In this document: one piece after another, positions 1-64,000 of the stretch | Numbering within the stretch: the stretch's first letter is position 1 | Layout of the letters: each line of letters starts with the position of its first letter | Virus record (IMG/VR): IMGVR_UViG_3300031555_000648 | Location: 20,458-84,457 of that record | DNA: 64,000 nt | Direction: 5' to 3' (one strand) | Origin: a virus | Taxonomy: Duplodnaviria; Caudoviricetes | Translations under genes and position numbers: made by a program | The notes under the pieces: generated by a model | Database searches by the model: none | What the model was told of the DNA's origin: nothing | The model's input: the letters and a program-made list of their open reading frames with translations, nothing else

Positions 1-232
1 TCAATACACTCTAAAGAAGTGCTTCCTGCATAGTGCTGTGGATTGTTTACATTATCGTGTGGTTTACTCATGGCTTACACCTCCTTGAGATAAGTAATTA
101 TAGCACCACCATCAATCTGCACTCTAAGACTGTCTTTAGTCTCTTCAACCAATCTTGCTTTAGTGGTGTCCACTGCATACTTCTTTTCAAGAAATTCTCT
201 TTGATTTCTAGTAAGTTTCTTAGTCTGCTTCA

Positions 233-1270
233 TTACTGCACTCTACCTCCACTTAAAGTCTTCAATTCTTCATACCATGGTGTCATGACTTCTTTCATCT
301 GTGGGTGTGGTGCTCCTGTTGTACCCTTACTTCTAAGGTTCACAATATGTTGCCACTCTGTCTCATTGCAGGTCATGATGATTTCGGTCTTTAAAGAGTT
401 AGGCAGAACACTTCTTGCTTCCTGTGCTGTACCACCATCAGCAATAATTCTGTTGTAACTCTCTTCTGCTACTTCACAAGCGTGTCTCCATGCACCATAT
501 CTCTCACTCCAATTTTCAGTGGTCACTCTCTCACCATCTGGCATGAAGAAGAAGGGTTCAATGACAGTGATTTCACCATCAAACTTGCCATGTGTGTAGT
601 TGCAGTAACGTGTGGACTCCTGTGCAAAGGAAACAGGTCTGTGTCTCACAAGTTCATGAGAAACACCTCTGTCACACACAAAGAGAACAGTATGTGTCTT
701 GTGCTTCATAAGTTCACCATTTACCCAACTTGGTACTCCCTCACAAATATGGCAGTGCATTTCATCAATAAATTCATCTTCATCTTTATACACCTTAAAA
801 TGTTTTGTTACTCTGTAAGAAAGCTGATAAGGGGAAATCTCCGGATAAGCATTACCAATAGCTGATAACATTTCATCAACTAAAGTAGGTAAGACACTTT
901 CATAACAGTATGCACCCTCATTCATCAATTCAAAGAAAGTTCTAAGAGGTGCAGAGATAAAAGTAGTGCCATAGTAGGTAGTCATTTTAAGATAACCTAA
1001 TAACTCTCTAATTCTGATATTGTAGTCCTCAAACTCTCTAAATGCTTTGAGTAATTCAGCATTATCTACATAACACAAAAGGTGAACCCAATGGTGTTCA
1101 ATCATAGCATAATGCTGTCTCTGGCAAAGACCTTTAACAAACTTCACTGCACTGTCTTCTGTAATCTTGTCTTCGGACTTGTAGCAGGTTCTTCCAATCT
1201 TTTCTACAAACTGATAAGGTGTAAGACCTTTCTTGGAAATGTGGGTGTGACTTGGCTTAATAATCTTCAT
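233..1270 (-). CDS. thyX: FAD-dependent thymidylate synthase ThyX
   Basis: ThyX signature RGVSHELVRHRPVSFAQESTRY and C-terminal EARSVLPN...HPQM; start moved to MKIIKP (1270), which follows an AGGAG RBS. Confidence 0.9.
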   Translation of the reverse strand: MKIIKPSHTHISKKGLTPYQFVEKIGRTCYKSEDKITEDSAVKFVKGLCQRQHYAMIEHHWVHLLCYVDNAELLKAFREFEDYNIRIRELLGYLKMTTYYGTTFISAPLRTFFELMNEGAYCYESVLPTLVDEMLSAIGNAYPEISPYQLSYRVTKHFKVYKDEDEFIDEMHCHICEGVPSWVNGELMKHKTHTVLFVCDRGVSHELVRHRPVSFAQESTRYCNYTHGKFDGEITVIEPFFFMPDGERVTTENWSERYGAWRHACEVAEESYNRIIADGGTAQEARSVLPNSLKTEIIMTCNETEWQHIVNLRSKGTTGAPHPQMKEVMTPWYEELKTLSGGRVQ

Positions 1271-1283
1271 GGTAAGTTCCTCC

Positions 1284-1871
1284 TTAATATTCAAGATTGG
1301 AGAGTGCTTCATCAATAGCGTCTCCATACTTCTCTTCTGTAAGTTCTGACTTCTTCTCGTCAAACTCTTCTTGGTATTCCTCTTCGGACTCCCATTCTTT
1401 CTCTTCTGCGTCTGGGTCATACTCACCCATTTCAGACTCAACTTCACCCTCGGCTTCATTCTCACAGTCTTCCCATGAAATGTTATTGAGTCCATCAATA
1501 GTAGCGTCTAAAGAGTCAATTCTCTCCTGCAACATTGTACCTGTGTCACCATACTGCAAGTTCTCTGGCATATTGTCTAAAGAGTCCTGCTGTTGGTCTC
1601 TGATTTCTTCAAGTGCTGTTGCAATCTCATCTGCTGTGTTCTCATTGAGACCGTAATCGTCTCTCCAATCTTCAACGATAGCACCAACATTCTTCACATA
1701 CTCTGAACCAGAGGTCTCATAAGATTTAAGACCACACTTGGTACATCTGATAATGGGTCTTCGTCTGTAAGGTGTTGCTTTAAGGTAAGGCATACCTACA
1801 GCAACCACTTCACCACACTTTGAACATTTCTGTTCTTTTCTTGCTTTGTTAATTCTTTCAATTCGTGCCAC
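1284..1871 (-). CDS. hypothetical protein, N-terminal Cys zinc ribbon and acidic C-terminus
   Basis: CSKC...CTKC motifs, GGAGGT RBS, in operon. Confidence 0.6.
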   Translation of the reverse strand: MARIERINKARKEQKCSKCGEVVAVGMPYLKATPYRRRPIIRCTKCGLKSYETSGSEYVKNVGAIVEDWRDDYGLNENTADEIATALEEIRDQQQDSLDNMPENLQYGDTGTMLQERIDSLDATIDGLNNISWEDCENEAEGEVESEMGEYDPDAEEKEWESEEEYQEEFDEKKSELTEEKYGDAIDEALSNLEY

Positions 1872-1876
1872 AATAT

Positions 1877-2443
1877 TTACCTCCTTTGCACATTATAATC
1901 TCTACGCTCATTCTCAAAGTCACCTGTCCGTCTGCTGACTTCTCGGCTCAACATGAAAATAGCTTCCTCGATTGACTGAATGTTAAAATTCAGCAACTTA
2001 ATTTTGTTCTTGTAGTCCACGTACTCTTCATAGCATGGAAGAACATCTGGGTCTGAATTGACCTCTCTTTCTTTAGCTGTCTCGGACAACTTACTACCCA
2101 ACAACTCTCTGTATCTTGACTCACTTGCAGACATATACTTCCGTCTTGCTTCTTCACAGAATAACTCGGCATATCCTACAAGTGTTCTCATGTACATCTT
2201 CTGTTGAGTAAAGGCATTGAGGTATTCACCTAAATCTCTGGCAGACACCTCTGTGATACTTTGTGGAAGAGAAAGATAGTCTTTGTCAATGTGTAAACTT
2301 CCACCATCTTCACTAGGCTTAAAGAAATCTACACCTTGGTCTTCTAACTCTTTCTGCATTGTGTCACTGTAACTACGCTTTTGATTTAACACCTCTTTTG
2401 GGTTAATCTTGCTACTTTTCTTTTCTACTTTTCGCAATCCCAC
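1877..2443 (-). CDS. helical hypothetical protein, possibly a UvsY-like recombination mediator
   Basis: Helical/coiled composition and location in the recombination cluster; family assignment is inference. Confidence 0.4.
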   Translation of the reverse strand: MGLRKVEKKSSKINPKEVLNQKRSYSDTMQKELEDQGVDFFKPSEDGGSLHIDKDYLSLPQSITEVSARDLGEYLNAFTQQKMYMRTLVGYAELFCEEARRKYMSASESRYRELLGSKLSETAKEREVNSDPDVLPCYEEYVDYKNKIKLLNFNIQSIEEAIFMLSREVSRRTGDFENERRDYNVQRR

Positions 2444-2458
2444 AGTTTCACCTCCTTG

Positions 2459-3349
2459 TTACTGAATGTAACACTCATTTTTATAACTACACCATCTACA
2501 GATGTTGCAGGACTTACTTGTACCCTCTCTTGGTGGAAGTGTCTCTGTATCACAGCACTCATTTAAGTACTCATAATCTTCTAACACCTCTGTCAAGATA
2601 GGTTCAGTAGTCATATTTCGCTCTACAACAAACTCCTTTAACTCTTGGTTATTCTTATTCTCATAGAGGAAGATAACCTTAGTAATAGGCTTGTCTGTGT
2701 AGAAAAGAATGTTGTCAGCTAACATATTCAGCATGACCTCATTCTTAATCTTCTGCTCTCTGGTGTACTTTCTACCACCAACCATGTGCTGATAGTGACT
2801 CTCAAAGTAAGCATATCTCTCACTCCATGAAGCGTTAAATTCTTCTGGTGTCTTATAGTGCTCATGCAACCAAAGTCTTCTTTCTTCGGCACAATACAGG
2901 TAAACAAGACCCTGCTTCTTATGCTCGTCTTTAGCGTCTCTTAACTGACTGTACTGATTGTCATTGATAGACTTAATCTCAAGGATTGCCACCTCTTCAA
3001 TAAGGTTAATAAAACCATCAGTGTGTCCTTGGATATTGTACTCATCATTGATAAGTGGAACTTCGTCCATGTACAGCAACTCCATGTCAAGTAAATAACC
3101 TTGGAGTCTTTCATGGGTGTATGTACCATTATCAAAAATACGCTGTGTTCTTGGGTCAATACTACCATCATTCTCGTACTGCATACGCATATAGTAATTA
3201 GCACGATTACACTTACCTGCTTGTGATGGTGCATTGACATTCACTGCCCTGTCATTAGGTCTGTTAGCTTCTTCAAACAGGTATCTGTCTAAAGGTGCTG
3301 TAACATAACCCTCTTTCTTCATTGCTTGGAACATTTCTTTTAATGCCAC
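2459..3349 (-). CDS. PD-(D/E)XK Cas4-like exonuclease
   Basis: GHTDG...ILEIKS catalytic motif, Q-x-x-x-Y, and Cys cluster (N-terminal C plus C-terminal CxxCxWCxY). Confidence 0.7.
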   Translation of the reverse strand: MALKEMFQAMKKEGYVTAPLDRYLFEEANRPNDRAVNVNAPSQAGKCNRANYYMRMQYENDGSIDPRTQRIFDNGTYTHERLQGYLLDMELLYMDEVPLINDEYNIQGHTDGFINLIEEVAILEIKSINDNQYSQLRDAKDEHKKQGLVYLYCAEERRLWLHEHYKTPEEFNASWSERYAYFESHYQHMVGGRKYTREQKIKNEVMLNMLADNILFYTDKPITKVIFLYENKNNQELKEFVVERNMTTEPILTEVLEDYEYLNECCDTETLPPREGTSKSCNICRWCSYKNECYIQ

Positions 3350-3831
3350 TGTAGTACCTCCTTGTATGCTTCTTCAAAATCTTTCTGCAACATTAAGCAT
3401 ATCGCATTATTCTTCTTTCCGCAAATGTATGTAACAATCATAGAGGTGTAATCACCAAACTCATCAACACCTAAGTCTTTTGCTCTGACTCTTACTGACT
3501 TTGGAACTTCTCTCACCATTATTCTGGTATCAATGTTTGGGTCAAAGTCTTTAGGTCTAAACACCACCACTCGGTCTCTGTCTTCAAGGTCAATAACCAT
3601 AAGTGGTATTCTTAAATGGTCTCTGATTGCTTCTTGCTCAATCTTCTCCCACACTGTTGCTGTAAGAGAATAGTAGTCCTTTTCAGTGGTCTTGCACTCA
3701 ATAAGGAAATTATCATTTCTCACATCAGCTTTCATGCCCCACAAAGCACCACTAGCAACTGTCACTTTTGCGTTGAAGTCTTTTGCTACACTTTTCTCCT
3801 GCTTCTGACTTCTTCGTTTTACTGTTTTCAT
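3340..3831 (-). CDS. Holliday junction resolvase (Hjc-like PD-(D/E)XK)
   Basis: QEK...ASGA...KADV...FLIECKTT pattern. Confidence 0.6.
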   Translation of the reverse strand: MKTVKRRSQKQEKSVAKDFNAKVTVASGALWGMKADVRNDNFLIECKTTEKDYYSLTATVWEKIEQEAIRDHLRIPLMVIDLEDRDRVVVFRPKDFDPNIDTRIMVREVPKSVRVRAKDLGVDEFGDYTSMIVTYICGKKNNAICLMLQKDFEEAYKEVLQWH

Positions 3832-4232
3832 TGATTACCTCCAAGATACTTGTCAAATAGTGATTTCATAAACTTGTGATATTCAATGAGTTCCTCATCA
3901 GAGATTTTTCTCTCAATTATTTGTACATCATTTCTGCTACTCTCATCAATCTTGTATAGAATGTGCTGTAAGTCACTAAAGGTCTTAGCCACACTTGACT
4001 GTCTTTGTGCTTCTTCGTTTAGCACCACCAACTGTTTAGCTTCTCTCACATCAAGTTCAACACCACCACTTAAGACAAACTTAGTTCTCTTTGGTGTTAT
4101 CCTCTCTATAGTCTTAGGACTAACAATAGGGTAGCGGAATATGCTTCTCCAACCAAAAGTGGGATAAGTGCAGTAACCTACTTTATCTCCTACTTTTAAG
4201 GTATCAATATCTACTCTGGTCAACTCACTCAT
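3828..4232 (-). CDS. hypothetical protein
   Basis: 134 aa ORF with GGAGG RBS, coupled to neighbours. Confidence 0.6.
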   Translation of the reverse strand: MSELTRVDIDTLKVGDKVGYCTYPTFGWRSIFRYPIVSPKTIERITPKRTKFVLSGGVELDVREAKQLVVLNEEAQRQSSVAKTFSDLQHILYKIDESSRNDVQIIERKISDEELIEYHKFMKSLFDKYLGGNQ

Positions 4233-4350
4233 TTCTATCCTCCTAAATAGTCAAACTGAATACAATCATTATAGGCTTCTTCCACTTCACTCATTTCACA
4301 ATAAGAGTGTCTGCTCCCATAACTACTATAAGAGTGTGGGTGGAAGTTGC

Positions 4351-4566
4351 CTAAGTAAGAATTTGTCTCTTGTCTGGCTCTTTGTCATAACCACGACTAA
4401 ACATCTTACTCTTTGACTCGGATTTAGTTCTCCGTCTTTCTGCTCGGTCAACGATTTTATTGAATATCGACTTTTCTTCCTCTGTCAGATATTCAAGCAC
4501 TTCTGCAACAGTTCTTACTTCATACTCACCACTTCCAAAGAAAGCGTCTTCATCATATACTCTCAA
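4351..4566 (-). CDS. small protein carrying the MFSRGY motif
   Basis: ORF coupled to upstream gene; KSKMFSRGY near the C-terminus. Confidence 0.55.
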   Translation of the reverse strand: MRVYDEDAFFGSGEYEVRTVAEVLEYLTEEEKSIFNKIVDRAERRRTKSESKSKMFSRGYDKEPDKRQILT

Positions 4567-4832
4567 TCTAATCGTGACCTCCCATTCTTCTTAAATAACG
4601 ACTGCTGTTCAGTCTTCATACTTGAACTTGGTCTCCATTTCACACAGTACACATTATTCTCTGTGACAACCATGTCATACTCTAATACTTCTTGGTTCTG
4701 ACACACTTCTTCTTTATCACCACTTGCTTGAAAATAATAAGCACAGTTAAAACAAGACCTTGTGTAGTAAGGGTTCTTAGCAAGTCTCTCTCGACTCTCT
4801 TTGTACCCTCTGGTAAAAATAGGTTTACTCAT
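4563..4832 (-). CDS. small Cys-rich protein with N-terminal IFTRGY motif
   Basis: CFNC...C...C zinc-binding pattern; N-terminus resembles the SSB N-terminus. Confidence 0.6.
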   Translation of the reverse strand: MSKPIFTRGYKESRERLAKNPYYTRSCFNCAYYFQASGDKEEVCQNQEVLEYDMVVTENNVYCVKWRPSSSMKTEQQSLFKKNGRSRLD

Positions 4833-4841
4833 AAGCTACAC

Positions 4842-5990
4842 CTACTTCTTTGCCATCATTTCTAACACCTGCTTCTCAAGGTCATGGATAATTTCTTCAT
4901 TGTCTTTAATGTAATCAATGAGTTTATCTTTACCTTGGAACTTGTTGCTAGGGTCAGACGCTAAATAGAAGTAAGCACCACTTCTCTCAATGAGACCAAA
5001 AGACATTGCTTCAAGAATAATGGATAAGTAAATATCACAGAACCCTTTCTTAATACCTGCACTGTTATTCTCATCAGTGTACATATCAAACTCACCATGA
5101 CGACCTGCTGTAAAGGTCTTGTTCTTCTCTACTTTGAACTTCACAACTTGACCTACAACAGTCTTGTTATCACCAGAACCCTCACTCAAACTGTCACCCT
5201 TACGGAGTCTAATACACACTGACTGTGCATAGTCTTTTGCTTTTCCTCCGGGAGCAAACTCTGGATTACCATAAGCACCAATCTTATCTTTCAACTGATT
5301 GATACCAATGATAGTGAATGGCATTTTGCCCTCTCTCTTGAGTTTGTTGTTCTTAGCTTGGAACTTTCTAAAGAACTCACCTAACAGCTTCGGTTTAACA
5401 CCCATCATGATTGTATCGTCCATTTCGCTCTCATATTCTTTAATAGGCACAAGTGCTTCAATAGAGTCAATGACTGCTAACTTGATATTGTCATCTTCCA
5501 TAATGTCTAAAATCATCTGGGTAACTTCTTCAAGTCCTGTACTTGGGTTATACATGAAAAGGTCTTCATCAACATCAAGCTGATTGAAATATTCCTCTGT
5601 GTTTGTACCCTCTGCGTCACAAAATGCAACTACTTTTCCGAACTTCTTCTGGAACTCTCTCACCATGTGAATAGTGGTGGTTGACTTAAAGGAAGAGTAT
5701 GCTCCCTGCACTTCTATGTAGCGTCCTACAGGAATACCACCACCTAGTGAAATATCAAGTGATGGAATAGAGGTGCTAAATCTCTGTACATTATACCAAT
5801 CGTCTTCTGGCTTCTCTGCTTTAGGAAATCCTCTCATTAAAGCGTTCTCACCATACTTCTTTGCACAGTCATCAATAACTTTCTGCAATGTCTTTTCTCT
5901 TTGAGCGTCCATCTTCTTAGGTGTCTTTTCTTTAGCAGGTGCAGAAACCTTTGGTGTAGGCTTCTTTGTTGCTACTGTCTTTTTAACCAT
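4842..5990 (-). CDS. recA: RecA/UvsX-like recombinase
   Basis: [13 protein letters not shown], Walker [10 protein letters not shown] (UvsX-like), Walker [27 protein letters not shown]; start at MVKK after GGAGG. Confidence 0.92.
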
Positions 5991-6186
5991 TGCTTTCTTC
6001 CTCCATTTCACTTCTAATTGTGAGGTCTCCCTCACGCTCCATCTGATTGATAATTGCTCTTGTCATAAAGTCTGACTGATTATCATTATTCTTTCTGACA
6101 TGAACCCCTAATCTATCAAGAAGTAGCTTACTTGTCATGATAGTCGTTTTCTCCCTTACAGGTGGGTCTATCACTTGTCTCGCCAT
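5983..6186 (-). CDS. ribbon-helix-helix type DNA-binding protein
   Basis: 67 aa; beta strand KTTIMT followed by two helices ([10 protein letters not shown]), an RHH-like pattern. Confidence 0.55.
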
Positions 6187-6217
6187 TTCAATCACTCCTT
6201 TCAATGACAGTGAAAAG

Positions 6218-6255
6218 TAATAAAGTCATACTTTCACTCAAGTATGACTTTATTA
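6218..6255. repeat. perfect 16-bp inverted repeat (operator or terminator) overlapping a promoter -10
   Basis: TAATAAAGTCATACTT-tcactc-AAGTATGACTTTATTA. Confidence 0.85.
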
Positions 6256-6280
6256 TATAACACAATATTTAATCCGTCAA
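6252..6280 (-). promoter_or_regulatory. SigA-type promoter for the RHH-recA operon
   Basis: TTGACG-17 bp-TATAAT. Confidence 0.8.
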
Positions 6281-6284
6281 ATGA

Positions 6285-7202
6285 TTAGGAATTAGTTGAA
6301 CCAATACCACCTGTTCTCTTTGCTGTAGCATGGTCATCTTTTGTGATAAAGAACTCTTTAAACAATCCCTGCATATAACCCTCACCTGCTTTAATGAAGA
6401 TTTCTTTGTCGGAGTTGTTGGTCATCTTACACTGAATATGACCCTCGTTGTTTTCATTGTTGTAGTAATCTGCGTCAATGATACCAACAGTATTGTCAAG
6501 GGTAAGTCTGTACTTAAATCCTAAAGAACTTCTAGGATATAACTCAAGGACAAATCCCTCATCAATCTGGCACTTAATGCCTGTTGCAAGTTTCACTGTC
6601 TCATGTGGCTTAATCACAATGTCATGAGGTGCAAGGAAATCATAACCTGCACTTCCTGCTGTCTTTCTCACAGGACACTGAATACTGTCATAACAACCAT
6701 GTAACTCTTTGTCGGTGTCAAGCACCCACTGACTGTATTTTACTTTCTCAAACTTTGCTACTGCTTTCATATCTACTGCTTCCTCCACTTCTTGTGCTAA
6801 CAAATTATTGCCGATTTTAATGTCATAATTCTTATGAACAATATGCTGACCAGAGTGAGGACATAACCACGCAATCAACTCACCTGTCTTTCGGTCATAA
6901 ATCTGGTACTCTAACTTTTCCTCATCAAGCATAGGGTCAATACAGCAAAGGACACTAAAGTCTTCTTTAATCCACACAAGTGTCTCATCACTATCTACAT
7001 ATTCACCATTAAGAGTGATATGTGTTTCTACTAAGGCTTTGCCACAGCTTGACTTTGCGTTCTTACAGGCAACTAAAATTGCTTCTGGAACACCTGCTTT
7101 AAGACAGCACAGGTCTGAATTGGATAACTCAACTTCAATAGGGTCTCCTTTGTCTGCAAGCACATCAATAAGTACTTTCATTCTGTAAATATTATCTCTC
7201 AT
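6285..7202 (-). CDS. dut: trimeric dUTPase with extra N-terminal domain
   Basis: AGSAGYDF, PRSSLG, GIIDADY, RTGGIGST motifs in the C-terminal half. Confidence 0.88.
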   Translation of the reverse strand: MRDNIYRMKVLIDVLADKGDPIEVELSNSDLCCLKAGVPEAILVACKNAKSSCGKALVETHITLNGEYVDSDETLVWIKEDFSVLCCIDPMLDEEKLEYQIYDRKTGELIAWLCPHSGQHIVHKNYDIKIGNNLLAQEVEEAVDMKAVAKFEKVKYSQWVLDTDKELHGCYDSIQCPVRKTAGSAGYDFLAPHDIVIKPHETVKLATGIKCQIDEGFVLELYPRSSLGFKYRLTLDNTVGIIDADYYNNENNEGHIQCKMTNNSDKEIFIKAGEGYMQGLFKEFFITKDDHATAKRTGGIGSTNS

Positions 7203-7288
7203 TTCTTCCTCCTAAATAGAGACTTAATCTGGTGTTTGATAATCCACCAGATTTGTCTCATATATGAATATTCTTGCTTTATCTTCAT
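7199..7288 (-). CDS. 29-aa basic/hydrophobic peptide not in the ORF track
   Basis: AGGTGAG RBS then MKIKQEYSYMRQIWWIIKHQIKSLFRRKK*; stop overlaps the dUTPase start. Confidence 0.45.
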   Translation of the reverse strand: MKIKQEYSYMRQIWWIIKHQIKSLFRRKK

Positions 7289-7296
7289 ACACTCAC

Positions 7297-9600
7297 CTAC
7301 TTTGCGTCTTGGTAAGAGTCACCCATGTCAAAGTCAGCTCTTAAATACTTCACTTGCTTTCTTGGGTCTTCACCAAATGGGTGCTCCATAAGGTGCTTAA
7401 TGATAGTGATTGCTTCTTCACAGTTTTCTTCTGGACACTCAAACACCAATTCATCATGGACTTGGATAAGCATTTTAGCACCTAACTCTTTCAGACGTTC
7501 TTCCTGCTGAACTCTAATCTGTGCATTGATAGTAATATCTCCTGCTGTACCTTGAATGGCACTGTTTACTGCAAGTCTCTCACAGTAGCTTGAAATCTTA
7601 CCATCACTTGAGTTAATGTCTGGCAGTCTTCTCTTACGTCCTAAAATAGTGTACACGAACTTATTTCTGTGTCCGAATTTCTTCTGACTCTGAATGAACT
7701 TAGCAACACCACTGTAGGACTCAAAGTACTTGTCAATAAAGGCTTGTGCTACTTGCACACCATTTCTACAGTGATATGCTTCAAGGTACTCTTTGTCACC
7801 AAGGTCAAGTGGTGAATAATGGTCACTTCTCAAGTTCTCATACAACAATGTTGCTCCACCACCATACATCAACAAGAAGTTGATTGTTTTAGCCGCTTGA
7901 CGCAAGTGTGGATATTTCTTCTTACACTCCATAGGAGTACAATCAAGATTAAACATATTCACTGCTGTAGAACCATGAGCGTCATCATCATTAGCAAACA
8001 TTTCAGACAAGTTCTTATCACCACTAAAGTGGGTCAGACACACCATTTCAAGGTTGTGGTAGTCAAGTGCAATAATCTTGTTTCTCTTACCTGTCTCTTC
8101 ATTCATGCTACCAATAAACACACTTCTAATTTGGTACTTATCATCTTCTTCTGCCTTAGGTAACTGCTGTAAGTTCGGCTTAGAACAGGAAAGTCTTCCA
8201 CTGTCTGTACCAATCTGATTAAAGCTAGGGTGAGCTTTTCCATCTTCATACAACTGCTCTAAGATACCATCTACAAAGGCTGTCTTTAACTTGGCAAGTT
8301 TCGCATACTCAAGCATATACTTACACATTTCAACACCCTGCTGTTTTCTCTTATTAGCTTTCTTGTATGTCTTCTGGCTCAATCTCCAAATAGCGTCACT
8401 GTCTGTACTTGGTGCACCACTCTTTGTTGTAGCTGTAGCACTAAATCTGAATGAGTGGTCAAGAAGTGTGCTGTTGTTAGCTTTGTAAATTCGACCACGT
8501 TCATCTACAGTGTAGCCTTTCTCTTCTAACAGGTCATAGTCATCATCATGATATGCATGTTGCAAGTACTTAGGTAACTTTGCTAAATCAATAGCTTTCT
8601 GCTCTTTCTGGTAGCCGAATAACAATTCTGCTTTCTGCTGACTACTTCCAATATTGAACTCAACACCTGCAAGTTCATAAATTTTGTACTGCAACTCATC
8701 AAGGTCTTCTTGCATATCAACACCCATCTGCTTTAACTTCTCAACATCTACAGTAACACCCTGCTCTTCCATTTCAAACAACACGAACAGGAACGGAATA
8801 TACATCTTATAATAAATCTTGTCCATTCCCTCTGAAACAAGTTCTTTCTCAAATCCGAGACAGTTGCACCATGTGTAAAATGCGTCTGCGATAGCATAAG
8901 GAGCACCATCTTCAATCAGCACTAAATCAAAAGTGACTTTAGAGTTGGCACTGTAGCCAAATGCTTTCTTCACCTCATTAGGTACTGTTTCTGTGGTCTC
9001 TTTAAAGTGAGTCTGTGGTATTCCCATCTTCTCTGTGGTATTCTCTTTCAAACCATTAGGTGTGTTCTCATCACACAACCATGAAGCTAACATACCATCA
9101 AACACATCTCTAGTCTTAATATCAATGCCAATACGCTTCAACACATGGAAGTCAAACTTCAAGTTCCAACCATATATTCTCACATCTGGTCTTGCAAAGA
9201 CTCTCTTCAAATACTTCACCACTACATCAATGGTCAACTGATTATCAATGTCTTCGTCTCTCACATGACCTGTAGGTATGTAGTAGTTGTTATTCTCACC
9301 CCAAGAAAAACTAAGACCCACACACTTAAAGTTCTTATTCTGACCAAGGACTTCTAAAGTGTTGGTCTCTGTATCATAAGCAAATGCAGGTATCCTCATC
9401 ATTTCATCTGTCAACCACTTAAGTTCAGACAATGAGGTGATAATCTCATACTCTTTCATCTGTGGCTTCCAAGGGAAATTACCTTTCCACTCACCTGTGT
9501 AATTAGGCAAGATTTTTTGTGGACTAAGAGGTACAGGTTTCACCACTTTCTTAAGTTTAGGTTTCTTCTGCACACCACTCTGTACTTTCTTTAACTTCAC
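7297..9600 (-). CDS. polA: DNA polymerase family A with 3'-5' exonuclease
   Basis: Exo I YDTET, motif A ALDYHNLE, motif B RQAAKTINFLLMYG, motif C QVHDELVFE. Confidence 0.95.
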   Translation of the reverse strand: MKLKKVQSGVQKKPKLKKVVKPVPLSPQKILPNYTGEWKGNFPWKPQMKEYEIITSLSELKWLTDEMMRIPAFAYDTETNTLEVLGQNKNFKCVGLSFSWGENNNYYIPTGHVRDEDIDNQLTIDVVVKYLKRVFARPDVRIYGWNLKFDFHVLKRIGIDIKTRDVFDGMLASWLCDENTPNGLKENTTEKMGIPQTHFKETTETVPNEVKKAFGYSANSKVTFDLVLIEDGAPYAIADAFYTWCNCLGFEKELVSEGMDKIYYKMYIPFLFVLFEMEEQGVTVDVEKLKQMGVDMQEDLDELQYKIYELAGVEFNIGSSQQKAELLFGYQKEQKAIDLAKLPKYLQHAYHDDDYDLLEEKGYTVDERGRIYKANNSTLLDHSFRFSATATTKSGAPSTDSDAIWRLSQKTYKKANKRKQQGVEMCKYMLEYAKLAKLKTAFVDGILEQLYEDGKAHPSFNQIGTDSGRLSCSKPNLQQLPKAEEDDKYQIRSVFIGSMNEETGKRNKIIALDYHNLEMVCLTHFSGDKNLSEMFANDDDAHGSTAVNMFNLDCTPMECKKKYPHLRQAAKTINFLLMYGGGATLLYENLRSDHYSPLDLGDKEYLEAYHCRNGVQVAQAFIDKYFESYSGVAKFIQSQKKFGHRNKFVYTILGRKRRLPDINSSDGKISSYCERLAVNSAIQGTAGDITINAQIRVQQEERLKELGAKMLIQVHDELVFECPEENCEEAITIIKHLMEHPFGEDPRKQVKYLRADFDMGDSYQDAK

Positions 9601-9651
9601 TTGTTAATCACTTCCTTTCACATAAAATAAGTAGCTTACAACTACAGTATA

Positions 9652-9680
9652 ATTATAAACTATTTATCGTCTGTGGTCAA
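9652..9680 (-). promoter_or_regulatory. SigA-type promoter upstream of DNA polymerase
   Basis: TTGACC-17 bp-TATAAT. Confidence 0.75.
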
Positions 9681-9687
9681 ATCACCA

Positions 9688-9966
9688 CTACTTATTCAGT
9701 TCTGCTTCAAGTTCGCTACCAACGCTGATTGCGAGTGTGTTCTTGTCTTCTGTCTTCCATGCTTTTCCATTCATGTTACCAGAACGACCTTTCTGAACTT
9801 TCTGCTTGATAGTGAACTGACCCTTAAAGGAAACTCCACCCTCTTTGCACTTGTCAGTGATAACTGCTACAGCGTCCTGCATAATGCTCTGTGCTTCTGC
9901 TAAAGAACAACCTCTCTTAGCTTTCAATGCTTCTGCACAATCTTTCATTCCTGCTACTTTGCTCAT
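9688..9966 (-). CDS. HU/IHF-like DNA-binding protein
   Basis: 92 aa; VSFKGQFTIKQKVQKGRSG arm and HU-like fold pattern. Confidence 0.75.
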   Translation of the reverse strand: MSKVAGMKDCAEALKAKRGCSLAEAQSIMQDAVAVITDKCKEGGVSFKGQFTIKQKVQKGRSGNMNGKAWKTEDKNTLAISVGSELEAELNK

Positions 9967-10050
9967 TGGCTTATCCTCCTTATGGAATATTATTTTTACA
10001 GTTCTCTACAGTCAAAGCCGAGTTTAATTGACTGCTAGGTACTGCTTGAC

Positions 10051-10869
10051 CTACTTCTTCAACAAAGTCTTTGCTCTAGGCTTAACACTATTCTGTGCTT
10101 TCTTGAACATAGACTTCTTCTTACCACCAGACGCAGACAACTTCTTCTTAGGTGCAACTTCTTCTTCCTCTTCATCTTCGTCATCATCAGTGATGAGTCT
10201 GCTACGACCTGTTGTATCTTCGTCATCATCTTCATCTTCGTCATCTTCCGGTTCATAGTCCTTGGTCAACATCATAAGCTGTTCTTCAACAATGCTCATA
10301 AGGCTGTCCATTGTACCATCATACAAATCACGCAACTTCTCTGGAAGTAACTGCTCAATCTCTTTCTTGGTCAACTTCTCTTCTTCACCACGTTCAATAG
10401 TGTATGTAGTCTGTGTACCCTTTCCGAGACGAACGATAGTAACATCACGATTAGAAAGACCATACTTGTCAGAAATTCTGTCAAGCTGTGATACAACTTT
10501 CATACCCTGCACAAAGAGACGTACTTGGTTCTTACCTTTCTGCTTCTTACCATTCTGGTCAGTGTACTCATACTCACGTCTGTCAACAACAAGATATGCA
10601 CCCTTGTATGTAGGTCTATCACCCTCATCACAGAAAGGACAATCATCACCTGTACAAGCATACTGCTCAAATCTGTTGTCACCTTTCTTAAGGTTGTGCT
10701 CATAGAAATTCACAGGCTCTTCTGTGAGAAATCTTAAATCAGCTTCGTCTCCATCATCTGATAAGAAAAATCTCCACAACTTCTTACCTGCGTTCTCTCT
10801 AGCTTTGTCTTGTCGTGCTTTCTCTTCACGACTGGCTTCATAACCTCTTGCGAACATTTTCTTTCCCAT
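10051..10869 (-). CDS. phage single-stranded DNA-binding protein
   Basis: Aromatic-rich OB-like core with C..CPFC, long acidic tail, located in the replication cluster. Confidence 0.65.
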   Translation of the reverse strand: MGKKMFARGYEASREEKARQDKARENAGKKLWRFFLSDDGDEADLRFLTEEPVNFYEHNLKKGDNRFEQYACTGDDCPFCDEGDRPTYKGAYLVVDRREYEYTDQNGKKQKGKNQVRLFVQGMKVVSQLDRISDKYGLSNRDVTIVRLGKGTQTTYTIERGEEEKLTKKEIEQLLPEKLRDLYDGTMDSLMSIVEEQLMMLTKDYEPEDDEDEDDDEDTTGRSRLITDDDEDEEEEEVAPKKKLSASGGKKKSMFKKAQNSVKPRAKTLLKK

Positions 10870-10935
10870 AATCTCATTACCTCACTTTCTTCATAAATTC
10901 ATAAATTCTATTTAATTATAGGAATTACAGTACAT

Positions 10936-10964
10936 ATACTATCACACATAGAAAAGGTTGTCAA
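10936..10964 (-). promoter_or_regulatory. SigA-type promoter upstream of SSB
   Basis: TTGACA-17 bp-TAGTAT with TG extension. Confidence 0.7.
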
Positions 10965-11999
10965 CTAAAGCCTTTTCAGCTTACGAATGTTGACACCTCT
11001 TGCTGTGCTTAACATTTCTTCAATCTCTTCATCAGACCAATCACACACATCTTTACCATGGTTCGGATAATCTACAATCTTAAAGTCAATCTTGTTCTTT
11101 AATAACATTTTAGCTTTCTCACGACCCTCAAGACCTCTATCATCATTGTCACCAATCCAGATAACACAATCACAGTTTGCACACAACCACTCTGCTTGTC
11201 TCTTTGACATATCATTAGTCATGATAGCATAAGTGTTTGTATGTCCTGCTCGGTGCATACGGATAACATCTAACTGACCCTCAACAATAATAGCAACACC
11301 TTTCTTTGGCTTAGACTTATCTAAAGGATATAACACCTTACTACGCTCAAACTCATCATAGATTTTGTATCTCTGGTTCTTCTTTCGGTTCTTTGCAATA
11401 TAACGACCAATCACACCTGCAAGAACACCATCTTCATAAAATACAGGGATAGTGATTGTCTCATTATCAAGGTCACGACCTATCATGAACTTTCTCATTT
11501 CTTCTTTAGTGAAACCTCGGTCAAAGAAATACCCATAAGTCTCTTTACCACTCTTAAAAGGTGCTAACTTATATCGTGGCAATTCAACCCTCTTCTCGTC
11601 ATCTTTCAGATACACATTTCTGGTCTGCTCATATCTCTTAACATTCTTACTTCTTCTACCTATCTCATGATATTCTAACTCATATCTTAGTGCCAAGAAC
11701 TCTCTGGCTTTTCTCTCTGCTCTAAATGCTGATGGATAGTTTATCTTACCATCTGCATTGTATTTCAACCCAAACTCTTCTGGATTGGAGTATGCTAAGA
11801 GTTTAGCAAAGTTACCTGCAAAGTGACATGAGAAACAGTGACATACTTGCTTCTCAATACTAATACCCATAGAGGGGTTACTCTCTCCATGGACAGGACA
11901 ACACACTAACTTCTCTCCGTCTTTCCAATAATTAGGATTGCTAGTGTCTATATAATCTAAAAGGTCATCAACCTGTTCTTCTGTCATTCTGATACTCAT
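10965..11999 (-). CDS. dnaG: DNA primase (CHC2 zinc finger plus TOPRIM)
   Basis: CPVHGESNPS...CHCFSC; IIVEGQLD; GDNDDRG; start moved to MSIRM. Confidence 0.88.
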   Translation of the reverse strand: MSIRMTEEQVDDLLDYIDTSNPNYWKDGEKLVCCPVHGESNPSMGISIEKQVCHCFSCHFAGNFAKLLAYSNPEEFGLKYNADGKINYPSAFRAERKAREFLALRYELEYHEIGRRSKNVKRYEQTRNVYLKDDEKRVELPRYKLAPFKSGKETYGYFFDRGFTKEEMRKFMIGRDLDNETITIPVFYEDGVLAGVIGRYIAKNRKKNQRYKIYDEFERSKVLYPLDKSKPKKGVAIIVEGQLDVIRMHRAGHTNTYAIMTNDMSKRQAEWLCANCDCVIWIGDNDDRGLEGREKAKMLLKNKIDFKIVDYPNHGKDVCDWSDEEIEEMLSTARGVNIRKLKRL

Positions 12000-12000
12000 A

Positions 12001-12438
12001 CTAACACCAATCCTTACAACAATAGTTATCTGGGTCTTTAATGACCATGTTGCTGTCAAAAGAGGACTTCTCAATGTTATTCTGGTAACACTTTGCCACG
12101 TTCTCTTCTAACTCTGTCTTTAATGTATTCTGTCTAAAGTTATCCCAACACTTTCCGAACAGGTCATTGAACTCTCTTATTCTCTTCTCACTTAAATTGT
12201 AACCTCTAAGAAGATATTCTAACTCTCTGAACTCTTCAAGTTTAACACTACCCAAAGTCTCTTCTAAGCATTGGTCTAAATAACCATCTTCTGACACTTT
12301 ATACACAGACAGGTCTTCTCCTGTGTCTAAGTGGTCTGTATTCATACACTTTCCATTCTGGAAGTGGTGACACCATCTACAACACTTCTGCCAACTGTCA
12401 TCACTAACAGGAACAGGCTGTACTTTTCTTAACTTCAT
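12001..12438 (-). CDS. hypothetical Cys-containing protein
   Basis: CCRWC..C and terminal CCKDWC; GAGGTG RBS before MKLRKVQ. Confidence 0.6.
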   Translation of the reverse strand: MKLRKVQPVPVSDDSWQKCCRWCHHFQNGKCMNTDHLDTGEDLSVYKVSEDGYLDQCLEETLGSVKLEEFRELEYLLRGYNLSEKRIREFNDLFGKCWDNFRQNTLKTELEENVAKCYQNNIEKSSFDSNMVIKDPDNYCCKDWC

Positions 12439-12488
12439 TTCAACACCTCTTTCGGTCATATTTTATAGTCTTATTATAACACAAAAGA

Positions 12489-12512
12489 ACTAGGGAGTAA
12501 AATCTCCCTAGT
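12489..12512 (-). terminator. intrinsic terminator after the DnaB gene
   Basis: 9-bp stem ACTAGGGAG/CTCCCTAGT followed by TCTTTT on the minus strand. Confidence 0.7.
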
Positions 12513-13845
12513 CCACGCTCATAATCTTATCATTGGTATCTTCTGGCTCTGAATTGTCACTACTGTCATTACCATCACTGCTCTCTGAATAAATGCTCTT
12601 AAAGTTCATCTTATCAAAGTTCCAATTTATGATAACTTTACCAAGGACACCCTCACGCTGTTTAAGAACTTTCACACCCATTTCTTTATCATTTATCATG
12701 ATTTCGTCTCTGAACAGTGCAAGCACGTTGTCACTATCTTGACCAATACTCTGGGTGTACATGATAGACCCTAATTCTGGTCCTGTTTTCTTACTTGTGT
12801 TCTTATCTGCTTGTGTATTGATAACAATAGGTAAATGCCAATTCTTAGCTGTCTTCTTAAGGTCTCTGGTAATATGTGTTACTCTCAACCAATCATCTTT
12901 AGCACCCTGCTCATCTTCCATAAGATAAGCACCATCAACAAGTACTAAATCTGGCTTCTCTCTTTCAATTACAGACACAACACTTGAGATACCTGTAGCT
13001 GTCTCAATGATAAGTGGCTCTAACTTCGGCAAGTCTTCCTCCAAGAACTCAAAATATGTATTCTCAGTCTCAATATCTAAGTTACCTGCTTTGAAGTTAT
13101 TGTAACTAAAATCACCATACATCATACCAAACAGCATAGCTTCAAATCGGTCTTGCATGAGGTCTGTACTCATTTCTGTAATGAAACACACTACTTTATA
13201 ACCATTCAGCATTGCATAAGCACCAAACAACACTAACAACCAAGTTTTACCAACACCTGTACCTGCGATTACTGTGGTCAAGGTCTCTTTGATAAATCCT
13301 TTAAGGATATAATCAAGGTGAGGAATACCTGTTGATATACCAATCATACCTTTGTTCTTCTTACGCTCTAAATAGGCTTGCTTTCGGTCATCAGTATTCT
13401 TGGTAATATCCACACTACTGCTCTCAACAATCTCGTCTTCAATCTTCCAGACACCTTGCTTCATGAGAGTATATGCTTCTTCTGTCTCACCATTATCAAG
13501 TTTCTCGGCAACTTCTTCGGTAATGTCTGCCATTCGATTATGCTTTGCTTTGGTTCTTAATTCTTTACACCAATATAATAAGGTCTCATCAGTGCCTACA
13601 ACACTTTCGCCATCAATCTTGTGGCTCTCAAGTTCATAACTAGGAAACTTCTGCTTAATGACTCTAGGTGTTGGAACTTCACCTGTCTCTTTAAACACTT
13701 CCTGTATGTACTGAAAGACTCTTCGATTATCTCCTGTCAAAAAGAATGGCTGTATCTGTTGGTCTTTAAGCAACTTGAAGTCCTTACTTTCGACTAACTT
13801 TGATATAAAGCCACGCTCTACACTGTATTGTTTAACTTTCTTCAA
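12508..13845 (-). CDS. dnaB: DnaB-like replicative helicase
   Basis: Walker A AGTGVGKT, EMS, LVLVDGAYLM, VINTQ, KVLKQREG. Confidence 0.88.
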   Translation of the reverse strand: MKKVKQYSVERGFISKLVESKDFKLLKDQQIQPFFLTGDNRRVFQYIQEVFKETGEVPTPRVIKQKFPSYELESHKIDGESVVGTDETLLYWCKELRTKAKHNRMADITEEVAEKLDNGETEEAYTLMKQGVWKIEDEIVESSSVDITKNTDDRKQAYLERKKNKGMIGISTGIPHLDYILKGFIKETLTTVIAGTGVGKTWLLVLFGAYAMLNGYKVVCFITEMSTDLMQDRFEAMLFGMMYGDFSYNNFKAGNLDIETENTYFEFLEEDLPKLEPLIIETATGISSVVSVIEREKPDLVLVDGAYLMEDEQGAKDDWLRVTHITRDLKKTAKNWHLPIVINTQADKNTSKKTGPELGSIMYTQSIGQDSDNVLALFRDEIMINDKEMGVKVLKQREGVLGKVIINWNFDKMNFKSIYSESSDGNDSSDNSEPEDTNDKIMSVD

Positions 13846-14281
13846 AACGCTTTACTCTCCTTTTCAAGATAGTATTAAATTCATCAACGCTCACTGCATA
13901 CCTGCTGTTCACGCTACTTCTGTCAAGTATATCATCTGAAACATAATAGGTCAACTGTCCTGTATTCAACATCATAGTGACCTCGGATATACTCTTAAGT
14001 ACAGTTCCTACTTGATTAAATGGAAAGTCGGCAAGGAATTTCTTAGCTTCCTCTGTGTAGTTTTTCTCATCAATAATAAGGACAACAGTGTATTCAGTGT
14101 TCCAATAAATGTAACTCATAAGTGATAAGACTTTCTGGTCAACCTCTGCTCTGGCAGTCTTACCTCTAATAGCATTGGCAATCTTATCACCTATAGAGTC
14201 ATCTTTGTATCGCAACAGGTTATTTTCACATCTAACACCTATCACGAAACTTCTCTGATTAGATATATCACCATGGAGCAC
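13832..14281 (-). CDS. hypothetical protein
   Basis: 149 aa ORF coupled to DnaB. Confidence 0.6.
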   Translation of the reverse strand: MLHGDISNQRSFVIGVRCENNLLRYKDDSIGDKIANAIRGKTARAEVDQKVLSLMSYIYWNTEYTVVLIIDEKNYTEEAKKFLADFPFNQVGTVLKSISEVTMMLNTGQLTYYVSDDILDRSSVNSRYAVSVDEFNTILKRRVKRFEES

Positions 14282-14286
14282 TACTC

Positions 14287-14643
14287 TTATACCTCCTTTA
14301 AGTAATCAGAATATGTCTTAGGTGGAATAGGTGTCATACTAAAGTGTCTCTGTGAATAGCCATTCTCTTTCTTAGGTCTTAAGTAAAGAGTTCCATTCTC
14401 ACACTCAATTAAACACTTCTGCCACTTCTTGCTTCTTCCAGACGGAATTTCTGCTAACACAATCTGACCTATTTTGAATGGCTTGATTTTGATTTCAAGC
14501 ATTTCATTCTGCACCTGCTCTTTTCTCTGCTGTAATGCAAAAATCTTCTTGTCAAGGTCAGTCACCTCACTCATCAGTTCTAAGAACTTTTCATCATCTT
14601 TTTCCTTTGGACTCACTGCTTTACTTGCTTTCTTCAATGCCAT
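14287..14643 (-). CDS. hypothetical protein
   Basis: AAGGAGG RBS before MALKKAS. Confidence 0.6.
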   Translation of the reverse strand: MALKKASKAVSPKEKDDEKFLELMSEVTDLDKKIFALQQRKEQVQNEMLEIKIKPFKIGQIVLAEIPSGRSKKWQKCLIECENGTLYLRPKKENGYSQRHFSMTPIPPKTYSDYLKEV

Positions 14644-14962
14644 GGTCTCTTCCTCCTTTAAATTTATTATAGTCATCTTCACTCACAAAATAGTGAGAAT
14701 AATAACCCAACTCTGCATTGCAATTATAGTACTCATAATCACTTACTGACCTGTCAAACTTATTTATGTTATGCTCACAGGTTTTAACATTGATAGTTAA
14801 TGGCTTTATCCAAGGACTTGACCCATCTACAGCACTATCATGAACTTTACAAGGGAGTAACAAAATGCTACACCCCTGTCTATACATCTTTCTGGCAGTA
14901 GGTTTATTGACTCTCTTATAATTCACCTCTAAAAACCTCCTGTCTCTTATCTTCACTGTCAA
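14621..14962 (-). CDS. hypothetical protein
   Basis: 113 aa ORF in operon context. Confidence 0.5.
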   Translation of the reverse strand: MTVKIRDRRFLEVNYKRVNKPTARKMYRQGCSILLLPCKVHDSAVDGSSPWIKPLTINVKTCEHNINKFDRSVSDYEYYNCNAELGYYSHYFVSEDDYNKFKGGRDHGIEESK

Positions 14963-15542
14963 TTACAATAACAGTCATATTCCCATTGATAAGGGAACAC
15001 ACACTTGCCCCATAAATCTCTTTAATGGTGGCAGGTGTTAAATTGGTACAGATAATGGTCACAAGTCCATGCTCTTCTCTGTATCTCAAGAGGTCTTCCA
15101 GAATAGGCTTTGCAATCTTGCTGTCAATCTCTTTGCCAATCTCTTCAAGCACAAGGAACTCTACACCTTTATACTTATCTAATAGGTCTTGCTCAATTAC
15201 ATCACGCTCATCTTTATTAGCACCCCAACTTTCGGTATATGCACCTATGTATGCACTAAAAGTTACTCTCCTGCATGAGTATCGGTGCTTGTACATTTCT
15301 TTAAGAATAATGCAGGAAAGAAAACTCTTACCCACACCATTACTCCCAATGAAACAAATACCATTATTCTCATCAATGTTGGTCTCAAGGTCTGCAAGAT
15401 ACTTACTCACAAAATCCTTTATCTGCTTCAAGGACTTCTTACCAAAGGTGTCAAAGTCGTTTATAGTCTTATTACAAAACTTCTTAGGAACACCCATCAT
15501 AATTAAACTGTCATTACTTACTTCTTCTCTTAAAGGTCTCAT
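14916..15542 (-). CDS. DnaC/IstB-like AAA+ helicase loader
   Basis: GSNGVGKS Walker A, FLVLEEIG Walker B, TIICTNL. Confidence 0.85.
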   Translation of the reverse strand: MRPLREEVSNDSLIMMGVPKKFCNKTINDFDTFGKKSLKQIKDFVSKYLADLETNIDENNGICFIGSNGVGKSFLSCIILKEMYKHRYSCRRVTFSAYIGAYTESWGANKDERDVIEQDLLDKYKGVEFLVLEEIGKEIDSKIAKPILEDLLRYREEHGLVTIICTNLTPATIKEIYGASVCSLINGNMTVIVIDSEDKRQEVFRGEL

Positions 15543-15678
15543 TACTTTCCTCCGAACTGATTATTTCTTTATAACAAGGACAATTTTCATTAAGTGAACC
15601 CACATGGTCACATCTGTCATAGTATATAGGACACATAGGGCATATAAAGTTTACCATTAGGGTAAATATATCTTCCAC
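15514..15678 (-). CDS. small Cys-rich protein (GTG start, not in track)
   Basis: GGAGGT RBS; FICPMCPIYYDRCDHVGSLNENCPC fills the gap between two genes. Confidence 0.4.
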   Translation of the reverse strand: MEDIFTLMVNFICPMCPIYYDRCDHVGSLNENCPCYKEIISSEESNETFKRRSK

Positions 15679-16229
15679 TATAATGTACCTCCTATTACTA
15701 CGTCATTTTTTGTCTTAGCAACATCTTTATCCCACTCACGCTGTTTTACACTCTTCTTTTTCTTAGCTTGTACACTGCGTGGAACATACTTATCATCAAC
15801 CCACAACTGCATATCTGCATACACTGTGTTGACCCATGAACTTGCTAAAATGTTAGGACTTAATCTATCCTTATCAAGATAATCTTGGTCACTCTCATAC
15901 AGGAACTCAATCATACCACAAATTTCTCGGTTGCTGTAACTTGCTCTAAGTCTCTTCATGATTGCCATGTCTTTCTTAATATTAGCAATCACATATTTCT
16001 GACCCTGCTCTTCTGCAATCTCTCTAAAATAGTAAACAAGGTCTCTTGTACCCAGATTGTCTATGGTGTTTTCAAGGTCATTATATTTTCTCAAAAAAGA
16101 CTCATAAGGACTACTTGAAGCCTTTTTCTGTCTGGTTGGTGGAGTAGGAACTTCTTTCGGCTTTTCTTCACTCTGTCCTCTACTCATTCTAAATTCTGAT
16201 AACAAAGCCTTTGTGTTGTTCGGTATCAA
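15678..16229 (-). CDS. hypothetical protein, possible replication initiator or loader partner
   Basis: Immediately upstream of the DnaC-like gene; function inferred from position only. Confidence 0.5.
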   Translation of the reverse strand: MIPNNTKALLSEFRMSRGQSEEKPKEVPTPPTRQKKASSSPYESFLRKYNDLENTIDNLGTRDLVYYFREIAEEQGQKYVIANIKKDMAIMKRLRASYSNREICGMIEFLYESDQDYLDKDRLSPNILASSWVNTVYADMQLWVDDKYVPRSVQAKKKKSVKQREWDKDVAKTKNDVVIGGTL

Positions 16230-16340
16230 CTCTGTTACACTCCTTTCACTCTAAATTTCAACATAGCAATTATATCATAAAATCATAAAATAGACAAATA
16301 AGACCATAACAGCTAGTCCACTGCTATGGTCTCACTCTAC

Positions 16341-16670
16341 CTACTTATACTGATTTACAATGTTCTGCAAGGTCTCATCTACAGTGCTAACAACTCTTTC
16401 ATAAGCCTGTTGGGTTGTTTCACCCTCCTGCACTTCATCTGTCAACCACACATCTACTCTCAAACTCTCATAGTCTCCCATGTTAAGAGTTGTACCAATA
16501 CTAACACCAACTGTAGGATTGCTTCCATCAAGGTGCTTTCTGGAATGGTCATTTGGCTTACCCTCTTTAAGAGTGGTCTGGTTCTTAGATGTACCTCTGG
16601 TAACTGTGGCATTTTCTTCTGCCTGTGCTGACAACGACTTCTTCAACGATTTGTTCTTTAAACTTGCCAT
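16341..16670 (-). CDS. hypothetical protein
   Basis: GGAGGT RBS; TLNMGDYESLRVDV core. Confidence 0.6.
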   Translation of the reverse strand: MASLKNKSLKKSLSAQAEENATVTRGTSKNQTTLKEGKPNDHSRKHLDGSNPTVGVSIGTTLNMGDYESLRVDVWLTDEVQEGETTQQAYERVVSTVDETLQNIVNQYK

Positions 16671-16692
16671 GATAACTGCTACCTCCTTAAGA

Positions 16693-17043
16693 TTACTGCT
16701 CTACATACATTCCATGTCTGTCAGAGTCTTTGATTGTTACAGCAATTATAAACTCACTGTTCTCAAGAGTCAAATTCACCACTTTACCCTTGTCATTAAA
16801 CTGACTCACTTTGTAGCTTGGGTCAAGGTTGAACTGACTAGAAACTACCTGCGTAGCAAGTCTAAGTCTTTCAGTGTTAGCACCCTCGGACTGCTTCTTC
16901 TCTTCTGCTTTCGCAATAGCTTCTTTCTCGTCCTCATTCATAACAGGTTCTTTCTCAACTGCTTCTGCGACAGTTTCTTCCACTTTTTCTTCAACTACAG
17001 CAGGTGTGGTCTTCTCTGCTTTCTTCTTTGCTTTCAGTGCCAT
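16693..17043 (-). CDS. hypothetical protein
   Basis: GAGG RBS, 116 aa. Confidence 0.6.
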   Translation of the reverse strand: MALKAKKKAEKTTPAVVEEKVEETVAEAVEKEPVMNEDEKEAIAKAEEKKQSEGANTERLRLATQVVSSQFNLDPSYKVSQFNDKGKVVNLTLENSEFIIAVTIKDSDRHGMYVEQ

Positions 17044-17046
17044 GTC

Positions 17047-17385
17047 TTAATCCTCTTCTTTCTTGAAAAATTTATCATTTATCTTCTGAAACTCCCTGTA
17101 GAGTTTATCAGTAAATGCTGTGTGACTAACCCTAGAGCCTTGTGTGATGTGTGAACTTTCAGCACACTTGACAATAGCGTCAATGTGTTCTTTGGAGTAG
17201 AGTCGTTTACCTTTCTGCTTAAAAGGTGTTGGTGGTATGATACCTCCAACTTCCCACTTTCGGATAGTCTGTGAGGTTCTACCGAGTGCTTCTGCTACAA
17301 CACCTATATTGTACAGTGTGGTCTTAACTCCTGTTGGTGATGTATAGGGAATTTCTCTACCCCACGGAGTCTTTTCGTAACTCAC
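17047..17385 (-). CDS. MerR-family HTH protein
   Basis: YNIGVVAEALGRTSQTIRKWE...GKRLYSKEHI. Confidence 0.8.
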   Translation of the reverse strand: MSYEKTPWGREIPYTSPTGVKTTLYNIGVVAEALGRTSQTIRKWEVGGIIPPTPFKQKGKRLYSKEHIDAIVKCAESSHITQGSRVSHTAFTDKLYREFQKINDKFFKKEED

Positions 17386-17391
17386 TACTTA

Positions 17392-17895
17392 CTACTTCTT
17401 TCTTGCCACTTTAGCAGTAGATACTTCTACCTCTGGCATAGCTTCTTTCTCTTTAACAAGAACAGAATAGCTTACCTTAGTGTTAGTAAAGGCTTCTACT
17501 TCATCTAAAGTAATACGCTTGTCCTGTATTGCAGACTGCAATCTGTCCTCATTAACCGTCTTTGTGGTCACTACATCTACTACATCACCTAATCCCATAG
17601 ACTCAAGTGTCTCAACAGCTTTGTCCTGCTCAATGCTAAATGACTTCTTGGCTACTTTACCCATGATGTGGCTGTCACTCTCAAGGTAGAATGAACCCTT
17701 GTCATCTTTTACACCGAACTGTTCAGCACCATTCTTAATCTTCTCTGCAAGTGCTTTCTTCTGTTCTTCTAACTGCTTAATCTGTGCCGAAATATCAGCA
17801 TACTCTCTACCCATCTTCGCAATGTCATCAGCAGAGAATAAAGGCTTAATCTTACTTTCGGCAGGTTTCTTTGATACTTTCTTCAATGTTGCCAT
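17392..17895 (-). CDS. hypothetical coiled-coil protein
   Basis: GGAGGT RBS before MATLKKV. Confidence 0.6.
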   Translation of the reverse strand: MATLKKVSKKPAESKIKPLFSADDIAKMGREYADISAQIKQLEEQKKALAEKIKNGAEQFGVKDDKGSFYLESDSHIMGKVAKKSFSIEQDKAVETLESMGLGDVVDVVTTKTVNEDRLQSAIQDKRITLDEVEAFTNTKVSYSVLVKEKEAMPEVEVSTAKVARKK

Positions 17896-17927
17896 TTCAG
17901 CATACCTCCTTAATTTTATGTGGTAAA

Positions 17928-17956
17928 AGTGTAGCATAGATTTTCAATAGTGTCAA
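17928..17956 (-). promoter_or_regulatory. SigA-type promoter
   Basis: TTGACA-17 bp-TACACT with TG extension. Confidence 0.7.
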
Positions 17957-19518
17957 CTGTTATAACCTCTGGTAAACATTCCTTTTCTCTTGGAATTAAA
18001 GGTTTCTTTAGAGTCCTTTATTTTATACTTGAGTCTTCTGTATGCTGTCTGTCTGGTAGCATAATGACTTCCTAAAGAATAACACTTAGAATATCTTATA
18101 TCATACACTTTAACAGGATTGAGTTTACCCTCTTTTCGTCTTCTGATACGACCTGTAGCTTGCTCTACATTTTTCTGGTTATTTACAGAAGACACTAAAA
18201 ACTCTACTTCCCATGACTTCACATTTGTACCCTCTGTAGCTTTAGCGTATGTAGCAAGTGTGACAAGTATTTCTTTATTCTCTGCCTTTCTCATCATATC
18301 TTCGGACTTCTCTTTGCTATCACCATAGTACAGCATAATCTGGTCTTTTGGAATATAACGACAAAGGTGTCTATAATAAAGGTTAATATGCTCCTTTTGA
18401 GTGAACAGGGCAATGATAGAATGACCTTGATTATAGTGTTCAATAATTTTCTTACACACCATAATTTTGGTCTTGGAACTTTTCACTGCTTCATCATCAA
18501 TAGTTAAATAAGGAATACTTGGTCTCTCACCATGTGGCAGGTCTGACACAAACACTAAGGTCTCTGGTAAGTCTTCCTCTTTGAAGTCATGATAATTGAA
18601 TACCTGCTTCTTAAATAGGAATGGCTTATATTCAAATGGACTGTCTAACACCTCAACTTCAACACTACAAATATCCTCATCATCTTCTGTGATAACGTGC
18701 TTATAACAAAGACCTCCAAAGAACAGGTCAAACACAAAATTCAGACCATCACTACGATTAGGTGTAGCTGATAGTCCTAATTTATACTTACTGCTAAACT
18801 GATTGATAATGTTAAAGATATTCAGTCCTACATGGTGACACTCATCTTGTACTACAAATCCAAAAGCACCTATAAGGTCTTGTAATTCATGCTCACTCAT
18901 TCTACTCAAAGTCTGGACTGTGGCAATAGTAATCTGCTTACCTACTTTTCGGCTCTTTGCTTTAATGAGTCCTATGTCAATGTCATCACCAAAACATTTC
19001 TTAATGTCATTCTGCCAACCTACAACAAGGTCATCTTTGTGTACTAAAATCAAAGTCTTCTGCCCCAACTTCTGTGCAATATGAAGTGCAAGAATACTTT
19101 TACCCTTACCTGTAGGTAATTGTATGATACATTTTGGGTGTACTGCATAAGTGACTTCTTGCATATATTCTTTTTCGGCTCTAATTTGGTCATTTCGGAG
19201 TTCCAAAAGAAACTTAGGGAACTTTACTCGTACATCATGTCTTTTGTCCTCAAATGGCACAAATGGAACATCAAGTATCTTACTGACATTAACACCTATA
19301 GGAACTTCTAACACTTTCTTTCTCTCACCATCTTCATCTTTGACACTAAATTCGCTGTAGTAGGTCAAGTAAGGTGGAATGGAAATGTATTTTGACCTAG
19401 AATATCTTTTGGCATTTTTATAAGCAGGATTGTCAAAAGTAAGTGCTTCCTTTATCTTCTCTCTCTGCTCACTTGTCAGACCATAAATCTCTTGGTCATT
19501 AGATTGTACTATATTCAT
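17953..19518 (-). CDS. SF2 DEAD/DEAH-box helicase (UvsW/ResIII-like)
   Basis: LPTGKGKS, VQDECHH, LGLSATP, QATGRIRR. Confidence 0.88.
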   Translation of the reverse strand: MNIVQSNDQEIYGLTSEQREKIKEALTFDNPAYKNAKRYSRSKYISIPPYLTYYSEFSVKDEDGERKKVLEVPIGVNVSKILDVPFVPFEDKRHDVRVKFPKFLLELRNDQIRAEKEYMQEVTYAVHPKCIIQLPTGKGKSILALHIAQKLGQKTLILVHKDDLVVGWQNDIKKCFGDDIDIGLIKAKSRKVGKQITIATVQTLSRMSEHELQDLIGAFGFVVQDECHHVGLNIFNIINQFSSKYKLGLSATPNRSDGLNFVFDLFFGGLCYKHVITEDDEDICSVEVEVLDSPFEYKPFLFKKQVFNYHDFKEEDLPETLVFVSDLPHGERPSIPYLTIDDEAVKSSKTKIMVCKKIIEHYNQGHSIIALFTQKEHINLYYRHLCRYIPKDQIMLYYGDSKEKSEDMMRKAENKEILVTLATYAKATEGTNVKSWEVEFLVSSVNNQKNVEQATGRIRRRKEGKLNPVKVYDIRYSKCYSLGSHYATRQTAYRRLKYKIKDSKETFNSKRKGMFTRGYNS

Positions 19519-20116
19519 TAGTTATCTCCTTTCTATGTAAACTTCCTGTGTCTTCATCATATTCAACAGTCCACTCATAATGATTGTCTTTAAGGACTGC
19601 CAATACATCATCTAAAATTCTTCGTTCTCTTGGTCTATTCTTCTTTTGACCTCTGATTATTACTTCACCAGAAAGTGCTAACTCTTCAATGACTAAGGTA
19701 GCTTTAATCATTCTCTGTTTCTCCTTTTCAATCTTCTGCTTCTCGTACAGCATTTTGTTATACTCTTTCATATAGGATTTTCTGTATGCCTGTCTTTCTG
19801 GTTTAGCTTCATGTCTTGCTCTTCTAGCTTTACCTTTTTCTGACTTCTCATATCTCTTAAATCTAGCCTTGGCAAACTCATTAGTATTCATTCTGTGTAT
19901 CATTTCCTTACCTTTCGGAGTTTGTCTATATTTTGCTGTGGCTCTTGCCTTTGGGTCATCTATCTGTCTTATGACCTCTTGTCTTCTTTCAGTCTTTATG
20001 GAAGTCTCATAATCAACACTAAAACTAACCTCTTCTTCACTTAAAATGTCACTGTCATTGATACAGTCACTAAATTTGCAGTGAAGACAATCCATGTCAC
20101 ATATTTTCTCACTCAT
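19499..20116 (-). CDS. basic hypothetical protein
   Basis: N-terminal CxxxCxxC; repeated Y..(S/T)xKGK units. Confidence 0.55.
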   Translation of the reverse strand: MSEKICDMDCLHCKFSDCINDSDILSEEEVSFSVDYETSIKTERRQEVIRQIDDPKARATAKYRQTPKGKEMIHRMNTNEFAKARFKRYEKSEKGKARRARHEAKPERQAYRKSYMKEYNKMLYEKQKIEKEKQRMIKATLVIEELALSGEVIIRGQKKNRPRERRILDDVLAVLKDNHYEWTVEYDEDTGSLHRKEITNEYSTI

Positions 20117-20210
20117 GCTACAACCTCAACTTTCTACAATGGAGTCTTTGGCTATTATAGCATATATTGCTAAACAAAGCAAAAGACCCAAGCAGTCCGA
20201 AACCACTTAG

Positions 20211-20280
20211 GTCTGTAACTTAAATCTTTATTAAGTTCTATAATATTATATAATTAAATAATTTATATTACAGAACTAAG
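20211..20280. repeat. AT-rich element bounded by inverted TCTGTAA; homologous to 61872-61943
   Basis: GTCTGTAA...AT core...TTACAGAACTAA; the reverse complement aligns with the 61.9 kb element. Confidence 0.65.
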
Positions 20281-20291
20281 AGCCGACACTC

Positions 20292-21773
20292 CTACTTCGC
20301 AATGACATTCTCTGCTTTAACAACACCTGTTACTGCACCTGTCTTCTTGGTACTGAAAATGACTCCCTTGTCATTAGTTCCTCTGTAGTAGAGAGTACTC
20401 TTAAACACCCAACTTGGAATGGTCTTTCCATTATAGTAGGTAGTTCCTGCTTTAAGAGTAATTACATCACCCTCTTTGAGTTCTTTCTTAACAGGAGCAG
20501 GGGCAACAGAAGTCTTCACCTTTATATACTCTGGGTTCTCTAAGTAGATATATCCATCTTTCTTAGAAGCATAGGACTTTAAGAGACCCCAACCATCTAC
20601 AACTTCAACGATTGTGAATACACCCTTACCTGTCTGACCCACAACATTGTCTCCCATTTTAGGCTCTTTTCTGATGTTAAGGTCATCAACTAAAACCTGT
20701 ACAGAGAATGGTGTTGCAGGGAACTTCTGTGTCTCTTCTTTTACTGTGCTACCACCAAGTCTAGCAGTAACAGTGTTTGCTAAACTCATAAGTCTTCCAT
20801 AGAGATAATCCCCCGGACAACTCTTGTTAGCAAACCATCTGTGAACTGTTAAAAGCATTTCATCACTTGCAGGAACATAAGCAAGTGCTTTAGCCTTATC
20901 AGCAATCCAGATTAACTTGGTCTTCTTGTTACGCTTGCAAATATCAACACATAAGTCCACCAACTTATTGTAAACAGTGCTGTTTACTGCATAAGGGTGT
21001 GTCTTGTCCGAAGCACACTCAATAGTAACTGCTCTCTGGTCATTGGCACTAGAACTACTGCACCAACTTCTGTTTGCTTCATCAACACACAAAACAACTC
21101 TTCCGTCATAACCAATACCATAGTTACAACTTGCTTTTCTGCTAGGACTTGTAAAACAAGAACCAATTCTTTCAGCAGATAACTGTCCTACAACAACGTG
21201 TGGAGTAATTCTGTCAATCTTTTTAGTTCTCACACCACTGTGATTAGGACTCATCACTCTGCAATTTACTAAACTACTATTGCTCATAGTCTTTTCCTCC
21301 TTTACTTTATCATATTTTGTCAAATCCCACTGCTCAAGCACTCTGTACACATTCTCAACATACTTGAGAGAAGTGGCATAGCCATCTTCTTTAATGAGTT
21401 CTAAGTACTTGTGTGGGTCTTCAACACCTTTGAGGTTCTCATAGTTTGGAATATTGATAAACTGAAAATATCCAAGGACACCATCTTTCATATTATCAAA
21501 AGCATACCATGCTGTTGTGTTAGGAAGAGGTGTATAAGAACCATCTTTGTTCTGTTCTGAACCTCCATCTTCAAAATAACCACTGTTACAGGTCACTCTG
21601 TTCTTTCGGTATTTTAAGCCAAAGTAATTATGGTACTCCGCTTTCTTTGAAGTACCATAACCACTCTCTAAACACGCTTGTGCAATAATAGGACTACACA
21701 CTTTAATACCGAACATTGGTGCAAACTCTTGTACATGACCTGCAATAGCTTCAATAAACTCTTGCTTTGTCAT
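20292..21773 (-). CDS. multidomain endolysin: GH73 glucosaminidase, Amidase_2 and SH3-like binding domains
   Basis: IIAQACLESGYG/NYFGLK/GYATS; ITPH...SCNYGIG...TIEC...HRWFANKSCPG. Confidence 0.9.
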   Translation of the reverse strand: MTKQEFIEAIAGHVQEFAPMFGIKVCSPIIAQACLESGYGTSKKAEYHNYFGLKYRKNRVTCNSGYFEDGGSEQNKDGSYTPLPNTTAWYAFDNMKDGVLGYFQFINIPNYENLKGVEDPHKYLELIKEDGYATSLKYVENVYRVLEQWDLTKYDKVKEEKTMSNSSLVNCRVMSPNHSGVRTKKIDRITPHVVVGQLSAERIGSCFTSPSRKASCNYGIGYDGRVVLCVDEANRSWCSSSSANDQRAVTIECASDKTHPYAVNSTVYNKLVDLCVDICKRNKKTKLIWIADKAKALAYVPASDEMLLTVHRWFANKSCPGDYLYGRLMSLANTVTARLGGSTVKEETQKFPATPFSVQVLVDDLNIRKEPKMGDNVVGQTGKGVFTIVEVVDGWGLLKSYASKKDGYIYLENPEYIKVKTSVAPAPVKKELKEGDVITLKAGTTYYNGKTIPSWVFKSTLYYRGTNDKGVIFSTKKTGAVTGVVKAENVIAK

Positions 21774-21779
21774 ACTTAT

Positions 21780-22127
21780 TTACACCTCGTCTTTTTGATG
21801 ATTATTCAGCTTTCCGTCATCTAACAAGTCCTTACACAAGTCAAACCACAACTGAATTACTTTTCTTAATAATTTTTCAGTAATGAACAGGTTAAAAGGA
21901 CTCGGAATGGCACTTCTAGCCAACTGCACTACATACTCAAACTTCTGCTCATTCTCTCCATACTGAAACTCATGTTCAGCTTCAATGAAGAGGTTGTACA
22001 CAGTCTTGCGGATTTTCTCCAACCCAACGTGTTGAACAAACTTCACCACAAGGAAGATTGCAAGTGCAAGGACAAGCACCAAAAAGATGATTGCTAATAC
22101 AGGGTTTTCAATTAAGAAATTGTACAT
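21780..22127 (-). CDS. holin
   Basis: N-terminal TM helix; directly upstream of the endolysin. Confidence 0.65.
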   Translation of the reverse strand: MYNFLIENPVLAIIFLVLVLALAIFLVVKFVQHVGLEKIRKTVYNLFIEAEHEFQYGENEQKFEYVVQLARSAIPSPFNLFITEKLLRKVIQLWFDLCKDLLDDGKLNNHQKDEV

Positions 22128-22138
22128 ACTAACACCTC

Positions 22139-22642
22139 CTATAAGAATTTGTTTTCATGTAAACAGTGTTGGTACACGTCCTCTATGTACTTAAACTCAC
22201 TGTCAATGAAATGGTTTGGTATATCATGGAGTTCACAGTAACCAACATAGTCACTGTAGTCTCTCATAATATTCTCAAAGTGATTTTGTGTGTGGTGGTC
22301 TCCACATCTGCATGAGTCAGCAAATTCGATAATTCTTGACCTTAATCTCTTAGCTTCTTTTTCGTCATCATCTTTCTGCTTCTCACTAAATTTTCTGTCC
22401 ACCTTTTTATCTAACTCAATAATTGCTTCGTTGTTAGCTTTCTGTTGCTGTTCAATCTTGGTTAGCCTTGTATCTACATTATGGGTCAAACATTTGCCTA
22501 TCCACTGTAATAAATGTGTCCAAGGCTTAAATGGTAGTTTCTTGGCTTTCTCAACAACTACACTAAGTACTGTGATTGTTCCCACTATGAAATAAATAAT
22601 GTCTTTCAGTGTGATTGACTCTAAAAATGCAAAATCATTCAT
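22139..22642 (-). CDS. holin-like membrane protein
   Basis: N-terminal hydrophobic segment and coiled coil, in the lysis cassette. Confidence 0.5.
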   Translation of the reverse strand: MNDFAFLESITLKDIIYFIVGTITVLSVVVEKAKKLPFKPWTHLLQWIGKCLTHNVDTRLTKIEQQQKANNEAIIELDKKVDRKFSEKQKDDDEKEAKRLRSRIIEFADSCRCGDHHTQNHFENIMRDYSDYVGYCELHDIPNHFIDSEFKYIEDVYQHCLHENKFL

Positions 22643-22760
22643 AGTGACTCCTAAACTCCTTTCTTAATATTCTTAAGTTATGATACCACATTGAGAAAAT
22701 AAAATCTATACAAATTTAAAAGACCCTACTGAAATTCTTCTCAATAGGGTCTCTGTGGTC

Positions 22761-22904
22761 TTACTCTTCGTATTCAACACCTGTAATCTCATAGAACTCA
22801 TCTTCGGTAATCTTGCCCTTTTTAACAGCATTTTTTACCATCTTGATGTTCCAAAGACCTTTATCATAGTACATCTTAATCTTGTCAAAATCTTTACTCT
22901 TCAT
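22761..22904 (-). CDS. XkdX-family small protein (not in track)
   Basis: MKSKDFDKIKMYYDKGLWNIKMVKNAVKKGKITEDEFYEITGVEYEE*. Confidence 0.8.
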   Translation of the reverse strand: MKSKDFDKIKMYYDKGLWNIKMVKNAVKKGKITEDEFYEITGVEYEE

Positions 22905-23067
22905 AATCTGCACCTCCCATTTCGGTCTCGTCCATTACTGGAATTTCAACGTCTGCCATCATAGCAACATAGTCAAGCATAGCCTGTGTGTTTGCAAGGT
23001 CAGCTTGCATTGCTTCATACTTCCTCTGTTGAACAGGGTCGTTTTGTTTCTTATAAGGATTACTCAT
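22894..23067 (-). CDS. small tail-fibre-associated protein
   Basis: AAGGAG RBS inside the RT 3' end; QAMLDYVAMMADVEI pattern, upstream of XkdX. Confidence 0.6.
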   Translation of the reverse strand: MSNPYKKQNDPVQQRKYEAMQADLANTQAMLDYVAMMADVEIPVMDETEMGGADYEE

Positions 23068-23071
23068 GACT

Positions 23072-24106
23072 TTATTCTCCTTTCCATAAATCTGCATAGT
23101 ATTTATCCATTCTCTGTAACAATTTAGTGGAGTTACCTTTACTTGCGTGGTTTCTCCAAGCGGAATAACATTCATCTACTTTGGCTCTGGTTCTTTCACC
23201 TTTCTTAGCAAGAGCAACAAGCCTATAGAGTTTCTTTCGTTCACGCTTCACATTTTCTGGATTTAGTGTTTTTATCACCTTACCTGTCTTTGTGAGTCTG
23301 AATATGAACCCAAGAAAAAGTATTCCATCACTTATTGGATAGACTCTTGTTTTCTTCTCATTAAATGTAAATCCCATCTTAGAGAGTTCTTCCCTTAAAC
23401 GACACTTACACTCTTCAAGGTATTCAGCGTCCTCATGAATGAGAATAAAATCGTCCATGTATCTGATATAAAACTTAATGTGCAATACTTCTTTTACAAA
23501 GTGGTCTATGGGGTCAAGCACTGAAATTCCTGCTATCTGTATCATCTGACTCCCCGGATTAAATCCTATGTCACCTGCATACTGTTCATCAAGGACTTTC
23601 TCTGCTCTGTTGTAGATACAAGCACCCAAACTCTTGCGAAATATGTCTTTGGCTACACTGTGTTGCATATTGGGATAGTACCCATGTATATCACACTGTA
23701 ACACTGACCAATTAAGACCTCTCTTTCTAAAACACTTCTGCAAGAAACAGACAAGTCTATCTCTTGCGTCATCAGTTCCCTTACCTTTCTGGCAAGCACA
23801 ATTATCTCGTATGAACCTCTTGCTCATTGTTGGGTATATAGCGTTGTCGTTAAGACTTCTCTGATATATCCTGTCTCTAAAGGTGATACTCAATATGTCT
23901 CGTTCCTTTGGTGAGGTCACTTTAAACTTATAAGGCTTATTCGCTTTGTAGGTCTCATTCTTTAACTGTTCCTCTAAAGTCAGCGTTCTTTCAACACCAT
24001 TCAAGAAGTAACTCTGGACTGACCCTTTCCACATAACACCTTTTCTGCACTTATACATTGACTGATACAAGGCTTCAAATCCAATAACATTCTCAAGATT
24101 ATCCAT
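23072..24106 (-). CDS. DGR reverse transcriptase
   Basis: GKGT, DIHGYYPN, GSQMIQ, catalytic YIRYMDDFILI, FLGF; adjacent TR and Avd. Confidence 0.95.
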   Translation of the reverse strand: MDNLENVIGFEALYQSMYKCRKGVMWKGSVQSYFLNGVERTLTLEEQLKNETYKANKPYKFKVTSPKERDILSITFRDRIYQRSLNDNAIYPTMSKRFIRDNCACQKGKGTDDARDRLVCFLQKCFRKRGLNWSVLQCDIHGYYPNMQHSVAKDIFRKSLGACIYNRAEKVLDEQYAGDIGFNPGSQMIQIAGISVLDPIDHFVKEVLHIKFYIRYMDDFILIHEDAEYLEECKCRLREELSKMGFTFNEKKTRVYPISDGILFLGFIFRLTKTGKVIKTLNPENVKRERKKLYRLVALAKKGERTRAKVDECYSAWRNHASKGNSTKLLQRMDKYYADLWKGE

Positions 24107-24276
24107 TCAAAATAGTTTCCGCAACGTGTATAGTTGTACCAACTTTAAAGGTGATTAAAGTTGACAACATCATTGACAGTATTGTTTAGCCATAAGGCAA
24201 GGGTTTTCGGTTCTTTGTGCCATATTTCATAGTGCGTCACTTCTACAAAGTGACTTGTTGTGCCTATTATTTTTTA

Positions 24277-24399
24277 CACAATCCGGAGCACACCTATTCG
24301 CATTGATAGCGTTGTTGTTGTTGACATTACCAGAAGAGTTCACATTCCATGTATTGTTAGCATTACCACGATTACTGCTACGCAGTCGAACATTCTGCG
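24277..24399 (-). ncRNA. DGR template repeat (TR)
   Basis: 123-bp near-copy of 24972-25094; 14 AAY codons in the VR frame; all 13 differences are at TR adenines. Confidence 0.95.
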
Positions 24400-24433
24400 T
24401 CCTTAACCTACACCCTATATAGTGAACGAATGG

Positions 24434-24847
24434 TTACTTAATATCACCATAACGCTTACTATCTGACTCATTCCAACTACGGATTTTGTTTCGGACAGTG
24501 ATTGTCTTCTCTCCCCAATACTTAATCCGTTTCGATTTAAGGTGGAACACTTCTTGTGCCAACTGCATTAAAGCTAAGAGGTTATTACAGTTCAAAGCAG
24601 ATTGCTTCTGCAACCTGTTTCTTTCTTCCCAATCTTCTCTTGTCTTAACATAAATGTTATTAGCAGTCCAACAGTCCATGTAGATACTTTTCGCACAGCT
24701 TATTATATCATTGGTGATACCATTGTTATACTCTGGTAAGAACACGTTCTGATTTTTTGTTATCTGTATGGTGTATGTTGCCAAACTTCTTGCTAGAATG
24801 ATGACTTCTAACTTACTGTGACTTCTTTCACCCTCTGGTACTGACAC
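24434..24847 (-). CDS. avd: DGR accessory variability determinant (Avd, four-helix bundle)
   Basis: Basic helical 137 aa (ANNIY...R...Q..A...IKYW...W..SD) lying between target and TR. Confidence 0.85.
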   Translation of the reverse strand: MSVPEGERSHSKLEVIILARSLATYTIQITKNQNVFLPEYNNGITNDIISCAKSIYMDCWTANNIYVKTREDWEERNRLQKQSALNCNNLLALMQLAQEVFHLKSKRIKYWGEKTITVRNKIRSWNESDSKRYGDIK

Positions 24848-24885
24848 GTCCGTTCCTCCTTTCTCTATTTAGTTTATATAATGCT

Positions 24886-24939
24886 CCACCATGTAGTGAG
24901 AACACCTCAATGGCATTCCCAACCTACATGGTGGTTGGG
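24886..24939. other. hairpin/cruciform downstream of the VR IMH
   Basis: CCACCATGTAG/CTACATGGTGG 11-bp IR and overlapping CCCAACC/GGTTGGG IR. Confidence 0.7.
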
Positions 24940-24960
24940 GATTAAGTTAATGCCCTCTGA

Positions 24961-26196
24961 TTAGCACATGGCACAAACCGGAGCACACCTATACGCATAG
25001 ATAGCGTTGCTGCCGTCGACATAACCAGAAGAGTTCACACTCCACGTATTGCTAGCACTACCACGATTACTGCTACGCAGTCGAACACTCTGCGGAGAAG
25101 TAGGGTTCTCAATAGCAAATGTTCTCATCTGTGGGAATGTACCTCCCTGTGCTAAAGGAGTAGCTGACTCTGATACTCTCTTCCAATACTCAAAAATATC
25201 ACCCTCACCTGCAAGCTGTGGATTGATGTGCATATTTACAAGAGCAGGTAAGAAGAATGTATCATAAGTGTCCTCAAGGTCATCATCTTCAATATCACCA
25301 TCAGTAACAGTGTTAAGTGCTGTAGTCACTTTAACTTTACCTAAGGTCTTAAGGAAGTCATCACCATAGCCACTCATGAAACCTGCTTTGGTTGCTAATT
25401 GGTCTGGTGCTCTGTCGAATTGGTTCTGTGCAAGCCACCAAGCATTTACATCAGCGTCACTGTTCAACCACTGTCTGATTGCACTTTGAGACCATCTGTT
25501 GTAACCATAACCTACTCTGTGCATTGCATTAAGTACTGCGTCTGCACTGTAAGGTGTGTTAGCACTAAGTGTACCTAAAGAAGTACCTGCACTACCCTCG
25601 GTTACTTTTACAGTCTCGATTGCTTCTGTAGCTGTAATGGACTCATAAGAAGATACTGTCCAAGTATTTGGTGCTTGGTCTGGCATTGCTCTAAAACCAC
25701 AAAGAACACCACCTACAGGAACGTCTTTAGTCAATGTGAACTGATATACTTTATCAGCTACTACATTATTGCCCCAAGAATTTCCCATGGTAATGTTGTA
25801 AGTACCTGCTTTAAGAACAGCGTCTTTGCAGTGATAAAATGCTTCATAGTTGTCAAACTGTACACCAAAAGGTGTTGCATAGTGCCACTGTAAAAACATT
25901 GCAGGAACTTCTTCACCATCTGCTAAAGTAACATTGCCAAAGTGTACAATGTCATGTGGCACTTGGTAAGTGATACCTGTTGCTTTGTCTGTCCAAGGCA
26001 CTACAATCTGGTCTCCAATGTGGAACATATCTTGTGCTTTTCCTGCACGAACAATGTTATGAATGTCTTCCAGACTAGAAGTGTTTGCGATTGCTGTATT
26101 TGCGATTGCGTTCAGAAGCATATTCTGTGTCTGCAAGTGTTCAGCAATCTTCTTACCTGTTTCATCTAAGATGATAGGTTTCTGAACTTTACTCAT
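24961..26196 (-). CDS. DGR target: tail fibre/receptor-binding protein with C-terminal variable C-type-lectin-like domain
   Basis: VR at the extreme C-terminus (VRLRSSNRGSASNTWSVNSSGYVDGSNAIYAYRCAPVC); follows the baseplate and tail genes. Confidence 0.9.
   Translation of the reverse strand: MSKVQKPIILDETGKKIAEHLQTQNMLLNAIANTAIANTSSLEDIHNIVRAGKAQDMFHIGDQIVVPWTDKATGITYQVPHDIVHFGNVTLADGEEVPAMFLQWHYATPFGVQFDNYEAFYHCKDAVLKAGTYNITMGNSWGNNVVADKVYQFTLTKDVPVGGVLCGFRAMPDQAPNTWTVSSYESITATEAIETVKVTEGSAGTSLGTLSANTPYSADAVLNAMHRVGYGYNRWSQSAIRQWLNSDADVNAWWLAQNQFDRAPDQLATKAGFMSGYGDDFLKTLGKVKVTTALNTVTDGDIEDDDLEDTYDTFFLPALVNMHINPQLAGEGDIFEYWKRVSESATPLAQGGTFPQMRTFAIENPTSPQSVRLRSSNRGSASNTWSVNSSGYVDGSNAIYAYRCAPVCAMC
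24972..25094 (-). repeat. DGR variable repeat (VR)
   Basis: Aligns to the TR without gaps. Confidence 0.95.
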
Positions 26197-26209
26197 TTAC
26201 TTTTCCTCC

Positions 26210-26836
26210 TTATTCTTCTTCAAAAGTAACACACATTTCGCCACTCTCGTTTAATGATAAACCAAGGTCGGAAACAGGTGTCACTTTGTATTCATCAACA
26301 AAGCTGTTGAGGTCAGAATTAAATGAGCCAACCTCTACATACTTAGCTGTGTCTGTGTTACTAGGTACTTCTGCACCACACATCAATGTGTAGCAAACTG
26401 CCTTTCTGCGTGTAGTTTCAACAGGACTTCTGCTGTCTTGGATTGGATTACTTACTGTAGCACCTGCTGTATTACCATAGGCTTTAAGAGTATCAGTTCT
26501 TGTCACATCAACTTCTTCCACCTTGAAGTAAGCATACTTGTTAGCATTACTTAAAGTAACCTGCACACTCTGAACATAAGCAGTAAGACCACTTTCTTCT
26601 AAGATAACAGTGTTCTTCACTGTCAGCACTTTTGTGTCCTTGTTGAACACTAATGAGTCATCTGCAAGTGGCAACACACAAGACCCAAACGCTTTAATTA
26701 CTCTGGATAACTTGGTGGTCACAATCTGCTGTAACTCATTCATTTCAACCTCAAGCAGTGGTTTGTTAGCACCAAAGACAACACTTGAAAAAGAGGTATT
26801 CTCATTGTAATTACTATGCTTTTCAAATCCGTTCAT
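26210..26836 (-). CDS. tail/baseplate-associated protein
   Basis: FSSVVFGANKPLLEVEMNELQ resembles tail-fibre N-terminal modules; position. Confidence 0.55.
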   Translation of the reverse strand: MNGFEKHSNYNENTSFSSVVFGANKPLLEVEMNELQQIVTTKLSRVIKAFGSCVLPLADDSLVFNKDTKVLTVKNTVILEESGLTAYVQSVQVTLSNANKYAYFKVEEVDVTRTDTLKAYGNTAGATVSNPIQDSRSPVETTRRKAVCYTLMCGAEVPSNTDTAKYVEVGSFNSDLNSFVDEYKVTPVSDLGLSLNESGEMCVTFEEE

Positions 26837-26840
26837 AGCG

Positions 26841-26868
26841 GTTTACCTCCTTATACTAAACTAAGAGT
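26841..26868. repeat. 28-bp direct repeat, copy 1
   Basis: GTTTACCTCCTTATACTAAACTAAGAGT, identical to 28714-28741. Confidence 0.9.
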
Positions 26869-27435
26869 AAATCTCATTGTACGCTCAATGACCATTTCCT
26901 CTGTCTTGGTGATTACTGCATGGTGTCTCTTGTTAATCATGATACCACTGTTTGCAACTGCTGTTGCATTTCCTCCGAAAATACCAAATTCTCTCCAAAC
27001 ACCATTACAATCAGAAGCACCAAAGGTGTGTTTGATTTGAAGAATGTTTGTAGGTGTGGACACCACTTCATAATTGGCATTAAGGAATGATAACTCACTA
27101 GCACTGATAGGAACACGACCTAACTCTGCTGTGAGTCTTGTAGCAGTAATGTCTGGTGTTGGCATTGTGTTATCCCACGCTTCTGCACCACTACCTACTG
27201 CCCAATACTGAATACCTGCATATCCAGACTGTTGTTTCAACAGACACATAACTAAATTCAAGAATGAGTTTACAACTAAATTCTGTCCTACTCTTTCTTC
27301 AACTAAGACACCATTCTTGAAAATTCGGTCAGTAATCTGTCCTGTCATGTGTACATTGGAAGCGTCACCTGCAAGTAACTTCACTGCGAGATTTTCACTA
27401 TCCTGTTGACACATAGATACATTTTCTCTCATCAT
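26851..27435 (-). CDS. tail fibre/baseplate attachment protein
   Basis: NLVVN..., YWAVGSG, WREFGIFGG motifs typical of tail-fibre N-terminal domains; start after GGAGGT. Confidence 0.6.
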   Translation of the reverse strand: MMRENVSMCQQDSENLAVKLLAGDASNVHMTGQITDRIFKNGVLVEERVGQNLVVNSFLNLVMCLLKQQSGYAGIQYWAVGSGAEAWDNTMPTPDITATRLTAELGRVPISASELSFLNANYEVVSTPTNILQIKHTFGASDCNGVWREFGIFGGNATAVANSGIMINKRHHAVITKTEEMVIERTMRFTLSLV

Positions 27436-27474
27436 GGTCTTTTTACCTCCTTGTGATATTTGTTGTATATAGAG

Positions 27475-27515
27475 AAAAGGTGATACCCTTAATATTATTA
27501 AGAATACCACCTTTT
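27475..27515 (-). terminator. long hairpin (terminator-like) closing the inserted cassette
   Basis: AAAAGGTGATA...CTTAAT-att-ATTAAG...TACCACCTTTT. Confidence 0.55.
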
Positions 27516-27570
27516 TGGCTTTTTAGCAAGTAATTATTGATATTGAATTGTACCTTAACATACTTGTCAT

Positions 27571-28092
27571 CTATTCAACCTTATAAATATACAAAGATGC
27601 ATAACCATTAGTGCCTTTTGTAACATTGGCTGTAATTTCTACATTTGCTTCAATATCGAATACCCAAGGCTCTGTCACCGTTCCTGTGGATACAAGAGTT
27701 GCTTCGGCCGGTATTGTCCATCCCATATTTTTAACAGAGCTGGCACTGGCTTCATCACCAGTATATCTTTGAAAATAATATATATTGCCACCAAAAATCA
27801 ATACATTGCCATTTACCAATAATCTTTCTTGAACAGGCTCATTACCACAACCTTGAAACCAAAACGCATATCTTCCACTCTCCAACACTTTCAAACTACC
27901 TGCTGTACTACCAACTGAAAAACCTTGATATTCTAAAGGTATTATACCAAAACTATTGTTCTGACCGCAAAAAGCAAATACTCTATCGTTTACATTGTTT
28001 ACAACCTTTTCATATATAGCGTCAATCTTTTCCTCTGTTTTAGCGTTCATACTTCCTCCACCACCATTGTTAAAATAAGCCATTATAAACAC
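27571..28092 (-). CDS. hypothetical protein with atypical composition
   Basis: 173 aa ORF; codon style looks different from its neighbours (not computed). Confidence 0.55.
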   Translation of the reverse strand: MFIMAYFNNGGGGSMNAKTEEKIDAIYEKVVNNVNDRVFAFCGQNNSFGIIPLEYQGFSVGSTAGSLKVLESGRYAFWFQGCGNEPVQERLLVNGNVLIFGGNIYYFQRYTGDEASASSVKNMGWTIPAEATLVSTGTVTEPWVFDIEANVEITANVTKGTNGYASLYIYKVE

Positions 28093-28709
28093 CTCACTTT
28101 CACTGTTATATCTTTTTCTTGTGCTTCATACATTATTGTGATACTTCCATTTGTCACCACAGGCTCTTCAACAGGACTAACACCCCAGACAGTGTAAATA
28201 TCTACAATAGAGTCTTCTTTAATACGCTCATCTGTAAGTGTTATAGAGGTCTCACCTGCTTTCAATTCACCGACAATGAAATTTAACATATCATTCTCTA
28301 AAGAGTTAATTTCACCCTCCAACACTTTCAGTTGACTCTCAATATTAGTAAGGTCAACCTTTTGTGTCTCAAGCTGTGCAATCTCATAGAAAAGACCTGT
28401 GTATGGGTCAACTTCATCTAACACTTTTGAAATCCACCAATCTGGTACATCAATCTCAACTATGTAGAGGTTGTCACCTACATTGTAAAGACCTTTGTTT
28501 GCTTCATCAGACAGGAATATCCTCATAGCTTCTGTAGTGTAGAAAACGTGTGCTTGATTTCTGCCTTTGGCAACTTTAAGTGCTGTGTCAACATTTTCGT
28601 TTGTTAAACTTAAAGAAACCTGCAAGTCATCAATTCCGTCTTGCAGGTTATCATATAAGTCTTTATTCATTACAGTAACATGGTCTGTAACTTCTCTCCT
28701 TGAATACAT
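28083..28709 (-). CDS. tail-associated hypothetical protein
   Basis: Coiled-coil segments and IVEIDVPDWWI domain; begins right after repeat copy 2. Confidence 0.55.
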   Translation of the reverse strand: MYSRREVTDHVTVMNKDLYDNLQDGIDDLQVSLSLTNENVDTALKVAKGRNQAHVFYTTEAMRIFLSDEANKGLYNVGDNLYIVEIDVPDWWISKVLDEVDPYTGLFYEIAQLETQKVDLTNIESQLKVLEGEINSLENDMLNFIVGELKAGETSITLTDERIKEDSIVDIYTVWGVSPVEEPVVTNGSITIMYEAQEKDITVKVRCL

Positions 28710-28713
28710 TATT

Positions 28714-28741
28714 GTTTACCTCCTTATACTAAACTAAGAGT
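28714..28741. repeat. 28-bp direct repeat, copy 2
   Basis: Identical to 26841-26868. Confidence 0.9.
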
Positions 28742-29983
28742 TTAATGGAGGATAACTGCCTTTTCGCCATTTGCGTAGGTGATGGTGTCATAATTGTTGA
28801 TACCATTAGTGAAAAACCCTCCATTAAGCACATTATACTCGCTGTTAGTAAATGCGTCTATAGGTTGCACTAAACTACCAGAAACTACCATACTGTGTTC
28901 AATGTGGTCTTCTACAATATCAGCAATACCATCATCATAGGTGGCTAAAATACTCTCACCCATTATTGCTTCACCAAGAAGAGCATTATATTCAATTTTC
29001 TTTCCTTTTGACCAAATACTAACATTCTCATTATAGACATTTTTCACACAATTTGTCAAGTATTCAGACAAAATAACTTTTTGCTCTTCCAGAACAGGAA
29101 CAGGCTTAAATATATCAAAGAACTCATCTACCCTTACAAAGTAGTTGAGAATACGTTTATCATTGGTGTTAAAGTTGTCATTATTCAACACACCGATAAG
29201 TGGTGTAAACTCTATGTCAAGACCTGCTTTTTCATTAAGGATAAAGGTAACACTGTCTTTGTGTTGGTCAACCTCAATATAAACAGGAACTTCATTCAGC
29301 ACAAGGTCTCCATTAAGGACTTTTTCTGGGTCATTTAAAGTGGAGTCTTCTGACTGAATTGCAAGGTGTTGTAATCCACCTACTTCATCTTTGGTCTCTA
29401 TAATCAAGTCTTCTAACCACTCTCTTGTGATAAGTCTCAAGTCCTCATAGAACATATAGGAATACACTAAGGATTTCTTTGAGTAGAATGGTAAAAACTT
29501 TTCCAAAATTCTGTTGAACTGTTCAACTTCTGGGAAGTACTCACCAATGTTATAGTCCATTTCAAGTTTGACTTCAATGATAGGTGTAAATCCATCTTCA
29601 TCAATAGTGGTGTTAGTGGTTACTTTAACACCAGACAGTGCAGAGGTAATAAACTCTACAACATCTAATGAGCCTTTCTTTGACCACGCTTCACCTAACT
29701 TTGGTAACAGGTATCTTAAGTAGTTCTCTGGAATACCATTAAACGTCTCAAAGCCAAACTGACGCAAGAGAATGGGTAGGACTTTGGAGTCCACCCTTTC
29801 TGCGTCAATTAAAGTAGTGATACCATTTATGTCAGTGATAGTAGGACTAAAACCTCCGTCTGCTAATGCTTCTAAGTATCTCTTGAGTGCATATTTCTGG
29901 CTTACGTCATCTTCCCTATATTTCGGTGGAAATCTGTTATACATTTTCAACCCAAAATCTTTGTCATTTAATGTATTTGCCAT
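28742..29983 (-). CDS. baseplate wedge/tail protein (gpI-like N-terminus)
   Basis: Follows gpJ; VLPILLRQFG...KKGSLDVVEFI pattern. Confidence 0.6.
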   Translation of the reverse strand: MANTLNDKDFGLKMYNRFPPKYREDDVSQKYALKRYLEALADGGFSPTITDINGITTLIDAERVDSKVLPILLRQFGFETFNGIPENYLRYLLPKLGEAWSKKGSLDVVEFITSALSGVKVTTNTTIDEDGFTPIIEVKLEMDYNIGEYFPEVEQFNRILEKFLPFYSKKSLVYSYMFYEDLRLITREWLEDLIIETKDEVGGLQHLAIQSEDSTLNDPEKVLNGDLVLNEVPVYIEVDQHKDSVTFILNEKAGLDIEFTPLIGVLNNDNFNTNDKRILNYFVRVDEFFDIFKPVPVLEEQKVILSEYLTNCVKNVYNENVSIWSKGKKIEYNALLGEAIMGESILATYDDGIADIVEDHIEHSMVVSGSLVQPIDAFTNSEYNVLNGGFFTNGINNYDTITYANGEKAVILH

Positions 29984-30000
29984 GACTCATCACTCCTTTC

Positions 30001-31467
30001 TTATAAGTATTCAGCAGTAATTGTTACAGTACCTAAGGTAAGCACATTTTCTTCTGCACTAGGTCTAATAATATCCTCTGTTGGTGTGTTGATACGGAAT
30101 GACAAGATACCATCAAAGGTGTTCTTAATCTCATTCTCAATATCAGACTTTGTAAGTGTGTCTCCAAACTGTAACTCACCATAGTGGAATGTCACACCCT
30201 CTAAATAAGCTGTTGCATTTGCCACTAACTCATCTTTGTCATAGTCTGGGTCAACAAACATTTTAGCCGAAATATTTACAGGCTGTGGAACATAAGAATG
30301 TAACTCATGTGAGATACCTGCAATACATCTTGCACCAATGTATGACATTATGTCTGACACTAGCTTATCTGTCATGCTATAACCATTTCTAAGCATATAG
30401 AAGAGGTCAACATTTCTCGGATTATTCACCTCATCTTTTCTCATAGCTTTCACACACAGTAGGTCATAAAAGTTAATCCTTAAAAGGTCTTCATAGTCCT
30501 CAAAGGTGACTAATCGGTCTCTGGTTCGGAAACTTGCAGGTGCATTTTGTTTAATGCTGTCAAGACTCTCTTTCTCATGACCTAACACTGTTGCTTCAAG
30601 GTTAAATGTGGACTCCACATAAGCAATGCTTGTATCTAACTCTGTGATGATATTAGCACTTACATTACCCACTTCACCACCACCAATTCTGTAGTTGGCA
30701 ACAATACCATTTGGATATGCTGTAGGAACTTTACCTTTCAGACCATTTCCAAACTCTACAGTACACACATTAAACTCATCAACGCTAGTCATGAACACCT
30801 TGCTTGTCTCATCATAGTCAAGGAAACTGTCAACTCTCTTCCAGAGTTCTTGACCTGTTCCCTCATTCACATAGAGTTCAATACTGTCAACTAACACTCC
30901 TGTGTAGTTTAACTTGAAAGACTGCAAAGGTGCACCAGATGAAGTTCCAATAACATCTTGGTACACACTAGACCCATGTTTAATTGTAGCTGTGTATAAG
31001 TACTTGCCATTCTTGTCTTGCTCATTACCAAGAGCACCACTTGGGATAATAAGGTCTTCCATGGTCTCAAAGTAAAGTGTAGCAAGGTCAGAAGAGTCTT
31101 TGGTCTTGACTACAGTTCCTTTAGGAATAACTGTTATCTCATCTCTAGGCTCACCTAAAACAAACACTTGCTCATACTCACTTGCTGTCTGATTATAAGG
31201 TGTGTAGCCTAAACACTTGGCAATAATAACTGCAAGACTTCTATCCTGTGTAGTAGGAAGAAGCACATCATTTGCAATTATATCTAAATACAACGAAAGA
31301 ATATCCAGACCATTTGCGAGTGCTTCAAGTATTACAATACCTGCGTCAGTACCACTTGTGTCTGTATATTCTGGCATTTTCTCCTGCAACTTTTGTATAA
31401 GCAGTTCTCTAAATGCTTCATAATCCCTGCTTGTGTAATCAATATTAGCTGTTGGTTTTCTACTCAT
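30001..31467 (-). CDS. baseplate J-like protein
   Basis: IDYTSRDYEA, YRIGGGEVGNV, ESLDSIKQNAP...RDRLVTFEDY. Confidence 0.85.
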   Translation of the reverse strand: MSRKPTANIDYTSRDYEAFRELLIQKLQEKMPEYTDTSGTDAGIVILEALANGLDILSLYLDIIANDVLLPTTQDRSLAVIIAKCLGYTPYNQTASEYEQVFVLGEPRDEITVIPKGTVVKTKDSSDLATLYFETMEDLIIPSGALGNEQDKNGKYLYTATIKHGSSVYQDVIGTSSGAPLQSFKLNYTGVLVDSIELYVNEGTGQELWKRVDSFLDYDETSKVFMTSVDEFNVCTVEFGNGLKGKVPTAYPNGIVANYRIGGGEVGNVSANIITELDTSIAYVESTFNLEATVLGHEKESLDSIKQNAPASFRTRDRLVTFEDYEDLLRINFYDLLCVKAMRKDEVNNPRNVDLFYMLRNGYSMTDKLVSDIMSYIGARCIAGISHELHSYVPQPVNISAKMFVDPDYDKDELVANATAYLEGVTFHYGELQFGDTLTKSDIENEIKNTFDGILSFRINTPTEDIIRPSAEENVLTLGTVTITAEYL

Positions 31468-31876
31468 GACTCACTTCACCTACCTTTATTTTACTTGTGT
31501 AAAAAGTGTTGTACTTAATGATTTTGTATGAGATTAAAGCATATAAGTACTCTACTCCATTATCATCTACTTCGACTTCAAACTCTATGCCATCTTCTTC
31601 ACATTCAATTCTTCGCTCCAATCTGTCAAGGTCAGAAACAATTCTGGTCTTTAACACCTGCTGTAAGGTCAAGTCATTTGGCTCAAAAAGAAGTGAAGTA
31701 ACAGTGGTATAAATATCTGCTTCCATAGGTCTTTCTAAATAATTTGTGTTGAATATCTGTTGAATACTCTCCGCAATGTGGGTTGGGTCTGTTCTGCTTG
31801 TTGTTGACATTACACACCCACCACGATTACTTATACGGAAAGGATAACTGATACCTGTAAATCCACTCTGTGGCAT
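31460..31876 (-). CDS. baseplate wedge gpW/gp25-like protein
   Basis: GISYPFR...ESIQQI...T...ER...LLFEP. Confidence 0.8.
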   Translation of the reverse strand: MPQSGFTGISYPFRISNRGGCVMSTTSRTDPTHIAESIQQIFNTNYLERPMEADIYTTVTSLLFEPNDLTLQQVLKTRIVSDLDRLERRIECEEDGIEFEVEVDDNGVEYLYALISYKIIKYNTFYTSKIKVGEVSHE

Positions 31877-31894
31877 AGGTCATTACCTCCTTTA

Positions 31895-32572
31895 TTATAC
31901 AGGCAGTCCTGTCTCGTCACCACCTGTTGTAACACCACTGTGCTTGTGTGATGTAAGAGAAACATTGTTTGCAACAACGCTTGTAGTACCAAGTACTGTA
32001 GAACCTTTGACTTGTGCTGTAGCTGTCACATTCTTAGCAGATACAGAAGCGTCAGCATTGATTGTACCTCCACCATTCTCACTTGCTGTAGCAGTAATAT
32101 CTCCTGCTGAAACAGAATAAGCAGTGACTTTACCTTTAACTACAAGGTTTCCGTCAACTGTCACTTTGTTGTGCTCTATCTTTAAATCACACACTCCTGC
32201 TCCAACATTTATGTCTATTGTACCATCTTTCATTGTGATTGTACAGTCGGCATAACTAATAATTCTTACTTTGTCAACATCAGAATAGTTACCACCTAAA
32301 GGAGACATATTCTTCTGCCACCAACCACCAAAGTAAACAGGTCTATTAGCGTCACCTGCAATGAATTGAACCCACACTGTCTCATCTTTAGCAGGAATAC
32401 AAAAATCACCACCATTATCATAGGCAACAGGAACTACAGGGTCACACCATGCACTCTCCGTACTTCCTCCTAAAACTTCTGGACATTTAATTTTTATTCT
32501 TCCACGCTTCTCTGGGTCATTGATATTTGTAACAACACCTTGATACATACCATAATATTTATTTTCTGCCAT
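31895..32572 (-). CDS. baseplate spike gpV/Vgr OB-fold protein
   Basis: GVVTNINDPEKRGRIKI...P...VWVQFIAGDANRPVYFG; C-terminal HKHSGV. Confidence 0.85.
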   Translation of the reverse strand: MAENKYYGMYQGVVTNINDPEKRGRIKIKCPEVLGGSTESAWCDPVVPVAYDNGGDFCIPAKDETVWVQFIAGDANRPVYFGGWWQKNMSPLGGNYSDVDKVRIISYADCTITMKDGTIDINVGAGVCDLKIEHNKVTVDGNLVVKGKVTAYSVSAGDITATASENGGGTINADASVSAKNVTATAQVKGSTVLGTTSVVANNVSLTSHKHSGVTTGGDETGLPV

Positions 32573-32583
32573 AACTATACCTC

Positions 32584-33207
32584 CTAAGGAATGATAAATA
32601 CTTGACCCGGATAAATCAAGTTAGGGTTAGCAATCTTTCCTGTGTTTGCGTCAACAATCTTAGTGTACATAGAACCACTTCCATAAAATCTCTTAGCAAT
32701 ATTCCAGAGACAATCACCCTTAACAACAGTGTATGTTCTCTGTGCTGTACTTGCTTGAGGTGAAGAAGCAACTTTCTTCTCCACAGCAGGTTTCTGGGTA
32801 GTAGAAGAGGTAACTTTAAGAGATTTACCAAAGTCTGTTCTGATAAGCACTGCACTATGAGAATAACCATTACTACTAATTTGTCTTGTCACTTCTTTTA
32901 CATAATAATTACCACTTAAATACTTACCAAGACCCTCTAACTTTACAGTATCACCTGCTCTTAATTTTATGGTCTCTTCTGTAACAATGAAACTTAAAGT
33001 ACCAGAGAGTGTGTTTAACTCAATGGTGTTATATTGTTTCTCTACTGAACCTGTACTACTGTCTTTGTCGGAAGTGGAAGAAGTGAGGTTATCACCATTA
33101 CTACTATTTTGGCTACTTGGGGAAGTATCAGTATCTTCTGTTGTAGTCGTACTCTTTGTCCATTCACCTGTACTTGGGTCATAGGTGTATGAAGAACTTC
33201 TTGGCAT
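32584..33207 (-). CDS. gpD-like C-terminal domain fused to LysM
   Basis: [23 protein letters not shown]; [18 protein letters not shown]...NLIYPGQ. Confidence 0.75.
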
Positions 33208-33219
33208 AATCTCACCTCC

Positions 33220-34065
33220 TTAATTCTTAGTCCACGTTCTTGTTGCAGGGTTATAAGTATAACCACCACTAGCACTCTGGCTAGAAGCACTACCATTCTC
33301 ACTTGCACTACCACTTCCAGAACTGACTGTACCATTGGAAGTAGAAACACTCTTATCACTTGTGTTGACAGAAGCACCACTAATTTCAACTTTCTTAGTC
33401 TCTTTGTTAATCTTAGGACTAAAACTGATAACCTCATGTGGGTACTTCTTGTAAGTCAAGGTCATTTTAGGTGTCTCTAATTTACCCATCTTCACATAGT
33501 AGAATGTATTTCCAACTAAACGTGCTGTAAATGGGTAAACTTCATCACCTGCAAGTTTGGTAATGAAGTCAATATCTGTCTGGTTTGACTGTGTAATGGT
33601 CTCATGAGTTTTAAAGGCATAATCACTCTCAATAACACATGAATAACCATAACTCTGCACAATCTTCTTAACCACGTCAGCATTTGTACAATTATTAAAG
33701 GTTGCGTCTTTCTTTGTCCTATTCATAATATGGGTGTTGTCCATACAAGTAATAGTCAATTTCGGACTACCTGTATTTTCAAAGTTTATATCAATGGCAC
33801 TAATGTACCCCTCAAAATTCACACGATAGGTGGTGTTATCCCACCCCAACTTTATTTTGATAGAGTTGTCTTCTAAGAAGATGTTATCCTCTATAAAAAG
33901 AAACTCTGGGTCAGTGATAACAAGTGTTGCTGTATCACTGCCCTCAACTGTCTCTTTTATATCAATAGAGTTTATACAGGCTTTCTTATTCATTCCGAGT
34001 TTAGTACCACTAATCCAAACATCATAAATTATGGCTAAAATGCCACCTTGTTTATACTTAGACAT
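33220..34065 (-). CDS. baseplate hub/late control D-like protein (N-terminal part)
   Basis: ITQSNQTDIDFITKLA pattern; position after the LysM/tail X gene. Confidence 0.7.
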   Translation of the reverse strand: MSKYKQGGILAIIYDVWISGTKLGMNKKACINSIDIKETVEGSDTATLVITDPEFLFIEDNIFLEDNSIKIKLGWDNTTYRVNFEGYISAIDINFENTGSPKLTITCMDNTHIMNRTKKDATFNNCTNADVVKKIVQSYGYSCVIESDYAFKTHETITQSNQTDIDFITKLAGDEVYPFTARLVGNTFYYVKMGKLETPKMTLTYKKYPHEVISFSPKINKETKKVEISGASVNTSDKSVSTSNGTVSSGSGSASENGSASSQSASGGYTYNPATRTWTKN

Positions 34066-34357
34066 TTACTAAACTCACCACCTCTTCATAATCTGGAATG
34101 AGAATAACATCACCACACTGTATGTCAAACTCTGTTCTGTATTTAGGGTTTGCGTCTAAAATCGCCCATCTTAGAGCACAAACACCATAGTAACGAAAAG
34201 CAACACCATCAAGTGTATCACCCTCACACCATTCATGGTTGGTGCAATTTTCTTGATTGAAAGTAAAACGCTTTCTCATTTCAAGTGTAGGACTATCCCA
34301 CCCCAATCTGGTGGCTTGTCTTGTATGTAAGTATCTTGAATTTTCATATACTGCCAT
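34058..34357 (-). CDS. tail X/LysM-like baseplate protein
   Basis: EGDTLDGVAFRYYG...WAILDANP...GDVILIP. Confidence 0.7.
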   Translation of the reverse strand: MAVYENSRYLHTRQATRLGWDSPTLEMRKRFTFNQENCTNHEWCEGDTLDGVAFRYYGVCALRWAILDANPKYRTEFDIQCGDVILIPDYEEVVSLVNV

Positions 34358-34806
34358 TATGCACCCACCTGCCTTACTGTTAATGTGAAACGTGTCATGA
34401 GTGGCTGACCATCTTCATTCAACCACTCATCATTCACGTCTAAGTGTACAAGTACTAAGGTCTTTACAAAGTAACCATAAGCAAAAGTGAATGTAGGTGG
34501 CTTTGTAAAAGACTCTTTATTCTTTTCTGGTGGTAAAAGACCCTCAAGGAACTTTCTTGCAGTGTTAATCTTACCACTATAAGGCTTATCATAATAAAAC
34601 ACTTCAAAAGAGAACTCTCTCACTTGACCTCCGACATATTGAGTTAAAGGATAACTCATGCCCGGACTTTCGATTGAAGTGTAGTTTGCCCCTCTTCCGT
34701 ATGGAACGGAAGTAGGGTTAAACTGAAAAGTCATCTTTTTATTATTGTCATTTCTGATAACATAACACCTTGTCTTTGCTCTGCTGTCTGCATTAAACTT
34801 ACTCAT
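34357..34806 (-). CDS. contractile injection system tube-initiator-like protein
   Basis: FQFNPTSV...PLTQYVGGQ; follows the tape measure gene. Confidence 0.65.
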   Translation of the reverse strand: MSKFNADSRAKTRCYVIRNDNNKKMTFQFNPTSVPYGRGANYTSIESPGMSYPLTQYVGGQVREFSFEVFYYDKPYSGKINTARKFLEGLLPPEKNKESFTKPPTFTFAYGYFVKTLVLVHLDVNDEWLNEDGQPLMTRFTLTVRQVGA

Positions 34807-34820
34807 CTACATTCACCTCC

Positions 34821-37800
34821 TTATGCGTAGTTCAACATTCTGTCTAACTCTTGTTGTCTTCTGATATATTCAAGCACCATTCTAGCAAACTTCATTGCTT
34901 CTTCCTCGGAAGCGTTCTGTACTGTTACTTGAATAGCACCCTCATTGAACACTACGGAGTTGTCTGTGTCACCTTGGATTGTCTGGTTGTTTGTGGTGTT
35001 AGTTGTCAAATACTTCTGGTAGTTATTATCACCTTGAGTATTAGAAACTTGGCTAGTGGAATTGCTTACAGGCTCAATGCTACTCATTTGAGTAGAAATC
35101 ATCTTAGCAAGGACTCCAATCCAACCTGTATTATTCTCAAGTGGCATAACTGCTTCTGCACCTGCTTCACCCACTACTGAAAGTGTAGGTGTGGTTACAA
35201 CACCACCTTGTGCTAACTGTGGCACTTCAAGTTCAGTGATTTTAGTGATACTTACACCCGGAATTGCATTGATTACATCAATAGCACCATTCAGTGCACT
35301 GATAACACCATTGATAATTCCACAGATAAATTCAAGTACTGCATTTACTGCTCCCTTAAGAACACTTGTGATTGTATCTGCTACAGTGTTAAATGCTGTG
35401 GTAATTCCCTCCCAAAGTGTACTAAAGAACTCTGAAATTGGTGTAATGATATTAGTACTAATCCACTCAACAATGGTCAACATTACTGACTTAACACTCT
35501 CAATGAATGAGGTCACACCTGTTACAATTCCCTCCCACAATCCACTAAAGAATGTGGAAACAGGAGTTATGATGTTAGTGTTAATCCACTCTACGATTGT
35601 GCCAATTACAGCTTTCGCACTTTCTACAAAGGAAGTGATACCTGCTACGATTGTGTTCCAAAGTTCTACAAAGAAGTTCACAATAGGGTCAATCACATTT
35701 GCTTTAATCCACTGTACAAACACACTTACCAGAACTGTGATAATCTCAACTACTTTCATCACGATTTCCACGATTTTTGAAACGATTGGGAATACAATAT
35801 TGGTAAAGAAGTTCACAATAGGTTGGATAACATTTGTGTAAATCCAACTTGCAATAGTGCTAAAGAAAGTCTTCACTTTATTTATTACAGTAGATACACC
35901 TGTCACAATTCCGTTCCACAAATTAACAAAGAATGTTGCTACAGGCTCAATTACATTGTCATAAATCCAACTTCCTATTGTACTAAAGAACTCACAAATC
36001 TTCGCCCAATTATCTTTAATTAAGACAATGGCTGTTGTAACAACACCAATGATACCTGCAACGAGAGCCGCTATCGGTCCAGAACAGATACCTAAAATAA
36101 CTGCTCCAACTGCACCTATAGCAAGACCTACCCACTTAATAATCTCCCAGAACCAACTGAAACCATCAATAAGCTGTTTTACAAATCCTGTTACAGCCAT
36201 TGCAATACCACCAACAAATGAAATGATACCTGCTACTGTAGTTCCAACAGAACCAAACACTATTGTAAGAGAGTCTTTTAAGCCAATACCACCAGAAGCA
36301 ACTGCTTTAAATACTTCTAGTAATTTTGAGAAGAAGCCAACACCTTGACCTCCTTTCAATACAGTAATCATTGCTCCAATTCCCTCGGCAATTTTTCCAA
36401 ACACACCACCAAGTTTTAACTTAGAAACTCCTTGGAAAATAGCCACAATAGGTGTGAGGAATTTTGCAACAGCACCAATAGCTTTAACAATTCCATAGAA
36501 TACTAAAGCGTCTGCTGTAAAGTTGGCAAAACTTTGTCCAAAGTCATACCATGCTTGTGTGTCACCACTTGCTAACTTCTGTAGGAACTCTGTGAGATTA
36601 TCTACTAAAGACTCAAGTGCTGTTCCCTCAATATTATCAAGGAAACCCATTACTGCTGTCTTTACATTCTCACCGATTTGTTTCCAACCATCAATGAAGC
36701 CTTGCTTAAAGAAGTCAAATCTGTACTTGAGGTCAAGGATAGCTTCAACAAGTGGAAGAATACCTAACTCTTTTGCTTTCAAGAAATTCTCTTCACTTAG
36801 TGTGTAGTCATTCCAACCATCTGCTACAGCTTTAAACAACATCATGACTTCCATGAGACCCACTGTGAGGTTACTAAAGAAGTCATCTTTACTATTCAAG
36901 TCTGCAAGAACTACTTTAAGGTCTTCAACACTTCCATTTACAGCTTGATATGCTGTTTTGAAAGATGTAACAAGACCATTTACAAAGAATGTGGTGTTGG
37001 TTCTAATTCCTGCAAAATCACTCTTCCAAGCAAGTGCAAGAAGACCAATAGTTGCTGTAAGTGGTAACAATGTTCCAAGTATCTTCAAAGCACCTGTCTT
37101 AATAAGTGTTCCAATGCTACCAAAGGTCTTACCCATGGTCAGAAGCATTAAACTAAGACCAGACATAGCAGAGGTAACTTTAAGTGCTACACCTGCTAAA
37201 ATCAAAAGGACACCTACTACTGCAACACCAATAGTTGCAATCTTAACTAATTCTGGATTATTTGCTACTAAACCTCTAAGACTATCTGCAAGTGCTAACA
37301 CTTTGTCAATTACCCATTCTAAAGGAGTCATAATAGACGTTAAAGCACTACCAATCACATTTGCTATATTAGTTAATTCTTCATCTGGAATTGCAAATAC
37401 ATAATCCGAAATTTTTGTGATGAGGTCTGAAAACTTATCATACACACCACTTTCTGAAATTTTTGCAATGGTCTGGAAAAGAATGTCTCCCATATTAGAG
37501 AGTCTCTGCATAGGTGTACCTGCTAAAGAAGCGGTCATTCCAAGCATACCTAACTTTTCAATAAGGTCTGCAACTTGCTGTGCTCTAGCTTCCATAGTAG
37601 AACCTTTATCTTCTCCAAGAATACTTGTAATATCAATACCTGCACCTCTCTTAAGTGATAGTGCATTTCCCTCTGCAATATACTCTCTAAGAGCACCCAT
37701 AGCGGCTTGAATACCTGTACCATAAGCATTTCTCATTTGAGGTGCGAAAGCCGCTAAATCAGACGCATAATCCATAAGTGTCTGACTAGCACTACCTGTG

Positions 37801-38237
37801 CTAGTTGCAATCTCATCAAATGCTTCAATACCCACAGACTTTAAAGAGGTTACTACAGGAATGAGGTCTTCAAACGCAAATATGCTATTCTTAGCATATT
37901 CTTGAATTTTACCTAACATCATGTCTCCTGCTCCCTCACCTAAATCGGAGTAGAGCATTTGTAACTGATTACCTGCGTACATTAAAGTAGTTCCTGTGTC
38001 AGTTACTTTTCTTATTACTTGACCTAGTGTAGATATGATGGTGTTACCCATACCTAAAAAGGCACTTCCTATCTGGTCAGAGACAACAGAAAGAGCAGAC
38101 AACGAAGCCATCTGGTCTAAAGATGACGTTGCGTTCTCTGCTGTTTGTGTTAATGTGTTCAATGAATTTACAGCATTGTTAATACCTGCTGTCGCATTAT
38201 CTGTAAAAGATAACACTAAACCTAGTCCGAAATCCAT
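34821..38237 (-). CDS. tape measure protein
   Basis: 1138 aa, helical with periodic F..LW..I repeats; downstream of the chaperones. Confidence 0.85.
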   Translation of the reverse strand: MDFGLGLVLSFTDNATAGINNAVNSLNTLTQTAENATSSLDQMASLSALSVVSDQIGSAFLGMGNTIISTLGQVIRKVTDTGTTLMYAGNQLQMLYSDLGEGAGDMMLGKIQEYAKNSIFAFEDLIPVVTSLKSVGIEAFDEIATSTGSASQTLMDYASDLAAFAPQMRNAYGTGIQAAMGALREYIAEGNALSLKRGAGIDITSILGEDKGSTMEARAQQVADLIEKLGMLGMTASLAGTPMQRLSNMGDILFQTIAKISESGVYDKFSDLITKISDYVFAIPDEELTNIANVIGSALTSIMTPLEWVIDKVLALADSLRGLVANNPELVKIATIGVAVVGVLLILAGVALKVTSAMSGLSLMLLTMGKTFGSIGTLIKTGALKILGTLLPLTATIGLLALAWKSDFAGIRTNTTFFVNGLVTSFKTAYQAVNGSVEDLKVVLADLNSKDDFFSNLTVGLMEVMMLFKAVADGWNDYTLSEENFLKAKELGILPLVEAILDLKYRFDFFKQGFIDGWKQIGENVKTAVMGFLDNIEGTALESLVDNLTEFLQKLASGDTQAWYDFGQSFANFTADALVFYGIVKAIGAVAKFLTPIVAIFQGVSKLKLGGVFGKIAEGIGAMITVLKGGQGVGFFSKLLEVFKAVASGGIGLKDSLTIVFGSVGTTVAGIISFVGGIAMAVTGFVKQLIDGFSWFWEIIKWVGLAIGAVGAVILGICSGPIAALVAGIIGVVTTAIVLIKDNWAKICEFFSTIGSWIYDNVIEPVATFFVNLWNGIVTGVSTVINKVKTFFSTIASWIYTNVIQPIVNFFTNIVFPIVSKIVEIVMKVVEIITVLVSVFVQWIKANVIDPIVNFFVELWNTIVAGITSFVESAKAVIGTIVEWINTNIITPVSTFFSGLWEGIVTGVTSFIESVKSVMLTIVEWISTNIITPISEFFSTLWEGITTAFNTVADTITSVLKGAVNAVLEFICGIINGVISALNGAIDVINAIPGVSITKITELEVPQLAQGGVVTTPTLSVVGEAGAEAVMPLENNTGWIGVLAKMISTQMSSIEPVSNSTSQVSNTQGDNNYQKYLTTNTTNNQTIQGDTDNSVVFNEGAIQVTVQNASEEEAMKFARMVLEYIRRQQELDRMLNYA

Positions 38238-38256
38238 CTAGGCACTCTCCTTTCCC

Positions 38257-38499
38257 TTAATGACTTTCTTTGTATTTAGGTTTCTTAGGAGTTGTGCCAC
38301 TATTACTGCCACTACCACTTTCGGCTTTTAACTGTTGTCGTATTCTGTCATTGAACACCCCACGCTCTGTGCATGGAGTGTTCCAACATTCTTCTCTACT
38401 CCAATGATAGAAGTAAGCAAGGTTGTGTACTTCCATAAGTGTCATGTCTATGTTAGTGTTGCACAATATGTCATCACTAACAAAAGACATTGCACCCAT
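38257..38499 (-). CDS. tail assembly chaperone, -1 frame extension (gpT-like)
   Basis: In the -1 frame of the upstream chaperone; LAYFYHWSREE...ER motif. Confidence 0.7.
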   Translation of the reverse strand: MGAMSFVSDDILCNTNIDMTLMEVHNLAYFYHWSREECWNTPCTERGVFNDRIRQQLKAESGSGSNSGTTPKKPKYKESH

Positions 38500-39344
38500 T
38501 ATAAAAAATTTGACTGACCAACCTCACCACTAATATCTTGACCACAAGTAGAGCAGACAATATCAATATTAGTATCAAGACCAAAAGTATTCTCTTTGAT
38601 AATTTTCTCTAAAATCTCCCTGTCTCTAAGAGTCATTTCGTTTACATTATTCTGTGTTACTAACGCACCATCATTAAATGCGATAAGACGTGTCAACATC
38701 ATTGTCATAGCTGTGGACACATTCTTCTTGAACAGAGGTGTAACAATCTCTCTGTCAAATCCATTAGGAAGACGAAGAACACCCTCTTTGTGGATTTCTC
38801 CCTTTCCATCTTTGTAACCACGCAAAAGCGTAAAGTTGATTGCAGACTGACCCTTGTATGGTTTAAGACCAAACTCATCAGTGCTTACAATAGTGGTCAA
38901 CTTAGTCTTACAGCTAGGGCAAGTGTGTTGGAACTCTACTTCTTTACCCTTAGAGAGTTCTCTAATCTTAAATGCCATGTAGTCTAAATCACCACCGAGA
39001 AGTTCTCTGATGATAGTTCCCCATTGAGCACCGCACTCTTTCTTAGTGAGAGTACCAATCTGGACAACACATCTTTCAACAAGAACATTCACCATCTTTG
39101 CACCATTGGAACGAATGTCAGCTTTACTGATAGCTTCTTCATCTTTACCATTCATTTCACGATAGGTAAAGGTGTTGTGAAGATTTCCGTCTTTGTCAAC
39201 GTAACCTGCAAGCATAGGCACGTCATGAACATAACCATCTTCTGAAACTTCAACCTCATTCAGATTTCTAATGCTCTCACTTTCAATCTGACTTACTACT
39301 TTCTCAAGTTCGTTTCCGTTGTTTGCTTTCTTTAATCCTGCCAT
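38499..39344 (-). CDS. tail assembly chaperone (gpG-like) with CxxC motifs
   Basis: Between tube and TMP; YREMNGKDEE...DLDYMAFKIR..S; CPSC and CSTC. Confidence 0.7.
   Translation of the reverse strand: MAGLKKANNGNELEKVVSQIESESIRNLNEVEVSEDGYVHDVPMLAGYVDKDGNLHNTFTYREMNGKDEEAISKADIRSNGAKMVNVLVERCVVQIGTLTKKECGAQWGTIIRELLGGDLDYMAFKIRELSKGKEVEFQHTCPSCKTKLTTIVSTDEFGLKPYKGQSAINFTLLRGYKDGKGEIHKEGVLRLPNGFDREIVTPLFKKNVSTAMTMMLTRLIAFNDGALVTQNNVNEMTLRDREILEKIIKENTFGLDTNIDIVCSTCGQDISGEVGQSNFL
38502..38508 (-). other. programmed -1 ribosomal frameshift slippery site U UUU UUA
   Basis: AAT TTT TTA TAA; a -1 slip reads TTT TTT ATA ATG into the downstream ORF. Confidence 0.75.
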
Positions 39345-39468
39345 TATTCCTACCTCCATAACTGATATATTTATCTTGCTTCCTCTATAATACTATAAAA
39401 CCCCCACTTTTGCAAGTAGGGGTTTCACAGCAACCATTATTTAATTAAGTTGGGAGGAAGAACCTTTA

Positions 39469-39951
39469 TTACAGGAAGTACTCAAACTGCATTGTAAGAG
39501 TCTCAATGATTACATCATCACTTGTTGCGTCAAGGTCTCCGCACTCATACTTACTGAACCAACATTCAGCAAGTTGGAACTCTCTACGAACATTACCAAA
39601 GCGGTCACAAACTTGGATAACCACAGTGCTTCTACAGTTGTTATTGTTAAACACTGTTTCATACTGTGTCTGCAAGTAGTCATCAGCATACATACCTCTT
39701 TCAAAGGTAATCTCACCTACAGACTCTCTGCCCGGAAGTTTGTGTGCGTGTTCGTACATATTCTCCAAGTACTCAACAACTGCTACTTCTCTACTAAGAC
39801 CTCCGACTTTCTGGAAACCAACACCTGTTGGAAGACCACTAATCTGAACCTTAAACATAAAGGACTGTAAAGGGTCTTGCTCAATGGTTCTGGAAGCAAA
39901 AGCCTTAGTAGTAATAACGTCTTTCAAAATCTTTGCAAATTTATTCATCAC
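39469..39951 (-). CDS. tail tube protein (T4 gp19-like)
   Basis: DPLQSFMFKV...KLPGR...ITFERG...DLDATSDDVIIETL. Confidence 0.85.
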   Translation of the reverse strand: MMNKFAKILKDVITTKAFASRTIEQDPLQSFMFKVQISGLPTGVGFQKVGGLSREVAVVEYLENMYEHAHKLPGRESVGEITFERGMYADDYLQTQYETVFNNNNCRSTVVIQVCDRFGNVRREFQLAECWFSKYECGDLDATSDDVIIETLTMQFEYFL

Positions 39952-39962
39952 GCTTTACCTCC

Positions 39963-41387
39963 TTATTGTGCTTCAATAGAATGTGCTAACTTGATGATAA
40001 CAAATTCAGCAGGTTTAACAGGAGCATATCCTACTTCGATATTCAACTGACCCTCTGCAATAGTGTCATCAGTGTTGTTAGAACTATCCACAGTTACATA
40101 GTACGCTTCATCAGCAGTACCTTTTAATGCCCCAGAGGTTCTTAAAGTCTCAAGGAACGCTTTGCAGGACGCTTGAACTTTAGACCAAAGTGCTTTGTCG
40201 TTAGGCTCAAACACTGCGAACTGTGTTCCATTGTACAGAGACTTCTTAATGTTGAGATTAAGCAAACCATCTGTTACATATCTCATGGTGCTGTCTTTAG
40301 CGTTAAGACTTCTTGCACCCCAAAGTACAATACCTGCATTTGGTCTGGAAGTCACACAGATAACACCTACAGGGTTAAGAGTGGAAATCTGGGTAGGAGT
40401 CAACTGATACTCCATTTCTACAAAACCTCTTACTACTGCGTCAACACCTGCTGGTGCTTTATGAATACCTCTGCTCTCAATGATACGAGCGTAAACACCC
40501 ATAACATGACCTGCTGTTGGTACAGCTTTAAGAGAGTTGGTGAGAGGGTCATTCATCTTACCCCAAGGGTGACAAAGAGCACCTGTAAAGGCACTGATAC
40601 TCTTTCTGTATGCCTTTGTAGCTTCTGCTGTAGAACCCATAGGCATATCTAAGATAGGGAAAAGACCATTGTTGTCACAGTAAGCTAAAACAGCGTCATT
40701 TACCACCTTAGAGGTCTGTCCGGGAATTGCTACAAAAGTAACGTCATCAAGGACACTAATCATTTCCAAAGCGTCTGCGTAGTCACTGTCTGTAAGAGCA
40801 GAACCATCAGAACCCTCTGCAAGAGTAATAGTCTCTTCTTTAAGTTCAGTAGTTGCTTCATCTACAGAGATAACACTAATCCACTGCTTCACTTTGCTGT
40901 TAGTGAGAATATCACCAATAGTCTCAAGGGTAACATCAGTGATTGTTACACTGTCACTTGTGCCAACTGCTACAATAACATCAAACACTTTGTTGTCATC
41001 TGCAAAATCAGCACCTTTCTTGAGAGTAACAGTAATTTCATTACCCCACGCACCCTCTGTGGAAGCTGTCACAGTGATACCATTTGTGCTAGTCTTTGTA
41101 GCTTTAACTGCGTCTTTCTTAACACTGCCAATGTAAAGTTCTTTACCACCATTAGTGAAGAAGCCATGAACTGCATAAGGCAGGTAGCTGTTCTCTAAAA
41201 ATGGTGTATCTAAGCCATTAGCATACTTAGAAATAAATTCTGTCCAAGAACCAATCTTCTGTGCAACACCTGTGACACCACTTCTGGTAACACCAATCAT
41301 GATACCTACAGAAGAACTTGCTTGGGTAATGGACTGTGAACCACTAACTACATCTTGTACATAAACACCCGGTGCATTGTAATTCAT
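39963..41387 (-). CDS. tail sheath protein
   Basis: PGVYVQ, GIHKAPAG, VLWGARSL, VFEPND..LW, APVKPAEFV. Confidence 0.92.
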   Translation of the reverse strand: MNYNAPGVYVQDVVSGSQSITQASSSVGIMIGVTRSGVTGVAQKIGSWTEFISKYANGLDTPFLENSYLPYAVHGFFTNGGKELYIGSVKKDAVKATKTSTNGITVTASTEGAWGNEITVTLKKGADFADDNKVFDVIVAVGTSDSVTITDVTLETIGDILTNSKVKQWISVISVDEATTELKEETITLAEGSDGSALTDSDYADALEMISVLDDVTFVAIPGQTSKVVNDAVLAYCDNNGLFPILDMPMGSTAEATKAYRKSISAFTGALCHPWGKMNDPLTNSLKAVPTAGHVMGVYARIIESRGIHKAPAGVDAVVRGFVEMEYQLTPTQISTLNPVGVICVTSRPNAGIVLWGARSLNAKDSTMRYVTDGLLNLNIKKSLYNGTQFAVFEPNDKALWSKVQASCKAFLETLRTSGALKGTADEAYYVTVDSSNNTDDTIAEGQLNIEVGYAPVKPAEFVIIKLAHSIEAQ

Positions 41388-41390
41388 CTT

Positions 41391-41624
41391 TTATTCCTCC
41401 TTTTCTTTACTGTCTTTCTTAACAGCGTCTTTTTTCTTGGTCTCTGGATTAGAAACCTGTTGAATTAAAATCAAACCCTTAGTCACTAAATTCTTAATGT
41501 GAGGTGTGATTTCGTTATCCTTAATGGTCGTAGATTTCTTGTTATCAAGTCTCAAGGTCTTACCCTTTACTGCAAGGTCACATACAATCTGACCACCAGA
41601 ATTGTTTGTCAATTTATACGACAT
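41391..41624 (-). CDS. hypothetical structural-region protein
   Basis: GGAGGT RBS, 77 aa. Confidence 0.6.
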   Translation of the reverse strand: MSYKLTNNSGGQIVCDLAVKGKTLRLDNKKSTTIKDNEITPHIKNLVTKGLILIQQVSNPETKKKDAVKKDSKEKEE

Positions 41625-41638
41625 AATCTTGTACCTCC

Positions 41639-42226
41639 TTATTGAGTCTCGCTTGTGTCAATACTTCTTTGAACAATCATAGGCTTATTATAACGTGTTT
41701 CGTCATCTAATTCTACCCATATCTGCAATTTTGTTAGAGAATGAAATAATCTTTCTCCATTCAGAACTAGGTCAGCTTTGGTAACACTACCTTTAACAAG
41801 ACAGTTACAGCTTCTCTCAACACCACCATCATCAATGACTGTTAAGTTAAATTGACGGAAGTGTTTAGTCAACCATGTTCGTGTCATGGAGTCCATATCT
41901 GACTGATACTTCGCCCAGAAATCAATCTGGTACTCAAGATTAAAAGGAACAGCAGGGTCTTCTAAAATGACTTGCTTGTTCTCTAAATCTTCTCCTACTT
42001 TCACAGGGGCAGGATTATATCGGATTGGGTCATGCCTATGAGTAATATTGTATATGCTAACACATGGGAAAGTCTCAAACTTAAAATCCTCTTCTGGTTT
42101 TCTGACTACAAGTGCTTTGTCTTCTAATGCAACTAAAACACCATTAGCATTTCTTACTCTAATAGTGTCTTTAATCTCTTTCAGAAGTCCTGTATTCACT
42201 TCTTCAAACCATACATTTGCTGACAT
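41639..42226 (-). CDS. tail terminator/completion protein
   Basis: Position before the sheath; FPCVSI...LEYQIDFW. Confidence 0.6.
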   Translation of the reverse strand: MSANVWFEEVNTGLLKEIKDTIRVRNANGVLVALEDKALVVRKPEEDFKFETFPCVSIYNITHRHDPIRYNPAPVKVGEDLENKQVILEDPAVPFNLEYQIDFWAKYQSDMDSMTRTWLTKHFRQFNLTVIDDGGVERSCNCLVKGSVTKADLVLNGERLFHSLTKLQIWVELDDETRYNKPMIVQRSIDTSETQ

Positions 42227-42230
42227 TATA

Positions 42231-42710
42231 TCACTCCTTAATCAGTTCTTTCATCAAGTCTTTCCAATTATTCTTTAGAATATCTTCGACTTCTTCAATA
42301 GTGGGTTGCACAAGTGGTCTTGGTGGTATCTTATCTGTACCATACTCAAGCCAAATCATGAGTTCAGACATTTTCATTCCTCCCTCATGTCTCTTCCATG
42401 GTGAAGCACCTATAAACAAGGTGCTACCTTTAGCTGTGGACTTAATTCTTCTCACTGTGAGACCATTCTTCAATGCTCCTGTCTCAACATAGATGGTGTC
42501 ATCACCACCTTTGAGTTCAATCGTTCTCTCTGCTAAAGGTGTCCAATTCAAGTCTTGGCTGTCAATATGACTTCTCATCTTTTCAAGTACAAACTGACCA
42601 TCTTCCCACAACTGTGCTTCAAACGCAGGTTTCAGTCTTACAGCAAGGCTTCTTAGATATACACCTGCTCTATTCCAATCACCTGTTAGCTTTAATGACA
42701 TATCACTCAT
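42231..42710 (-). CDS. virion morphogenesis protein (HK97 gp10-like)
   Basis: WTPLAERT...ETGAL...LEYGTDKIPPRP. Confidence 0.7.
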   Translation of the reverse strand: MSDMSLKLTGDWNRAGVYLRSLAVRLKPAFEAQLWEDGQFVLEKMRSHIDSQDLNWTPLAERTIELKGGDDTIYVETGALKNGLTVRRIKSTAKGSTLFIGASPWKRHEGGMKMSELMIWLEYGTDKIPPRPLVQPTIEEVEDILKNNWKDLMKELIKE

Positions 42711-43197
42711 TTACTTCACCACCATTTTCTTCTGGTGTCTCTTCTGGCTCTTCAACTAAAACTTCTGTGACGTGCTTATCCTCTGTGCAAACAAAATGAT
42801 ACATCAAGAACACATCTGCAATATAGGCTTTAGGGAGTATGTTTTCTACAGTGTAATAAACACCATGGAACTCAATAACTCCCTTTCGCATTATATCTAA
42901 GTCTGCATTAGTCACTCCCAACTCATTCTCTTGTAATGACTTCAAAGGAACTACAAACACAGCTTTATCTTTTATGCCCTCAACATCTTGCTCACCCTGT
43001 GTAGGTGTAAGTCTTGCTTGTGCCACCAATAACTTAGGTTGCTTATACAATTTGAACTTTTGCTCACCATACACATTAGTCTTGGTCTTGTCACTCAACA
43101 GATATAAGTTTATGCCATCTGTAACACCATCATTAAACAGTGTTGTGAATATCTCATTAACACCATCTACAAAGTCTTTCTGAATACTTAAATCCAT
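42703..43197 (-). CDS. head-tail joining/closure protein
   Basis: Position and size; function inferred. Confidence 0.5.
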   Translation of the reverse strand: MDLSIQKDFVDGVNEIFTTLFNDGVTDGINLYLLSDKTKTNVYGEQKFKLYKQPKLLVAQARLTPTQGEQDVEGIKDKAVFVVPLKSLQENELGVTNADLDIMRKGVIEFHGVYYTVENILPKAYIADVFLMYHFVCTEDKHVTEVLVEEPEETPEENGGEVNE

Positions 43198-43213
43198 ACT
43201 AACACCTCATTTC

Positions 43214-44026
43214 TTACAAAGTGCTTTCAGACACTTCCTCTTCGTCTGGTAACAACTCTAAGGTTGTGAAAGACATTTCGGAATATCCAAAGACTTGGTT
43301 ACGCTCAATAGAAATAACTGCAATATAATACACTTTCGCAGACTCTAAGTTCTTCACCTCATGGAACACATTTCTGATGTTAGATGTGCTTACAAGCAAC
43401 TTCGCTTCCTCACTAATCTTCTTATCATAGGTTGCTCCCTCTTGGTACATATCGACAATAGGTTCAGTACTAATGTACACCTTAAAACGACCAAAATGAC
43501 TTGTGTTAGTCACTCCCCAATGGAATTTAACACTGTCACTTGTTACTTCGTCTATCTTTAATGATACCTTTGGTGTCACCTGCTTCTCAAAATTTCTTTG
43601 AGTATAGTGTCTGTTACTTAAAAGCACATCATAACTACTGACTTCACCTTGACCCTCGTTTTCAAGCCAATTCTCATATTCGGCTCTGGCTTCTTCAACA
43701 AGTTTCATATAGTGTGAGAACCTCTGGCTCTGCTTTAAGTAGTTGTTATTATCAGCACCCATATCTACTTTGTCAGCTTTGATTACTGCAAGTTTCAAAT
43801 ACAGTTCAATCTTAGCCAACAAAGTGATTGGATATTCTGAACCACTTGGTAATTCAGTTAAGTCTGTTACTTTCGGATAGGCTCTGGAAACACCTAACTT
43901 AATAAAGAGTTTAATGTCATCATCTGTCATAGTTAAATAAGCAGGGTCAATGACCTCTGTTTCTTCACTCTGTACATTAACACTACTTCTTAAAATTTTA
44001 ACCAATTCTTCAACAGTCAACAACAT
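43214..44026 (-). CDS. head-tail adaptor with C-terminal FN3-like domain
   Basis: Helical N-terminus; beta-rich C-terminus (SVKFHW...YYIAVISI). Confidence 0.55.
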   Translation of the reverse strand: MLLTVEELVKILRSSVNVQSEETEVIDPAYLTMTDDDIKLFIKLGVSRAYPKVTDLTELPSGSEYPITLLAKIELYLKLAVIKADKVDMGADNNNYLKQSQRFSHYMKLVEEARAEYENWLENEGQGEVSSYDVLLSNRHYTQRNFEKQVTPKVSLKIDEVTSDSVKFHWGVTNTSHFGRFKVYISTEPIVDMYQEGATYDKKISEEAKLLVSTSNIRNVFHEVKNLESAKVYYIAVISIERNQVFGYSEMSFTTLELLPDEEEVSESTL

Positions 44027-44037
44027 AATATACCTCC

Positions 44038-44442
44038 TTAGTTAAGAGGTGCTAAAAGACCTGCCTTATTCAAAATGTTCTTTACATTGCGAGGAACTTC
44101 ATAAGTCTTACCTGCTTTGAGGTCATAACGCTCCATAGCAATGCAACACTTGTGGTCAACTCTCATGCGGATTTTCACCTTTCCGTTAGGCTTCTTAGCT
44201 TCTGTCTTAGCTTCAACTACGACATCATCTTCCTTAACTTCTGGCTCTTCATCTGCAACTTCAACCTCTGGTGTCTGAACAGTTTCAGCGTTTTCAACAC
44301 CTGCTTCTGTCTCTGTCACTTCTTCTGTATTTTCTGTTACAACTTCTTCGGTCTTTGCTTCTGCAACTTCAACCTCTGGTGTAACCTGTACTTCTGCTTC
44401 TTTGTTTGACTTATTTAATTTTGCCATAATATTTTCCTCCAT
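44038..44442 (-). CDS. hypothetical protein, Glu-rich N-terminus
   Basis: GGAG RBS; downstream of the capsid gene. Confidence 0.6.
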   Translation of the reverse strand: MEENIMAKLNKSNKEAEVQVTPEVEVAEAKTEEVVTENTEEVTETEAGVENAETVQTPEVEVADEEPEVKEDDVVVEAKTEAKKPNGKVKIRMRVDHKCCIAMERYDLKAGKTYEVPRNVKNILNKAGLLAPLN

Positions 44443-44455
44443 TATTAAAATAATT

Positions 44456-44486
44456 AAGGGAGGGAGTGACTTATTCTCCCTCCCTT
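44456..44486 (-). terminator. terminator after the major capsid gene
   Basis: 11-bp stem AAGGGAGGGAG/CTCCCTCCCTT. Confidence 0.7.
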
Positions 44487-44512
44487 TTGTGGGTTATAAC
44501 TTCTTAAAAGAC

Positions 44513-45535
44513 TTAAGCAGTCTCAATAACTACACCGTAGTCATTGTGAAGCAATCCTGTACCCCAGATTGCATACCATGCAAGGCTTCTCTTACGTCTA
44601 AAGTCTTCAACACCATTGTCACGAATTTCAACAGGTAAAGACCATGCGATACCATAGTACTGGTCACCGAAGATAACTGCTTGGTAAATATCAACTGCGT
44701 TCTGTGCGTCTTCACCTGCACCCTTAACGAGTTCAGCTTTGTACGCAGGGTCAGCAACACCTGCTTTACCATTGCACATAAGAGTAGTCTCAATGAAACG
44801 AGTGTCATCAATACGTCCGATTTCACCTGTGAACAACTGCTCTGGTGCACCATAGTTGGAAGCATTAATCCATGCACTGTCATCACGCAAGTCTCTGCTC
44901 TGATGAGGGTGAACGAAACAAATCCAGAACTGATTAGCATACTTAGGAGCGTTGTTAGTTGCAAGAACTTCGATAGCGTCCTTGATAGTTGCTACCTTTA
45001 ACTTGTCATCTGCTGTAATAGCGTCACGACTTGTCTTACCACCACCATACACAATGTTAGTACCAGACAAAGCAACGTCTCTCAATTCACAGTCCATAAC
45101 TAACGCATAGTCACGACCTAAGAGAGTAGTTGTGGTTGCCATAACATCATCAAAGGAACTCTGAATGAGTAATTCAGAATTAGTAACTGCGTTACCATGT
45201 TCCTGTACAGTGATTTGCTTCATAGAACCACTTAATGCCTGTGTGCTCATGTTCTTCATTTCTTCAAGAGCACCACCAAGTTTAAGGTTATCGTATGTGA
45301 GCATACTGATTGTCAGACCCGGCTCAACACCTAATTCTGTCTTCTGTGTTGCGAACTGACTAAAACGCATAATAGGCAGTGCCTTAAATTCAATTTCTCT
45401 GGAATATACTAAACGTGTTCCATCACTGAATAAAGTACCACCATTGTTTGCACCCTGTTGGGTTGCTACTGTTGTGTCTGCGAAAGCCTTTACTGCAATA
45501 GCAGACAGCAAGTTCATTACTTGTGACTTCTTCAT
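44513..45535 (-). CDS. major capsid protein (N4-gp56-like)
   Basis: YICFVHP-like WICFVHPHQSRDL, GEIGRIDDTRFIET, DFRRKRSLAWY; follows the scaffold gene. Confidence 0.85.
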   Translation of the reverse strand: MKKSQVMNLLSAIAVKAFADTTVATQQGANNGGTLFSDGTRLVYSREIEFKALPIMRFSQFATQKTELGVEPGLTISMLTYDNLKLGGALEEMKNMSTQALSGSMKQITVQEHGNAVTNSELLIQSSFDDVMATTTTLLGRDYALVMDCELRDVALSGTNIVYGGGKTSRDAITADDKLKVATIKDAIEVLATNNAPKYANQFWICFVHPHQSRDLRDDSAWINASNYGAPEQLFTGEIGRIDDTRFIETTLMCNGKAGVADPAYKAELVKGAGEDAQNAVDIYQAVIFGDQYYGIAWSLPVEIRDNGVEDFRRKRSLAWYAIWGTGLLHNDYGVVIETA

Positions 45536-45571
45536 CACTGTTACCTCCTTAATTGATTTATTAAGACTCAA

Positions 45572-46378
45572 TTATTTGAGTCCTAACTGCTTTCTTACTT
45601 GAGCATATTCTGGACTAGCAACGTCCAAGGAAGCTAAGTATTCAAGGCTGATTTCTTTATCCTGTACACCACTTACACTTGGGTTAGCAGGTGTCTTAGG
45701 TGTTCTCTTCTGTGGCTGTTGCTTCTGGTCTTTAATACCGAGAGACTCCTTAATCTTAGCACTTCTGTCAAGTGCTGTCTGAATAGAAGCGTCAATCTCT
45801 TCTTTAGTACTACCAAAAACTAACTCTGGAACTAAAATGTCATCTTTCAGTTCTGCCATCTTTTCAGCTTTGTAGGTCTTCACCTCATACTCTGCTTCAA
45901 GTTCTGCTCTGACTTCTGCTTCGACTTCCTCTCTGCTGACAGGCTTCTTGGACTCATACTCCTTAACTTTCTTATCAAGGTCTTCCTTGTCTTTCTCAAG
46001 GGTCTTGATAGTACCTTTCAGTGTCTTCACTTCTTCGGAGTCTCCACTACCTGCTGTAGAAAGTCTGTCGTTAGCTTCTTTCAACTGCTTCTCAAGGTCA
46101 GCAATCTTCAAAAGGTCATTGTTGTGCTGTTCAGTCATGGTGTTTACCTGCCCTTTCAGCTTCTCAATGGTCTTGTACTGCTTTTCCTTTTCCTCTTTTC
46201 TTGCTTTTGCGATAAGGTCTTCATAATTGATAGTAGGTGCTTTTGGCTCACTACCACCATCACCACCATTATCATCTGGGTTGCCCTCGTCTGCAAATGC
46301 TCTCAAAGAGACTGCTTCAATAATCTTCTTGATAGCTTCGTTACTCATTCCTGCAATAATACCACGATTTTTTCTCAT
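45572..46378 (-). CDS. capsid scaffolding protein
   Basis: FADEG start motif, long coiled coil, between portal and MCP. Confidence 0.7.
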   Translation of the reverse strand: MRKNRGIIAGMSNEAIKKIIEAVSLRAFADEGNPDDNGGDGGSEPKAPTINYEDLIAKARKEEKEKQYKTIEKLKGQVNTMTEQHNNDLLKIADLEKQLKEANDRLSTAGSGDSEEVKTLKGTIKTLEKDKEDLDKKVKEYESKKPVSREEVEAEVRAELEAEYEVKTYKAEKMAELKDDILVPELVFGSTKEEIDASIQTALDRSAKIKESLGIKDQKQQPQKRTPKTPANPSVSGVQDKEISLEYLASLDVASPEYAQVRKQLGLK

Positions 46379-46478
46379 CACATTTACCTCCATACTATTG
46401 AATTTGACTTTATATTACCACATAGAAATCCTAAAGTCTAGTGGTCTTTAGAAAATTTCTATGTGGTTAATATCATAA

Positions 46479-48119
46479 TTATGCTTCTGCACCACCATTT
46501 TGACCTGTCATTTCTTTTCTAATGGTCTCTTGTGGTGTCTGACCATTCAACATACCACCTGCATTAGTAGATGACATTTGTTGGTTCTGATACCATGTCT
46601 GCTGTAACATAGGATTAAATAACTCTGGGTGTTTAGTCCTCTCAACATCAATCTCTGCTAACTTCTTGCTAACATTGTCTTTATTAAGTCTTTCCATAGC
46701 ACCATGTCTGCACTCAAGTCCGAGAGTCATTTCTTGCTGTATCTTCTGCAATTCAATGAGTTCGTCCTTAGGAAGTGTATCTGGCAACTCAACCTCATTT
46801 GATAAGAAGTCTTTCATAGAGATTTCTTCTGGTTTCACAATAAGTCCATGACTCATACCTATGTATAATATCATCTTATTCACCTTTTGTAAACCACTTG
46901 CTGTACAGCTACGCTTAATTCTGGTTCTCTCAATGAGTGGCAGGTTCATGTACTGCAATGCAACACCACTTGTATTACTGATTGCACTAGCACCACCTAA
47001 AACTGTCTCTGGAATACCTGCAATCTCACACATTGAGGTCTTCACATCTGCAATGTAACTGCTACTTGCCATTAAGTCACCTTGAAGACCAAGGTTCTCT
47101 ACTTTAGCGTCTTTAGGAAGACCACCCCAAACTTTGTTAGCACCTTTCTCAAGGTTTCCAATCTTAGCACCAAACACTAAAGTGATTGGAGCACTGTGGT
47201 AGTCAATGACCTCTGACACATCACTCTTCTTAGTGTTTAACTCAACATTCAGCGGAATAATATCGTCAAGGTCTCCAACACCTCTTGTACGTCCTGCGAT
47301 TGGAAAATTCTTAATCTGCACGAAAGGAATGAAGCCATAAGGGTTCTCCATTCTATCTACTTCTTTACCACCCTCATAAACGACAATTTCTGTAGCTGTC
47401 CAAAATTCTTTGTACACTACAGTAGTCTCTACAGTTCTCTTAAACAGGAGTCCTGTGTCTTGCATTGTTCTAATAGGGTACATGATAAGCAAAGACTCTA
47501 ACCTGTCTTTATCATGGTTATTAAAGCGTGGGAAGACAAATTGTGTCGGCAATACAGAAAGTCTAATACGTCCATCTGGGTACTCTTCAAATGGGTCATT
47601 CAAGTCTTCTGCTTCTTCAAACTGAACTTTCACCCATGCTTCACCTGTGATAGATTTTGTCTGACCAAGTTCTGTAATAAGGATTTCTTTGTTATTGTCT
47701 TTCCATACTTGAGCCAAGAAGTCTGCTTGAGTTTTCTCTTTAATCTCAAACTCTTCTGTAATCTCTTCTCCGTCAATCTGACCATCACCATTTGTGTCAA
47801 GGTTGATTTCAACTTTAGGGTCATTCACTGTGACACCTACATTATCAAGTTCTGGTGGAGTCTTAATGGTGAACCCTTTACCAAACTCAAAGGACACAAA
47901 CTTGTTTACAAATGGTCTGCAATAGTTAAAAGTTACCTGTGGAGTATCAAGGTCATCAATACCCTCCCAATGGTAACCCTCATAAAAGTTCCATGCTTCT
48001 TTAATTCTCTTAAGGTGTAGCGTCTCTTCATTAGTGAGATTTCCCTCACTGATGAGTTGACCTATGTTAAGAGTATCTTCAAAGCTGTCACTATATCTAT
48101 GTCTGAAATTCTCTATCAT
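46479..48119 (-). CDS. portal protein (SPP1 gp6-like)
   Basis: NYCRPFVNK, PFVQIKN, SDLDD-like GDLDDIIPLN, SNTSGVAL; follows terL. Confidence 0.85.
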   Translation of the reverse strand: MIENFRHRYSDSFEDTLNIGQLISEGNLTNEETLHLKRIKEAWNFYEGYHWEGIDDLDTPQVTFNYCRPFVNKFVSFEFGKGFTIKTPPELDNVGVTVNDPKVEINLDTNGDGQIDGEEITEEFEIKEKTQADFLAQVWKDNNKEILITELGQTKSITGEAWVKVQFEEAEDLNDPFEEYPDGRIRLSVLPTQFVFPRFNNHDKDRLESLLIMYPIRTMQDTGLLFKRTVETTVVYKEFWTATEIVVYEGGKEVDRMENPYGFIPFVQIKNFPIAGRTRGVGDLDDIIPLNVELNTKKSDVSEVIDYHSAPITLVFGAKIGNLEKGANKVWGGLPKDAKVENLGLQGDLMASSSYIADVKTSMCEIAGIPETVLGGASAISNTSGVALQYMNLPLIERTRIKRSCTASGLQKVNKMILYIGMSHGLIVKPEEISMKDFLSNEVELPDTLPKDELIELQKIQQEMTLGLECRHGAMERLNKDNVSKKLAEIDVERTKHPELFNPMLQQTWYQNQQMSSTNAGGMLNGQTPQETIRKEMTGQNGGAEA

Positions 48120-48137
48120 TTCAATCTTTACCTCCTT

Positions 48138-49859
48138 TTATCGTCTTCTGGCTGTCATTCTGTTTCTACCACGAAAAACAGAACTTCCATTCTTATGAAC
48201 ACTCAACACTTTACTTCTACTCTGTGTTTCTGTGTTATCGACTTGACCAACATCTTTAGTTCCCCACACTGCTAATGCCCAACTGTCTGGGTAGTCATCA
48301 TGAGCACCTCTCTCATCTGGGTGGGAAACAACAAGGTTACTTCCACTGTAACTCTTTTGCAGGTCTGCTAACTGTTGAGTGAACTTCTTATATTCCTTAG
48401 TTTCAACTGTTTCTGGACTTCTAGGAAATCTTGCTCTACCTGTGTTGATTTCTGTTTGTAGGTGCTTATAAATCTCGGACTTACTCTTTGTGCTAAACGT
48501 GAATAACCACACTTCATAGTTCACATTAGCTTTAATTCGCTGTCCTAAACTTGACTCTTTCGTTGCGTCAATGACTAATCTGGAAAGCCTAAAATTCTTT
48601 AGGTAGTCCATTATGATATGATACTGCTCTTCATAGTCTTCGGCAATCTCTGGTGATATTTCACACCAATCTTTAATGTATGTGTTGTAAGCTAAATAGA
48701 CAATATCTTCACCTGTTTCTTCATCAATAGTTTTCTCCATTAAGACCGGATTATTCCAATCTACTTCAACGACTGTTACAATAGTACTATCTGCTTCATT
48801 TCTATTTTTGCTGTTTCCACCACCTACATCAATACCTGCAACATGGTTTGCTTTGTGGTCTTGCATTACTCTATCTAAGTATTCATCACCACATTCTTTT
48901 TCAAGTTTCTCAACATCTACAAACATACCTCTGGAAATAATCCACTCAAGGTTGTAAGACATTCTAAACTCGTCACTCGTCTCACCAAGGCTTCTCTTCT
49001 CTCTTTCCACATACTTCGCATATTTAGGGTTATACTTCATTACCACCTTATAGTTGTACTCGAAATGGTTTCTGATACGGATTTTTCCGTCTTCAAACTC
49101 TTTCTTATTACGATTGATTGCTTCGTAGAAGTCTCCCTTAAATGTGGTTGCTGTACCAATCTTACAAATTGTAGCATTGTAAGCCGCACCCATAGGGTGA
49201 ATGGACTTTCTTATCTTGTAGTTGCTTATGTCTTGGCACTCTTCACAGATAATAAACTTAAATGACTCACCCTCGATATTACTGCCATCACTAGCAGAAA
49301 TAGCTGTACAGAATGAACCATTACTCAACGCTACAGTCTGACCATTAGAGGTAGTGAACTCTAATCTAAAGTCTGGGTCTTGCAACACTGCCTGTGCTTC
49401 TTTACACATCATACGACCTCTCATACGATTGTATGTAGTCTGTGCTTGTCTTTGACTTGGTGCAAAAATACCTACCCAAAAGCCATCTTTAAACATCTGC
49501 AATCTTGGGTCATCTAGGAACATTGGCATATTTGCTAACTGTGGCAGGATAATCATAAGACCACCTACTGTGATAGCAACTGTCTCTGTCTTACCACTCT
49601 GTCTGCTAAACAGTGCAGTAATTTCAGCACCATCATTCTCTAACACACTTCGTATGATACGCTTAGAGAATTGACCTTGATATGGGTACATGACTCTACC
49701 AGAATACGCTTCACAAAAGTTGTAAATTCTATTCACTAATTCAGTTGTACTAATTCTTCCTGCGTATGCTTTTTCTACATATCTCTCTGTGAAAAAGTCC
49801 ATGATAATTGCTACGATAAGTCTTACATTAAATATTACACTTTGTAAAAGGTTCTTCAC
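48138..49859 (-). CDS. terL: terminase large subunit
   Basis: SRQSGKTE Walker A, ICEECQD Walker B, nuclease GIDVGG...HDDYPDS. Confidence 0.9.
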   Translation of the reverse strand: MKNLLQSVIFNVRLIVAIIMDFFTERYVEKAYAGRISTTELVNRIYNFCEAYSGRVMYPYQGQFSKRIIRSVLENDGAEITALFSRQSGKTETVAITVGGLMIILPQLANMPMFLDDPRLQMFKDGFWVGIFAPSQRQAQTTYNRMRGRMMCKEAQAVLQDPDFRLEFTTSNGQTVALSNGSFCTAISASDGSNIEGESFKFIICEECQDISNYKIRKSIHPMGAAYNATICKIGTATTFKGDFYEAINRNKKEFEDGKIRIRNHFEYNYKVVMKYNPKYAKYVEREKRSLGETSDEFRMSYNLEWIISRGMFVDVEKLEKECGDEYLDRVMQDHKANHVAGIDVGGGNSKNRNEADSTIVTVVEVDWNNPVLMEKTIDEETGEDIVYLAYNTYIKDWCEISPEIAEDYEEQYHIIMDYLKNFRLSRLVIDATKESSLGQRIKANVNYEVWLFTFSTKSKSEIYKHLQTEINTGRARFPRSPETVETKEYKKFTQQLADLQKSYSGSNLVVSHPDERGAHDDYPDSWALAVWGTKDVGQVDNTETQSRSKVLSVHKNGSSVFRGRNRMTARRR

Positions 49860-49950
49860 ACTTTCTCACCTCATTTCAAAATAAAAGGGTAAAGACTTGT
49901 CTCCAAATCTCTACCCTAGTATATAACATATTTGAAAAAAATGCTAGTCT

Positions 49951-50421
49951 TTATTTATTTGAGTGTTTTCGATTAGCATAACCTCTGGTAAACATAGGCT
50001 TGCTTGATGTAGGACTTCCATAAACTCTGTTTCGGTAGTCATTGATTATTGGGTTATTTTGCTTCCTGCATAAGTGGATAACTCTCTGGCACATTTTAAT
50101 ATCAAACATACCTATGTGGCAGTCATCAGTGTGTATTCTCAACATATCTGCTAACCACCGATATGCTTCTTTTCTGCTCATAAGACCACTCTTCCAAATG
50201 GGGTCAAACTGCTTATGTGCTTCCATCTTAAGAGTTCTCAATCTCTCATTAGCAAGTCTGCCTAAAGGAATTTCAGTTCCTTTGTGACACCCTACATAAG
50301 AGTTACATTTTGGGTAATTACTACACACCCACACTTTACCCCAATCTTTACTCTTATTGTTGTGGTAGATAAAACTTGCGTCTTTTAAATGCACTTCTGC
50401 TCCGCAATATGGACACTTCAT
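49951..50421 (-). CDS. DUF3268-type zinc-finger protein with C-terminal MFTRGY
   Basis: CPYCG...C..YPKCNSYVGCH...PLGRLA...AH..FDPIW. Confidence 0.75.
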   Translation of the reverse strand: MKCPYCGAEVHLKDASFIYHNNKSKDWGKVWVCSNYPKCNSYVGCHKGTEIPLGRLANERLRTLKMEAHKQFDPIWKSGLMSRKEAYRWLADMLRIHTDDCHIGMFDIKMCQRVIHLCRKQNNPIINDYRNRVYGSPTSSKPMFTRGYANRKHSNK

Positions 50422-51881
50422 TACTTAGTCACCTCACTTGTACCAATATGGTCTGACCAGATACACCTGTCTGGCTCTTTGTCAAAACGCTGTCTCATGT
50501 AACGTGGGTGTCTCATTTTACCACTGTCTCTAAAGAGTTCATTGGCTTTTACTTCGACAACAGTTCCGACCATCTTCTCACGATTGCGTGTAAAGTATTC
50601 TCTGGTATCATCATCAAAACCTGCACACTCACACACCTCCATTAAATGGAGACCATCACAAGTAGAGTGAATAACACCCCTCTTATTCTTTGGCATAGCT
50701 TGGTATTCTTCATCAGTAATGAAAACACCTAACAGCAGATTTCCGACTTGGTTATGGTAGTAGAACTTAGTAACAGGCTCATATCTCTTATCACCATAGA
50801 AATTACCCATGACTCTCTTATCTGTTTCTTTCTCTACCCAGAACCCCCACTTGCGTACATCTTTTCCTGTGTACTCTTTGGTAGGCTCATCAAAACCAAG
50901 GACAATCATATCTCTGGTCAAGAACTTCTTAATCTTGCTGTACTCCCAACCACGCTTGTGCAGGTATTTACCAGACTTAGGTTTTACGATAAGACCCTCA
51001 CCACCTAAAGCTACAATGAGTTCATAATAACCTCTTGGAGTCAAGGTCTGGTCTTTGGACTTGTAACAAGCATACAGGTGTGGATAGGTGTCTGCATTGT
51101 CCAATAACTCATCAAAGAATTGGTCAATATACATTTCATTTCCAAGTCTCTTCATGACTTCATCATACACATTTGCGTCAATGGTCTTTCCACAGTCAAA
51201 GTACTCTACTTCTTTAATATAAGGACTGTTTGCTTCTTCCACTGCTAAACGTAGGTACTCCTTACGTCTTTCAAGTGGCAGTTTTCTAAGGTCAATACCT
51301 TTGTAGAAGAGAATATCAAACGCATGGAATGAAATAAACCCTTTCTCAATCTGTCGGTCAACAGCTTTATCCCACAAGCAGTTCAAGGTACTTGATACTT
51401 CTTTGAATGGAAGACCATCAATGAACATTTCTCCGTCAAGAATTGTGCCACCTAACTCTGGTTGGTCAAGTTCTCTTAAATGTGGTAAGCTGTCAGTGTT
51501 CTCAACATAGAACCCTGTCTTCTTGCTTATTCTTCTACTGAACACTCTACAGAAACCGACTTCATCATTGAACTCTCCGTCTTCATCAACTGTCTTCTGA
51601 CTTAAGAAATATACAAGTGCTCTTGTGCCATCAAACTTCTCTTCAATGTAATATGCAGGGTCTCTCAACTTTTCGTCCTGCTGTTCTTCGGTCTCTAACT
51701 CTTTAGCAGTCATAGGTTCATAACCTCTGATACCTGCCATCTTAAATGCTTCTGGACAATCCCATAACTCACTTGGGAACATTTCATCAATCACTATGTC
51801 CTCATCTGTCTGCAAATCAGTACAATGAAATTTATTGTCTGCTCCACTTCTATGAAGTGTCTGTAAATCTAAGGCTGACAT
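50421..51881 (-). CDS. lig: ATP-dependent DNA ligase
   Basis: EEKFDGTR adenylation motif, ILDGEM, FDIL, GEGLIVK, KIK, OB-domain LRHP-like MRHPRY. Confidence 0.9.
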   Translation of the reverse strand: MSALDLQTLHRSGADNKFHCTDLQTDEDIVIDEMFPSELWDCPEAFKMAGIRGYEPMTAKELETEEQQDEKLRDPAYYIEEKFDGTRALVYFLSQKTVDEDGEFNDEVGFCRVFSRRISKKTGFYVENTDSLPHLRELDQPELGGTILDGEMFIDGLPFKEVSSTLNCLWDKAVDRQIEKGFISFHAFDILFYKGIDLRKLPLERRKEYLRLAVEEANSPYIKEVEYFDCGKTIDANVYDEVMKRLGNEMYIDQFFDELLDNADTYPHLYACYKSKDQTLTPRGYYELIVALGGEGLIVKPKSGKYLHKRGWEYSKIKKFLTRDMIVLGFDEPTKEYTGKDVRKWGFWVEKETDKRVMGNFYGDKRYEPVTKFYYHNQVGNLLLGVFITDEEYQAMPKNKRGVIHSTCDGLHLMEVCECAGFDDDTREYFTRNREKMVGTVVEVKANELFRDSGKMRHPRYMRQRFDKEPDRCIWSDHIGTSEVTK

Positions 51882-51942
51882 ATCACTACCTCACTTTCTT
51901 TTTCTATATTCTTATTATAACACAAGACAGCAGGTGTGTCAT

Positions 51943-52293
51943 TTAACACCTGCTTCTTGCACACTGAATTATAGGCTGTGGAAATCCTCTTGTATTCAAC
52001 TTTAAGTTATGCACATAGTGTGGATAACTTTGTGGATAACTATACTTCTCTGGCAGTAAGTCCTTTAATTCTGGAACAAACTTGTCTGATAACTCCTTAA
52101 AGGCTTCACTAAGAGACTCAATCATTGGTATGCACACCCTTGCTAAATCTTCAAGGAACTGCTTAAGGACTTCAATCACTCTGTTCACCCAATCTTCTAA
52201 AACAGGTATCACACTCACTACATGACACGTCACTTTTACAGAGGTCTTCCATCTGTCTTGTAAATCACTATACTTCATCAATTCCTGTTTCAT
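51943..52293 (-). CDS. hypothetical protein
   Basis: 116 aa ORF. Confidence 0.5.
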   Translation of the reverse strand: MKQELMKYSDLQDRWKTSVKVTCHVVSVIPVLEDWVNRVIEVLKQFLEDLARVCIPMIESLSEAFKELSDKFVPELKDLLPEKYSYPQSYPHYVHNLKLNTRGFPQPIIQCARSRC

Positions 52294-52600
52294 CTTTTAC
52301 TTCACCTACTTCTTTCGCTTCAATGGATAACAGCTTCTTCTTAACTGCAAGCAGTTCATCAATCCATCTAATTGTCTGTGCATAGACTCTCTTCTCATTG
52401 GAGTCCTTGGCATTAGCAATCTTAAGCATATAGAACGCTTTAACCTGCTCTGGTGTTAAAGAAACAGGTGCTTGCACATCAGAAGTATCTGTGTCCTCAT
52501 CACGTTCAATTTCATTCTCAATCTCACTCTGTCTCCTTGCATTTCTAAAGGTCACATCTTCTACTTTGAACCCATTTCTAGTTGTGGTCATCTGGCTCAT
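52268..52600 (-). CDS. hypothetical protein
   Basis: GGAG RBS, 110 aa. Confidence 0.55.
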   Translation of the reverse strand: MSQMTTTRNGFKVEDVTFRNARRQSEIENEIERDEDTDTSDVQAPVSLTPEQVKAFYMLKIANAKDSNEKRVYAQTIRWIDELLAVKKKLLSIEAKEVGEVKDETGIDEV

Positions 52601-53213
52601 CTTTCTGTTCCTCCTTTACTTCAATGATTGTATCAAGCAGTGCACGAATGTTACCCTCACACGCAGTCTTCATAACACTTATATCAACAAGGTTTCTGTC
52701 ACCCTTTAAAAATGGCTTCAAGAGTTCAGCACCCTCATCTGACATAATGATATGAGAATACACAATAGGATTAACAACACTAGGGTCTGGATTATAAATA
52801 CCAATAGGCATGAATTGTGAGTGCTTCATCATCACATCATCAAACCCAAGTTTATAATCAATGCTGTGCATGAGTCCAATACTTGTAAGATACATAACAA
52901 GGTCATAACCTCTGTGTGGAAACTCTTGCACATTGGTAAGGTTGGTGTAGTATCTAAACTGACCCTGCTTATCAATCTGCAACACTTGGTTGCTGTACAT
53001 AGACCTCACACTAACACTAAAGTCTAAAGGCACATAATGGCTTTTTAAGGCTTCCTCGGCTGTGTCAAAGTAATAAGTATGCTTTAATAAGATTTCCTCT
53101 AAATCAATGTCTTTCTGGACTTCTGGTGAGGTCTTCAAAGTGTTAGCATTAACACATAAAATCATTTCTAATACCTCCTGTATTATGCAAAATAAGGGTA
53201 GTGGTGTTAGCAC
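52578..53213 (-). CDS. hypothetical protein
   Basis: Likely start MILCVN after GGAGGT. Confidence 0.55.
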   Translation of the reverse strand: MLTPLPLFCIIQEVLEMILCVNANTLKTSPEVQKDIDLEEILLKHTYYFDTAEEALKSHYVPLDFSVSVRSMYSNQVLQIDKQGQFRYYTNLTNVQEFPHRGYDLVMYLTSIGLMHSIDYKLGFDDVMMKHSQFMPIGIYNPDPSVVNPIVYSHIIMSDEGAELLKPFLKGDRNLVDISVMKTACEGNIRALLDTIIEVKEEQKDEPDDHN

Positions 53214-53239
53214 TACCCCTTACTGCTCTGGTGTGATTA

Positions 53240-54343
53240 TTAGTCTTCGTACTCTGTTCCGCAGTGGCTACAGATATACTTCTTGGTCTTCTTAACATAT
53301 TTCAGTTCATGACCACAGCACATATTTCTGTCACCTACTTCATAAGGTTCTCCCGGCTCACACTCGTTACCATCATTGTCGATTGTTCTCTTAACAAGTT
53401 CCATGTACAGCTTGATTAACTCATTGTCATCATAGTCGTCACCCAAGAGGTCAATCTCTGCTTCGGTAGCATTGTCCTCAATGTAAGACTCAATGTCTTC
53501 CTGTGTGAGTTCTTCATCAGAGATAGCAGTTAAAATCTCGTCCATCTTAGCTTCGATTGCTTCTGCTCTCTCTTCGGTCATTTCGGTAGGGTCATTGTAA
53601 CCATTAGGGTCATACTGCTCAAAGTAAGAGTCAGCTTCGATTTCCTCATCTTCGCTGTCATCATCTGCAACTGCTTCTGCTGTGTCCTCTGCTTCATCAT
53701 CAGCGTCATCACCTGCTTCATCTTCTTCATCATCAGCGTCTAACTCAATGAGACCTGCTCTCAACGCTTCTGCTAACTTCTGAACAGCGTTCTTCTTGGT
53801 AGCCTTAACCTCAACACTTGCAAGTGCTTCAATAATGTCCTCTACAGGAGTCTCTTTAGCAATCTCTTCTGCCTGTTCGTCAAACTCATCTGTGGTAGGC
53901 TCATCAGCTTCTTTCTTACCAAGTTTCTTGCTCTTTGCAGGCTTATTACTTTTTGCAGGTGTTTCCTCTGCGTCTTCTTCGGCAGGTTCACTTACCACTG
54001 CGTCATCTTTGGTCACTGTCACATCAAGTGCTAAAATACGCTCCATGATTTCATCACGAGTACCTGTGCACTTAACACCAAGGGAAGCCGCTAACTTCTT
54101 GAAGTCGTTGTACTTCATGGACTGCAACTGCTCAACGTCAAACTTGCCTACTACTGCTTCTGCACCATCACTCTCAACAGGTGCGTTCATAGCTTCTTCT
54201 TTCTGCACCTTTTCTCTCTTTGCAACTGACTTGCTAGGTGCTGTTGCAGGTGCTTCTGCATTTCCTGCGAGTGCAGACTTGATGGTCTCAAGACCTGCGA
54301 TTGTCATGTCAATTCCTTTGATAATTTCTGCGTTGTTCATCAT
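53240..54343 (-). CDS. highly acidic protein with SAP/Rho-N-like helical motif and C-terminal zinc ribbon
   Basis: LQSMKYNDFKKLAASLGVKCTGTRDEIMERI; D/E tracts; CC...CSHCG. Confidence 0.6.
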   Translation of the reverse strand: MMNNAEIIKGIDMTIAGLETIKSALAGNAEAPATAPSKSVAKREKVQKEEAMNAPVESDGAEAVVGKFDVEQLQSMKYNDFKKLAASLGVKCTGTRDEIMERILALDVTVTKDDAVVSEPAEEDAEETPAKSNKPAKSKKLGKKEADEPTTDEFDEQAEEIAKETPVEDIIEALASVEVKATKKNAVQKLAEALRAGLIELDADDEEDEAGDDADDEAEDTAEAVADDDSEDEEIEADSYFEQYDPNGYNDPTEMTEERAEAIEAKMDEILTAISDEELTQEDIESYIEDNATEAEIDLLGDDYDDNELIKLYMELVKRTIDNDGNECEPGEPYEVGDRNMCCGHELKYVKKTKKYICSHCGTEYED

Positions 54344-54414
54344 TTGAACGTCCTCCTTAAATATAGTTATAAAATTGTTCTTGTCGTGACTCTCATCACT
54401 GACTTGTACTTAGT

Positions 54415-54789
54415 TTAACATGGTGTTTCGGACTTGTCAATTTGGTGTTTATCCACATTTAAAAGTTCCTTAACTCTCTGCTTCAAGTAGGTAATCTTTT
54501 GCTCTACTTTAATCATTTCAGCATACAACCCATTCACAGCTTTCTGTGCTTCTGCTTTGTCAATGTTGCCCTCAAAAGAGGACTTAATAACAGCGTCTTT
54601 TCTAGTCCTCAATTCAAAATAAATACTCTCTAAATGGAGTATAAGGTTATTCATAATGCCGACATTTACTTTCTGCTCTTTGAGTTCTTTCTCAAAGTCC
54701 TCAAGTGATAGGTCTATAATCTTCCCTATCATAGTAACTTGTGGCTTCTGAAACTGCTTTTTCTTTCTGCGTCTTCTCACAGGTCTCAC
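54415..54789 (-). CDS. hypothetical coiled-coil protein
   Basis: GGAGGTG RBS. Confidence 0.55.
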   Translation of the reverse strand: MRPVRRRRKKKQFQKPQVTMIGKIIDLSLEDFEKELKEQKVNVGIMNNLILHLESIYFELRTRKDAVIKSSFEGNIDKAEAQKAVNGLYAEMIKVEQKITYLKQRVKELLNVDKHQIDKSETPC

Positions 54790-54792
54790 CTC

Positions 54793-54984
54793 CTACAGTG
54801 CTCTATTTAAGTATATAAAGGATATTAACACTATAACCCCTGCAATCACTTTGATTATCTCAAAAGATATGAACAGGTGATACAGTATAAACCCTATTAT
54901 AAATAAAACTGAAATAAGGGTCAACACCGAAATAAGAAGAGTCAACTTATTACATAGCTTTTTCACCATTGGTCTCACCTCCAA
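54793..54984 (-). CDS. small two-TM membrane protein
   Basis: Two hydrophobic stretches. Confidence 0.55.
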   Translation of the reverse strand: MEVRPMVKKLCNKLTLLISVLTLISVLFIIGFILYHLFISFEIIKVIAGVIVLISFIYLNRAL

Positions 54985-55336
54985 TCAGTTGATACTTATT
55001 TGCTCTTTCTACATAGTGATTAAACAACTTCCAGAATTGTGGGTCGTGCATAACACCTTTACTTCTCACAAAAGAACCACTTGTGTACTGAATGTGGTGA
55101 CAGAACTCATGAATGGCTGTTTCCATTATTTTATCATAACTCATCAAATCCTCTTCTGTATTTTCATAAGGATAGATGTAAATTTTTGGTCTTGTCTGCT
55201 TATCATCATGCACAGGAAAATATCTTCCGTAAAAAGTCTTACTAAATGGTCTTATAAATAAGTCCACTTCATCTACAGGCAAATTCAAGTGTACTAAATC
55301 AGAAAGCAGTCGTGTCTTTAATTCCTCTTGGCTCAT
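54950..55336 (-). CDS. SprT-like zinc metallopeptidase
   Basis: HEFCHH...HDPQFW. Confidence 0.7.
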   Translation of the reverse strand: MSQEELKTRLLSDLVHLNLPVDEVDLFIRPFSKTFYGRYFPVHDDKQTRPKIYIYPYENTEEDLMSYDKIMETAIHEFCHHIQYTSGSFVRSKGVMHDPQFWKLFNHYVERANKYQLIGGETNGEKAM

Positions 55337-55388
55337 TCTTTCTGCACCTCCGCAGGAATTATAACACGAACTGCTCTCTTTGTAAAAT

Positions 55389-56441
55389 TTACGCAACATT
55401 ACCAAGAAGTAAGCTACCTGCAATTCTTTCTAATTCAAGTCTTCTCTCAAGGGTGAAGTCCTGTGCTACTTCTGTAATACCATTGATGAGACCCCATCTG
55501 CTGTCTGTGTACTTAGTGTTCATTAAATCAATGACCTTGCGTGAACTCTCTTCGGAAAGATTGGTCTTCTGTCTGATGTAAGCCACAAACTCATTTATAT
55601 CATCTTCGTACTCACTTGCAGAACTCCAATGATTGTCTCTGTGCTGTGCTCTTCTCACCCACTCTACAGCGTTTTCTGTAAGCACATCAATGTTCTGTAG
55701 AGACTTAACAAGTCCGTCATGGAACTCTTCTGCTGTGATACCGATATGCTTCTGCTCAAACAGTGTACCACCTGCTCTTGCAATCACAAGTCCATTTGTA
55801 CACACTTGCTTGTAGATACCAAACTTCACAGTCAAGATATTTCTACCCACATCACTACTGTCAAGGAATAGTCCTGCGAACAGGTCTTCACCATCAATAG
55901 GTAACATTTCTCTGCTGACAAGTCTTACATGAAGTCTCTCTTCATTGAGGAATGACCCCTTAATCTTATACTGACTTAAATCCACTGCGTCATCTACAGC
56001 TTGCAGAATTTCATGGCTGTCACATACAGAATACTTATTAGAGAGAATACCTCTCACACCTCCGTTGTATTCTCTAATGAAGAGGTCTTTGTTGAAGTCT
56101 TCAAGCCAACTGTTCACGTTGTCTTGTGCAAGGTCAATTCTACCACTCTGAATACACTTATCAAGGTATCTGGCAGGAACACCAATCTTGCTACATAACT
56201 GTCCGAGTGCATATCTGGACACTTGGAAGTCTCTGATTTCTTGGTCTTCTGCAATGAATGTAAGACCTGCTGTCTCATTAAAACGGACATTGCTTGTGTT
56301 GGCTTTTCTCACCATGTAATCTGTGCTGTTCAGTGCAATGTCATTTGCCTTGATAATTAACTTATCTAAGGTCTTTGGTCTGGTGTCAATCACCTCTTTA
56401 ATTTCTGGTTGCTGTGGTGCTAATGTGATAATCTCTGCCAT
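55389..56441 (-). CDS. DUF932-family protein
   Basis: LFLDSSDVG...GIYKQVCTNGLV...H; WGLINGITEVAQ. Confidence 0.7.
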   Translation of the reverse strand: MAEIITLAPQQPEIKEVIDTRPKTLDKLIIKANDIALNSTDYMVRKANTSNVRFNETAGLTFIAEDQEIRDFQVSRYALGQLCSKIGVPARYLDKCIQSGRIDLAQDNVNSWLEDFNKDLFIREYNGGVRGILSNKYSVCDSHEILQAVDDAVDLSQYKIKGSFLNEERLHVRLVSREMLPIDGEDLFAGLFLDSSDVGRNILTVKFGIYKQVCTNGLVIARAGGTLFEQKHIGITAEEFHDGLVKSLQNIDVLTENAVEWVRRAQHRDNHWSSASEYEDDINEFVAYIRQKTNLSEESSRKVIDLMNTKYTDSRWGLINGITEVAQDFTLERRLELERIAGSLLLGNVA

Positions 56442-56719
56442 TACTGCTCTTCCTCCTTTTTCTTTTCAACAAAGGTACAGTCATAGTCTTCATAGTTATA
56501 TGGCTGTCCTGTGATTTCTCTAACAGACTTAATTAAGACTGCACTGTTGAAGTTCATATTCAGACCCATTACTAAGTCTTCTGCATAACCTGCACTTAAT
56601 TCTAAGGGTGCTTTGTCTTTATCCCAATGTGCATATTTGTTGCTGTGGTCGATTGAGGTCACATAAGTTGGCCCTGTGCTTGAAAATACAAGTACATAAT
56701 AATGATATTTTTTCGCCAT
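56441..56719 (-). CDS. hypothetical protein
   Basis: Coupled to DUF932; a TTGACC-17-TATACT promoter lies upstream (about 56760-56790). Confidence 0.6.
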   Translation of the reverse strand: MAKKYHYYVLVFSSTGPTYVTSIDHSNKYAHWDKDKAPLELSAGYAEDLVMGLNMNFNSAVLIKSVREITGQPYNYEDYDCTFVEKKKEEEQ

Positions 56720-56826
56720 GGTTTCTCTCTCCTTTACATTGATTTATTGGTGGCTATTTCATTGATATTAGTATATCAGAACACTAAAAAGAGGTCAAAC
56801 ACACCACTTGTGCTGACCTCTCTTAT

Positions 56827-57366
56827 TTATACTTCTATAAAGGTTCTCTTAAAGACCTTGGTTGTCTTTGTATGCTTGTGGGTAGAGTAGTAATTCTCTG
56901 CGTCCATCTGCTTGTCAAAGGAAGCAATAGTGTAAACACCTCTTGGTGTGTCTTCTGTTGCTTCACAGGCTTCTCCTACACAGTAATCTTTGGCATACAC
57001 TTCACTTCTCAACCCCTCAATATCTAACTCATGAATAGGACTATCTGTGCGTGTCCTCAACTCTTCAATAAGTTGTTCAATAGAAACACTACCCAACTGA
57101 AAGTTAAGGTCTCTTACTCTTTCAAGTCTGTGACTCTGACCTGTCACATTATCTGGTCTGTCTTTAATAACACGTCCATCTTCTTCATGAGTCGCAACAA
57201 AGTCATCTAAAGGTCTTACAAAACTTCCGTATTCTGGGTGACACACATTAAAATAGTTCACCATGACTGTTTTCTCATCTGTGGCACTTTTGGAAAGTCC
57301 TGTTACATAAAAATACTGTCCTTTAAAATGTCGGTATAATCCGACTGTTACTCTAACTTCACTCAT
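56827..57366 (-). CDS. DUF1653-domain protein
   Basis: GLYRHFKGQYFYV...FVRPLDDF. Confidence 0.75.
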   Translation of the reverse strand: MSEVRVTVGLYRHFKGQYFYVTGLSKSATDEKTVMVNYFNVCHPEYGSFVRPLDDFVATHEEDGRVIKDRPDNVTGQSHRLERVRDLNFQLGSVSIEQLIEELRTRTDSPIHELDIEGLRSEVYAKDYCVGEACEATEDTPRGVYTIASFDKQMDAENYYSTHKHTKTTKVFKRTFIEV

Positions 57367-57367
57367 T

Positions 57368-58039
57368 TTAATAATCCTCCACACTATAATAAGCAAACAC
57401 TGTGCCCTCACACTCTACATAAGTATTTAAGGTGCAAACCCAATTTTCGGTGACTGTAGCACTATAAAAATACATTACATATTCTGGCAGGTCAGTTCCA
57501 TGGACTATAACACTATACACATTTGCTAGTGTCTCTGGCTGTACTTCTCTATCGTCCATCATTCCATTATAAGCAACTGAAAATTGAGGTGTACCATTAC
57601 TGCTTGTCTGATATATCACTTCTTCAATGCTGTTTGGAAACTGACTACTATGTAACCTGTTTAAAATCACTTGTGTTACATACTGCTGACTTTGTGCATG
57701 GTTTTCATAATACCCTGCTTCTGCTTCAACACACTGTGCGATTAAATAAATCTCTGCTTCCGTAAAATCATACACAGGAATGTCGGTCTCTGCAAGTCTG
57801 GCTTCAATCTGGTCATACTCTACAAGCAAGTGTCCATACTCATGTTGCAATTCATTATAACTCTGCTCCCACATTTCTACTATTGCTTCATTGTCTGTTC
57901 TCTGCTTATCCACAAGGACTGTCAACTCATCATTTACTTCAAGTAAGTCCATAAAATTCTCATGGCTCTTCATAAAGAATAATATAAACCCTATCAACAT
58001 GAAAAGTATAACACCTTGATAGACTCTTTCTCTTTTCAT
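57368..58039 (-). CDS. SleB-like cell wall hydrolase (Hydrolase_2) with N-terminal anchor
   Basis: TM segment and coiled coil, then IAQCVEAEAG...VILNR...FPNSIEEVIYQ...QFS. Confidence 0.8.
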   Translation of the reverse strand: MKRERVYQGVILFMLIGFILFFMKSHENFMDLLEVNDELTVLVDKQRTDNEAIVEMWEQSYNELQHEYGHLLVEYDQIEARLAETDIPVYDFTEAEIYLIAQCVEAEAGYYENHAQSQQYVTQVILNRLHSSQFPNSIEEVIYQTSSNGTPQFSVAYNGMMDDREVQPETLANVYSVIVHGTDLPEYVMYFYSATVTENWVCTLNTYVECEGTVFAYYSVEDY

Positions 58040-58105
58040 GGATTTCCTCCTTAAATTAAAATAGTCTGTACAGCTTTTACACTGTACAGACTTCATTATA
58101 GCACA

Positions 58106-59758
58106 TTACTTCTCAATATTCAAAGCGTCCACAAGACTGTCAATTACCACTCTAATGTCACTAGCACCTGTTCCGATTGCACTGTATGTGTTGATAACTT
58201 CTACAATTCTCTCGGAGAAGCCTGTGATAAGGTTCTTTCTGTAGTCATCTGTATTGATGATTGCAAAATTGTTGCCAAGCAGGTTGTTGACATACACTTT
58301 CTTTACAACACCTCTCTTGATAAGGTCATTCACATTGTCATCACAGGAATAACCCCAACCTCTTGTAAATGTGAAAGAGTTACCATTGGAAGAGTAACAA
58401 TCATTATCAGAAAGAATAATGAGGTTAGTGTACTGTGTACCACTTCTCTTGATTTCAGCTAATGCTACATCAAGATTTGTGCAACCACCCACATTCTGAC
58501 GCATAATCTCTCTCATAATGTCCATAGTAGTGGACTTAGTAGAAATATTATGCACCATGGTACATCTGTTTGCAAACACATACACATCTGCAATGCCTTT
58601 CTTGAAGCAGATAGCACCTAACATACAAGCAACTTCATAGGCTGTCACTGCTGACATAGAAGAGATATTGTGCTTCATAGAACCACTAAGGTCTACTAAA
58701 ACTGCACTGTAGCCTACAATGTCCTGTAAGTTGTCAATAGATAAATCTAATGCTTCAACTAAAGCGTCAAGAACTCTTCTCTTACCCATTGAATTAGGTA
58801 ACTTATCAACCTCTTTGTATGCACTGTAAAATCTGAATGGTAACAGTCTGGACTTCTGTACCTCTTTCTTGTCGGTCAGCTTTGCAACAATACTGTCCAC
58901 AGCGTTCTTATCACTAAAGAGACCCTGCTTATCAAGTGCTACAAGGTTCTTCACAATAGCCATTACTGTAGAAGTGTCAATACTCTTCACCACGTCTTTC
59001 TTTGTGGTCTTAGAGTTCTTGTTATTGACCTTGGCAATCTCACTCTGAACTTGTGCAGTGTCAGCACCCATCTTCACTCTTCCCTCAATAATATCTTTGT
59101 AGAAATCTCTTCCTACTCTGGACTTTCTTGGGTCTGGGTGTAACAGCTTGATTGCGTCTGCCATGGACACCTGCTTGCTCTCACCAAGTGCTTTAGATAA
59201 CTGATACTCATTAAAGGACTCTAACTTGCCCTTTAAGGTCTTTCTCATCTGCATTGGAAGAGGTGTTTCTCTGTGCTTATTCTTGCCCCTGCCTTTGGCT
59301 GTGAAGCCATACACATTCATCTGTGTAGCAAGAATATCAAGAATATCTTTGCCACGTCTGATAATGTAGTAAGCATAGGACTGTAACTTGTTCTTACCTG
59401 TCTTCTCATCTACGAACTCTTCACCTTTAAATCGGTCATCATTCATACAGGCTGTTAAAACTGCAAGTGGGTACTGTATCATGTTGTACTCACGACCAAG
59501 CTGTGCGATTTTGAGTACATACTCAATATCATCATCATGCACCTGCTCAATGGTCTTGCACAACTTCTCATAGTCACCTTCTGCTGTTCTCTTCTCATAG
59601 TGAGTACTCTCACCAAACAGAGAACCTAACACTCGGCTAAATAACTGCTCAAGTGCGTCAAGTTTGTGCACAGTAGTACCATGGTGATTAACAGTAGTCT
59701 TTCTGTCCTTGGTAACACTTCTCTGTGCTGTTTTCTTTGTGTTGTTCATTGTTGCCAT
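58106..59758 (-). CDS. Ro60-like TROVE/vWA RNA-binding protein
   Basis: FNEYQLSK...MADAIKLLHP, SRLLPFRFYSAY, ALDLSIDNL...VLVDLSGSM (MIDAS), LIILSDND; start MATMNN after GGAGGT. Confidence 0.88.
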   Translation of the reverse strand: MATMNNTKKTAQRSVTKDRKTTVNHHGTTVHKLDALEQLFSRVLGSLFGESTHYEKRTAEGDYEKLCKTIEQVHDDDIEYVLKIAQLGREYNMIQYPLAVLTACMNDDRFKGEEFVDEKTGKNKLQSYAYYIIRRGKDILDILATQMNVYGFTAKGRGKNKHRETPLPMQMRKTLKGKLESFNEYQLSKALGESKQVSMADAIKLLHPDPRKSRVGRDFYKDIIEGRVKMGADTAQVQSEIAKVNNKNSKTTKKDVVKSIDTSTVMAIVKNLVALDKQGLFSDKNAVDSIVAKLTDKKEVQKSRLLPFRFYSAYKEVDKLPNSMGKRRVLDALVEALDLSIDNLQDIVGYSAVLVDLSGSMKHNISSMSAVTAYEVACMLGAICFKKGIADVYVFANRCTMVHNISTKSTTMDIMREIMRQNVGGCTNLDVALAEIKRSGTQYTNLIILSDNDCYSSNGNSFTFTRGWGYSCDDNVNDLIKRGVVKKVYVNNLLGNNFAIINTDDYRKNLITGFSERIVEVINTYSAIGTGASDIRVVIDSLVDALNIEK

Positions 59759-59799
59759 GATTTTTACCTCCATATTTTCTATGATTACTATGTATAAAT

Positions 59800-59828
59800 A
59801 AAAAAGGTCAACACTCAATGTGTCAACC
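59800..59828 (-). terminator. intrinsic terminator ending the three-RNA unit
   Basis: GGTTGACAC-ATTGA-GTGTTGACC then TTTTTT. Confidence 0.8.
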
Positions 59829-59845
59829 CAATTATTTCTATCTTC

Positions 59846-60002
59846 AAAGTAGCAGGAAGAAAAGCGTTATTGTTGTGTATCTGTTTTTGACAGTTCCGTA
59901 GACTGTTGCCTTACCATTTGGCTATCTGTCCTATTGGTGGACGGAGTTGGAGTCGAACCAACATAAATGATGTAAACAATAACTACACAATCCTACTACT
60001 TT
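59846..60002 (-). ncRNA. scaffolded RNA A carrying a circularly permuted tRNA-Arg(ACG) (Y-RNA-like candidate)
   Basis: 12-bp outer stem, UUGUGUA/GCUUUUCU loop, 9-bp stem; inside, the order is T arm, acceptor 3' strand plus CCA, acceptor 5' strand, D arm, anticodon arm. Confidence 0.8.
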
Positions 60003-60014
60003 AATTACAGCTTA

Positions 60015-60143
60015 ATTGGGAGAAAAACGATAAAGTCATAAAGGCTCATACAATGAGATTTGAACTCATGTTAATTCCGTAAAAGGGAATTGTCTTAACC
60101 GCTTGACAATATATGATGTAGACTTATATCTACACAACCCAAT
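60015..60143 (-). ncRNA. scaffolded RNA B carrying a tRNA-like cloverleaf with UUU anticodon (60045-60116)
   Basis: AUUGGG/CCCAAU stem, UUGUGUA/GUUUUUCU loop, inner stem, full cloverleaf with a tRNA-Glu-like body. Confidence 0.8.
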
Positions 60144-60156
60144 ATTATTTTCGTCA

Positions 60157-60285
60157 GCTTACAGAGAAAAGTGGTAAAGAGATTGACTTATCACAACAGG
60201 ACTCGAACCTGCAACACTTTGTTTAACGGACAAATGCTCGACCATTGAGCTATATGATGTAATCTTTACCTACACAACTGTAAGC
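60157..60285 (-). ncRNA. scaffolded RNA C carrying a tRNA-Asn(GUU)-like cloverleaf (60188-60259)
   Basis: GCUUACAG/CUGUAAGC stem, UUGUGUA/ACUUUUCU loop, GGUAAAGA/UCUUUACC stem, cloverleaf with loop CCGUUAA. Confidence 0.8.
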
Positions 60286-60307
60286 ACTTTGTTTTTCAAC
60301 TGTGGTT

Positions 60308-60336
60308 ATCATATCACACTTCTTAAAAGCTGTCAA
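60308..60336 (-). promoter_or_regulatory. consensus SigA promoter driving RNAs C, B and A
   Basis: TTGACA-17 bp-TATGAT with extended TG. Confidence 0.85.
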
Positions 60337-60350
60337 ATAAACCACTGTAA

Positions 60351-60424
60351 TCGGAATGACAGGATTTGAACCTGCGACTTCTAGTTCCCAAAACTAGCGT
60401 GCTACCGAACTGCACTACATTCCG
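60351..60424 (-). tRNA. tRNA-Pro(UGG)
   Basis: Canonical cloverleaf CGGAATG/CATTCCG, loop TTTGGGA; CCA not encoded. Confidence 0.92.
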
Positions 60425-60428
60425 AAAA

Positions 60429-60500
60429 CTGCCCTTGCTAGATTTGAACTAGCGAATACATGAGTCAAAGTCATGTGCCTTACCACTTGGCGAAAGGGCA
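60429..60500 (-). tRNA. tRNA-Gln(UUG)
   Basis: TGCCCTT/AAGGGCA acceptor, loop CTTTGAC; CCA not encoded. Confidence 0.92.
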
Positions 60501-60567
60501 AAAACTGACTCACAGCACTACCAATGGTACTTCTTAGTTGCCATCAATAGGAACTGTTCATCAGTAA

Positions 60568-60650
60568 GGGGTAATACAGGACTCGAACCTGTAACTTATG
60601 CACATAGTTAATGAGTACTCTCATTGCTTTGCCTGTTAAGCTAATTACCC
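60568..60650 (-). tRNA. tRNA-like RNA with 4-nt anticodon loop (AGUA) and long variable arm
   Basis: Perfect acceptor, D and T arms; anticodon stem ATGAG/CTCAT closes only 4 nt. Confidence 0.7.
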
Positions 60651-60748
60651 AGAGTGTTGGGTGACCACCTCGTTCTGTGGGGAAGTCACCCTCAAGAGTG
60701 TTCAACAAGAACAACTTTTTACACCATCAGAGGTGTTTAAATCACTGT

Positions 60749-60886
60749 GGTAGGAAAGTCCGTCTATTATACTTCGTTCACATTCTGTTGGATAGTCCAG
60801 AATGATTTCGGCAACTACCTCCCTGTTCGCTATTCGTACATATCTGTGCAGACTATCTACACTTTACCCTTTTGCTGACCAACAGG
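60749..60886 (-). ncRNA. unassigned structured RNA with potential kissing loops
   Basis: Two enclosed hairpins whose loops GAUAGUC and GACUAUC are exactly complementary. Confidence 0.5.
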
Positions 60887-60898
60887 TTCATGATTTAG

Positions 60899-60972
60899 CT
60901 GAACAGGTGAGGATTGAACTCACTTTGCACCTCATCTTGCAAGAAACAAGGCTTCTCCAACTAGACTGTTCA
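60899..60972 (-). tRNA. degenerate tRNA-like element (possible UCU anticodon)
   Basis: TGAACAG/CTGTTCA acceptor and GTGAG-TTCAATC-CTCAC T arm; weak D and anticodon arms. Confidence 0.5.
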
Positions 60973-61049
60973 ATATTAACTCATGCAAGTGTAGTTTCTG
61001 TTCTTCCATTGCCGACATTGGTTTCTGCACAACCTCACATAAGTTAAAA

Positions 61050-61135
61050 CGGAGTGTAAAGGACTTGAACCTTTGCGTCATTTCTGACCTATCTGATTAG
61101 CAATCAGACCTCTTCACCAACTTGAGTAACACTCC
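61050..61135 (-). tRNA. tRNA-Ser(GCU)
   Basis: GGAGTGT/ACACTCC, loop TTGCTAA, long variable arm. Confidence 0.92.
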
Positions 61136-61259
61136 ATGTGAGTAGGTGATTGTATAGTCTCTCATAAAAGGACAGTCATCTTTTCCTACTCATTCTCCAC
61201 CTTGTTATAGACGTGGTGGACACCCTGTCTTTCAATGCTGTTCGTTCAGAACAGTTTGA

Positions 61260-61288
61260 ATTGTATCACAGCTTTTCTTAGTTGTCAA
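61260..61288 (-). promoter_or_regulatory. consensus SigA promoter of the tRNA cluster
   Basis: TTGACA-17 bp-TACAAT with extended TG. Confidence 0.85.
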
Positions 61289-61619
61289 GAAAGCCACTTT
61301 CATCACATATCTCTAAAATGGAATTGTTCATCTTCCTCCATGTCTTCATAAAGAAGTTCGCAACCATTTCTTCATTATCTGGTGTCAAGTCAAGACCTGC
61401 TTCATTAGCATAAGCGTGGAAAATTTCGTGGACAACAACTTCCTGTGTTCTCACTCTCAATTCTTCTTCTGTACAATCGTCCTGCTCTGTACTCACTAAA
61501 ATCTTCTTGGAATAGCTTCGGCACTCACCCATGTTCTCTTCACTTATTCCAATCTCTACTTTATCACCTAACAACACTTCATAAGGTGTTCCCATTATCT
61601 CATGAGTCATTTTAATCAT
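61278..61619 (-). CDS. small HExxH metallopeptidase-like protein
   Basis: VVVHEIFHAY...EEMV. Confidence 0.65.
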   Translation of the reverse strand: MIKMTHEIMGTPYEVLLGDKVEIGISEENMGECRSYSKKILVSTEQDDCTEEELRVRTQEVVVHEIFHAYANEAGLDLTPDNEEMVANFFMKTWRKMNNSILEICDESGFLDN

Positions 61620-61825
61620 ACTATGTAACCTCCAAACACTCTCACTAATACAACAAACACAAAGAACACTACAACACCTACTAACAGGTCACTCACTTTG
61701 TCCTTTTGTGGCTTCTGCTCTGTACTTCTCATAAATGCTACAATGAACACCAATGCAAGCAACACTGCAACGACATAAAACAAAATCTTTAGTCCTAACA
61801 CTTCACTTACCTCTCTTTCTTTCAA
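61616..61825 (-). CDS. small two-TM membrane protein
   Basis: Two hydrophobic helices. Confidence 0.6.
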   Translation of the reverse strand: MKEREVSEVLGLKILFYVVAVLLALVFIVAFMRSTEQKPQKDKVSDLLVGVVVFFVFVVLVRVFGGYIV

Positions 61826-61834
61826 TGTGCTGTC

Positions 61835-61863
61835 ATTATATCACTAAAACACTTCATGGTCAA
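61835..61863 (-). promoter_or_regulatory. SigA-type promoter
   Basis: TTGACC-17 bp-TATAAT with extended TG. Confidence 0.8.
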
Positions 61864-61871
61864 ACACCCAC

Positions 61872-61943
61872 GTTCTGTAATTACAGACCTAATTAGTTCT
61901 GTAACTATATAATTATATATTTATATTAAATAACTAATAAAAG
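61872..61943. repeat. AT-rich element with TCTGTAA motifs; homologous to 20211-20280
   Basis: Palindrome TCTGTAATTACAGA, then TTAGTTCTGTAA plus AT core plus AATAAAAGATT. Confidence 0.65.
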
Positions 61944-62010
61944 ATTATATTCGTTATCTACGTCCACACTCCGCTTCGCTTCGTGGTTCGCTACGCTCAC
62001 TCCACTCTCA

Positions 62011-62514
62011 CTAAAATGGACTATATTCTTGCAAGTACGCAAATTCTCCATGGTGTTTTAGTGCTAATTCGTTATATAATTTAACAGCTTCTTCCTCTGA
62101 ATACACAACTTTCTCAACACGATTTCCTTTAGGTGTTCTAACACGAACCTGCCATCTGCTCTCGTCTAATTGTCTTATATTCTTATATTTCTGCTTGCTT
62201 GTAGACTTCTTACCAACATTGTATTGGTTGAAACGATTATCACTCACCCTCAAGTTACTTTTTAGGTTATTTAGTCCATCATGGTCTCTATGGTCAACAT
62301 ATACTTTAGGGTCTGTGACTCCCATAATCTCTCTGTGCATATAAATGGTCTTTTGTGTTCCATTTTTATGCTCGACTCTAATTGCATATTGCCATTTTTC
62401 TGACTTGAACAAACACCATGAATACTGACTCAATCTTTCATAGTCCTCTTCGTCAACTCTCACATATTCACCACTGAATAGTTTTATGACTCGTCCTGTT
62501 TTCTTTAACTTCAT
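62011..62514 (-). CDS. HNH-AP2 homing endonuclease
   Basis: YMHREIM...VDHRDHDGLNNLKSNLR; C-terminal AP2-like EEEAVKLYNELALKHHGEFA. Confidence 0.88.
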   Translation of the reverse strand: MKLKKTGRVIKLFSGEYVRVDEEDYERLSQYSWCLFKSEKWQYAIRVEHKNGTQKTIYMHREIMGVTDPKVYVDHRDHDGLNNLKSNLRVSDNRFNQYNVGKKSTSKQKYKNIRQLDESRWQVRVRTPKGNRVEKVVYSEEEAVKLYNELALKHHGEFAYLQEYSPF

Positions 62515-62686
62515 TATAACACCTCCTGTCATACCCCACCTATATAATATCATATCCACATTTCTACGTCAACAATTTTTCCTGTAATTTTTCAAAATCG
62601 ACTCAATCCATACCTCAAAATATTATCCAATAGTGTGACACTAGGTGCAGGTGTGTGGTGTTGGAGACCAAATAAAGGGTGGGGTC

Positions 62687-63140
62687 TTTCTGGTGGAAAA
62701 CTTCAAAAAATTTTCAAAGTCTCACGAAAATTTCACAAAACAATCAAAACACAATGAAACAATTCTTTTCTATGTGAAACTATGTGTTTCTGGTGTCTGG
62801 TGGTGTGGTGGGTATAGGGGTGGGATAAAATTTTTCAATTCTATTCTACTATATATATATTATGTATATAAATACATTTTATGCACAATTTATGCACATT
62901 TTCTGGTGTTTATACACTATATAATGTATATTATACACTGTATATAGGACTAAAATATTGCCAATTTTTATGTCGAAAATCACTATAGGGGCAGTCCTCA
63001 TTATTTCACCTCATTTATCTTATATAGAGCCTTTCCATACCCTCTTCTGGCAGTGGTCTTTAAAATCACTCTGGACTCCAAAATTTCACTTACCTCATTT
63101 TGGTCTTTTAGACACAAAAAAGAACACACCATTTCTGGTG
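62687..63140. repeat. dispersed TTTCTGGTG repeats in a long non-coding region
   Basis: Exact copies at 62687, 62787, 62900 and 63132, plus partial copies. Confidence 0.7.
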
Positions 63141-63166
63141 TGCTCTCTGGTATATGGATAGTCACA

Positions 63167-63544
63167 CTACTCAATATGCCTTTTGTCACATTCCTCACTT
63201 AAATCTGTCAAACCATCAATAAGGTCATACAGCATTTCAAGTGGAAGATACACTGTTTTGCCTTTTAAGTAACCTGTGTAGAACTCTGACTCTTGATACA
63301 TCTGCACCCAAACGTGTGGAAGTGCTTCATCATCATCAAACCTCTTCACTGATAACTCTAAATACTGCTTCACGACCTTTGTTGGGTCTTTGTGACTTGG
63401 TGTTTCTTTCACCAACATTCTAATTGGCTCAAACATAGGTCTGTACTCATCTGGTGGCAGTTTGTTCTCCTGCTTCTTTTTAGGTTCTGGTTGTCTTGGC
63501 AGTTCTTGCTTGAGTTCCTTTTTGATAACTGGTTTCAGTTTCAT
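63167..63544 (-). CDS. hypothetical protein, possibly PC4-like nucleic-acid-binding fold
   Basis: Beta-beta-beta-helix pattern (LELSVKR...VWVQMY...KGKTVYLP); family is inference. Confidence 0.5.
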   Translation of the reverse strand: MKLKPVIKKELKQELPRQPEPKKKQENKLPPDEYRPMFEPIRMLVKETPSHKDPTKVVKQYLELSVKRFDDDEALPHVWVQMYQESEFYTGYLKGKTVYLPLEMLYDLIDGLTDLSEECDKRHIE

Positions 63545-63645
63545 AAGTCACTACTCCTTTCACTTTATTATTTTGTAGGTAGAGTTTAAATACTCTATAA
63601 TACACCCCACTTTCGTGAGTGAGGTGCACTAACAGCACTTAAATC

Positions 63646-63870
63646 CTACTTCATAATCATGTCGGTCAGCATAGAGAACATCAACTTATGCTCCACTTCT
63701 TCTAAACTCATCTTGCCATCTTCTGTGACCTCTTTTATGAACTCTTCTTCACTTACTTCAAGAAGACCTCTAAGAGCACCAATGTCTCGGATAAAGTCTT
63801 TGACTAAATCCATGTACAACAGGATATGTACTTTCTCTGCCTTAGTTGCTGTTCTGGTGCGTCTCATCAT
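63646..63870 (-). CDS. hypothetical protein
   Basis: GAGGA RBS, 74 aa. Confidence 0.5.
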   Translation of the reverse strand: MMRRTRTATKAEKVHILLYMDLVKDFIRDIGALRGLLEVSEEEFIKEVTEDGKMSLEEVEHKLMFSMLTDMIMK

Positions 63871-64000
63871 TTCCTCAAGTGCAGTCTCATTGTGTATTTC
63901 AATGAACTTGTTAACACCTTTGTAAATCTGTTCTAACGCTTTTTTTCCTTGTTACTAATCATTGTGTTCTGCATATTCAACACTCCTTATTATTTTATTT

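What the first reader, a model, noticed from the sequence alone, without database searches (positions are those of the whole stretch)
58106..60336. Phage Ro60 gene preceded by a dedicated operon of three scaffolded tRNA-cargo RNAs
SEEN: a consensus promoter (60308-60336) and a U-tailed terminator (59800-59828) bracket about 500 nt holding three units (60157-60285, 60015-60143, 59846-60002). They share one architecture: outer stem, invariant internal loop 5'-UUGUGUA / (A/G)(C/U)UUUUCU-3', 9-10 bp inner stem, invariant UACAUCAU, then a tRNA-like domain. The stems differ in sequence among the copies but keep pairing (GGUAAAGA/UCUUUACC; GAUAUAAGUC/GACUUUAUC; GUUAUUGUU/AACAAUAAC), which points to selection on RNA structure. 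The next gene on the same strand is a TROVE/vWA Ro60 protein. KNOWN: bacterial Ro60 binds adjacent Y RNAs through an end-pairing stem; YrlA-type Y RNAs mimic tRNA, and Ro60 is linked to RNA decay and repair. INFERENCE: this is a new phage Y-RNA class in which one Ro-binding handle presents interchangeable tRNA cargoes (Asn, Lys, Arg anticodons). They could act as decoys or protected stocks against host anticodon nucleases, or as tethers. The internal-loop motif does not match the GGUCCGA/UUGAC Ro site I know.
Basis: partly seen in the sequence, partly recalled or inferred. Interest (0 to 1): 0.93.

Follow-up and report, generated by a model that had tools for sequence, protein, structure and literature searches.

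The report
Phage Ro60 partner RNAs mimicking tRNAs
An 84-kb human-gut phage encodes, just upstream of its Ro60 RNA-binding protein, three small RNAs that mount tRNA look-alikes on one shared stem; they are a divergent branch of the known Y RNAs, and in related phages the anticodon of one of them changes unusually fast.

Summary
A promoter and a terminator bracket three units with one shared handle: outer stem, loop UUGUGUA / RYUUUUCU, inner stem, then UUACAUCAU. The next gene is a true Ro60 (Pfam, fold).

The handle recurs in about 25 related loci. It lies next to Ro60 (34-100% identity) wherever the locus reaches the gene. Its stems are 98% paired, and 13 of the 14 handle pairs show compensatory changes. 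It occurs nowhere else in four whole phage genomes.

Units 1 and 2 carry direct tRNA-like domains. Unit 3 is circularly permuted: T arm, acceptor 3' strand, ACCA, acceptor 5' strand, D arm, anticodon arm.

They are unlikely to be decoding tRNAs. Position 33 varies and orthologues switch anticodon. Handles swap cargo, and some relatives carry non-tRNA cargo or none.

In the unit-2 lineage, 5 of 12 anticodon sites differ between near-identical pairs, against 7 of 510 other sites.

Relatives with 5' loops CUGCGAA and UUGCGAG link the loop to the canonical CGAA Ro60 motif. This is therefore a new variant of the known Ro60/Y-RNA kind (YrlA, Yrn1, phiLo Yrl), below every Rfam threshold. The decoy function remains untested.

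Earlier notes of this scan describe the same kind of system on other phage DNA.

The parts
60308..60336 (-). Sigma-70-type promoter of the RNA operon (TTGACA, 17 nt, TATGAT, extended TG)
   Evidence: The same promoter position is visible upstream of the arrays in L004-L006.
60157..60285 (-). Unit 1: handle plus a direct tRNA-like domain. Outer stem 60285-60278 with 60164-60157. 5' loop 60277-60271. Inner stem 60270-60263 with 60180-60173. UUACAUCAU 60262-60254. 3' loop 60172-60165. tRNA-like domain 60259-60188, anticodon loop CCGUUAA (C33).
   Evidence: CM R1 scores it 115.6 bits. Deinococcus_Y_RNA full-length alignment at 30 bits, E 0.0066, against a gathering score of 80.
60013..60145 (-). 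Unit 2: handle plus a direct tRNA-like domain. 5' loop 60137-60131. Inner stem 60130-60121 with 60037-60029. UACAUCAU 60120-60113. 3' loop 60028-60021. tRNA-like domain 60116-60045 has a tRNA-Glu-like body with a UUU anticodon. This is the lineage whose anticodon changes fastest.
   Evidence: CM R1 scores it 107.2 bits.
59850..59998 (-). Unit 3: handle plus a circularly permuted tRNA-like domain (59962-59890). T arm 59962-59946. Acceptor 3' strand 59945-59939. ACCAAUA 59938-59932. Acceptor 5' strand 59931-59925. D arm 59922-59908. Anticodon arm 59906-59890 with ACG at 59899-59897.
   Evidence: CM R1 matches the handle at 54.9 bits.
59795..59829 (-). Intrinsic terminator between the RNA array and Ro60: a 10-bp hairpin plus a T run. 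No consensus promoter follows, so Ro60 is probably expressed by read-through (inferred).
   Evidence: Relatives have a hairpin of different sequence at the same place.
58106..59758 (-). Ro60 (TROVE HEAT-repeat ring plus vWA with an intact DxSxS MIDAS motif), 550 aa, with a GGAGG ribosome-binding site
   Evidence: Pfam. PDB sequence hits 9KOP/9L5Y at E 1e-13. AlphaFold model pLDDT 87.4; Foldseek 1YVP/2I91/9NFA at E 1e-17, TM 0.66-0.71. MIDAS residues invariant.

Best explanation
The three units are Y-RNA-like partner RNAs of the phage's own Ro60. They are transcribed as one promoter-to-terminator operon just upstream of the gene.

Each RNA has two modules. The first is a shared handle: terminal stem, internal loop UUGUGUA / RYUUUUCU, an 8-10 bp stem, then UUACAUC. 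It is a diverged form of the canonical Y-RNA Ro60-binding module, and it most likely docks the RNA on Ro60 (inferred). The second is an exchangeable cargo. Here the cargo is a folded tRNA mimic that keeps a proper 7-nt anticodon loop.

The mimic comes in two wirings. Units 1 and 2 are direct, like D. radiodurans Yrn1. Unit 3 is circularly permuted, like YrlA, but opened at the variable loop and retaining an anticodon arm and an encoded CCA.

The mimics are not decoding tRNAs. Most likely they present tRNA shape and anticodon loops to host or phage proteins that read tRNAs, and so tie those proteins or their activity to Ro60. The anticodon triplet of the unit-2 lineage changes about ten times faster than the genome average while its body stays constant. 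This points to a partner that reads the anticodon. Host tRNA-cutting defence nucleases are the leading candidate, though unproven.

Shown: anatomy, covariation, linkage to Ro60, cargo exchange and anticodon turnover. Inferred: Ro60 binding, processing and the identity of the partner.
For: - Ro60 identity: Pfam, PDB sequence hits and fold.
- Linkage: the handle lies on the same strand as Ro60, directly upstream in nearly all loci and about 2 kb upstream in L139, in every locus that reaches the gene. This holds for Ro60 identities from 100% down to 34%.
- An array-pattern scan of IMG/VR found 8 true arrays, all with Ro60, and 14 chance hits with neither handle nor Ro60.
- CM R1 finds units only inside the array in four whole 76-86 kb phage records.
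- The handle detector gave 0 hits in 976 kb of unrelated viral DNA and 0 in 551 kb of distant bacterial Ro60 loci.
- Covariation in direct units: 98.4% paired, 17 of 19 pairs with compensatory changes (13 of the 14 handle pairs).
- Covariation in permuted units: T, D and anticodon stems 100% paired and the acceptor 92%, each with several pair types.
- Homology to Y RNAs: sub-threshold, full-length alignments to Deinococcus_Y_RNA (unit 1) and YrlA (L011 unit, 38 bits, E 4e-7). The loop series CUGCGAA, UUGCGAG, CUGCGUA, UUGUGUA connects to the canonical motif.
- Not ordinary tRNAs: position 33 is C, G or U in unit-1 orthologues, and L001 has an 8-nt loop. There are 10 different triplets in 17 unit-2-type RNAs on a Glu-like body, including UUA and UCA. 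L138, L253 and L255 carry non-tRNA cargo or none. In L170 and L171 the D-type handle carries C-type cargo.
- Anticodon turnover: 5 of 12 anticodon sites against 7 of 510 other sites in nearest-neighbour pairs, Fisher p = 1.8e-6. The same loci differ by 3-5% overall.
Against: - There are no expression, end-mapping or binding data of any kind.
- Every Rfam Y-RNA match is far below its gathering score.
- The canonical GNCGAA motif is absent from the window itself.
- Units 1 and 2 score as good tRNAs (58-60 bits) with 7-bp acceptor stems, so RNase P and 3' processing could release tRNA-sized molecules.
- In L006 and L010, real tRNA genes sit between the units in the same array.
- Anticodon turnover is significant only for the unit-2 lineage (class B). 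Class D is not significant in close pairs, and classes A and C keep their anticodons.
- The sample is small: 13 to 17 distinct sequences per class.
- The anticodons seen are not limited to known nuclease targets. Pro, Ser, Gly, Cys and two stop-reading triplets also occur.
- The phage has no RtcB, PNK or dedicated RNA ligase.
Confidence: 0.62

Rival explanations
1. The units are precursors of working phage tRNAs. The handle is only a leader-trailer duplex that stabilises or directs processing, and Ro60 acts at most as a folding or quality-control chaperone for them.
For: - Rfam tRNA scores of 58 and 60 bits with canonical D and T loops.
- 7-bp acceptor stems.
- NCCA is encoded after the acceptor 3' strand in 10 of 13 D-type cargos.
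- M. smegmatis YrlA is cut by RNase P and receives CCA in vivo (PMC4201824).
- Real tRNAs are interspersed in the arrays of L006 and L010.
- Phages are known to carry tRNAs that replace host tRNAs cut by defence systems (PMC10264068, PMC11555353).
Against: - The same handle carries non-tRNA cargo of 23-60 nt, or no cargo, in L138, L253 and L255.
- Permuted units cannot give a one-piece tRNA.
- C-type cargos have a closed acceptor loop without CCA.
- The 5' acceptor strand is dictated by the invariant handle motif, whatever the anticodon.
- A Glu-like body carries GUA, GCA, AAC, UUA or UCA anticodons, which would be uncharged or mischarged.
- U33 is not kept in unit 1.
Confidence: 0.13
2. These are generic tethers, like the Ro60-Y RNA-PNPase complex. 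The RNAs link Ro60 to a host exoribonuclease such as PNPase for structured-RNA decay. The tRNA shape is only a convenient fold, and the anticodon letters are irrelevant.
For: - D. radiodurans Yrn1 and the phiLo Yrl RNAs form Ro60-Y RNA-PNPase complexes (PMC4201824, PMC12135203).
- The handle-plus-effector-module architecture is the same.
- Relatives with non-tRNA cargo show that a tRNA shape is not obligatory.
Against: - The anticodon loop keeps the canonical C32-U33-NNN-R37-A38 frame and a covarying 5-bp stem in all 22 permuted units.
- The class B triplet changes about ten times faster than the genome average. Neutral drift cannot exceed the neutral rate, so the letters seem to matter.
Confidence: 0.17
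3. The handle serves a factor other than Ro60, for example a processing nuclease or another phage protein. Its position beside Ro60 only reflects shared residence in the tRNA gene region.
For: - No binding data exist.
- The window's loop lacks the canonical CGAA motif.
- In L139 the units lie 2 kb from Ro60 behind an inserted mobile element.
Against: - The handle and Ro60 stay together from 100% down to 34% protein identity, while the flanking genes change.
- The handle is absent elsewhere in four whole genomes.
- The loop sequence grades into the canonical Ro60 motif.
Confidence: 0.05

Closest known systems
YrlA (Y RNA-like A; Rfam RF02553; Chen et al. 2014 PMC4201824; Wang et al. 2018, 10.1101/312249)
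   Same: - Encoded next to Ro60 on the same strand.
- The 5' and 3' ends pair into a protein-binding module.
- The second module is a tRNA mimic wired T arm, acceptor stem-loop, D arm, as in unit 3.
- Also found in phages.
- M. smegmatis YrlA has a 7-bp acceptor stem, is cut by RNase P and receives CCA.
   Different: - Scores of 19.5 bits (window) to 38 bits (L011) against a gathering score of 69.
- GNCGAA is replaced by UUGUGUA.
- The handle is longer: two stems around a conserved internal loop, plus UUACAUC.
- The mimic is opened at the variable loop rather than the anticodon stem, so it keeps a complete anticodon arm.
- CCA is encoded inside the acceptor loop.
Deinococcus radiodurans Yrn1 (Rfam RF01053)
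   Same: Direct wiring (D-like region, anticodon-like hairpin, T arm) on a long bulged stem that binds Rsr. Unit 1 aligns with the whole model.
   Different: - 30 bits against a gathering score of 80.
- Yrn1 has only a partial D arm and a 6-nt 'anticodon' loop.
- Units 1 and 2 here are complete cloverleaves that tRNA finders call as tRNAs.
Thermus phage phiLo Ro60 with Yrl1 and Yrl2 (PMC12135203; PDB 9KOP, 9L5Y)
   Same: - A phage-encoded Ro60 with several Y-like RNAs directly upstream.
- A stem-internal loop-stem module.
- The closest solved protein by sequence (E 1e-13).
   Different: - The phiLo RNAs carry the CGAA motif, and the passages read (keyword extracts only) do not describe them as tRNA mimics.
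- Protein identity is about 20%.
- No anticodon display or cargo exchange appears in those passages.
Circularly permuted tRNA genes and two-piece (permuted) tmRNA (from my own knowledge, not tested here)
   Same: The gene order is 3' half with CCA, then linker, then 5' half. A tRNA-like acceptor end could be freed by cutting inside the linker.
   Different: Those RNAs mature into working tRNA or tmRNA. Here the ends are locked in a conserved handle linked to Ro60. Rfam tmRNA_permuted gives only 8 bits.
Phage tRNAs that evade anticodon nucleases (PMC10264068, PMC11555353)
   Same: Phage-encoded tRNA-shaped RNAs whose anticodon loops evolve under pressure from host tRNA-targeting defences.
   Different: Those are free, decoding tRNAs that keep their anticodon and change neighbouring loop bases. 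Here the triplet itself changes on a constant body that is tied to a handle.

Membership tests
Ro60 / TROVE protein | TROVE domain plus C-terminal vWA domain above Pfam's curated cut-offs | tested here: met
   TROVE 53.8 bits (cut-off 23); vWA_Ro60 30.5 bits (cut-off 27.7).
Ro60 / TROVE protein | HEAT-repeat ring closed by a vWA domain; the fold matches solved Ro60 structures over the full length | tested here: met
   Model pLDDT 87.4, pTM 0.87. 1YVP, 2I91 and 9NFA at E 1e-17 and TM 0.66-0.71. 9KOP at TM 0.60/0.70. 2NVO at E 2e-13.
Ro60 / TROVE protein | MIDAS motif (DxSxS, T, D) in the vWA domain | tested here: met
   D356, S358 and D451 are invariant; S360 and T427 are nearly invariant across 40 homologues down to 23% identity.
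Y RNA (YrlA / Yrn1 type) | Encoded close to a Ro60 gene on the same strand | tested here: met
   True of the window and of every related locus that reaches the gene.
Y RNA (YrlA / Yrn1 type) | 5' and 3' ends pair into a stem with a conserved internal loop or bulge | tested here: met
   Outer and inner stems are 98% paired, with compensatory changes at 13 of 14 pairs. The loops are conserved.
Y RNA (YrlA / Yrn1 type) | Ro60-site motif GNCGAA(N)G or GGUCCGA on the 5' strand | tested here: not met
   The window has UUGUGUA. Relatives at 34-42% Ro60 identity have CUGCGAA, UUGCGAG or CUGCGUA at the same place, so the motif looks diverged rather than absent.
Y RNA (YrlA / Yrn1 type) | Reaches the Rfam gathering score of RF02553 or RF01053 | tested here: not met
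   30 bits against 80 (RF01053, unit 1). 19.5 bits against 69 (RF02553, unit 3). The best relative reaches 38.4 bits.
Y RNA (YrlA / Yrn1 type) | Second module resembling tRNA (T and D arms, acceptor-like stem) | tested here: met
   All four arms covary in 22 permuted units.
Y RNA (YrlA / Yrn1 type) | Physically bound by Ro60 | not testable with these tools
   Needs EMSA, RIP or co-purification.
Functional (decoding) tRNA | Cloverleaf recognised by tRNA models | tested here: met
   Units 1 and 2: 58.1 and 60.3 bits (gathering score 29). Unit 3 only in permuted order: 25 bits for a partial linear match.
Functional (decoding) tRNA | Canonical 7-nt anticodon loop with U33, and the anticodon kept among orthologues | tested here: not met
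   Unit 1 has C33 (G33 in L168, U33 in L001). The L001 unit 2 has an 8-nt loop. There are 10 triplets among 17 unit-2-type RNAs.
Functional (decoding) tRNA | Free 5' end and NCCA 3' end after processing, and aminoacylation | not testable with these tools
   No CCA is encoded in units 1 and 2. ACCA lies inside the closed acceptor loop of unit 3. RNA end mapping is needed.

The most novel reading that the evidence does not exclude
The phage Ro60 particle is a programmable bait. A fixed handle anchors tRNA mimics on Ro60, and point changes in the displayed anticodon retarget the particle to whichever anticodon-reading host defence nuclease, or other tRNA-reading enzyme, the local host strain deploys. 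The particle would sequester that enzyme or hand it, or its products, to Ro60-associated decay. This would give the tRNA-like domains of Y RNAs a first concrete function.
Probability: 0.25. Interest if true: 0.85.

Novelty: new variant of a known kind. Interest (0 to 1): 0.66.

Why it matters
What the tRNA-like domains of bacterial Y RNAs do has been open since 2014. This phage clade offers an unusually readable case.

- The mimic is complete down to the anticodon loop.
- It exists in both wirings on one handle within one operon. This bears on the published view that the YrlA and Yrn1 designs arose independently.
- The cargo is exchanged between handles.
- In one lineage the three anticodon letters turn over much faster than anything else in the locus.

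Together these features point experiments at anticodon-reading partners. They also supply natural allelic series for binding and rescue assays.

The clade also extends the Y-RNA family beyond what Rfam models detect. The motif UUGUGUA stands in place of CGAA. This should help annotate the many 'tRNA' and intergenic stretches beside TROVE genes in gut phages.

Tried and rejected
- The first collection scan, with the 5' half-motif alone, was too unspecific. It returned 120 mostly chance hits, and only L113 was a real array. L085 looked like a double hit but lies in coding DNA.
- blastn of the operon against cultured phages found only tRNA-Asn-like pieces. tblastn of Ro60 found no cultured phage above 27% identity, and no bacterial genome above about 27%. 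The host is therefore unknown; the promoter and ribosome-binding-site style and the nearest bacterial homologues only hint at Clostridia.
- I tried reading ACAUCAU as the counterpart of GNCGAA, as the YrlA model aligns it. I dropped this in favour of the 5' loop once L253 and L256 showed CGAA-type loops at that position. UUACAUC may still be a second contact.
- UGUA in the 5' loop could pair with UACA after the inner stem. The G-to-A change in L138 is not compensated, so this is unsupported.
I considered it as a source of the anticodon changes and rejected it on the pattern of changes, which are not adenine-specific. I did not test this further.
- RNA-repair partners (RtcB, AAA_33 kinase, RNA ligase) are absent from the phage. 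It has only a DNA-ligase-type enzyme.
- In the MAFFT alignment A3 the window's row is shifted by one column. The permuted units were therefore parsed arm by arm in a script instead.
- The review PMC10870794 is not held.
Full report
**What is there.**
- The features below lie on the minus strand. A consensus promoter sits at 60336-60308 (TTGACA, 17 nt, TATGAT, with an upstream TG). An intrinsic terminator sits at 59829-59805, followed by a T run. About 480 nt lie between them.
- This stretch holds three units: 60285-60157, 60145-60013 and 59998-59850.
- Each unit has the same architecture: a 6-8 bp outer stem, an internal loop of UUGUGUA opposite ACUUUUCU, GUUUUUCU or GCUUUUCU, an 8-10 bp inner stem whose sequence differs in each unit, the motif U(U)ACAUCAU, and then a cargo domain.
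- The next ORF on the same strand (59758-58106, GGAGG ribosome-binding site) is a Ro60. The evidence:
  - TROVE and vWA_Ro60 are both above Pfam's cut-offs.
  - The best PDB sequence hit is the Ro60 of Thermus phage phiLo.
  - A confident model (pLDDT 87.4) superposes over its full length on Xenopus and human Ro60, phiLo Ro60 and D. radiodurans Rsr.
  - The MIDAS residues are conserved.
- The window belongs to an 84,457-bp virus record judged 98% complete. Relatives come from human-gut metagenomes.

**The cargos.**
- ARAGORN and Rfam call units 1 and 2 as tRNAs: Asn GUU at 58 bits and Lys UUU at 60 bits.
- Unit 3 is a complete cloverleaf in circularly permuted order: T arm, acceptor 3' strand, ACCAAUA, acceptor 5' strand, D arm, anticodon arm (ACG). 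It is opened at the variable loop, where the handle is attached.
- I parsed 22 permuted units from relatives arm by arm.
  - The T, D and anticodon stems are 100% paired and the acceptor stem 92%. Each position shows two to four pair types.
  - The anticodon loop keeps the C32-U33-NNN-R37-A38 frame.
  - In 10 of 13 cargos of this type, NCCA follows the acceptor 3' strand.
  - A second permuted type has a closed acceptor loop without CCA.

**The handle is real and tied to Ro60.**
- I collected about 25 distinct related loci, using the Ro60 protein, DNA patterns and exact-protein look-ups.
- Arrays hold two to four units. Every array lies upstream of Ro60 on the same strand wherever the locus reaches the gene. 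It is directly upstream in nearly all loci and about 2 kb upstream in L139. Ro60 identity in these loci runs from 100% down to 34%.
- In 20 direct units, 98.4% of cells in the two handle stems and the T arm are paired. Seventeen of the 19 pairs show compensatory changes, including 13 of the 14 handle pairs. Shuffled columns give 70% paired and slid partners give 40-55%.
- A covariance model built from these units scores direct units at 107-126 bits and permuted units at 38-58 bits. In four whole phage records it finds them only inside the array.
- A pairing-aware detector found nothing in 976 kb of unrelated viral DNA, nor in 551 kb around 80 distant bacterial Ro60 genes.
- An array-pattern scan of IMG/VR gave eight true arrays, all with Ro60, and 14 chance matches with neither handle nor Ro60.
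- The refutation condition 'scaffolds occur independently of Ro60' was therefore not met in anything I could search.

**Relation to known Y RNAs.**
- No Rfam family reaches its gathering score.
- Unit 1 nevertheless aligns end to end with the D. radiodurans Y RNA model (30 bits, E 0.0066).
- A permuted unit of L011 aligns with YrlA (38 bits, E 4e-7).
- The published families explain both wirings (PMC4201824). YrlA is T arm, acceptor stem-loop, D arm. Yrn1 is direct.
- Here both wirings sit on one handle in one operon.
- The window lacks the canonical GNCGAA motif. Relatives with 34-42% Ro60 identity, however, have CUGCGAA, UUGCGAG or CUGCGUA in exactly the position of UUGUGUA. I therefore read the 5' loop as a diverged Ro60-site motif, with CGAA changed to UGUA.
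- Phage Ro60 proteins with upstream Y-like RNAs are already published: 22 phages in PMC4201824, and phiLo Yrl1 and Yrl2, which bind Ro60 and host PNPase, in PMC12135203.

**Why these are not ordinary tRNAs.**
- The 5' acceptor strand of the direct units is the invariant handle motif, whatever the anticodon.
- Position 33 of unit 1 is C here, G in L168 and U in L001.
- Unit 2 of L001 has an 8-nt loop.
- The unit-2 lineage has a tRNA-Glu-like body, but among 17 distinct sequences it carries UUU, UUC, UUA, UCC, UCA, GUA, GCA, AAC, GUU or GUC.
- The D-type handle carries the other permuted cargo type in L170 and L171.
- L138, L253 and L255 have handles with short non-tRNA cargo, a cargo of about 560 nt, or none.

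**Anticodon turnover.**
- I paired nearest neighbours greedily and kept pairs less than 8% divergent.
- In the unit-2 class, 5 of 12 anticodon sites differ, against 7 of 510 other sites (Fisher p = 1.8e-6).
- The class D anticodon varies (UUU, GUU, GCU, ACG, UGA, GUA, CGA), but not significantly in close pairs. Classes A and C are constant.
- The same loci differ by 3-5% overall. The triplet therefore changes about ten times faster than the genome average, while the rest of the RNA changes more slowly than that average.
- L005 and L164 differ at all three anticodon letters and at one other base in 129.
- The sample is small and the test is not tree-based.

**Mechanism.**
- Most likely these are Ro60 partner RNAs. 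The handle docks on Ro60, and the cargo presents a tRNA shape with a true anticodon loop to a protein that reads tRNAs.
- The turnover of the triplet suggests that the partner reads the anticodon.
- Host anticodon nucleases are the obvious candidates, given that phage tRNAs are known to counter such defences (PMC10264068, PMC11555353). Nothing here identifies the partner, however. The displayed triplets are not confined to known nuclease targets, and the phage has no RNA-repair genes.
- Three rivals remain: tRNA precursors with a leader-trailer handle, a generic PNPase tether, and a handle that serves another factor. The first two are weakened but not excluded, and the third is the least likely.

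**Verdict.**
- This is a new, Rfam-invisible variant of the known Ro60/Y-RNA kind, not a new category.
- Notes from this scan describe similar Ro60-like genes with handle RNAs and swapped anticodons in other phages. I treated these as leads only. The anticodon result above rests on my own test in this clade.

Noticed in passing
window 60568-60650 (-): A tRNA-shaped gene scores 48.9 bits with the Rfam tRNA model and has good acceptor, D and T arms. Its anticodon region carries a 21-nt insert, and ARAGORN cannot assign an anticodon.
   Followed up: no
L176:2012-2596: A full-length OLE RNA (383 bits) lies about 400 nt upstream of a TROVE/Ro60 homologue (about 27% identical to ours) in an uncultured Clostridia MAG. 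I do not recall OLE RNA being reported beside Ro60.
   Followed up: no
L139:678-1352: A HEARO RNA (91.6 bits) and an RRXRR HNH ORF, together a mobile element, are inserted between two handle units and their Ro60 gene. The units sit about 2 kb upstream.
   Followed up: no
L253:1890-2420: One handle (outer stem UCUGGG/CCCAGA, 5' loop UUGCGAG, inner stem GUAUAAGA/UCUUAUCC) appears to enclose a cargo of about 560 nt. That cargo has no Rfam match at E <= 0.1.
   Followed up: partly
L255:2325-2375: A cargo-less mini unit lies just upstream of a Ro60 with 38% identity. Its outer stem, 5' loop UUGCCUU and 3' loop CCUUUCU surround only a 7-bp hairpin.
   Followed up: no
L169:344-472, L170:1045-1181, L166:1426-1554: Unit-2-type RNAs in these relatives display UUA or UCA, triplets that would read the stop codons UAA and UGA. 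The window's ORFs read normally under table 11.
   Followed up: no
L006:1865-1937 and L010:1762-1834, 1967-2045: Ordinary tRNA genes are inserted between handle units inside the array. One is a tRNA-Glu(UUC) that resembles the body of the unit-2 cargo.
   Followed up: partly
window 62011-62559 (-): An HNH endonuclease ORF (PHROG 99, E 3e-22) lies at the edge of the tRNA gene region.
   Followed up: no

What the first reader, a model, noticed from the sequence alone, without database searches (positions are those of the whole stretch)
59890..59962. Circularly permuted tRNA-Arg(ACG) with CCA encoded inside a closed acceptor loop
SEEN (minus strand), in this order: T arm GUUGG-UUCGACU-CCAAC, acceptor 3' strand UCCGUCC, ACCA, a 3-nt linker AUA, acceptor 5' strand GGACAGA (6 of 7 pairs), UA, D arm GCC-AAAUGGUAA-GGC, then anticodon arm ACAGU-CUACGGA-ACUGU. 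This is a complete cloverleaf opened at the variable loop, and the scaffold stem brings the two free ends together. It is the only tRNA-like element in the window with an encoded CCA. KNOWN: permuted tRNA genes occur in some algae and archaea and mature through a circular intermediate; YrlA has the same T-acceptor-D order but lacks the anticodon arm. INFERENCE: it is either a YrlA-like mimic that keeps an anticodon arm, or a bacterial-phage permuted tRNA that could be ligated at the variable loop and opened at the AUA linker.
Basis: partly seen in the sequence, partly recalled or inferred. Interest (0 to 1): 0.85.

Follow-up and report, generated by a model that had tools for sequence, protein, structure and literature searches.

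The report
Permuted tRNA mimic on phage Y RNA
A gut phage encodes, just upstream of its Ro60 gene, a conserved small RNA that is a whole tRNA written in rotated order and clamped by a Y-RNA-type stem. It is most likely a partner RNA of Ro60, of the YrlA kind but with a full anticodon arm, and not a broken or decoding tRNA.

Summary
Minus strand 59962-59890 reads T arm, acceptor 3' strand, ACCA, AUA, acceptor 5' strand, D arm, anticodon arm (ACG).

It is not a deletion remnant. The same rotated order sits directly upstream of the Ro60 gene in 18 related metagenomic phage contigs, and compensatory changes occur in every arm. After re-permutation, ARAGORN calls a tRNA in 16 of 16 copies.

The element is the core of a 157-nt unit (59846-60002). 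This unit is closed by a conserved two-stem "handle", which is shared with two neighbouring units that hold normal-order tRNAs. One promoter and one terminator bracket all three units.

Best reading: a YrlA-class Y RNA, that is, a Ro60 partner and tRNA mimic. It is a new variant because the handle leaves the variable-loop position and a complete anticodon arm is kept.

The encoded CCA is only partly conserved (11 of 16 distinct copies). It fits the footprint of a dimeric-tRNA origin and could also mark an RNase P-opened form.

Among near-identical relatives the anticodon triplet is the only stem or short-loop site that varies (UUU, UGU, GCU, GUU, UGA, ACG). This suggests the anticodon is read by something, possibly anticodon nucleases.

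I found no support for ligation into a decoding tRNA. This scan has noted similar Ro60-partner RNAs in other phages before.

The parts
59846..60002 (-). Whole unit C: the handle plus the permuted tRNA module (the candidate Y RNA).
   Evidence: RNAfold MFE, z = -4.09. CM R1 scores 152 bits here and 150-178 bits in relatives.
59991..60002 (-). Outer handle stem, 5' strand. It pairs with 59846-59857.
   Evidence: helix 1, 8 of 10 pairs covary.
59984..59990 (-). Conserved 5' internal-loop motif UUGUGUA of the handle. Putative Ro60-binding module.
   Evidence: Near-invariant in units A, B, C and D of all relatives, and kept (UUGUAUA, AUGUAUA, UUGUACA) beside Ro60 genes of only 46-62% identity. Binding itself is inferred.
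59975..59983 (-). Inner handle stem, 5' strand. It pairs with 59866-59874.
   Evidence: helix 2, 100% paired, 5 of 8 pairs covary.
59963..59974 (-). Linker UACAUCAUUUAU. Its AUC (59971-59969) pairs with GAU (59881-59879). Its last U takes the place of U48, opposite A15.
   Evidence: UACAUCA is invariant in all units. In units A and B the same letters form the tRNA acceptor 5' strand.
59946..59962 (-). T arm GUUGG-UUCGACU-CCAAC.
   Evidence: helix 4, 100% paired, 3 of 5 pairs covary.
59925..59945 (-). Closed acceptor arm: 3' strand UCCGUCC, loop ACCAAUA (discriminator A, CCA, 3-nt spacer), 5' strand GGACAGA.
   Evidence: helix 5, 6 of 7 pairs covary. NCCA is present in 11 of 16 distinct copies.
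59908..59922 (-). D arm GCC-AAAUGGUAA-GGC, with A14, A15, G18 and G19. It is preceded by U8-A9 (59924-59923).
   Evidence: helix 6.
59890..59906 (-). Anticodon arm ACAGU-CUACGGA-ACUGU. The anticodon ACG is at 59899-59897.
   Evidence: helix 7, all 5 pairs covary. The triplet differs among relatives.
59858..59889 (-). 3' linker CAAAAACAGAUACAC, inner stem 3' strand AACAAUAAC, and the conserved 3' internal-loop motif GCUUUUCU (59865-59858).
   Evidence: GNUUUUCU is conserved in the units of all relatives.
58106..59758 (-). Ro60 gene. The ATG at 59758 follows a GGAGG; the TTG at 59818 listed by the ORF tool lies inside the terminator hairpin.
   Evidence: Pfam TROVE 4.4e-14 and vWA_Ro60 4.2e-07. 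Orthologues of 46-81% identity in 25 loci.
59805..59829 (-). Intrinsic terminator-like hairpin plus U run, closing the three-unit transcription unit.
60308..60336 (-). Sigma-70-type promoter TTGACA-17-TATGAT (11 of 12 matches, extended -10 TG) in front of unit A.
60157..60285 (-). Unit A: the same handle around a normal-order tRNA-Asn(GUU).
   Evidence: weak Deinococcus_Y_RNA match, 30 bits.
60015..60143 (-). Unit B: the same handle around a normal-order tRNA with a UUU anticodon.

Best explanation
Unit C (59846-60002, minus strand) is a phage Y RNA of the YrlA kind: a non-coding partner RNA of the Ro60 protein encoded immediately downstream.

Its 5' and 3' ends pair into a conserved two-stem handle. 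The internal loops are UUGUGUA and GCUUUUCU. This handle is the likely Ro60 docking site (inferred).

The handle carries a complete tRNA fold in rotated order: T arm, acceptor closed by a loop, D arm, anticodon arm. It enters the tRNA core where a class II tRNA has its long variable arm.

The RNA therefore presents a full L-shaped tRNA look-alike, with elbow and anticodon loop. It has no free acceptor end, so as transcribed it cannot be charged.

The NCCA-plus-spacer acceptor loop and the order of the parts are what a one-tRNA-long window cut out of a dimeric tRNA transcript would give. This fits the published dimeric-tRNA origin model for YrlA.

Likely function (inferred, about 35% for the specific version): displayed on Ro60, the mimic docks or baits proteins that read tRNA shape and anticodon. 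Examples are host anticodon nucleases and other tRNA-targeting defence enzymes.

Possible extra step (inferred, about 30%): host RNase P nicks the 7-bp acceptor at G+1 and exonucleases trim back to CCA, as shown for M. smegmatis YrlA. That would give a two-piece RNA held together by the handle.
For: Shown:
- The fold is exact in sequence. The MFE recovers it, z = -4.09.
- 16 of 16 re-permuted copies are called tRNA by ARAGORN.
- 95.2% of pair cells are paired against 69.1% in shuffles (0 of 500 reach it) and 34-45% when slid. 28 of 41 pairs covary, including all 5 anticodon-stem pairs and 6 of 7 acceptor pairs (independent regex parsing).
- The next gene is Ro60. The unit lies directly upstream on the same strand in 19 contigs.
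- The handle motifs travel with Ro60 down to 46% protein identity, whatever the cargo.
- In the whole 84-kb genome the model hits only this operon, plus one tandem-tRNA junction.
- There are weak full-length matches to Rfam YrlA (19.5 bits) and, for unit A, to Deinococcus Y RNA (30 bits).
- Purifying selection: in six relatives whose Ro60 genes differ at 7% of columns, 0 of 105 stem or short-loop sites outside the anticodon vary. Two of the 3 anticodon positions vary (Fisher p = 5e-4).

From the literature:
- YrlA is a T-acceptor(closed)-D tRNA mimic beside Ro60. M. smegmatis YrlA, with a 7-bp acceptor, is cut by RNase P and receives CCA (PMC4201824).
- The dimeric-tRNA origin model (10.1101/312249).
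- A phage Ro60 binds Y-like RNAs encoded upstream of its gene (PMC12135203).
- A phage Ro60-like gene counters a defence system, and the tRNA genes beside it are suspected to be Y RNAs (PMC11482910).
- The PARIS nuclease AriB targets exactly tRNA-Lys(UUU), Thr(UGU) and Asn(GUU) and reads U36-A-A-U (PMC12409363). Relatives of unit C carry UUU, UGU or GUU followed by AAU.
Against: - No transcript, binding or processing data.
- The unit scores far below Rfam's YrlA threshold (19.5 against 69 bits).
- It lacks the GNCGAAN0-1G / CGAA motif that marks known Ro60-binding modules, so Ro60 binding rests on gene linkage alone.
- The covariation alignment was fitted to the structure. Much of the covariation separates two paralogous unit classes and only about five lineages.
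- The window's own anticodon arm (ACG, G37, no UAAU) does not match the AriB-type pattern.
- The host and its defence systems are unknown.
- A 3-nt spacer between CCA and G+1 may be too tight for RNase P.
Confidence: 0.75

Rival explanations
1. It is a true permuted or split tRNA gene. The precursor is opened at the acceptor loop (RNase P plus 3' trimming to the encoded CCA). It is then used in translation, either as a two-piece tRNA held by the handle or after ligation of its ends in the variable region. It would decode CGN Arg in this phage and other codons in relatives.
For: - The cloverleaf is complete, with a 7-bp acceptor, a discriminator and an encoded CCA. ARAGORN accepts every re-permuted copy.
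- The anticodon loop frame CU-NNN-RA is conserved while the triplet changes, as if it were read.
- It lies in a phage tRNA cluster.
- There is precedent for RNase P opening and CCA addition in M. smegmatis YrlA (PMC4201824). Permuted tRNA genes exist in algae and archaea (10.1101/312249, discussion).
Against: - CCA is lost in 5 of 16 distinct copies, which have GCCG, GCGUU or GCAUU loops.
- The sister unit D has the same topology with a plain closed loop and no CCA.
- One body carries UUU, UGU or GCU anticodons with no change elsewhere. This is hard to reconcile with correct charging.
- The phage has no RtcB, no RNA ligase above threshold and no CCA-adding enzyme.
- The ends are held by about 20 bp of a handle shared with non-tRNA cargo, not by a bulge-helix-bulge motif. 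Bacteria are not known to have the splicing endonuclease (established knowledge).
- The linkers of 6 and 8 nt plus a large arm in the variable region are atypical.
Confidence: 0.07
2. It is a conserved structured RNA that works without Ro60. For example, it could be a processing or stabilising scaffold of the phage tRNA operon, or the partner of another protein. Its place next to Ro60 would then be only linkage within the tRNA cluster.
For: - Units A and B hold ordinary-looking tRNAs that RNase P and 3' nucleases could simply release.
- The handle lacks the published CGAA Ro60-binding motif (PMC12135203).
- No binding evidence exists.
Against: - Handle-bearing units lie 0-1.5 kb upstream of Ro60, on its strand, in every contig recovered through the Ro60 protein. 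This holds down to 46% identity and with unrelated cargo.
- They occur nowhere else in the 84-kb genome.
- A closed acceptor and rotated order cannot yield a normal tRNA by processing.
- The stem-loop-stem handle and the tRNA-like cargo match the general Y RNA plan (PMC4201824).
Confidence: 0.13
3. It is a dead remnant of two tandem tRNA genes: the 3' half of one and the 5' half of the next, left by deletions.
For: - The order of the parts and the NCCA-spacer junction are those of a tandem tRNA junction. Relatives do carry tandem tRNAs with encoded CCA and 4-5-nt spacers (L160 1130-1378).
- The CM cross-hits a real tandem junction in the window (60453-60594).
Against: - The two acceptor strands are complementary and covary.
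- 0 of 105 sites vary where the neighbouring protein gene varies at 7%.
- The arrangement is kept in 19 contigs and in a paralogous unit D.
- No relative has two complete tRNAs at this place.
Confidence: 0.03

Closest known systems
YrlA (Y RNA-like A; Rfam RF02553; Chen et al. 2014, PMC4201824; structure in Wang et al. 2018, 10.1101/312249)
   Same: It is encoded beside Ro60 and on the same strand. The ends pair into a long stem. The effector module has the order T arm, closed acceptor, U8-N9, D arm. The tRNA tertiary nucleotides are kept (U8, A14, A15:U48, G18-G19, T loop UUCGA). It has been described as resembling a circularly permuted tRNA.
   Different: In YrlA the Y stem continues the anticodon stem and there is no anticodon loop. 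Here the handle leaves the variable-arm position and a complete 5-bp/7-nt anticodon arm is present. The acceptor loop holds NCCA. The handle has UUGUGUA / GCUUUUCU in place of GNCGAAN0-1G. The Rfam score is 19.5 bits against a threshold of 69.
Mycobacterium smegmatis YrlA (PMC4201824)
   Same: It has a 7-bp acceptor stem. That RNA is cleaved by RNase P in the acceptor loop and carries CCA in vivo. This is the same end state that unit C's encoded ACCA-AUA-G+1 would give.
   Different: In M. smegmatis the CCA is added after nibbling, not encoded. It has no anticodon arm. Cleavage of unit C is untested.
Circularly permuted tRNA genes of Cyanidioschyzon merolae and other algae and of an archaeon (Soma et al. 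2007 and others, as cited in 10.1101/312249)
   Same: The 3' half is encoded upstream of the 5' half. The acceptor is initially a closed loop containing the future ends.
   Different: Those precursors are circularised by the splicing endonuclease and ligase at a bulge-helix-bulge motif and become ordinary decoding tRNAs. Here there is no such motif, no ligase in the phage, CCA is only partly conserved, and the anticodon changes without any change in the body.
Thermus phage phiLo Ro60 with Yrl1/Yrl2 (PMC12135203)
   Same: A phage-encoded Ro60 with Y-like RNAs encoded just upstream. Binding is shown in vitro, and the complex engages host PNPase.
   Different: The phiLo RNAs are simple stem-bulge-stem RNAs with a CGAA motif. 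The paper gives them no tRNA cargo.
Deinococcus radiodurans Yrn1 (Rfam RF01053; PMC4201824)
   Same: A Y RNA with a T-arm-like hairpin and a possible anticodon-like arm with a 5-bp stem. Unit A gives a weak full-length match to this model (30 bits).
   Different: The Yrn1 'anticodon loop' has 6 nt and the D arm is doubtful. The order of the arms differs.

Membership tests
YrlA-type Y RNA (Rfam RF02553) | Encoded within a few kb of a Ro60/Rsr (TROVE) gene, on the same strand. | tested here: met
   The Ro60 gene starts 88 nt downstream of the unit, on the same strand. The same holds in 18 related contigs.
YrlA-type Y RNA (Rfam RF02553) | tRNA-like module in the order T arm, closed acceptor stem, D arm, with conserved elbow nucleotides. 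| tested here: met
   (the model aligns T, AS and D correctly).
YrlA-type Y RNA (Rfam RF02553) | The 5' and 3' ends pair into a long stem that carries the GNCGAAN0-1G Ro60-binding motif. | tested here: not met
   The long two-part stem is present. The conserved 5' loop, however, is UUGUGUA with no CGAA.
YrlA-type Y RNA (Rfam RF02553) | The Y stem replaces the anticodon stem-loop, so there is no anticodon loop. | tested here: not met
   A complete anticodon arm is present and covaries. The stem leaves from the variable region.
YrlA-type Y RNA (Rfam RF02553) | Score at or above Rfam's gathering threshold. | tested here: not met
   19.5 bits against 69. No hit at the gathering threshold.
YrlA-type Y RNA (Rfam RF02553) | Bound by Ro60 in vivo or in vitro. 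| not testable with these tools
   No RNA-protein tool or expression data were available.
Circularly permuted tRNA gene (algal/archaeal type) | The 3' half lies upstream of the 5' half, and all four arms are present. | tested here: met
Circularly permuted tRNA gene (algal/archaeal type) | The termini form a bulge-helix-bulge motif that is cut and ligated into a circular intermediate. | tested here: not met
   The predicted closure is a 3-bp helix plus 9-bp and 12-bp stems with 7/8-nt loops. No RtcB and no RNA ligase above cut-off in the phage.
Circularly permuted tRNA gene (algal/archaeal type) | The product is a charged, decoding tRNA of fixed identity. | tested here: inconclusive
   Charging cannot be tested. 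The anticodon changes on an unchanged body and CCA is lost in 5 of 16 copies, both of which argue against it.
Canonical tRNA (Rfam RF00005 / ARAGORN) | Detected as a tRNA in its native order. | tested here: not met
   ARAGORN does not call it. The only Rfam tRNA matches are 25.0 and 14.9 bits, below the 29-bit threshold, and use half of the element plus flank.

The most novel reading that the evidence does not exclude
Unit C is opened by host RNase P at G+1 and trimmed to its encoded CCA. The resulting two-piece RNA, held together by the Ro60 handle in place of a variable arm, is aminoacylated and decodes. Closely related phages would re-programme its anticodon (ACG, UUU, UGU, GUU, GCU, UGA) to replace whichever host tRNA is being destroyed. 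That would make it a split, Ro60-associated tRNA in a bacterial virus.
Probability: 0.06. Interest if true: 0.9.

Novelty: new variant of a known kind. Interest (0 to 1): 0.62.

Why it matters
The function of the tRNA-like domain of bacterial and phage Y RNAs is an open question. This family bears on it in four ways.

1. It is the most tRNA-like Y RNA module I am aware of, with all four arms present.
2. It is a near-literal footprint of the proposed dimeric-tRNA origin: the discriminator, CCA and spacer serve as the acceptor loop. Sister forms are cut at other points of the cloverleaf.
3. The body is frozen while the anticodon triplet turns over between near-identical phages. This points to a partner that reads the anticodon.
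4. The triplets seen in relatives (UUU, UGU, GUU followed by AAU) coincide with the published target set of the PARIS nuclease AriB. That makes a concrete, testable link between phage Ro60 particles and tRNA-targeting immunity.

The phages come from human-gut metagenomes and have no cultured relative.

Tried and rejected
- **Nucleotide search of cultured phages.** It found only generic tRNA similarity. A Ro60 tblastn found nothing above 27% identity, so there is no cultured relative and no host assignment.
- **Loose handle pattern on IMG/VR.** It returned chance hits only. A stricter two-gap pattern re-found the same nine contigs plus three chance hits.
- **Profile-based Ro60 search of IMG/VR.** It added nothing beyond the first ten loci. 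The genome-contig scan gave one 2.8-kb MAG contig.
- **MAFFT alignment A3.** It misaligned the anticodon arm of the window and of L002, so pair counts were made by regex parsing and on a CM-based alignment.
- **RNA repair genes in the phage.** RtcB and the CCA-adding enzyme are absent. The weak RNA_ligase hit is an ATP-dependent DNA ligase.
- **Permuted tmRNA.** Considered and rejected: Rfam gives 8.3 bits against a threshold of 47.
- **A bulge-helix-bulge splice junction.** Considered and rejected: the fold does not show one.
- **RNAfold of L160 and of unit D.** The MFE did not reproduce the hand-drawn arms for L160 or for the anticodon region of L003 unit D. For those I rely on covariation or mark them as probable only.
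- **Not held in the library.** Two reviews: Sim et al. 2020 and Boccitto and Wolin 2019.

Full report
**1. The observation**

- T arm GUUGG-UUCGACU-CCAAC
- acceptor 3' strand UCCGUCC
- ACCA, then AUA
- acceptor 5' strand GGACAGA (six of seven pairs, A5.C68 mismatched)
- U8-A9
- D arm GCC-AAAUGGUAA-GGC
- A26
- anticodon arm ACAGU-CUACGGA-ACUGU

ARAGORN and Rfam call six ordinary tRNAs in the neighbourhood but not this element. None of those six encodes CCA. I joined the two halves in the normal order, using two and three flanking bases as a variable loop. ARAGORN then called tRNA-Arg(ACG).

**2. The wider unit**

The element is the interior of a 157-nt unit, 59846-60002. RNAfold was given no constraints and predicted the following (-44.2 kcal/mol, z = -4.09, none of 200 shuffles as stable):
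- a 12-bp outer stem
- a 7/8-nt internal loop (UUGUGUA opposite GCUUUUCU)
- a 9-bp inner stem
- a 3-bp AUC/GAU helix
- a junction carrying exactly the T, acceptor, D and anticodon hairpins

T and acceptor abut with no spacer. Acceptor and D are two bases apart, and D and anticodon one base apart, as in tRNA. The closing helix enters between the anticodon arm and the T arm, where class II tRNAs carry their long variable arm. A15 and the invariant U just before the T stem can form the Levitt pair.

Two further units have the same handle but hold normal-order tRNAs: A at 60157-60285 and B at 60015-60143. Their acceptor 5' strands are the handle's invariant ACAUCAU. A near-consensus promoter (60336-60308) and a terminator (59829-59805) bracket the three units.

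**3. The neighbour**

The gene that follows is a Ro60: Pfam TROVE 4.4e-14 and vWA_Ro60 4.2e-07. It runs 58106-59758, with the ATG after a GGAGG.

The window belongs to an 84-kb IMG/VR phage record that is 98% complete. The record includes a terminase, an SPP1-type portal and a capsid protein. Nearby lies an ORF with a Cell Wall Hydrolase (Hydrolase_2) domain.

**4. Relatives**

Searching by the Ro60 protein gave 10 IMG/VR contigs, 14 metagenome contigs (several labelled human gut) and one MAG contig.

In 18 of them the same rotated unit lies directly upstream of Ro60. One further contig (L154) holds a copy with an internal deletion.

I parsed 16 distinct copies arm by arm:
- T stem pairs 2 and 3 switch among U-A, A-U and G-C.
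- Acceptor pair 1 is G-C in the window and U-A elsewhere. Pair 6 is G-C or A-U. Pair 5 is A.C or A-U.
- The anticodon stem exists in three fully different, fully paired versions.

Most relatives have a second, paralogous rotated unit (D) with other stem sequences and the same architecture. I built a covariance model from unit C and aligned 31 C and D units, 28 of them distinct. On that alignment:
- 95.2% of pair cells are standard pairs, against 69.1% in column shuffles (0 of 500 reach it) and 34-45% when partners are slid by 1-3 columns.
- 28 of 41 pairs change on both sides.

Two caveats apply. The alignment is fitted to the model, and the sequences represent only about five lineages plus one ancient duplication.

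ARAGORN calls a tRNA in all 16 re-permuted copies. Across the whole phage genome the model hits only the three units and one true tandem-tRNA junction. Chen et al. warned of exactly this kind of false positive (PMC4201824).

**5. What it is**

Published YrlA RNAs are Ro60 partners whose ends form the Ro60-binding stem. Their interior is T arm, closed acceptor stem, D arm, "resembling circularly permuted tRNAs". They lack an anticodon loop and a free CCA (PMC4201824; 10.1101/312249).

Unit C shares the gene linkage, the order of arms, the closed acceptor and the terminal stem. The Rfam YrlA model aligns to it end to end, but only at 19.5 bits against a threshold of 69.

It differs in three defining respects:
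- The Y stem does not continue the anticodon stem. It leaves the variable region.
- A complete anticodon arm is present.
- The handle lacks the GNCGAA/CGAA motif.

I therefore file it as something that works like a YrlA-type Y RNA, but as a new variant and not as a member of RF02553.

Ro60 binding is inferred from linkage. The handle motifs accompany Ro60 genes down to 46% identity, with tRNA cargo, permuted cargo or unrelated cargo. A phage Ro60 has been shown to bind Y-like RNAs encoded upstream of its gene (PMC12135203).

**6. The CCA**

NCCA directly follows the 7-bp acceptor in 11 of 16 distinct copies, with spacers of 3-7 nt. Two copies have GCCG and three have GCGUU or GCAUU. Unit D has plain loops. 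CCA is thus not required across the family.

Related phages carry tandem tRNAs with encoded CCA and 4-5-nt spacers (L160 1130-1378). This is exactly the configuration from which T-acceptor3'-NCCA-spacer-acceptor5'-D-anticodon could be cut. That fits the dimeric-tRNA origin model for YrlA (10.1101/312249).

In L011 a homologous unit has the order anticodon arm, variable loop, T arm, closed acceptor, D arm. It is cut at position 26/27, and its MFE confirms this. L160 and L167 probably match it. With canonical YrlA, cut in the anticodon loop, and units A and B, cut at the acceptor end, one handle therefore carries tRNA folds opened at four different places.

A functional role for the CCA remains possible. 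M. smegmatis YrlA, which also has a 7-bp acceptor, is cleaved by RNase P in that loop and ends in CCA in vivo (PMC4201824). I give this about 30% for unit C.

**7. The anticodon**

The loop frame C32-U33 ... R37-A38 is conserved, but the triplet is not:
- ACG in the window
- UGA in L002
- UUU in ten distinct copies
- GUU in L008
- GCU in L009 and L155
- UGU in L158 and L159

In a clade of six contigs the Ro60 genes are 95-98.7% identical, with 7% of columns variable. There, 0 of 105 other fixed-length sites of unit C vary, while two of the three anticodon positions do. Fisher p is 5e-4 against the rest of the unit and 0.014 against the gene.

So the body is under stronger constraint than the protein gene, and the triplet turns over. 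Unit B shows the same behaviour.

This argues that something reads the anticodon. Correct charging of one unchanged body with Lys, Thr and Ser anticodons seems unlikely, and the acceptor is closed. I therefore favour a docking or bait role for anticodon-reading proteins.

The PARIS nuclease AriB cleaves tRNA-Lys(UUU), Thr(UGU) and Asn(GUU). It shares a U36-A-A-U signature with them and, in a model, also contacts the D loop (PMC12409363). Relatives of unit C carry just these triplets followed by AAU. The window's ACG copy does not. This is a coincidence worth testing, not evidence.

A phage Ro60-like gene has been reported to counter a defence system, with neighbouring "tRNA genes" suspected to be Y RNAs (PMC11482910).

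**8. Rivals**

- **A maturing, decoding permuted tRNA (7%).** Several points weaken it: the CCA losses, unit D, the anticodon swaps, and the absence of RtcB, RNA ligase and CCA-adding enzyme in the phage. The closing structure is also a long shared handle, not a splice motif.
- **A Ro60-independent scaffold (13%).** It cannot be excluded without binding data.
- **A dead remnant (3%).** The conservation contradicts it.

**9. Earlier notes of this scan**

Notes on the same window named the Ro60 gene and the three-unit operon. I checked both. Notes on other phages describe Ro60-partner RNAs with conserved handles, permuted tRNA cargo and anticodon arms whose triplet changes. So the scan has met this kind of RNA before on other DNA. 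My anticodon analysis was made before I read those notes, and it agrees with them.

**10. Verdict**

The element is real, conserved and structured. It is best read as a new variant of the YrlA-type Ro60 partner RNA, with a complete permuted tRNA including an anticodon arm. It is not a decoding permuted tRNA. Function and processing remain inferred.

Noticed in passing
window 60157-60285 and 60015-60143 (minus strand): Units A and B are normal-order tRNAs (Asn GUU; UUU anticodon) enclosed by the same handle. Their acceptor 5' strands are the handle's invariant ACAUCAU. In relatives the unit B triplet differs widely on a similar body (UCC, GCA, AAC, UCA, GUA, ACA, GUU, GUC).
   Followed up: partly
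L003 630-784, L005 2968-3121, L007 3044-3199 and 11 others: There is a second permuted-tRNA unit ('D', inner stem CAUUUAGC/GCUAAAUG). It has a closed acceptor without CCA and an almost fixed UGA anticodon. It is present in most relatives but absent from the window and from L002.
   Followed up: yes
L011 3672-3815; probably L160 1677-1803 and L167 285-411: A homologous handle unit has the order anticodon arm (GUU), variable loop, T arm, closed acceptor, D arm. The tRNA fold is opened at position 26/27, not in the variable loop.
   Followed up: partly
L160 1816-1905; L166 1540-1700 and 1720-1891: The same handle carries short or AT-rich cargo that is not tRNA-like (YrlB-like units), beside Ro60 genes of 46-62% identity.
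   Followed up: no
L154 100-257: One metagenome contig has unit C with a deletion between two CUUUU repeats. The deletion removes the 3' half of the anticodon arm and the inner handle strand. It is either a natural decay variant or an assembly artefact.
   Followed up: no
window 60568-60650 (minus strand): ARAGORN reports a tRNA of undetermined type with a two-letter 'anticodon' (gt). Rfam tRNA gives it 48.9 bits. It is an odd tRNA-like gene in the cluster.
   Followed up: no
L160 1130-1378: Tandem tRNA-Phe, -Tyr and -Arg(ACG) genes with encoded CCA and 4-5-nt spacers. This is the configuration from which a rotated unit with an NCCA-spacer acceptor loop could arise.
   Followed up: no
window 60453-60594 (minus strand): The unit C covariance model gives a weak hit (22.5 bits) on the junction between the odd tRNA and tRNA-Gln. 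This is the tandem-tRNA false positive predicted in the YrlA literature.
   Followed up: yes
window 50421-51881 and 49951-50421 (minus strand): An ATP-dependent DNA ligase (PF01068) sits next to a DUF3268 zinc-finger protein, upstream of the terminase, portal and capsid genes.
   Followed up: partly
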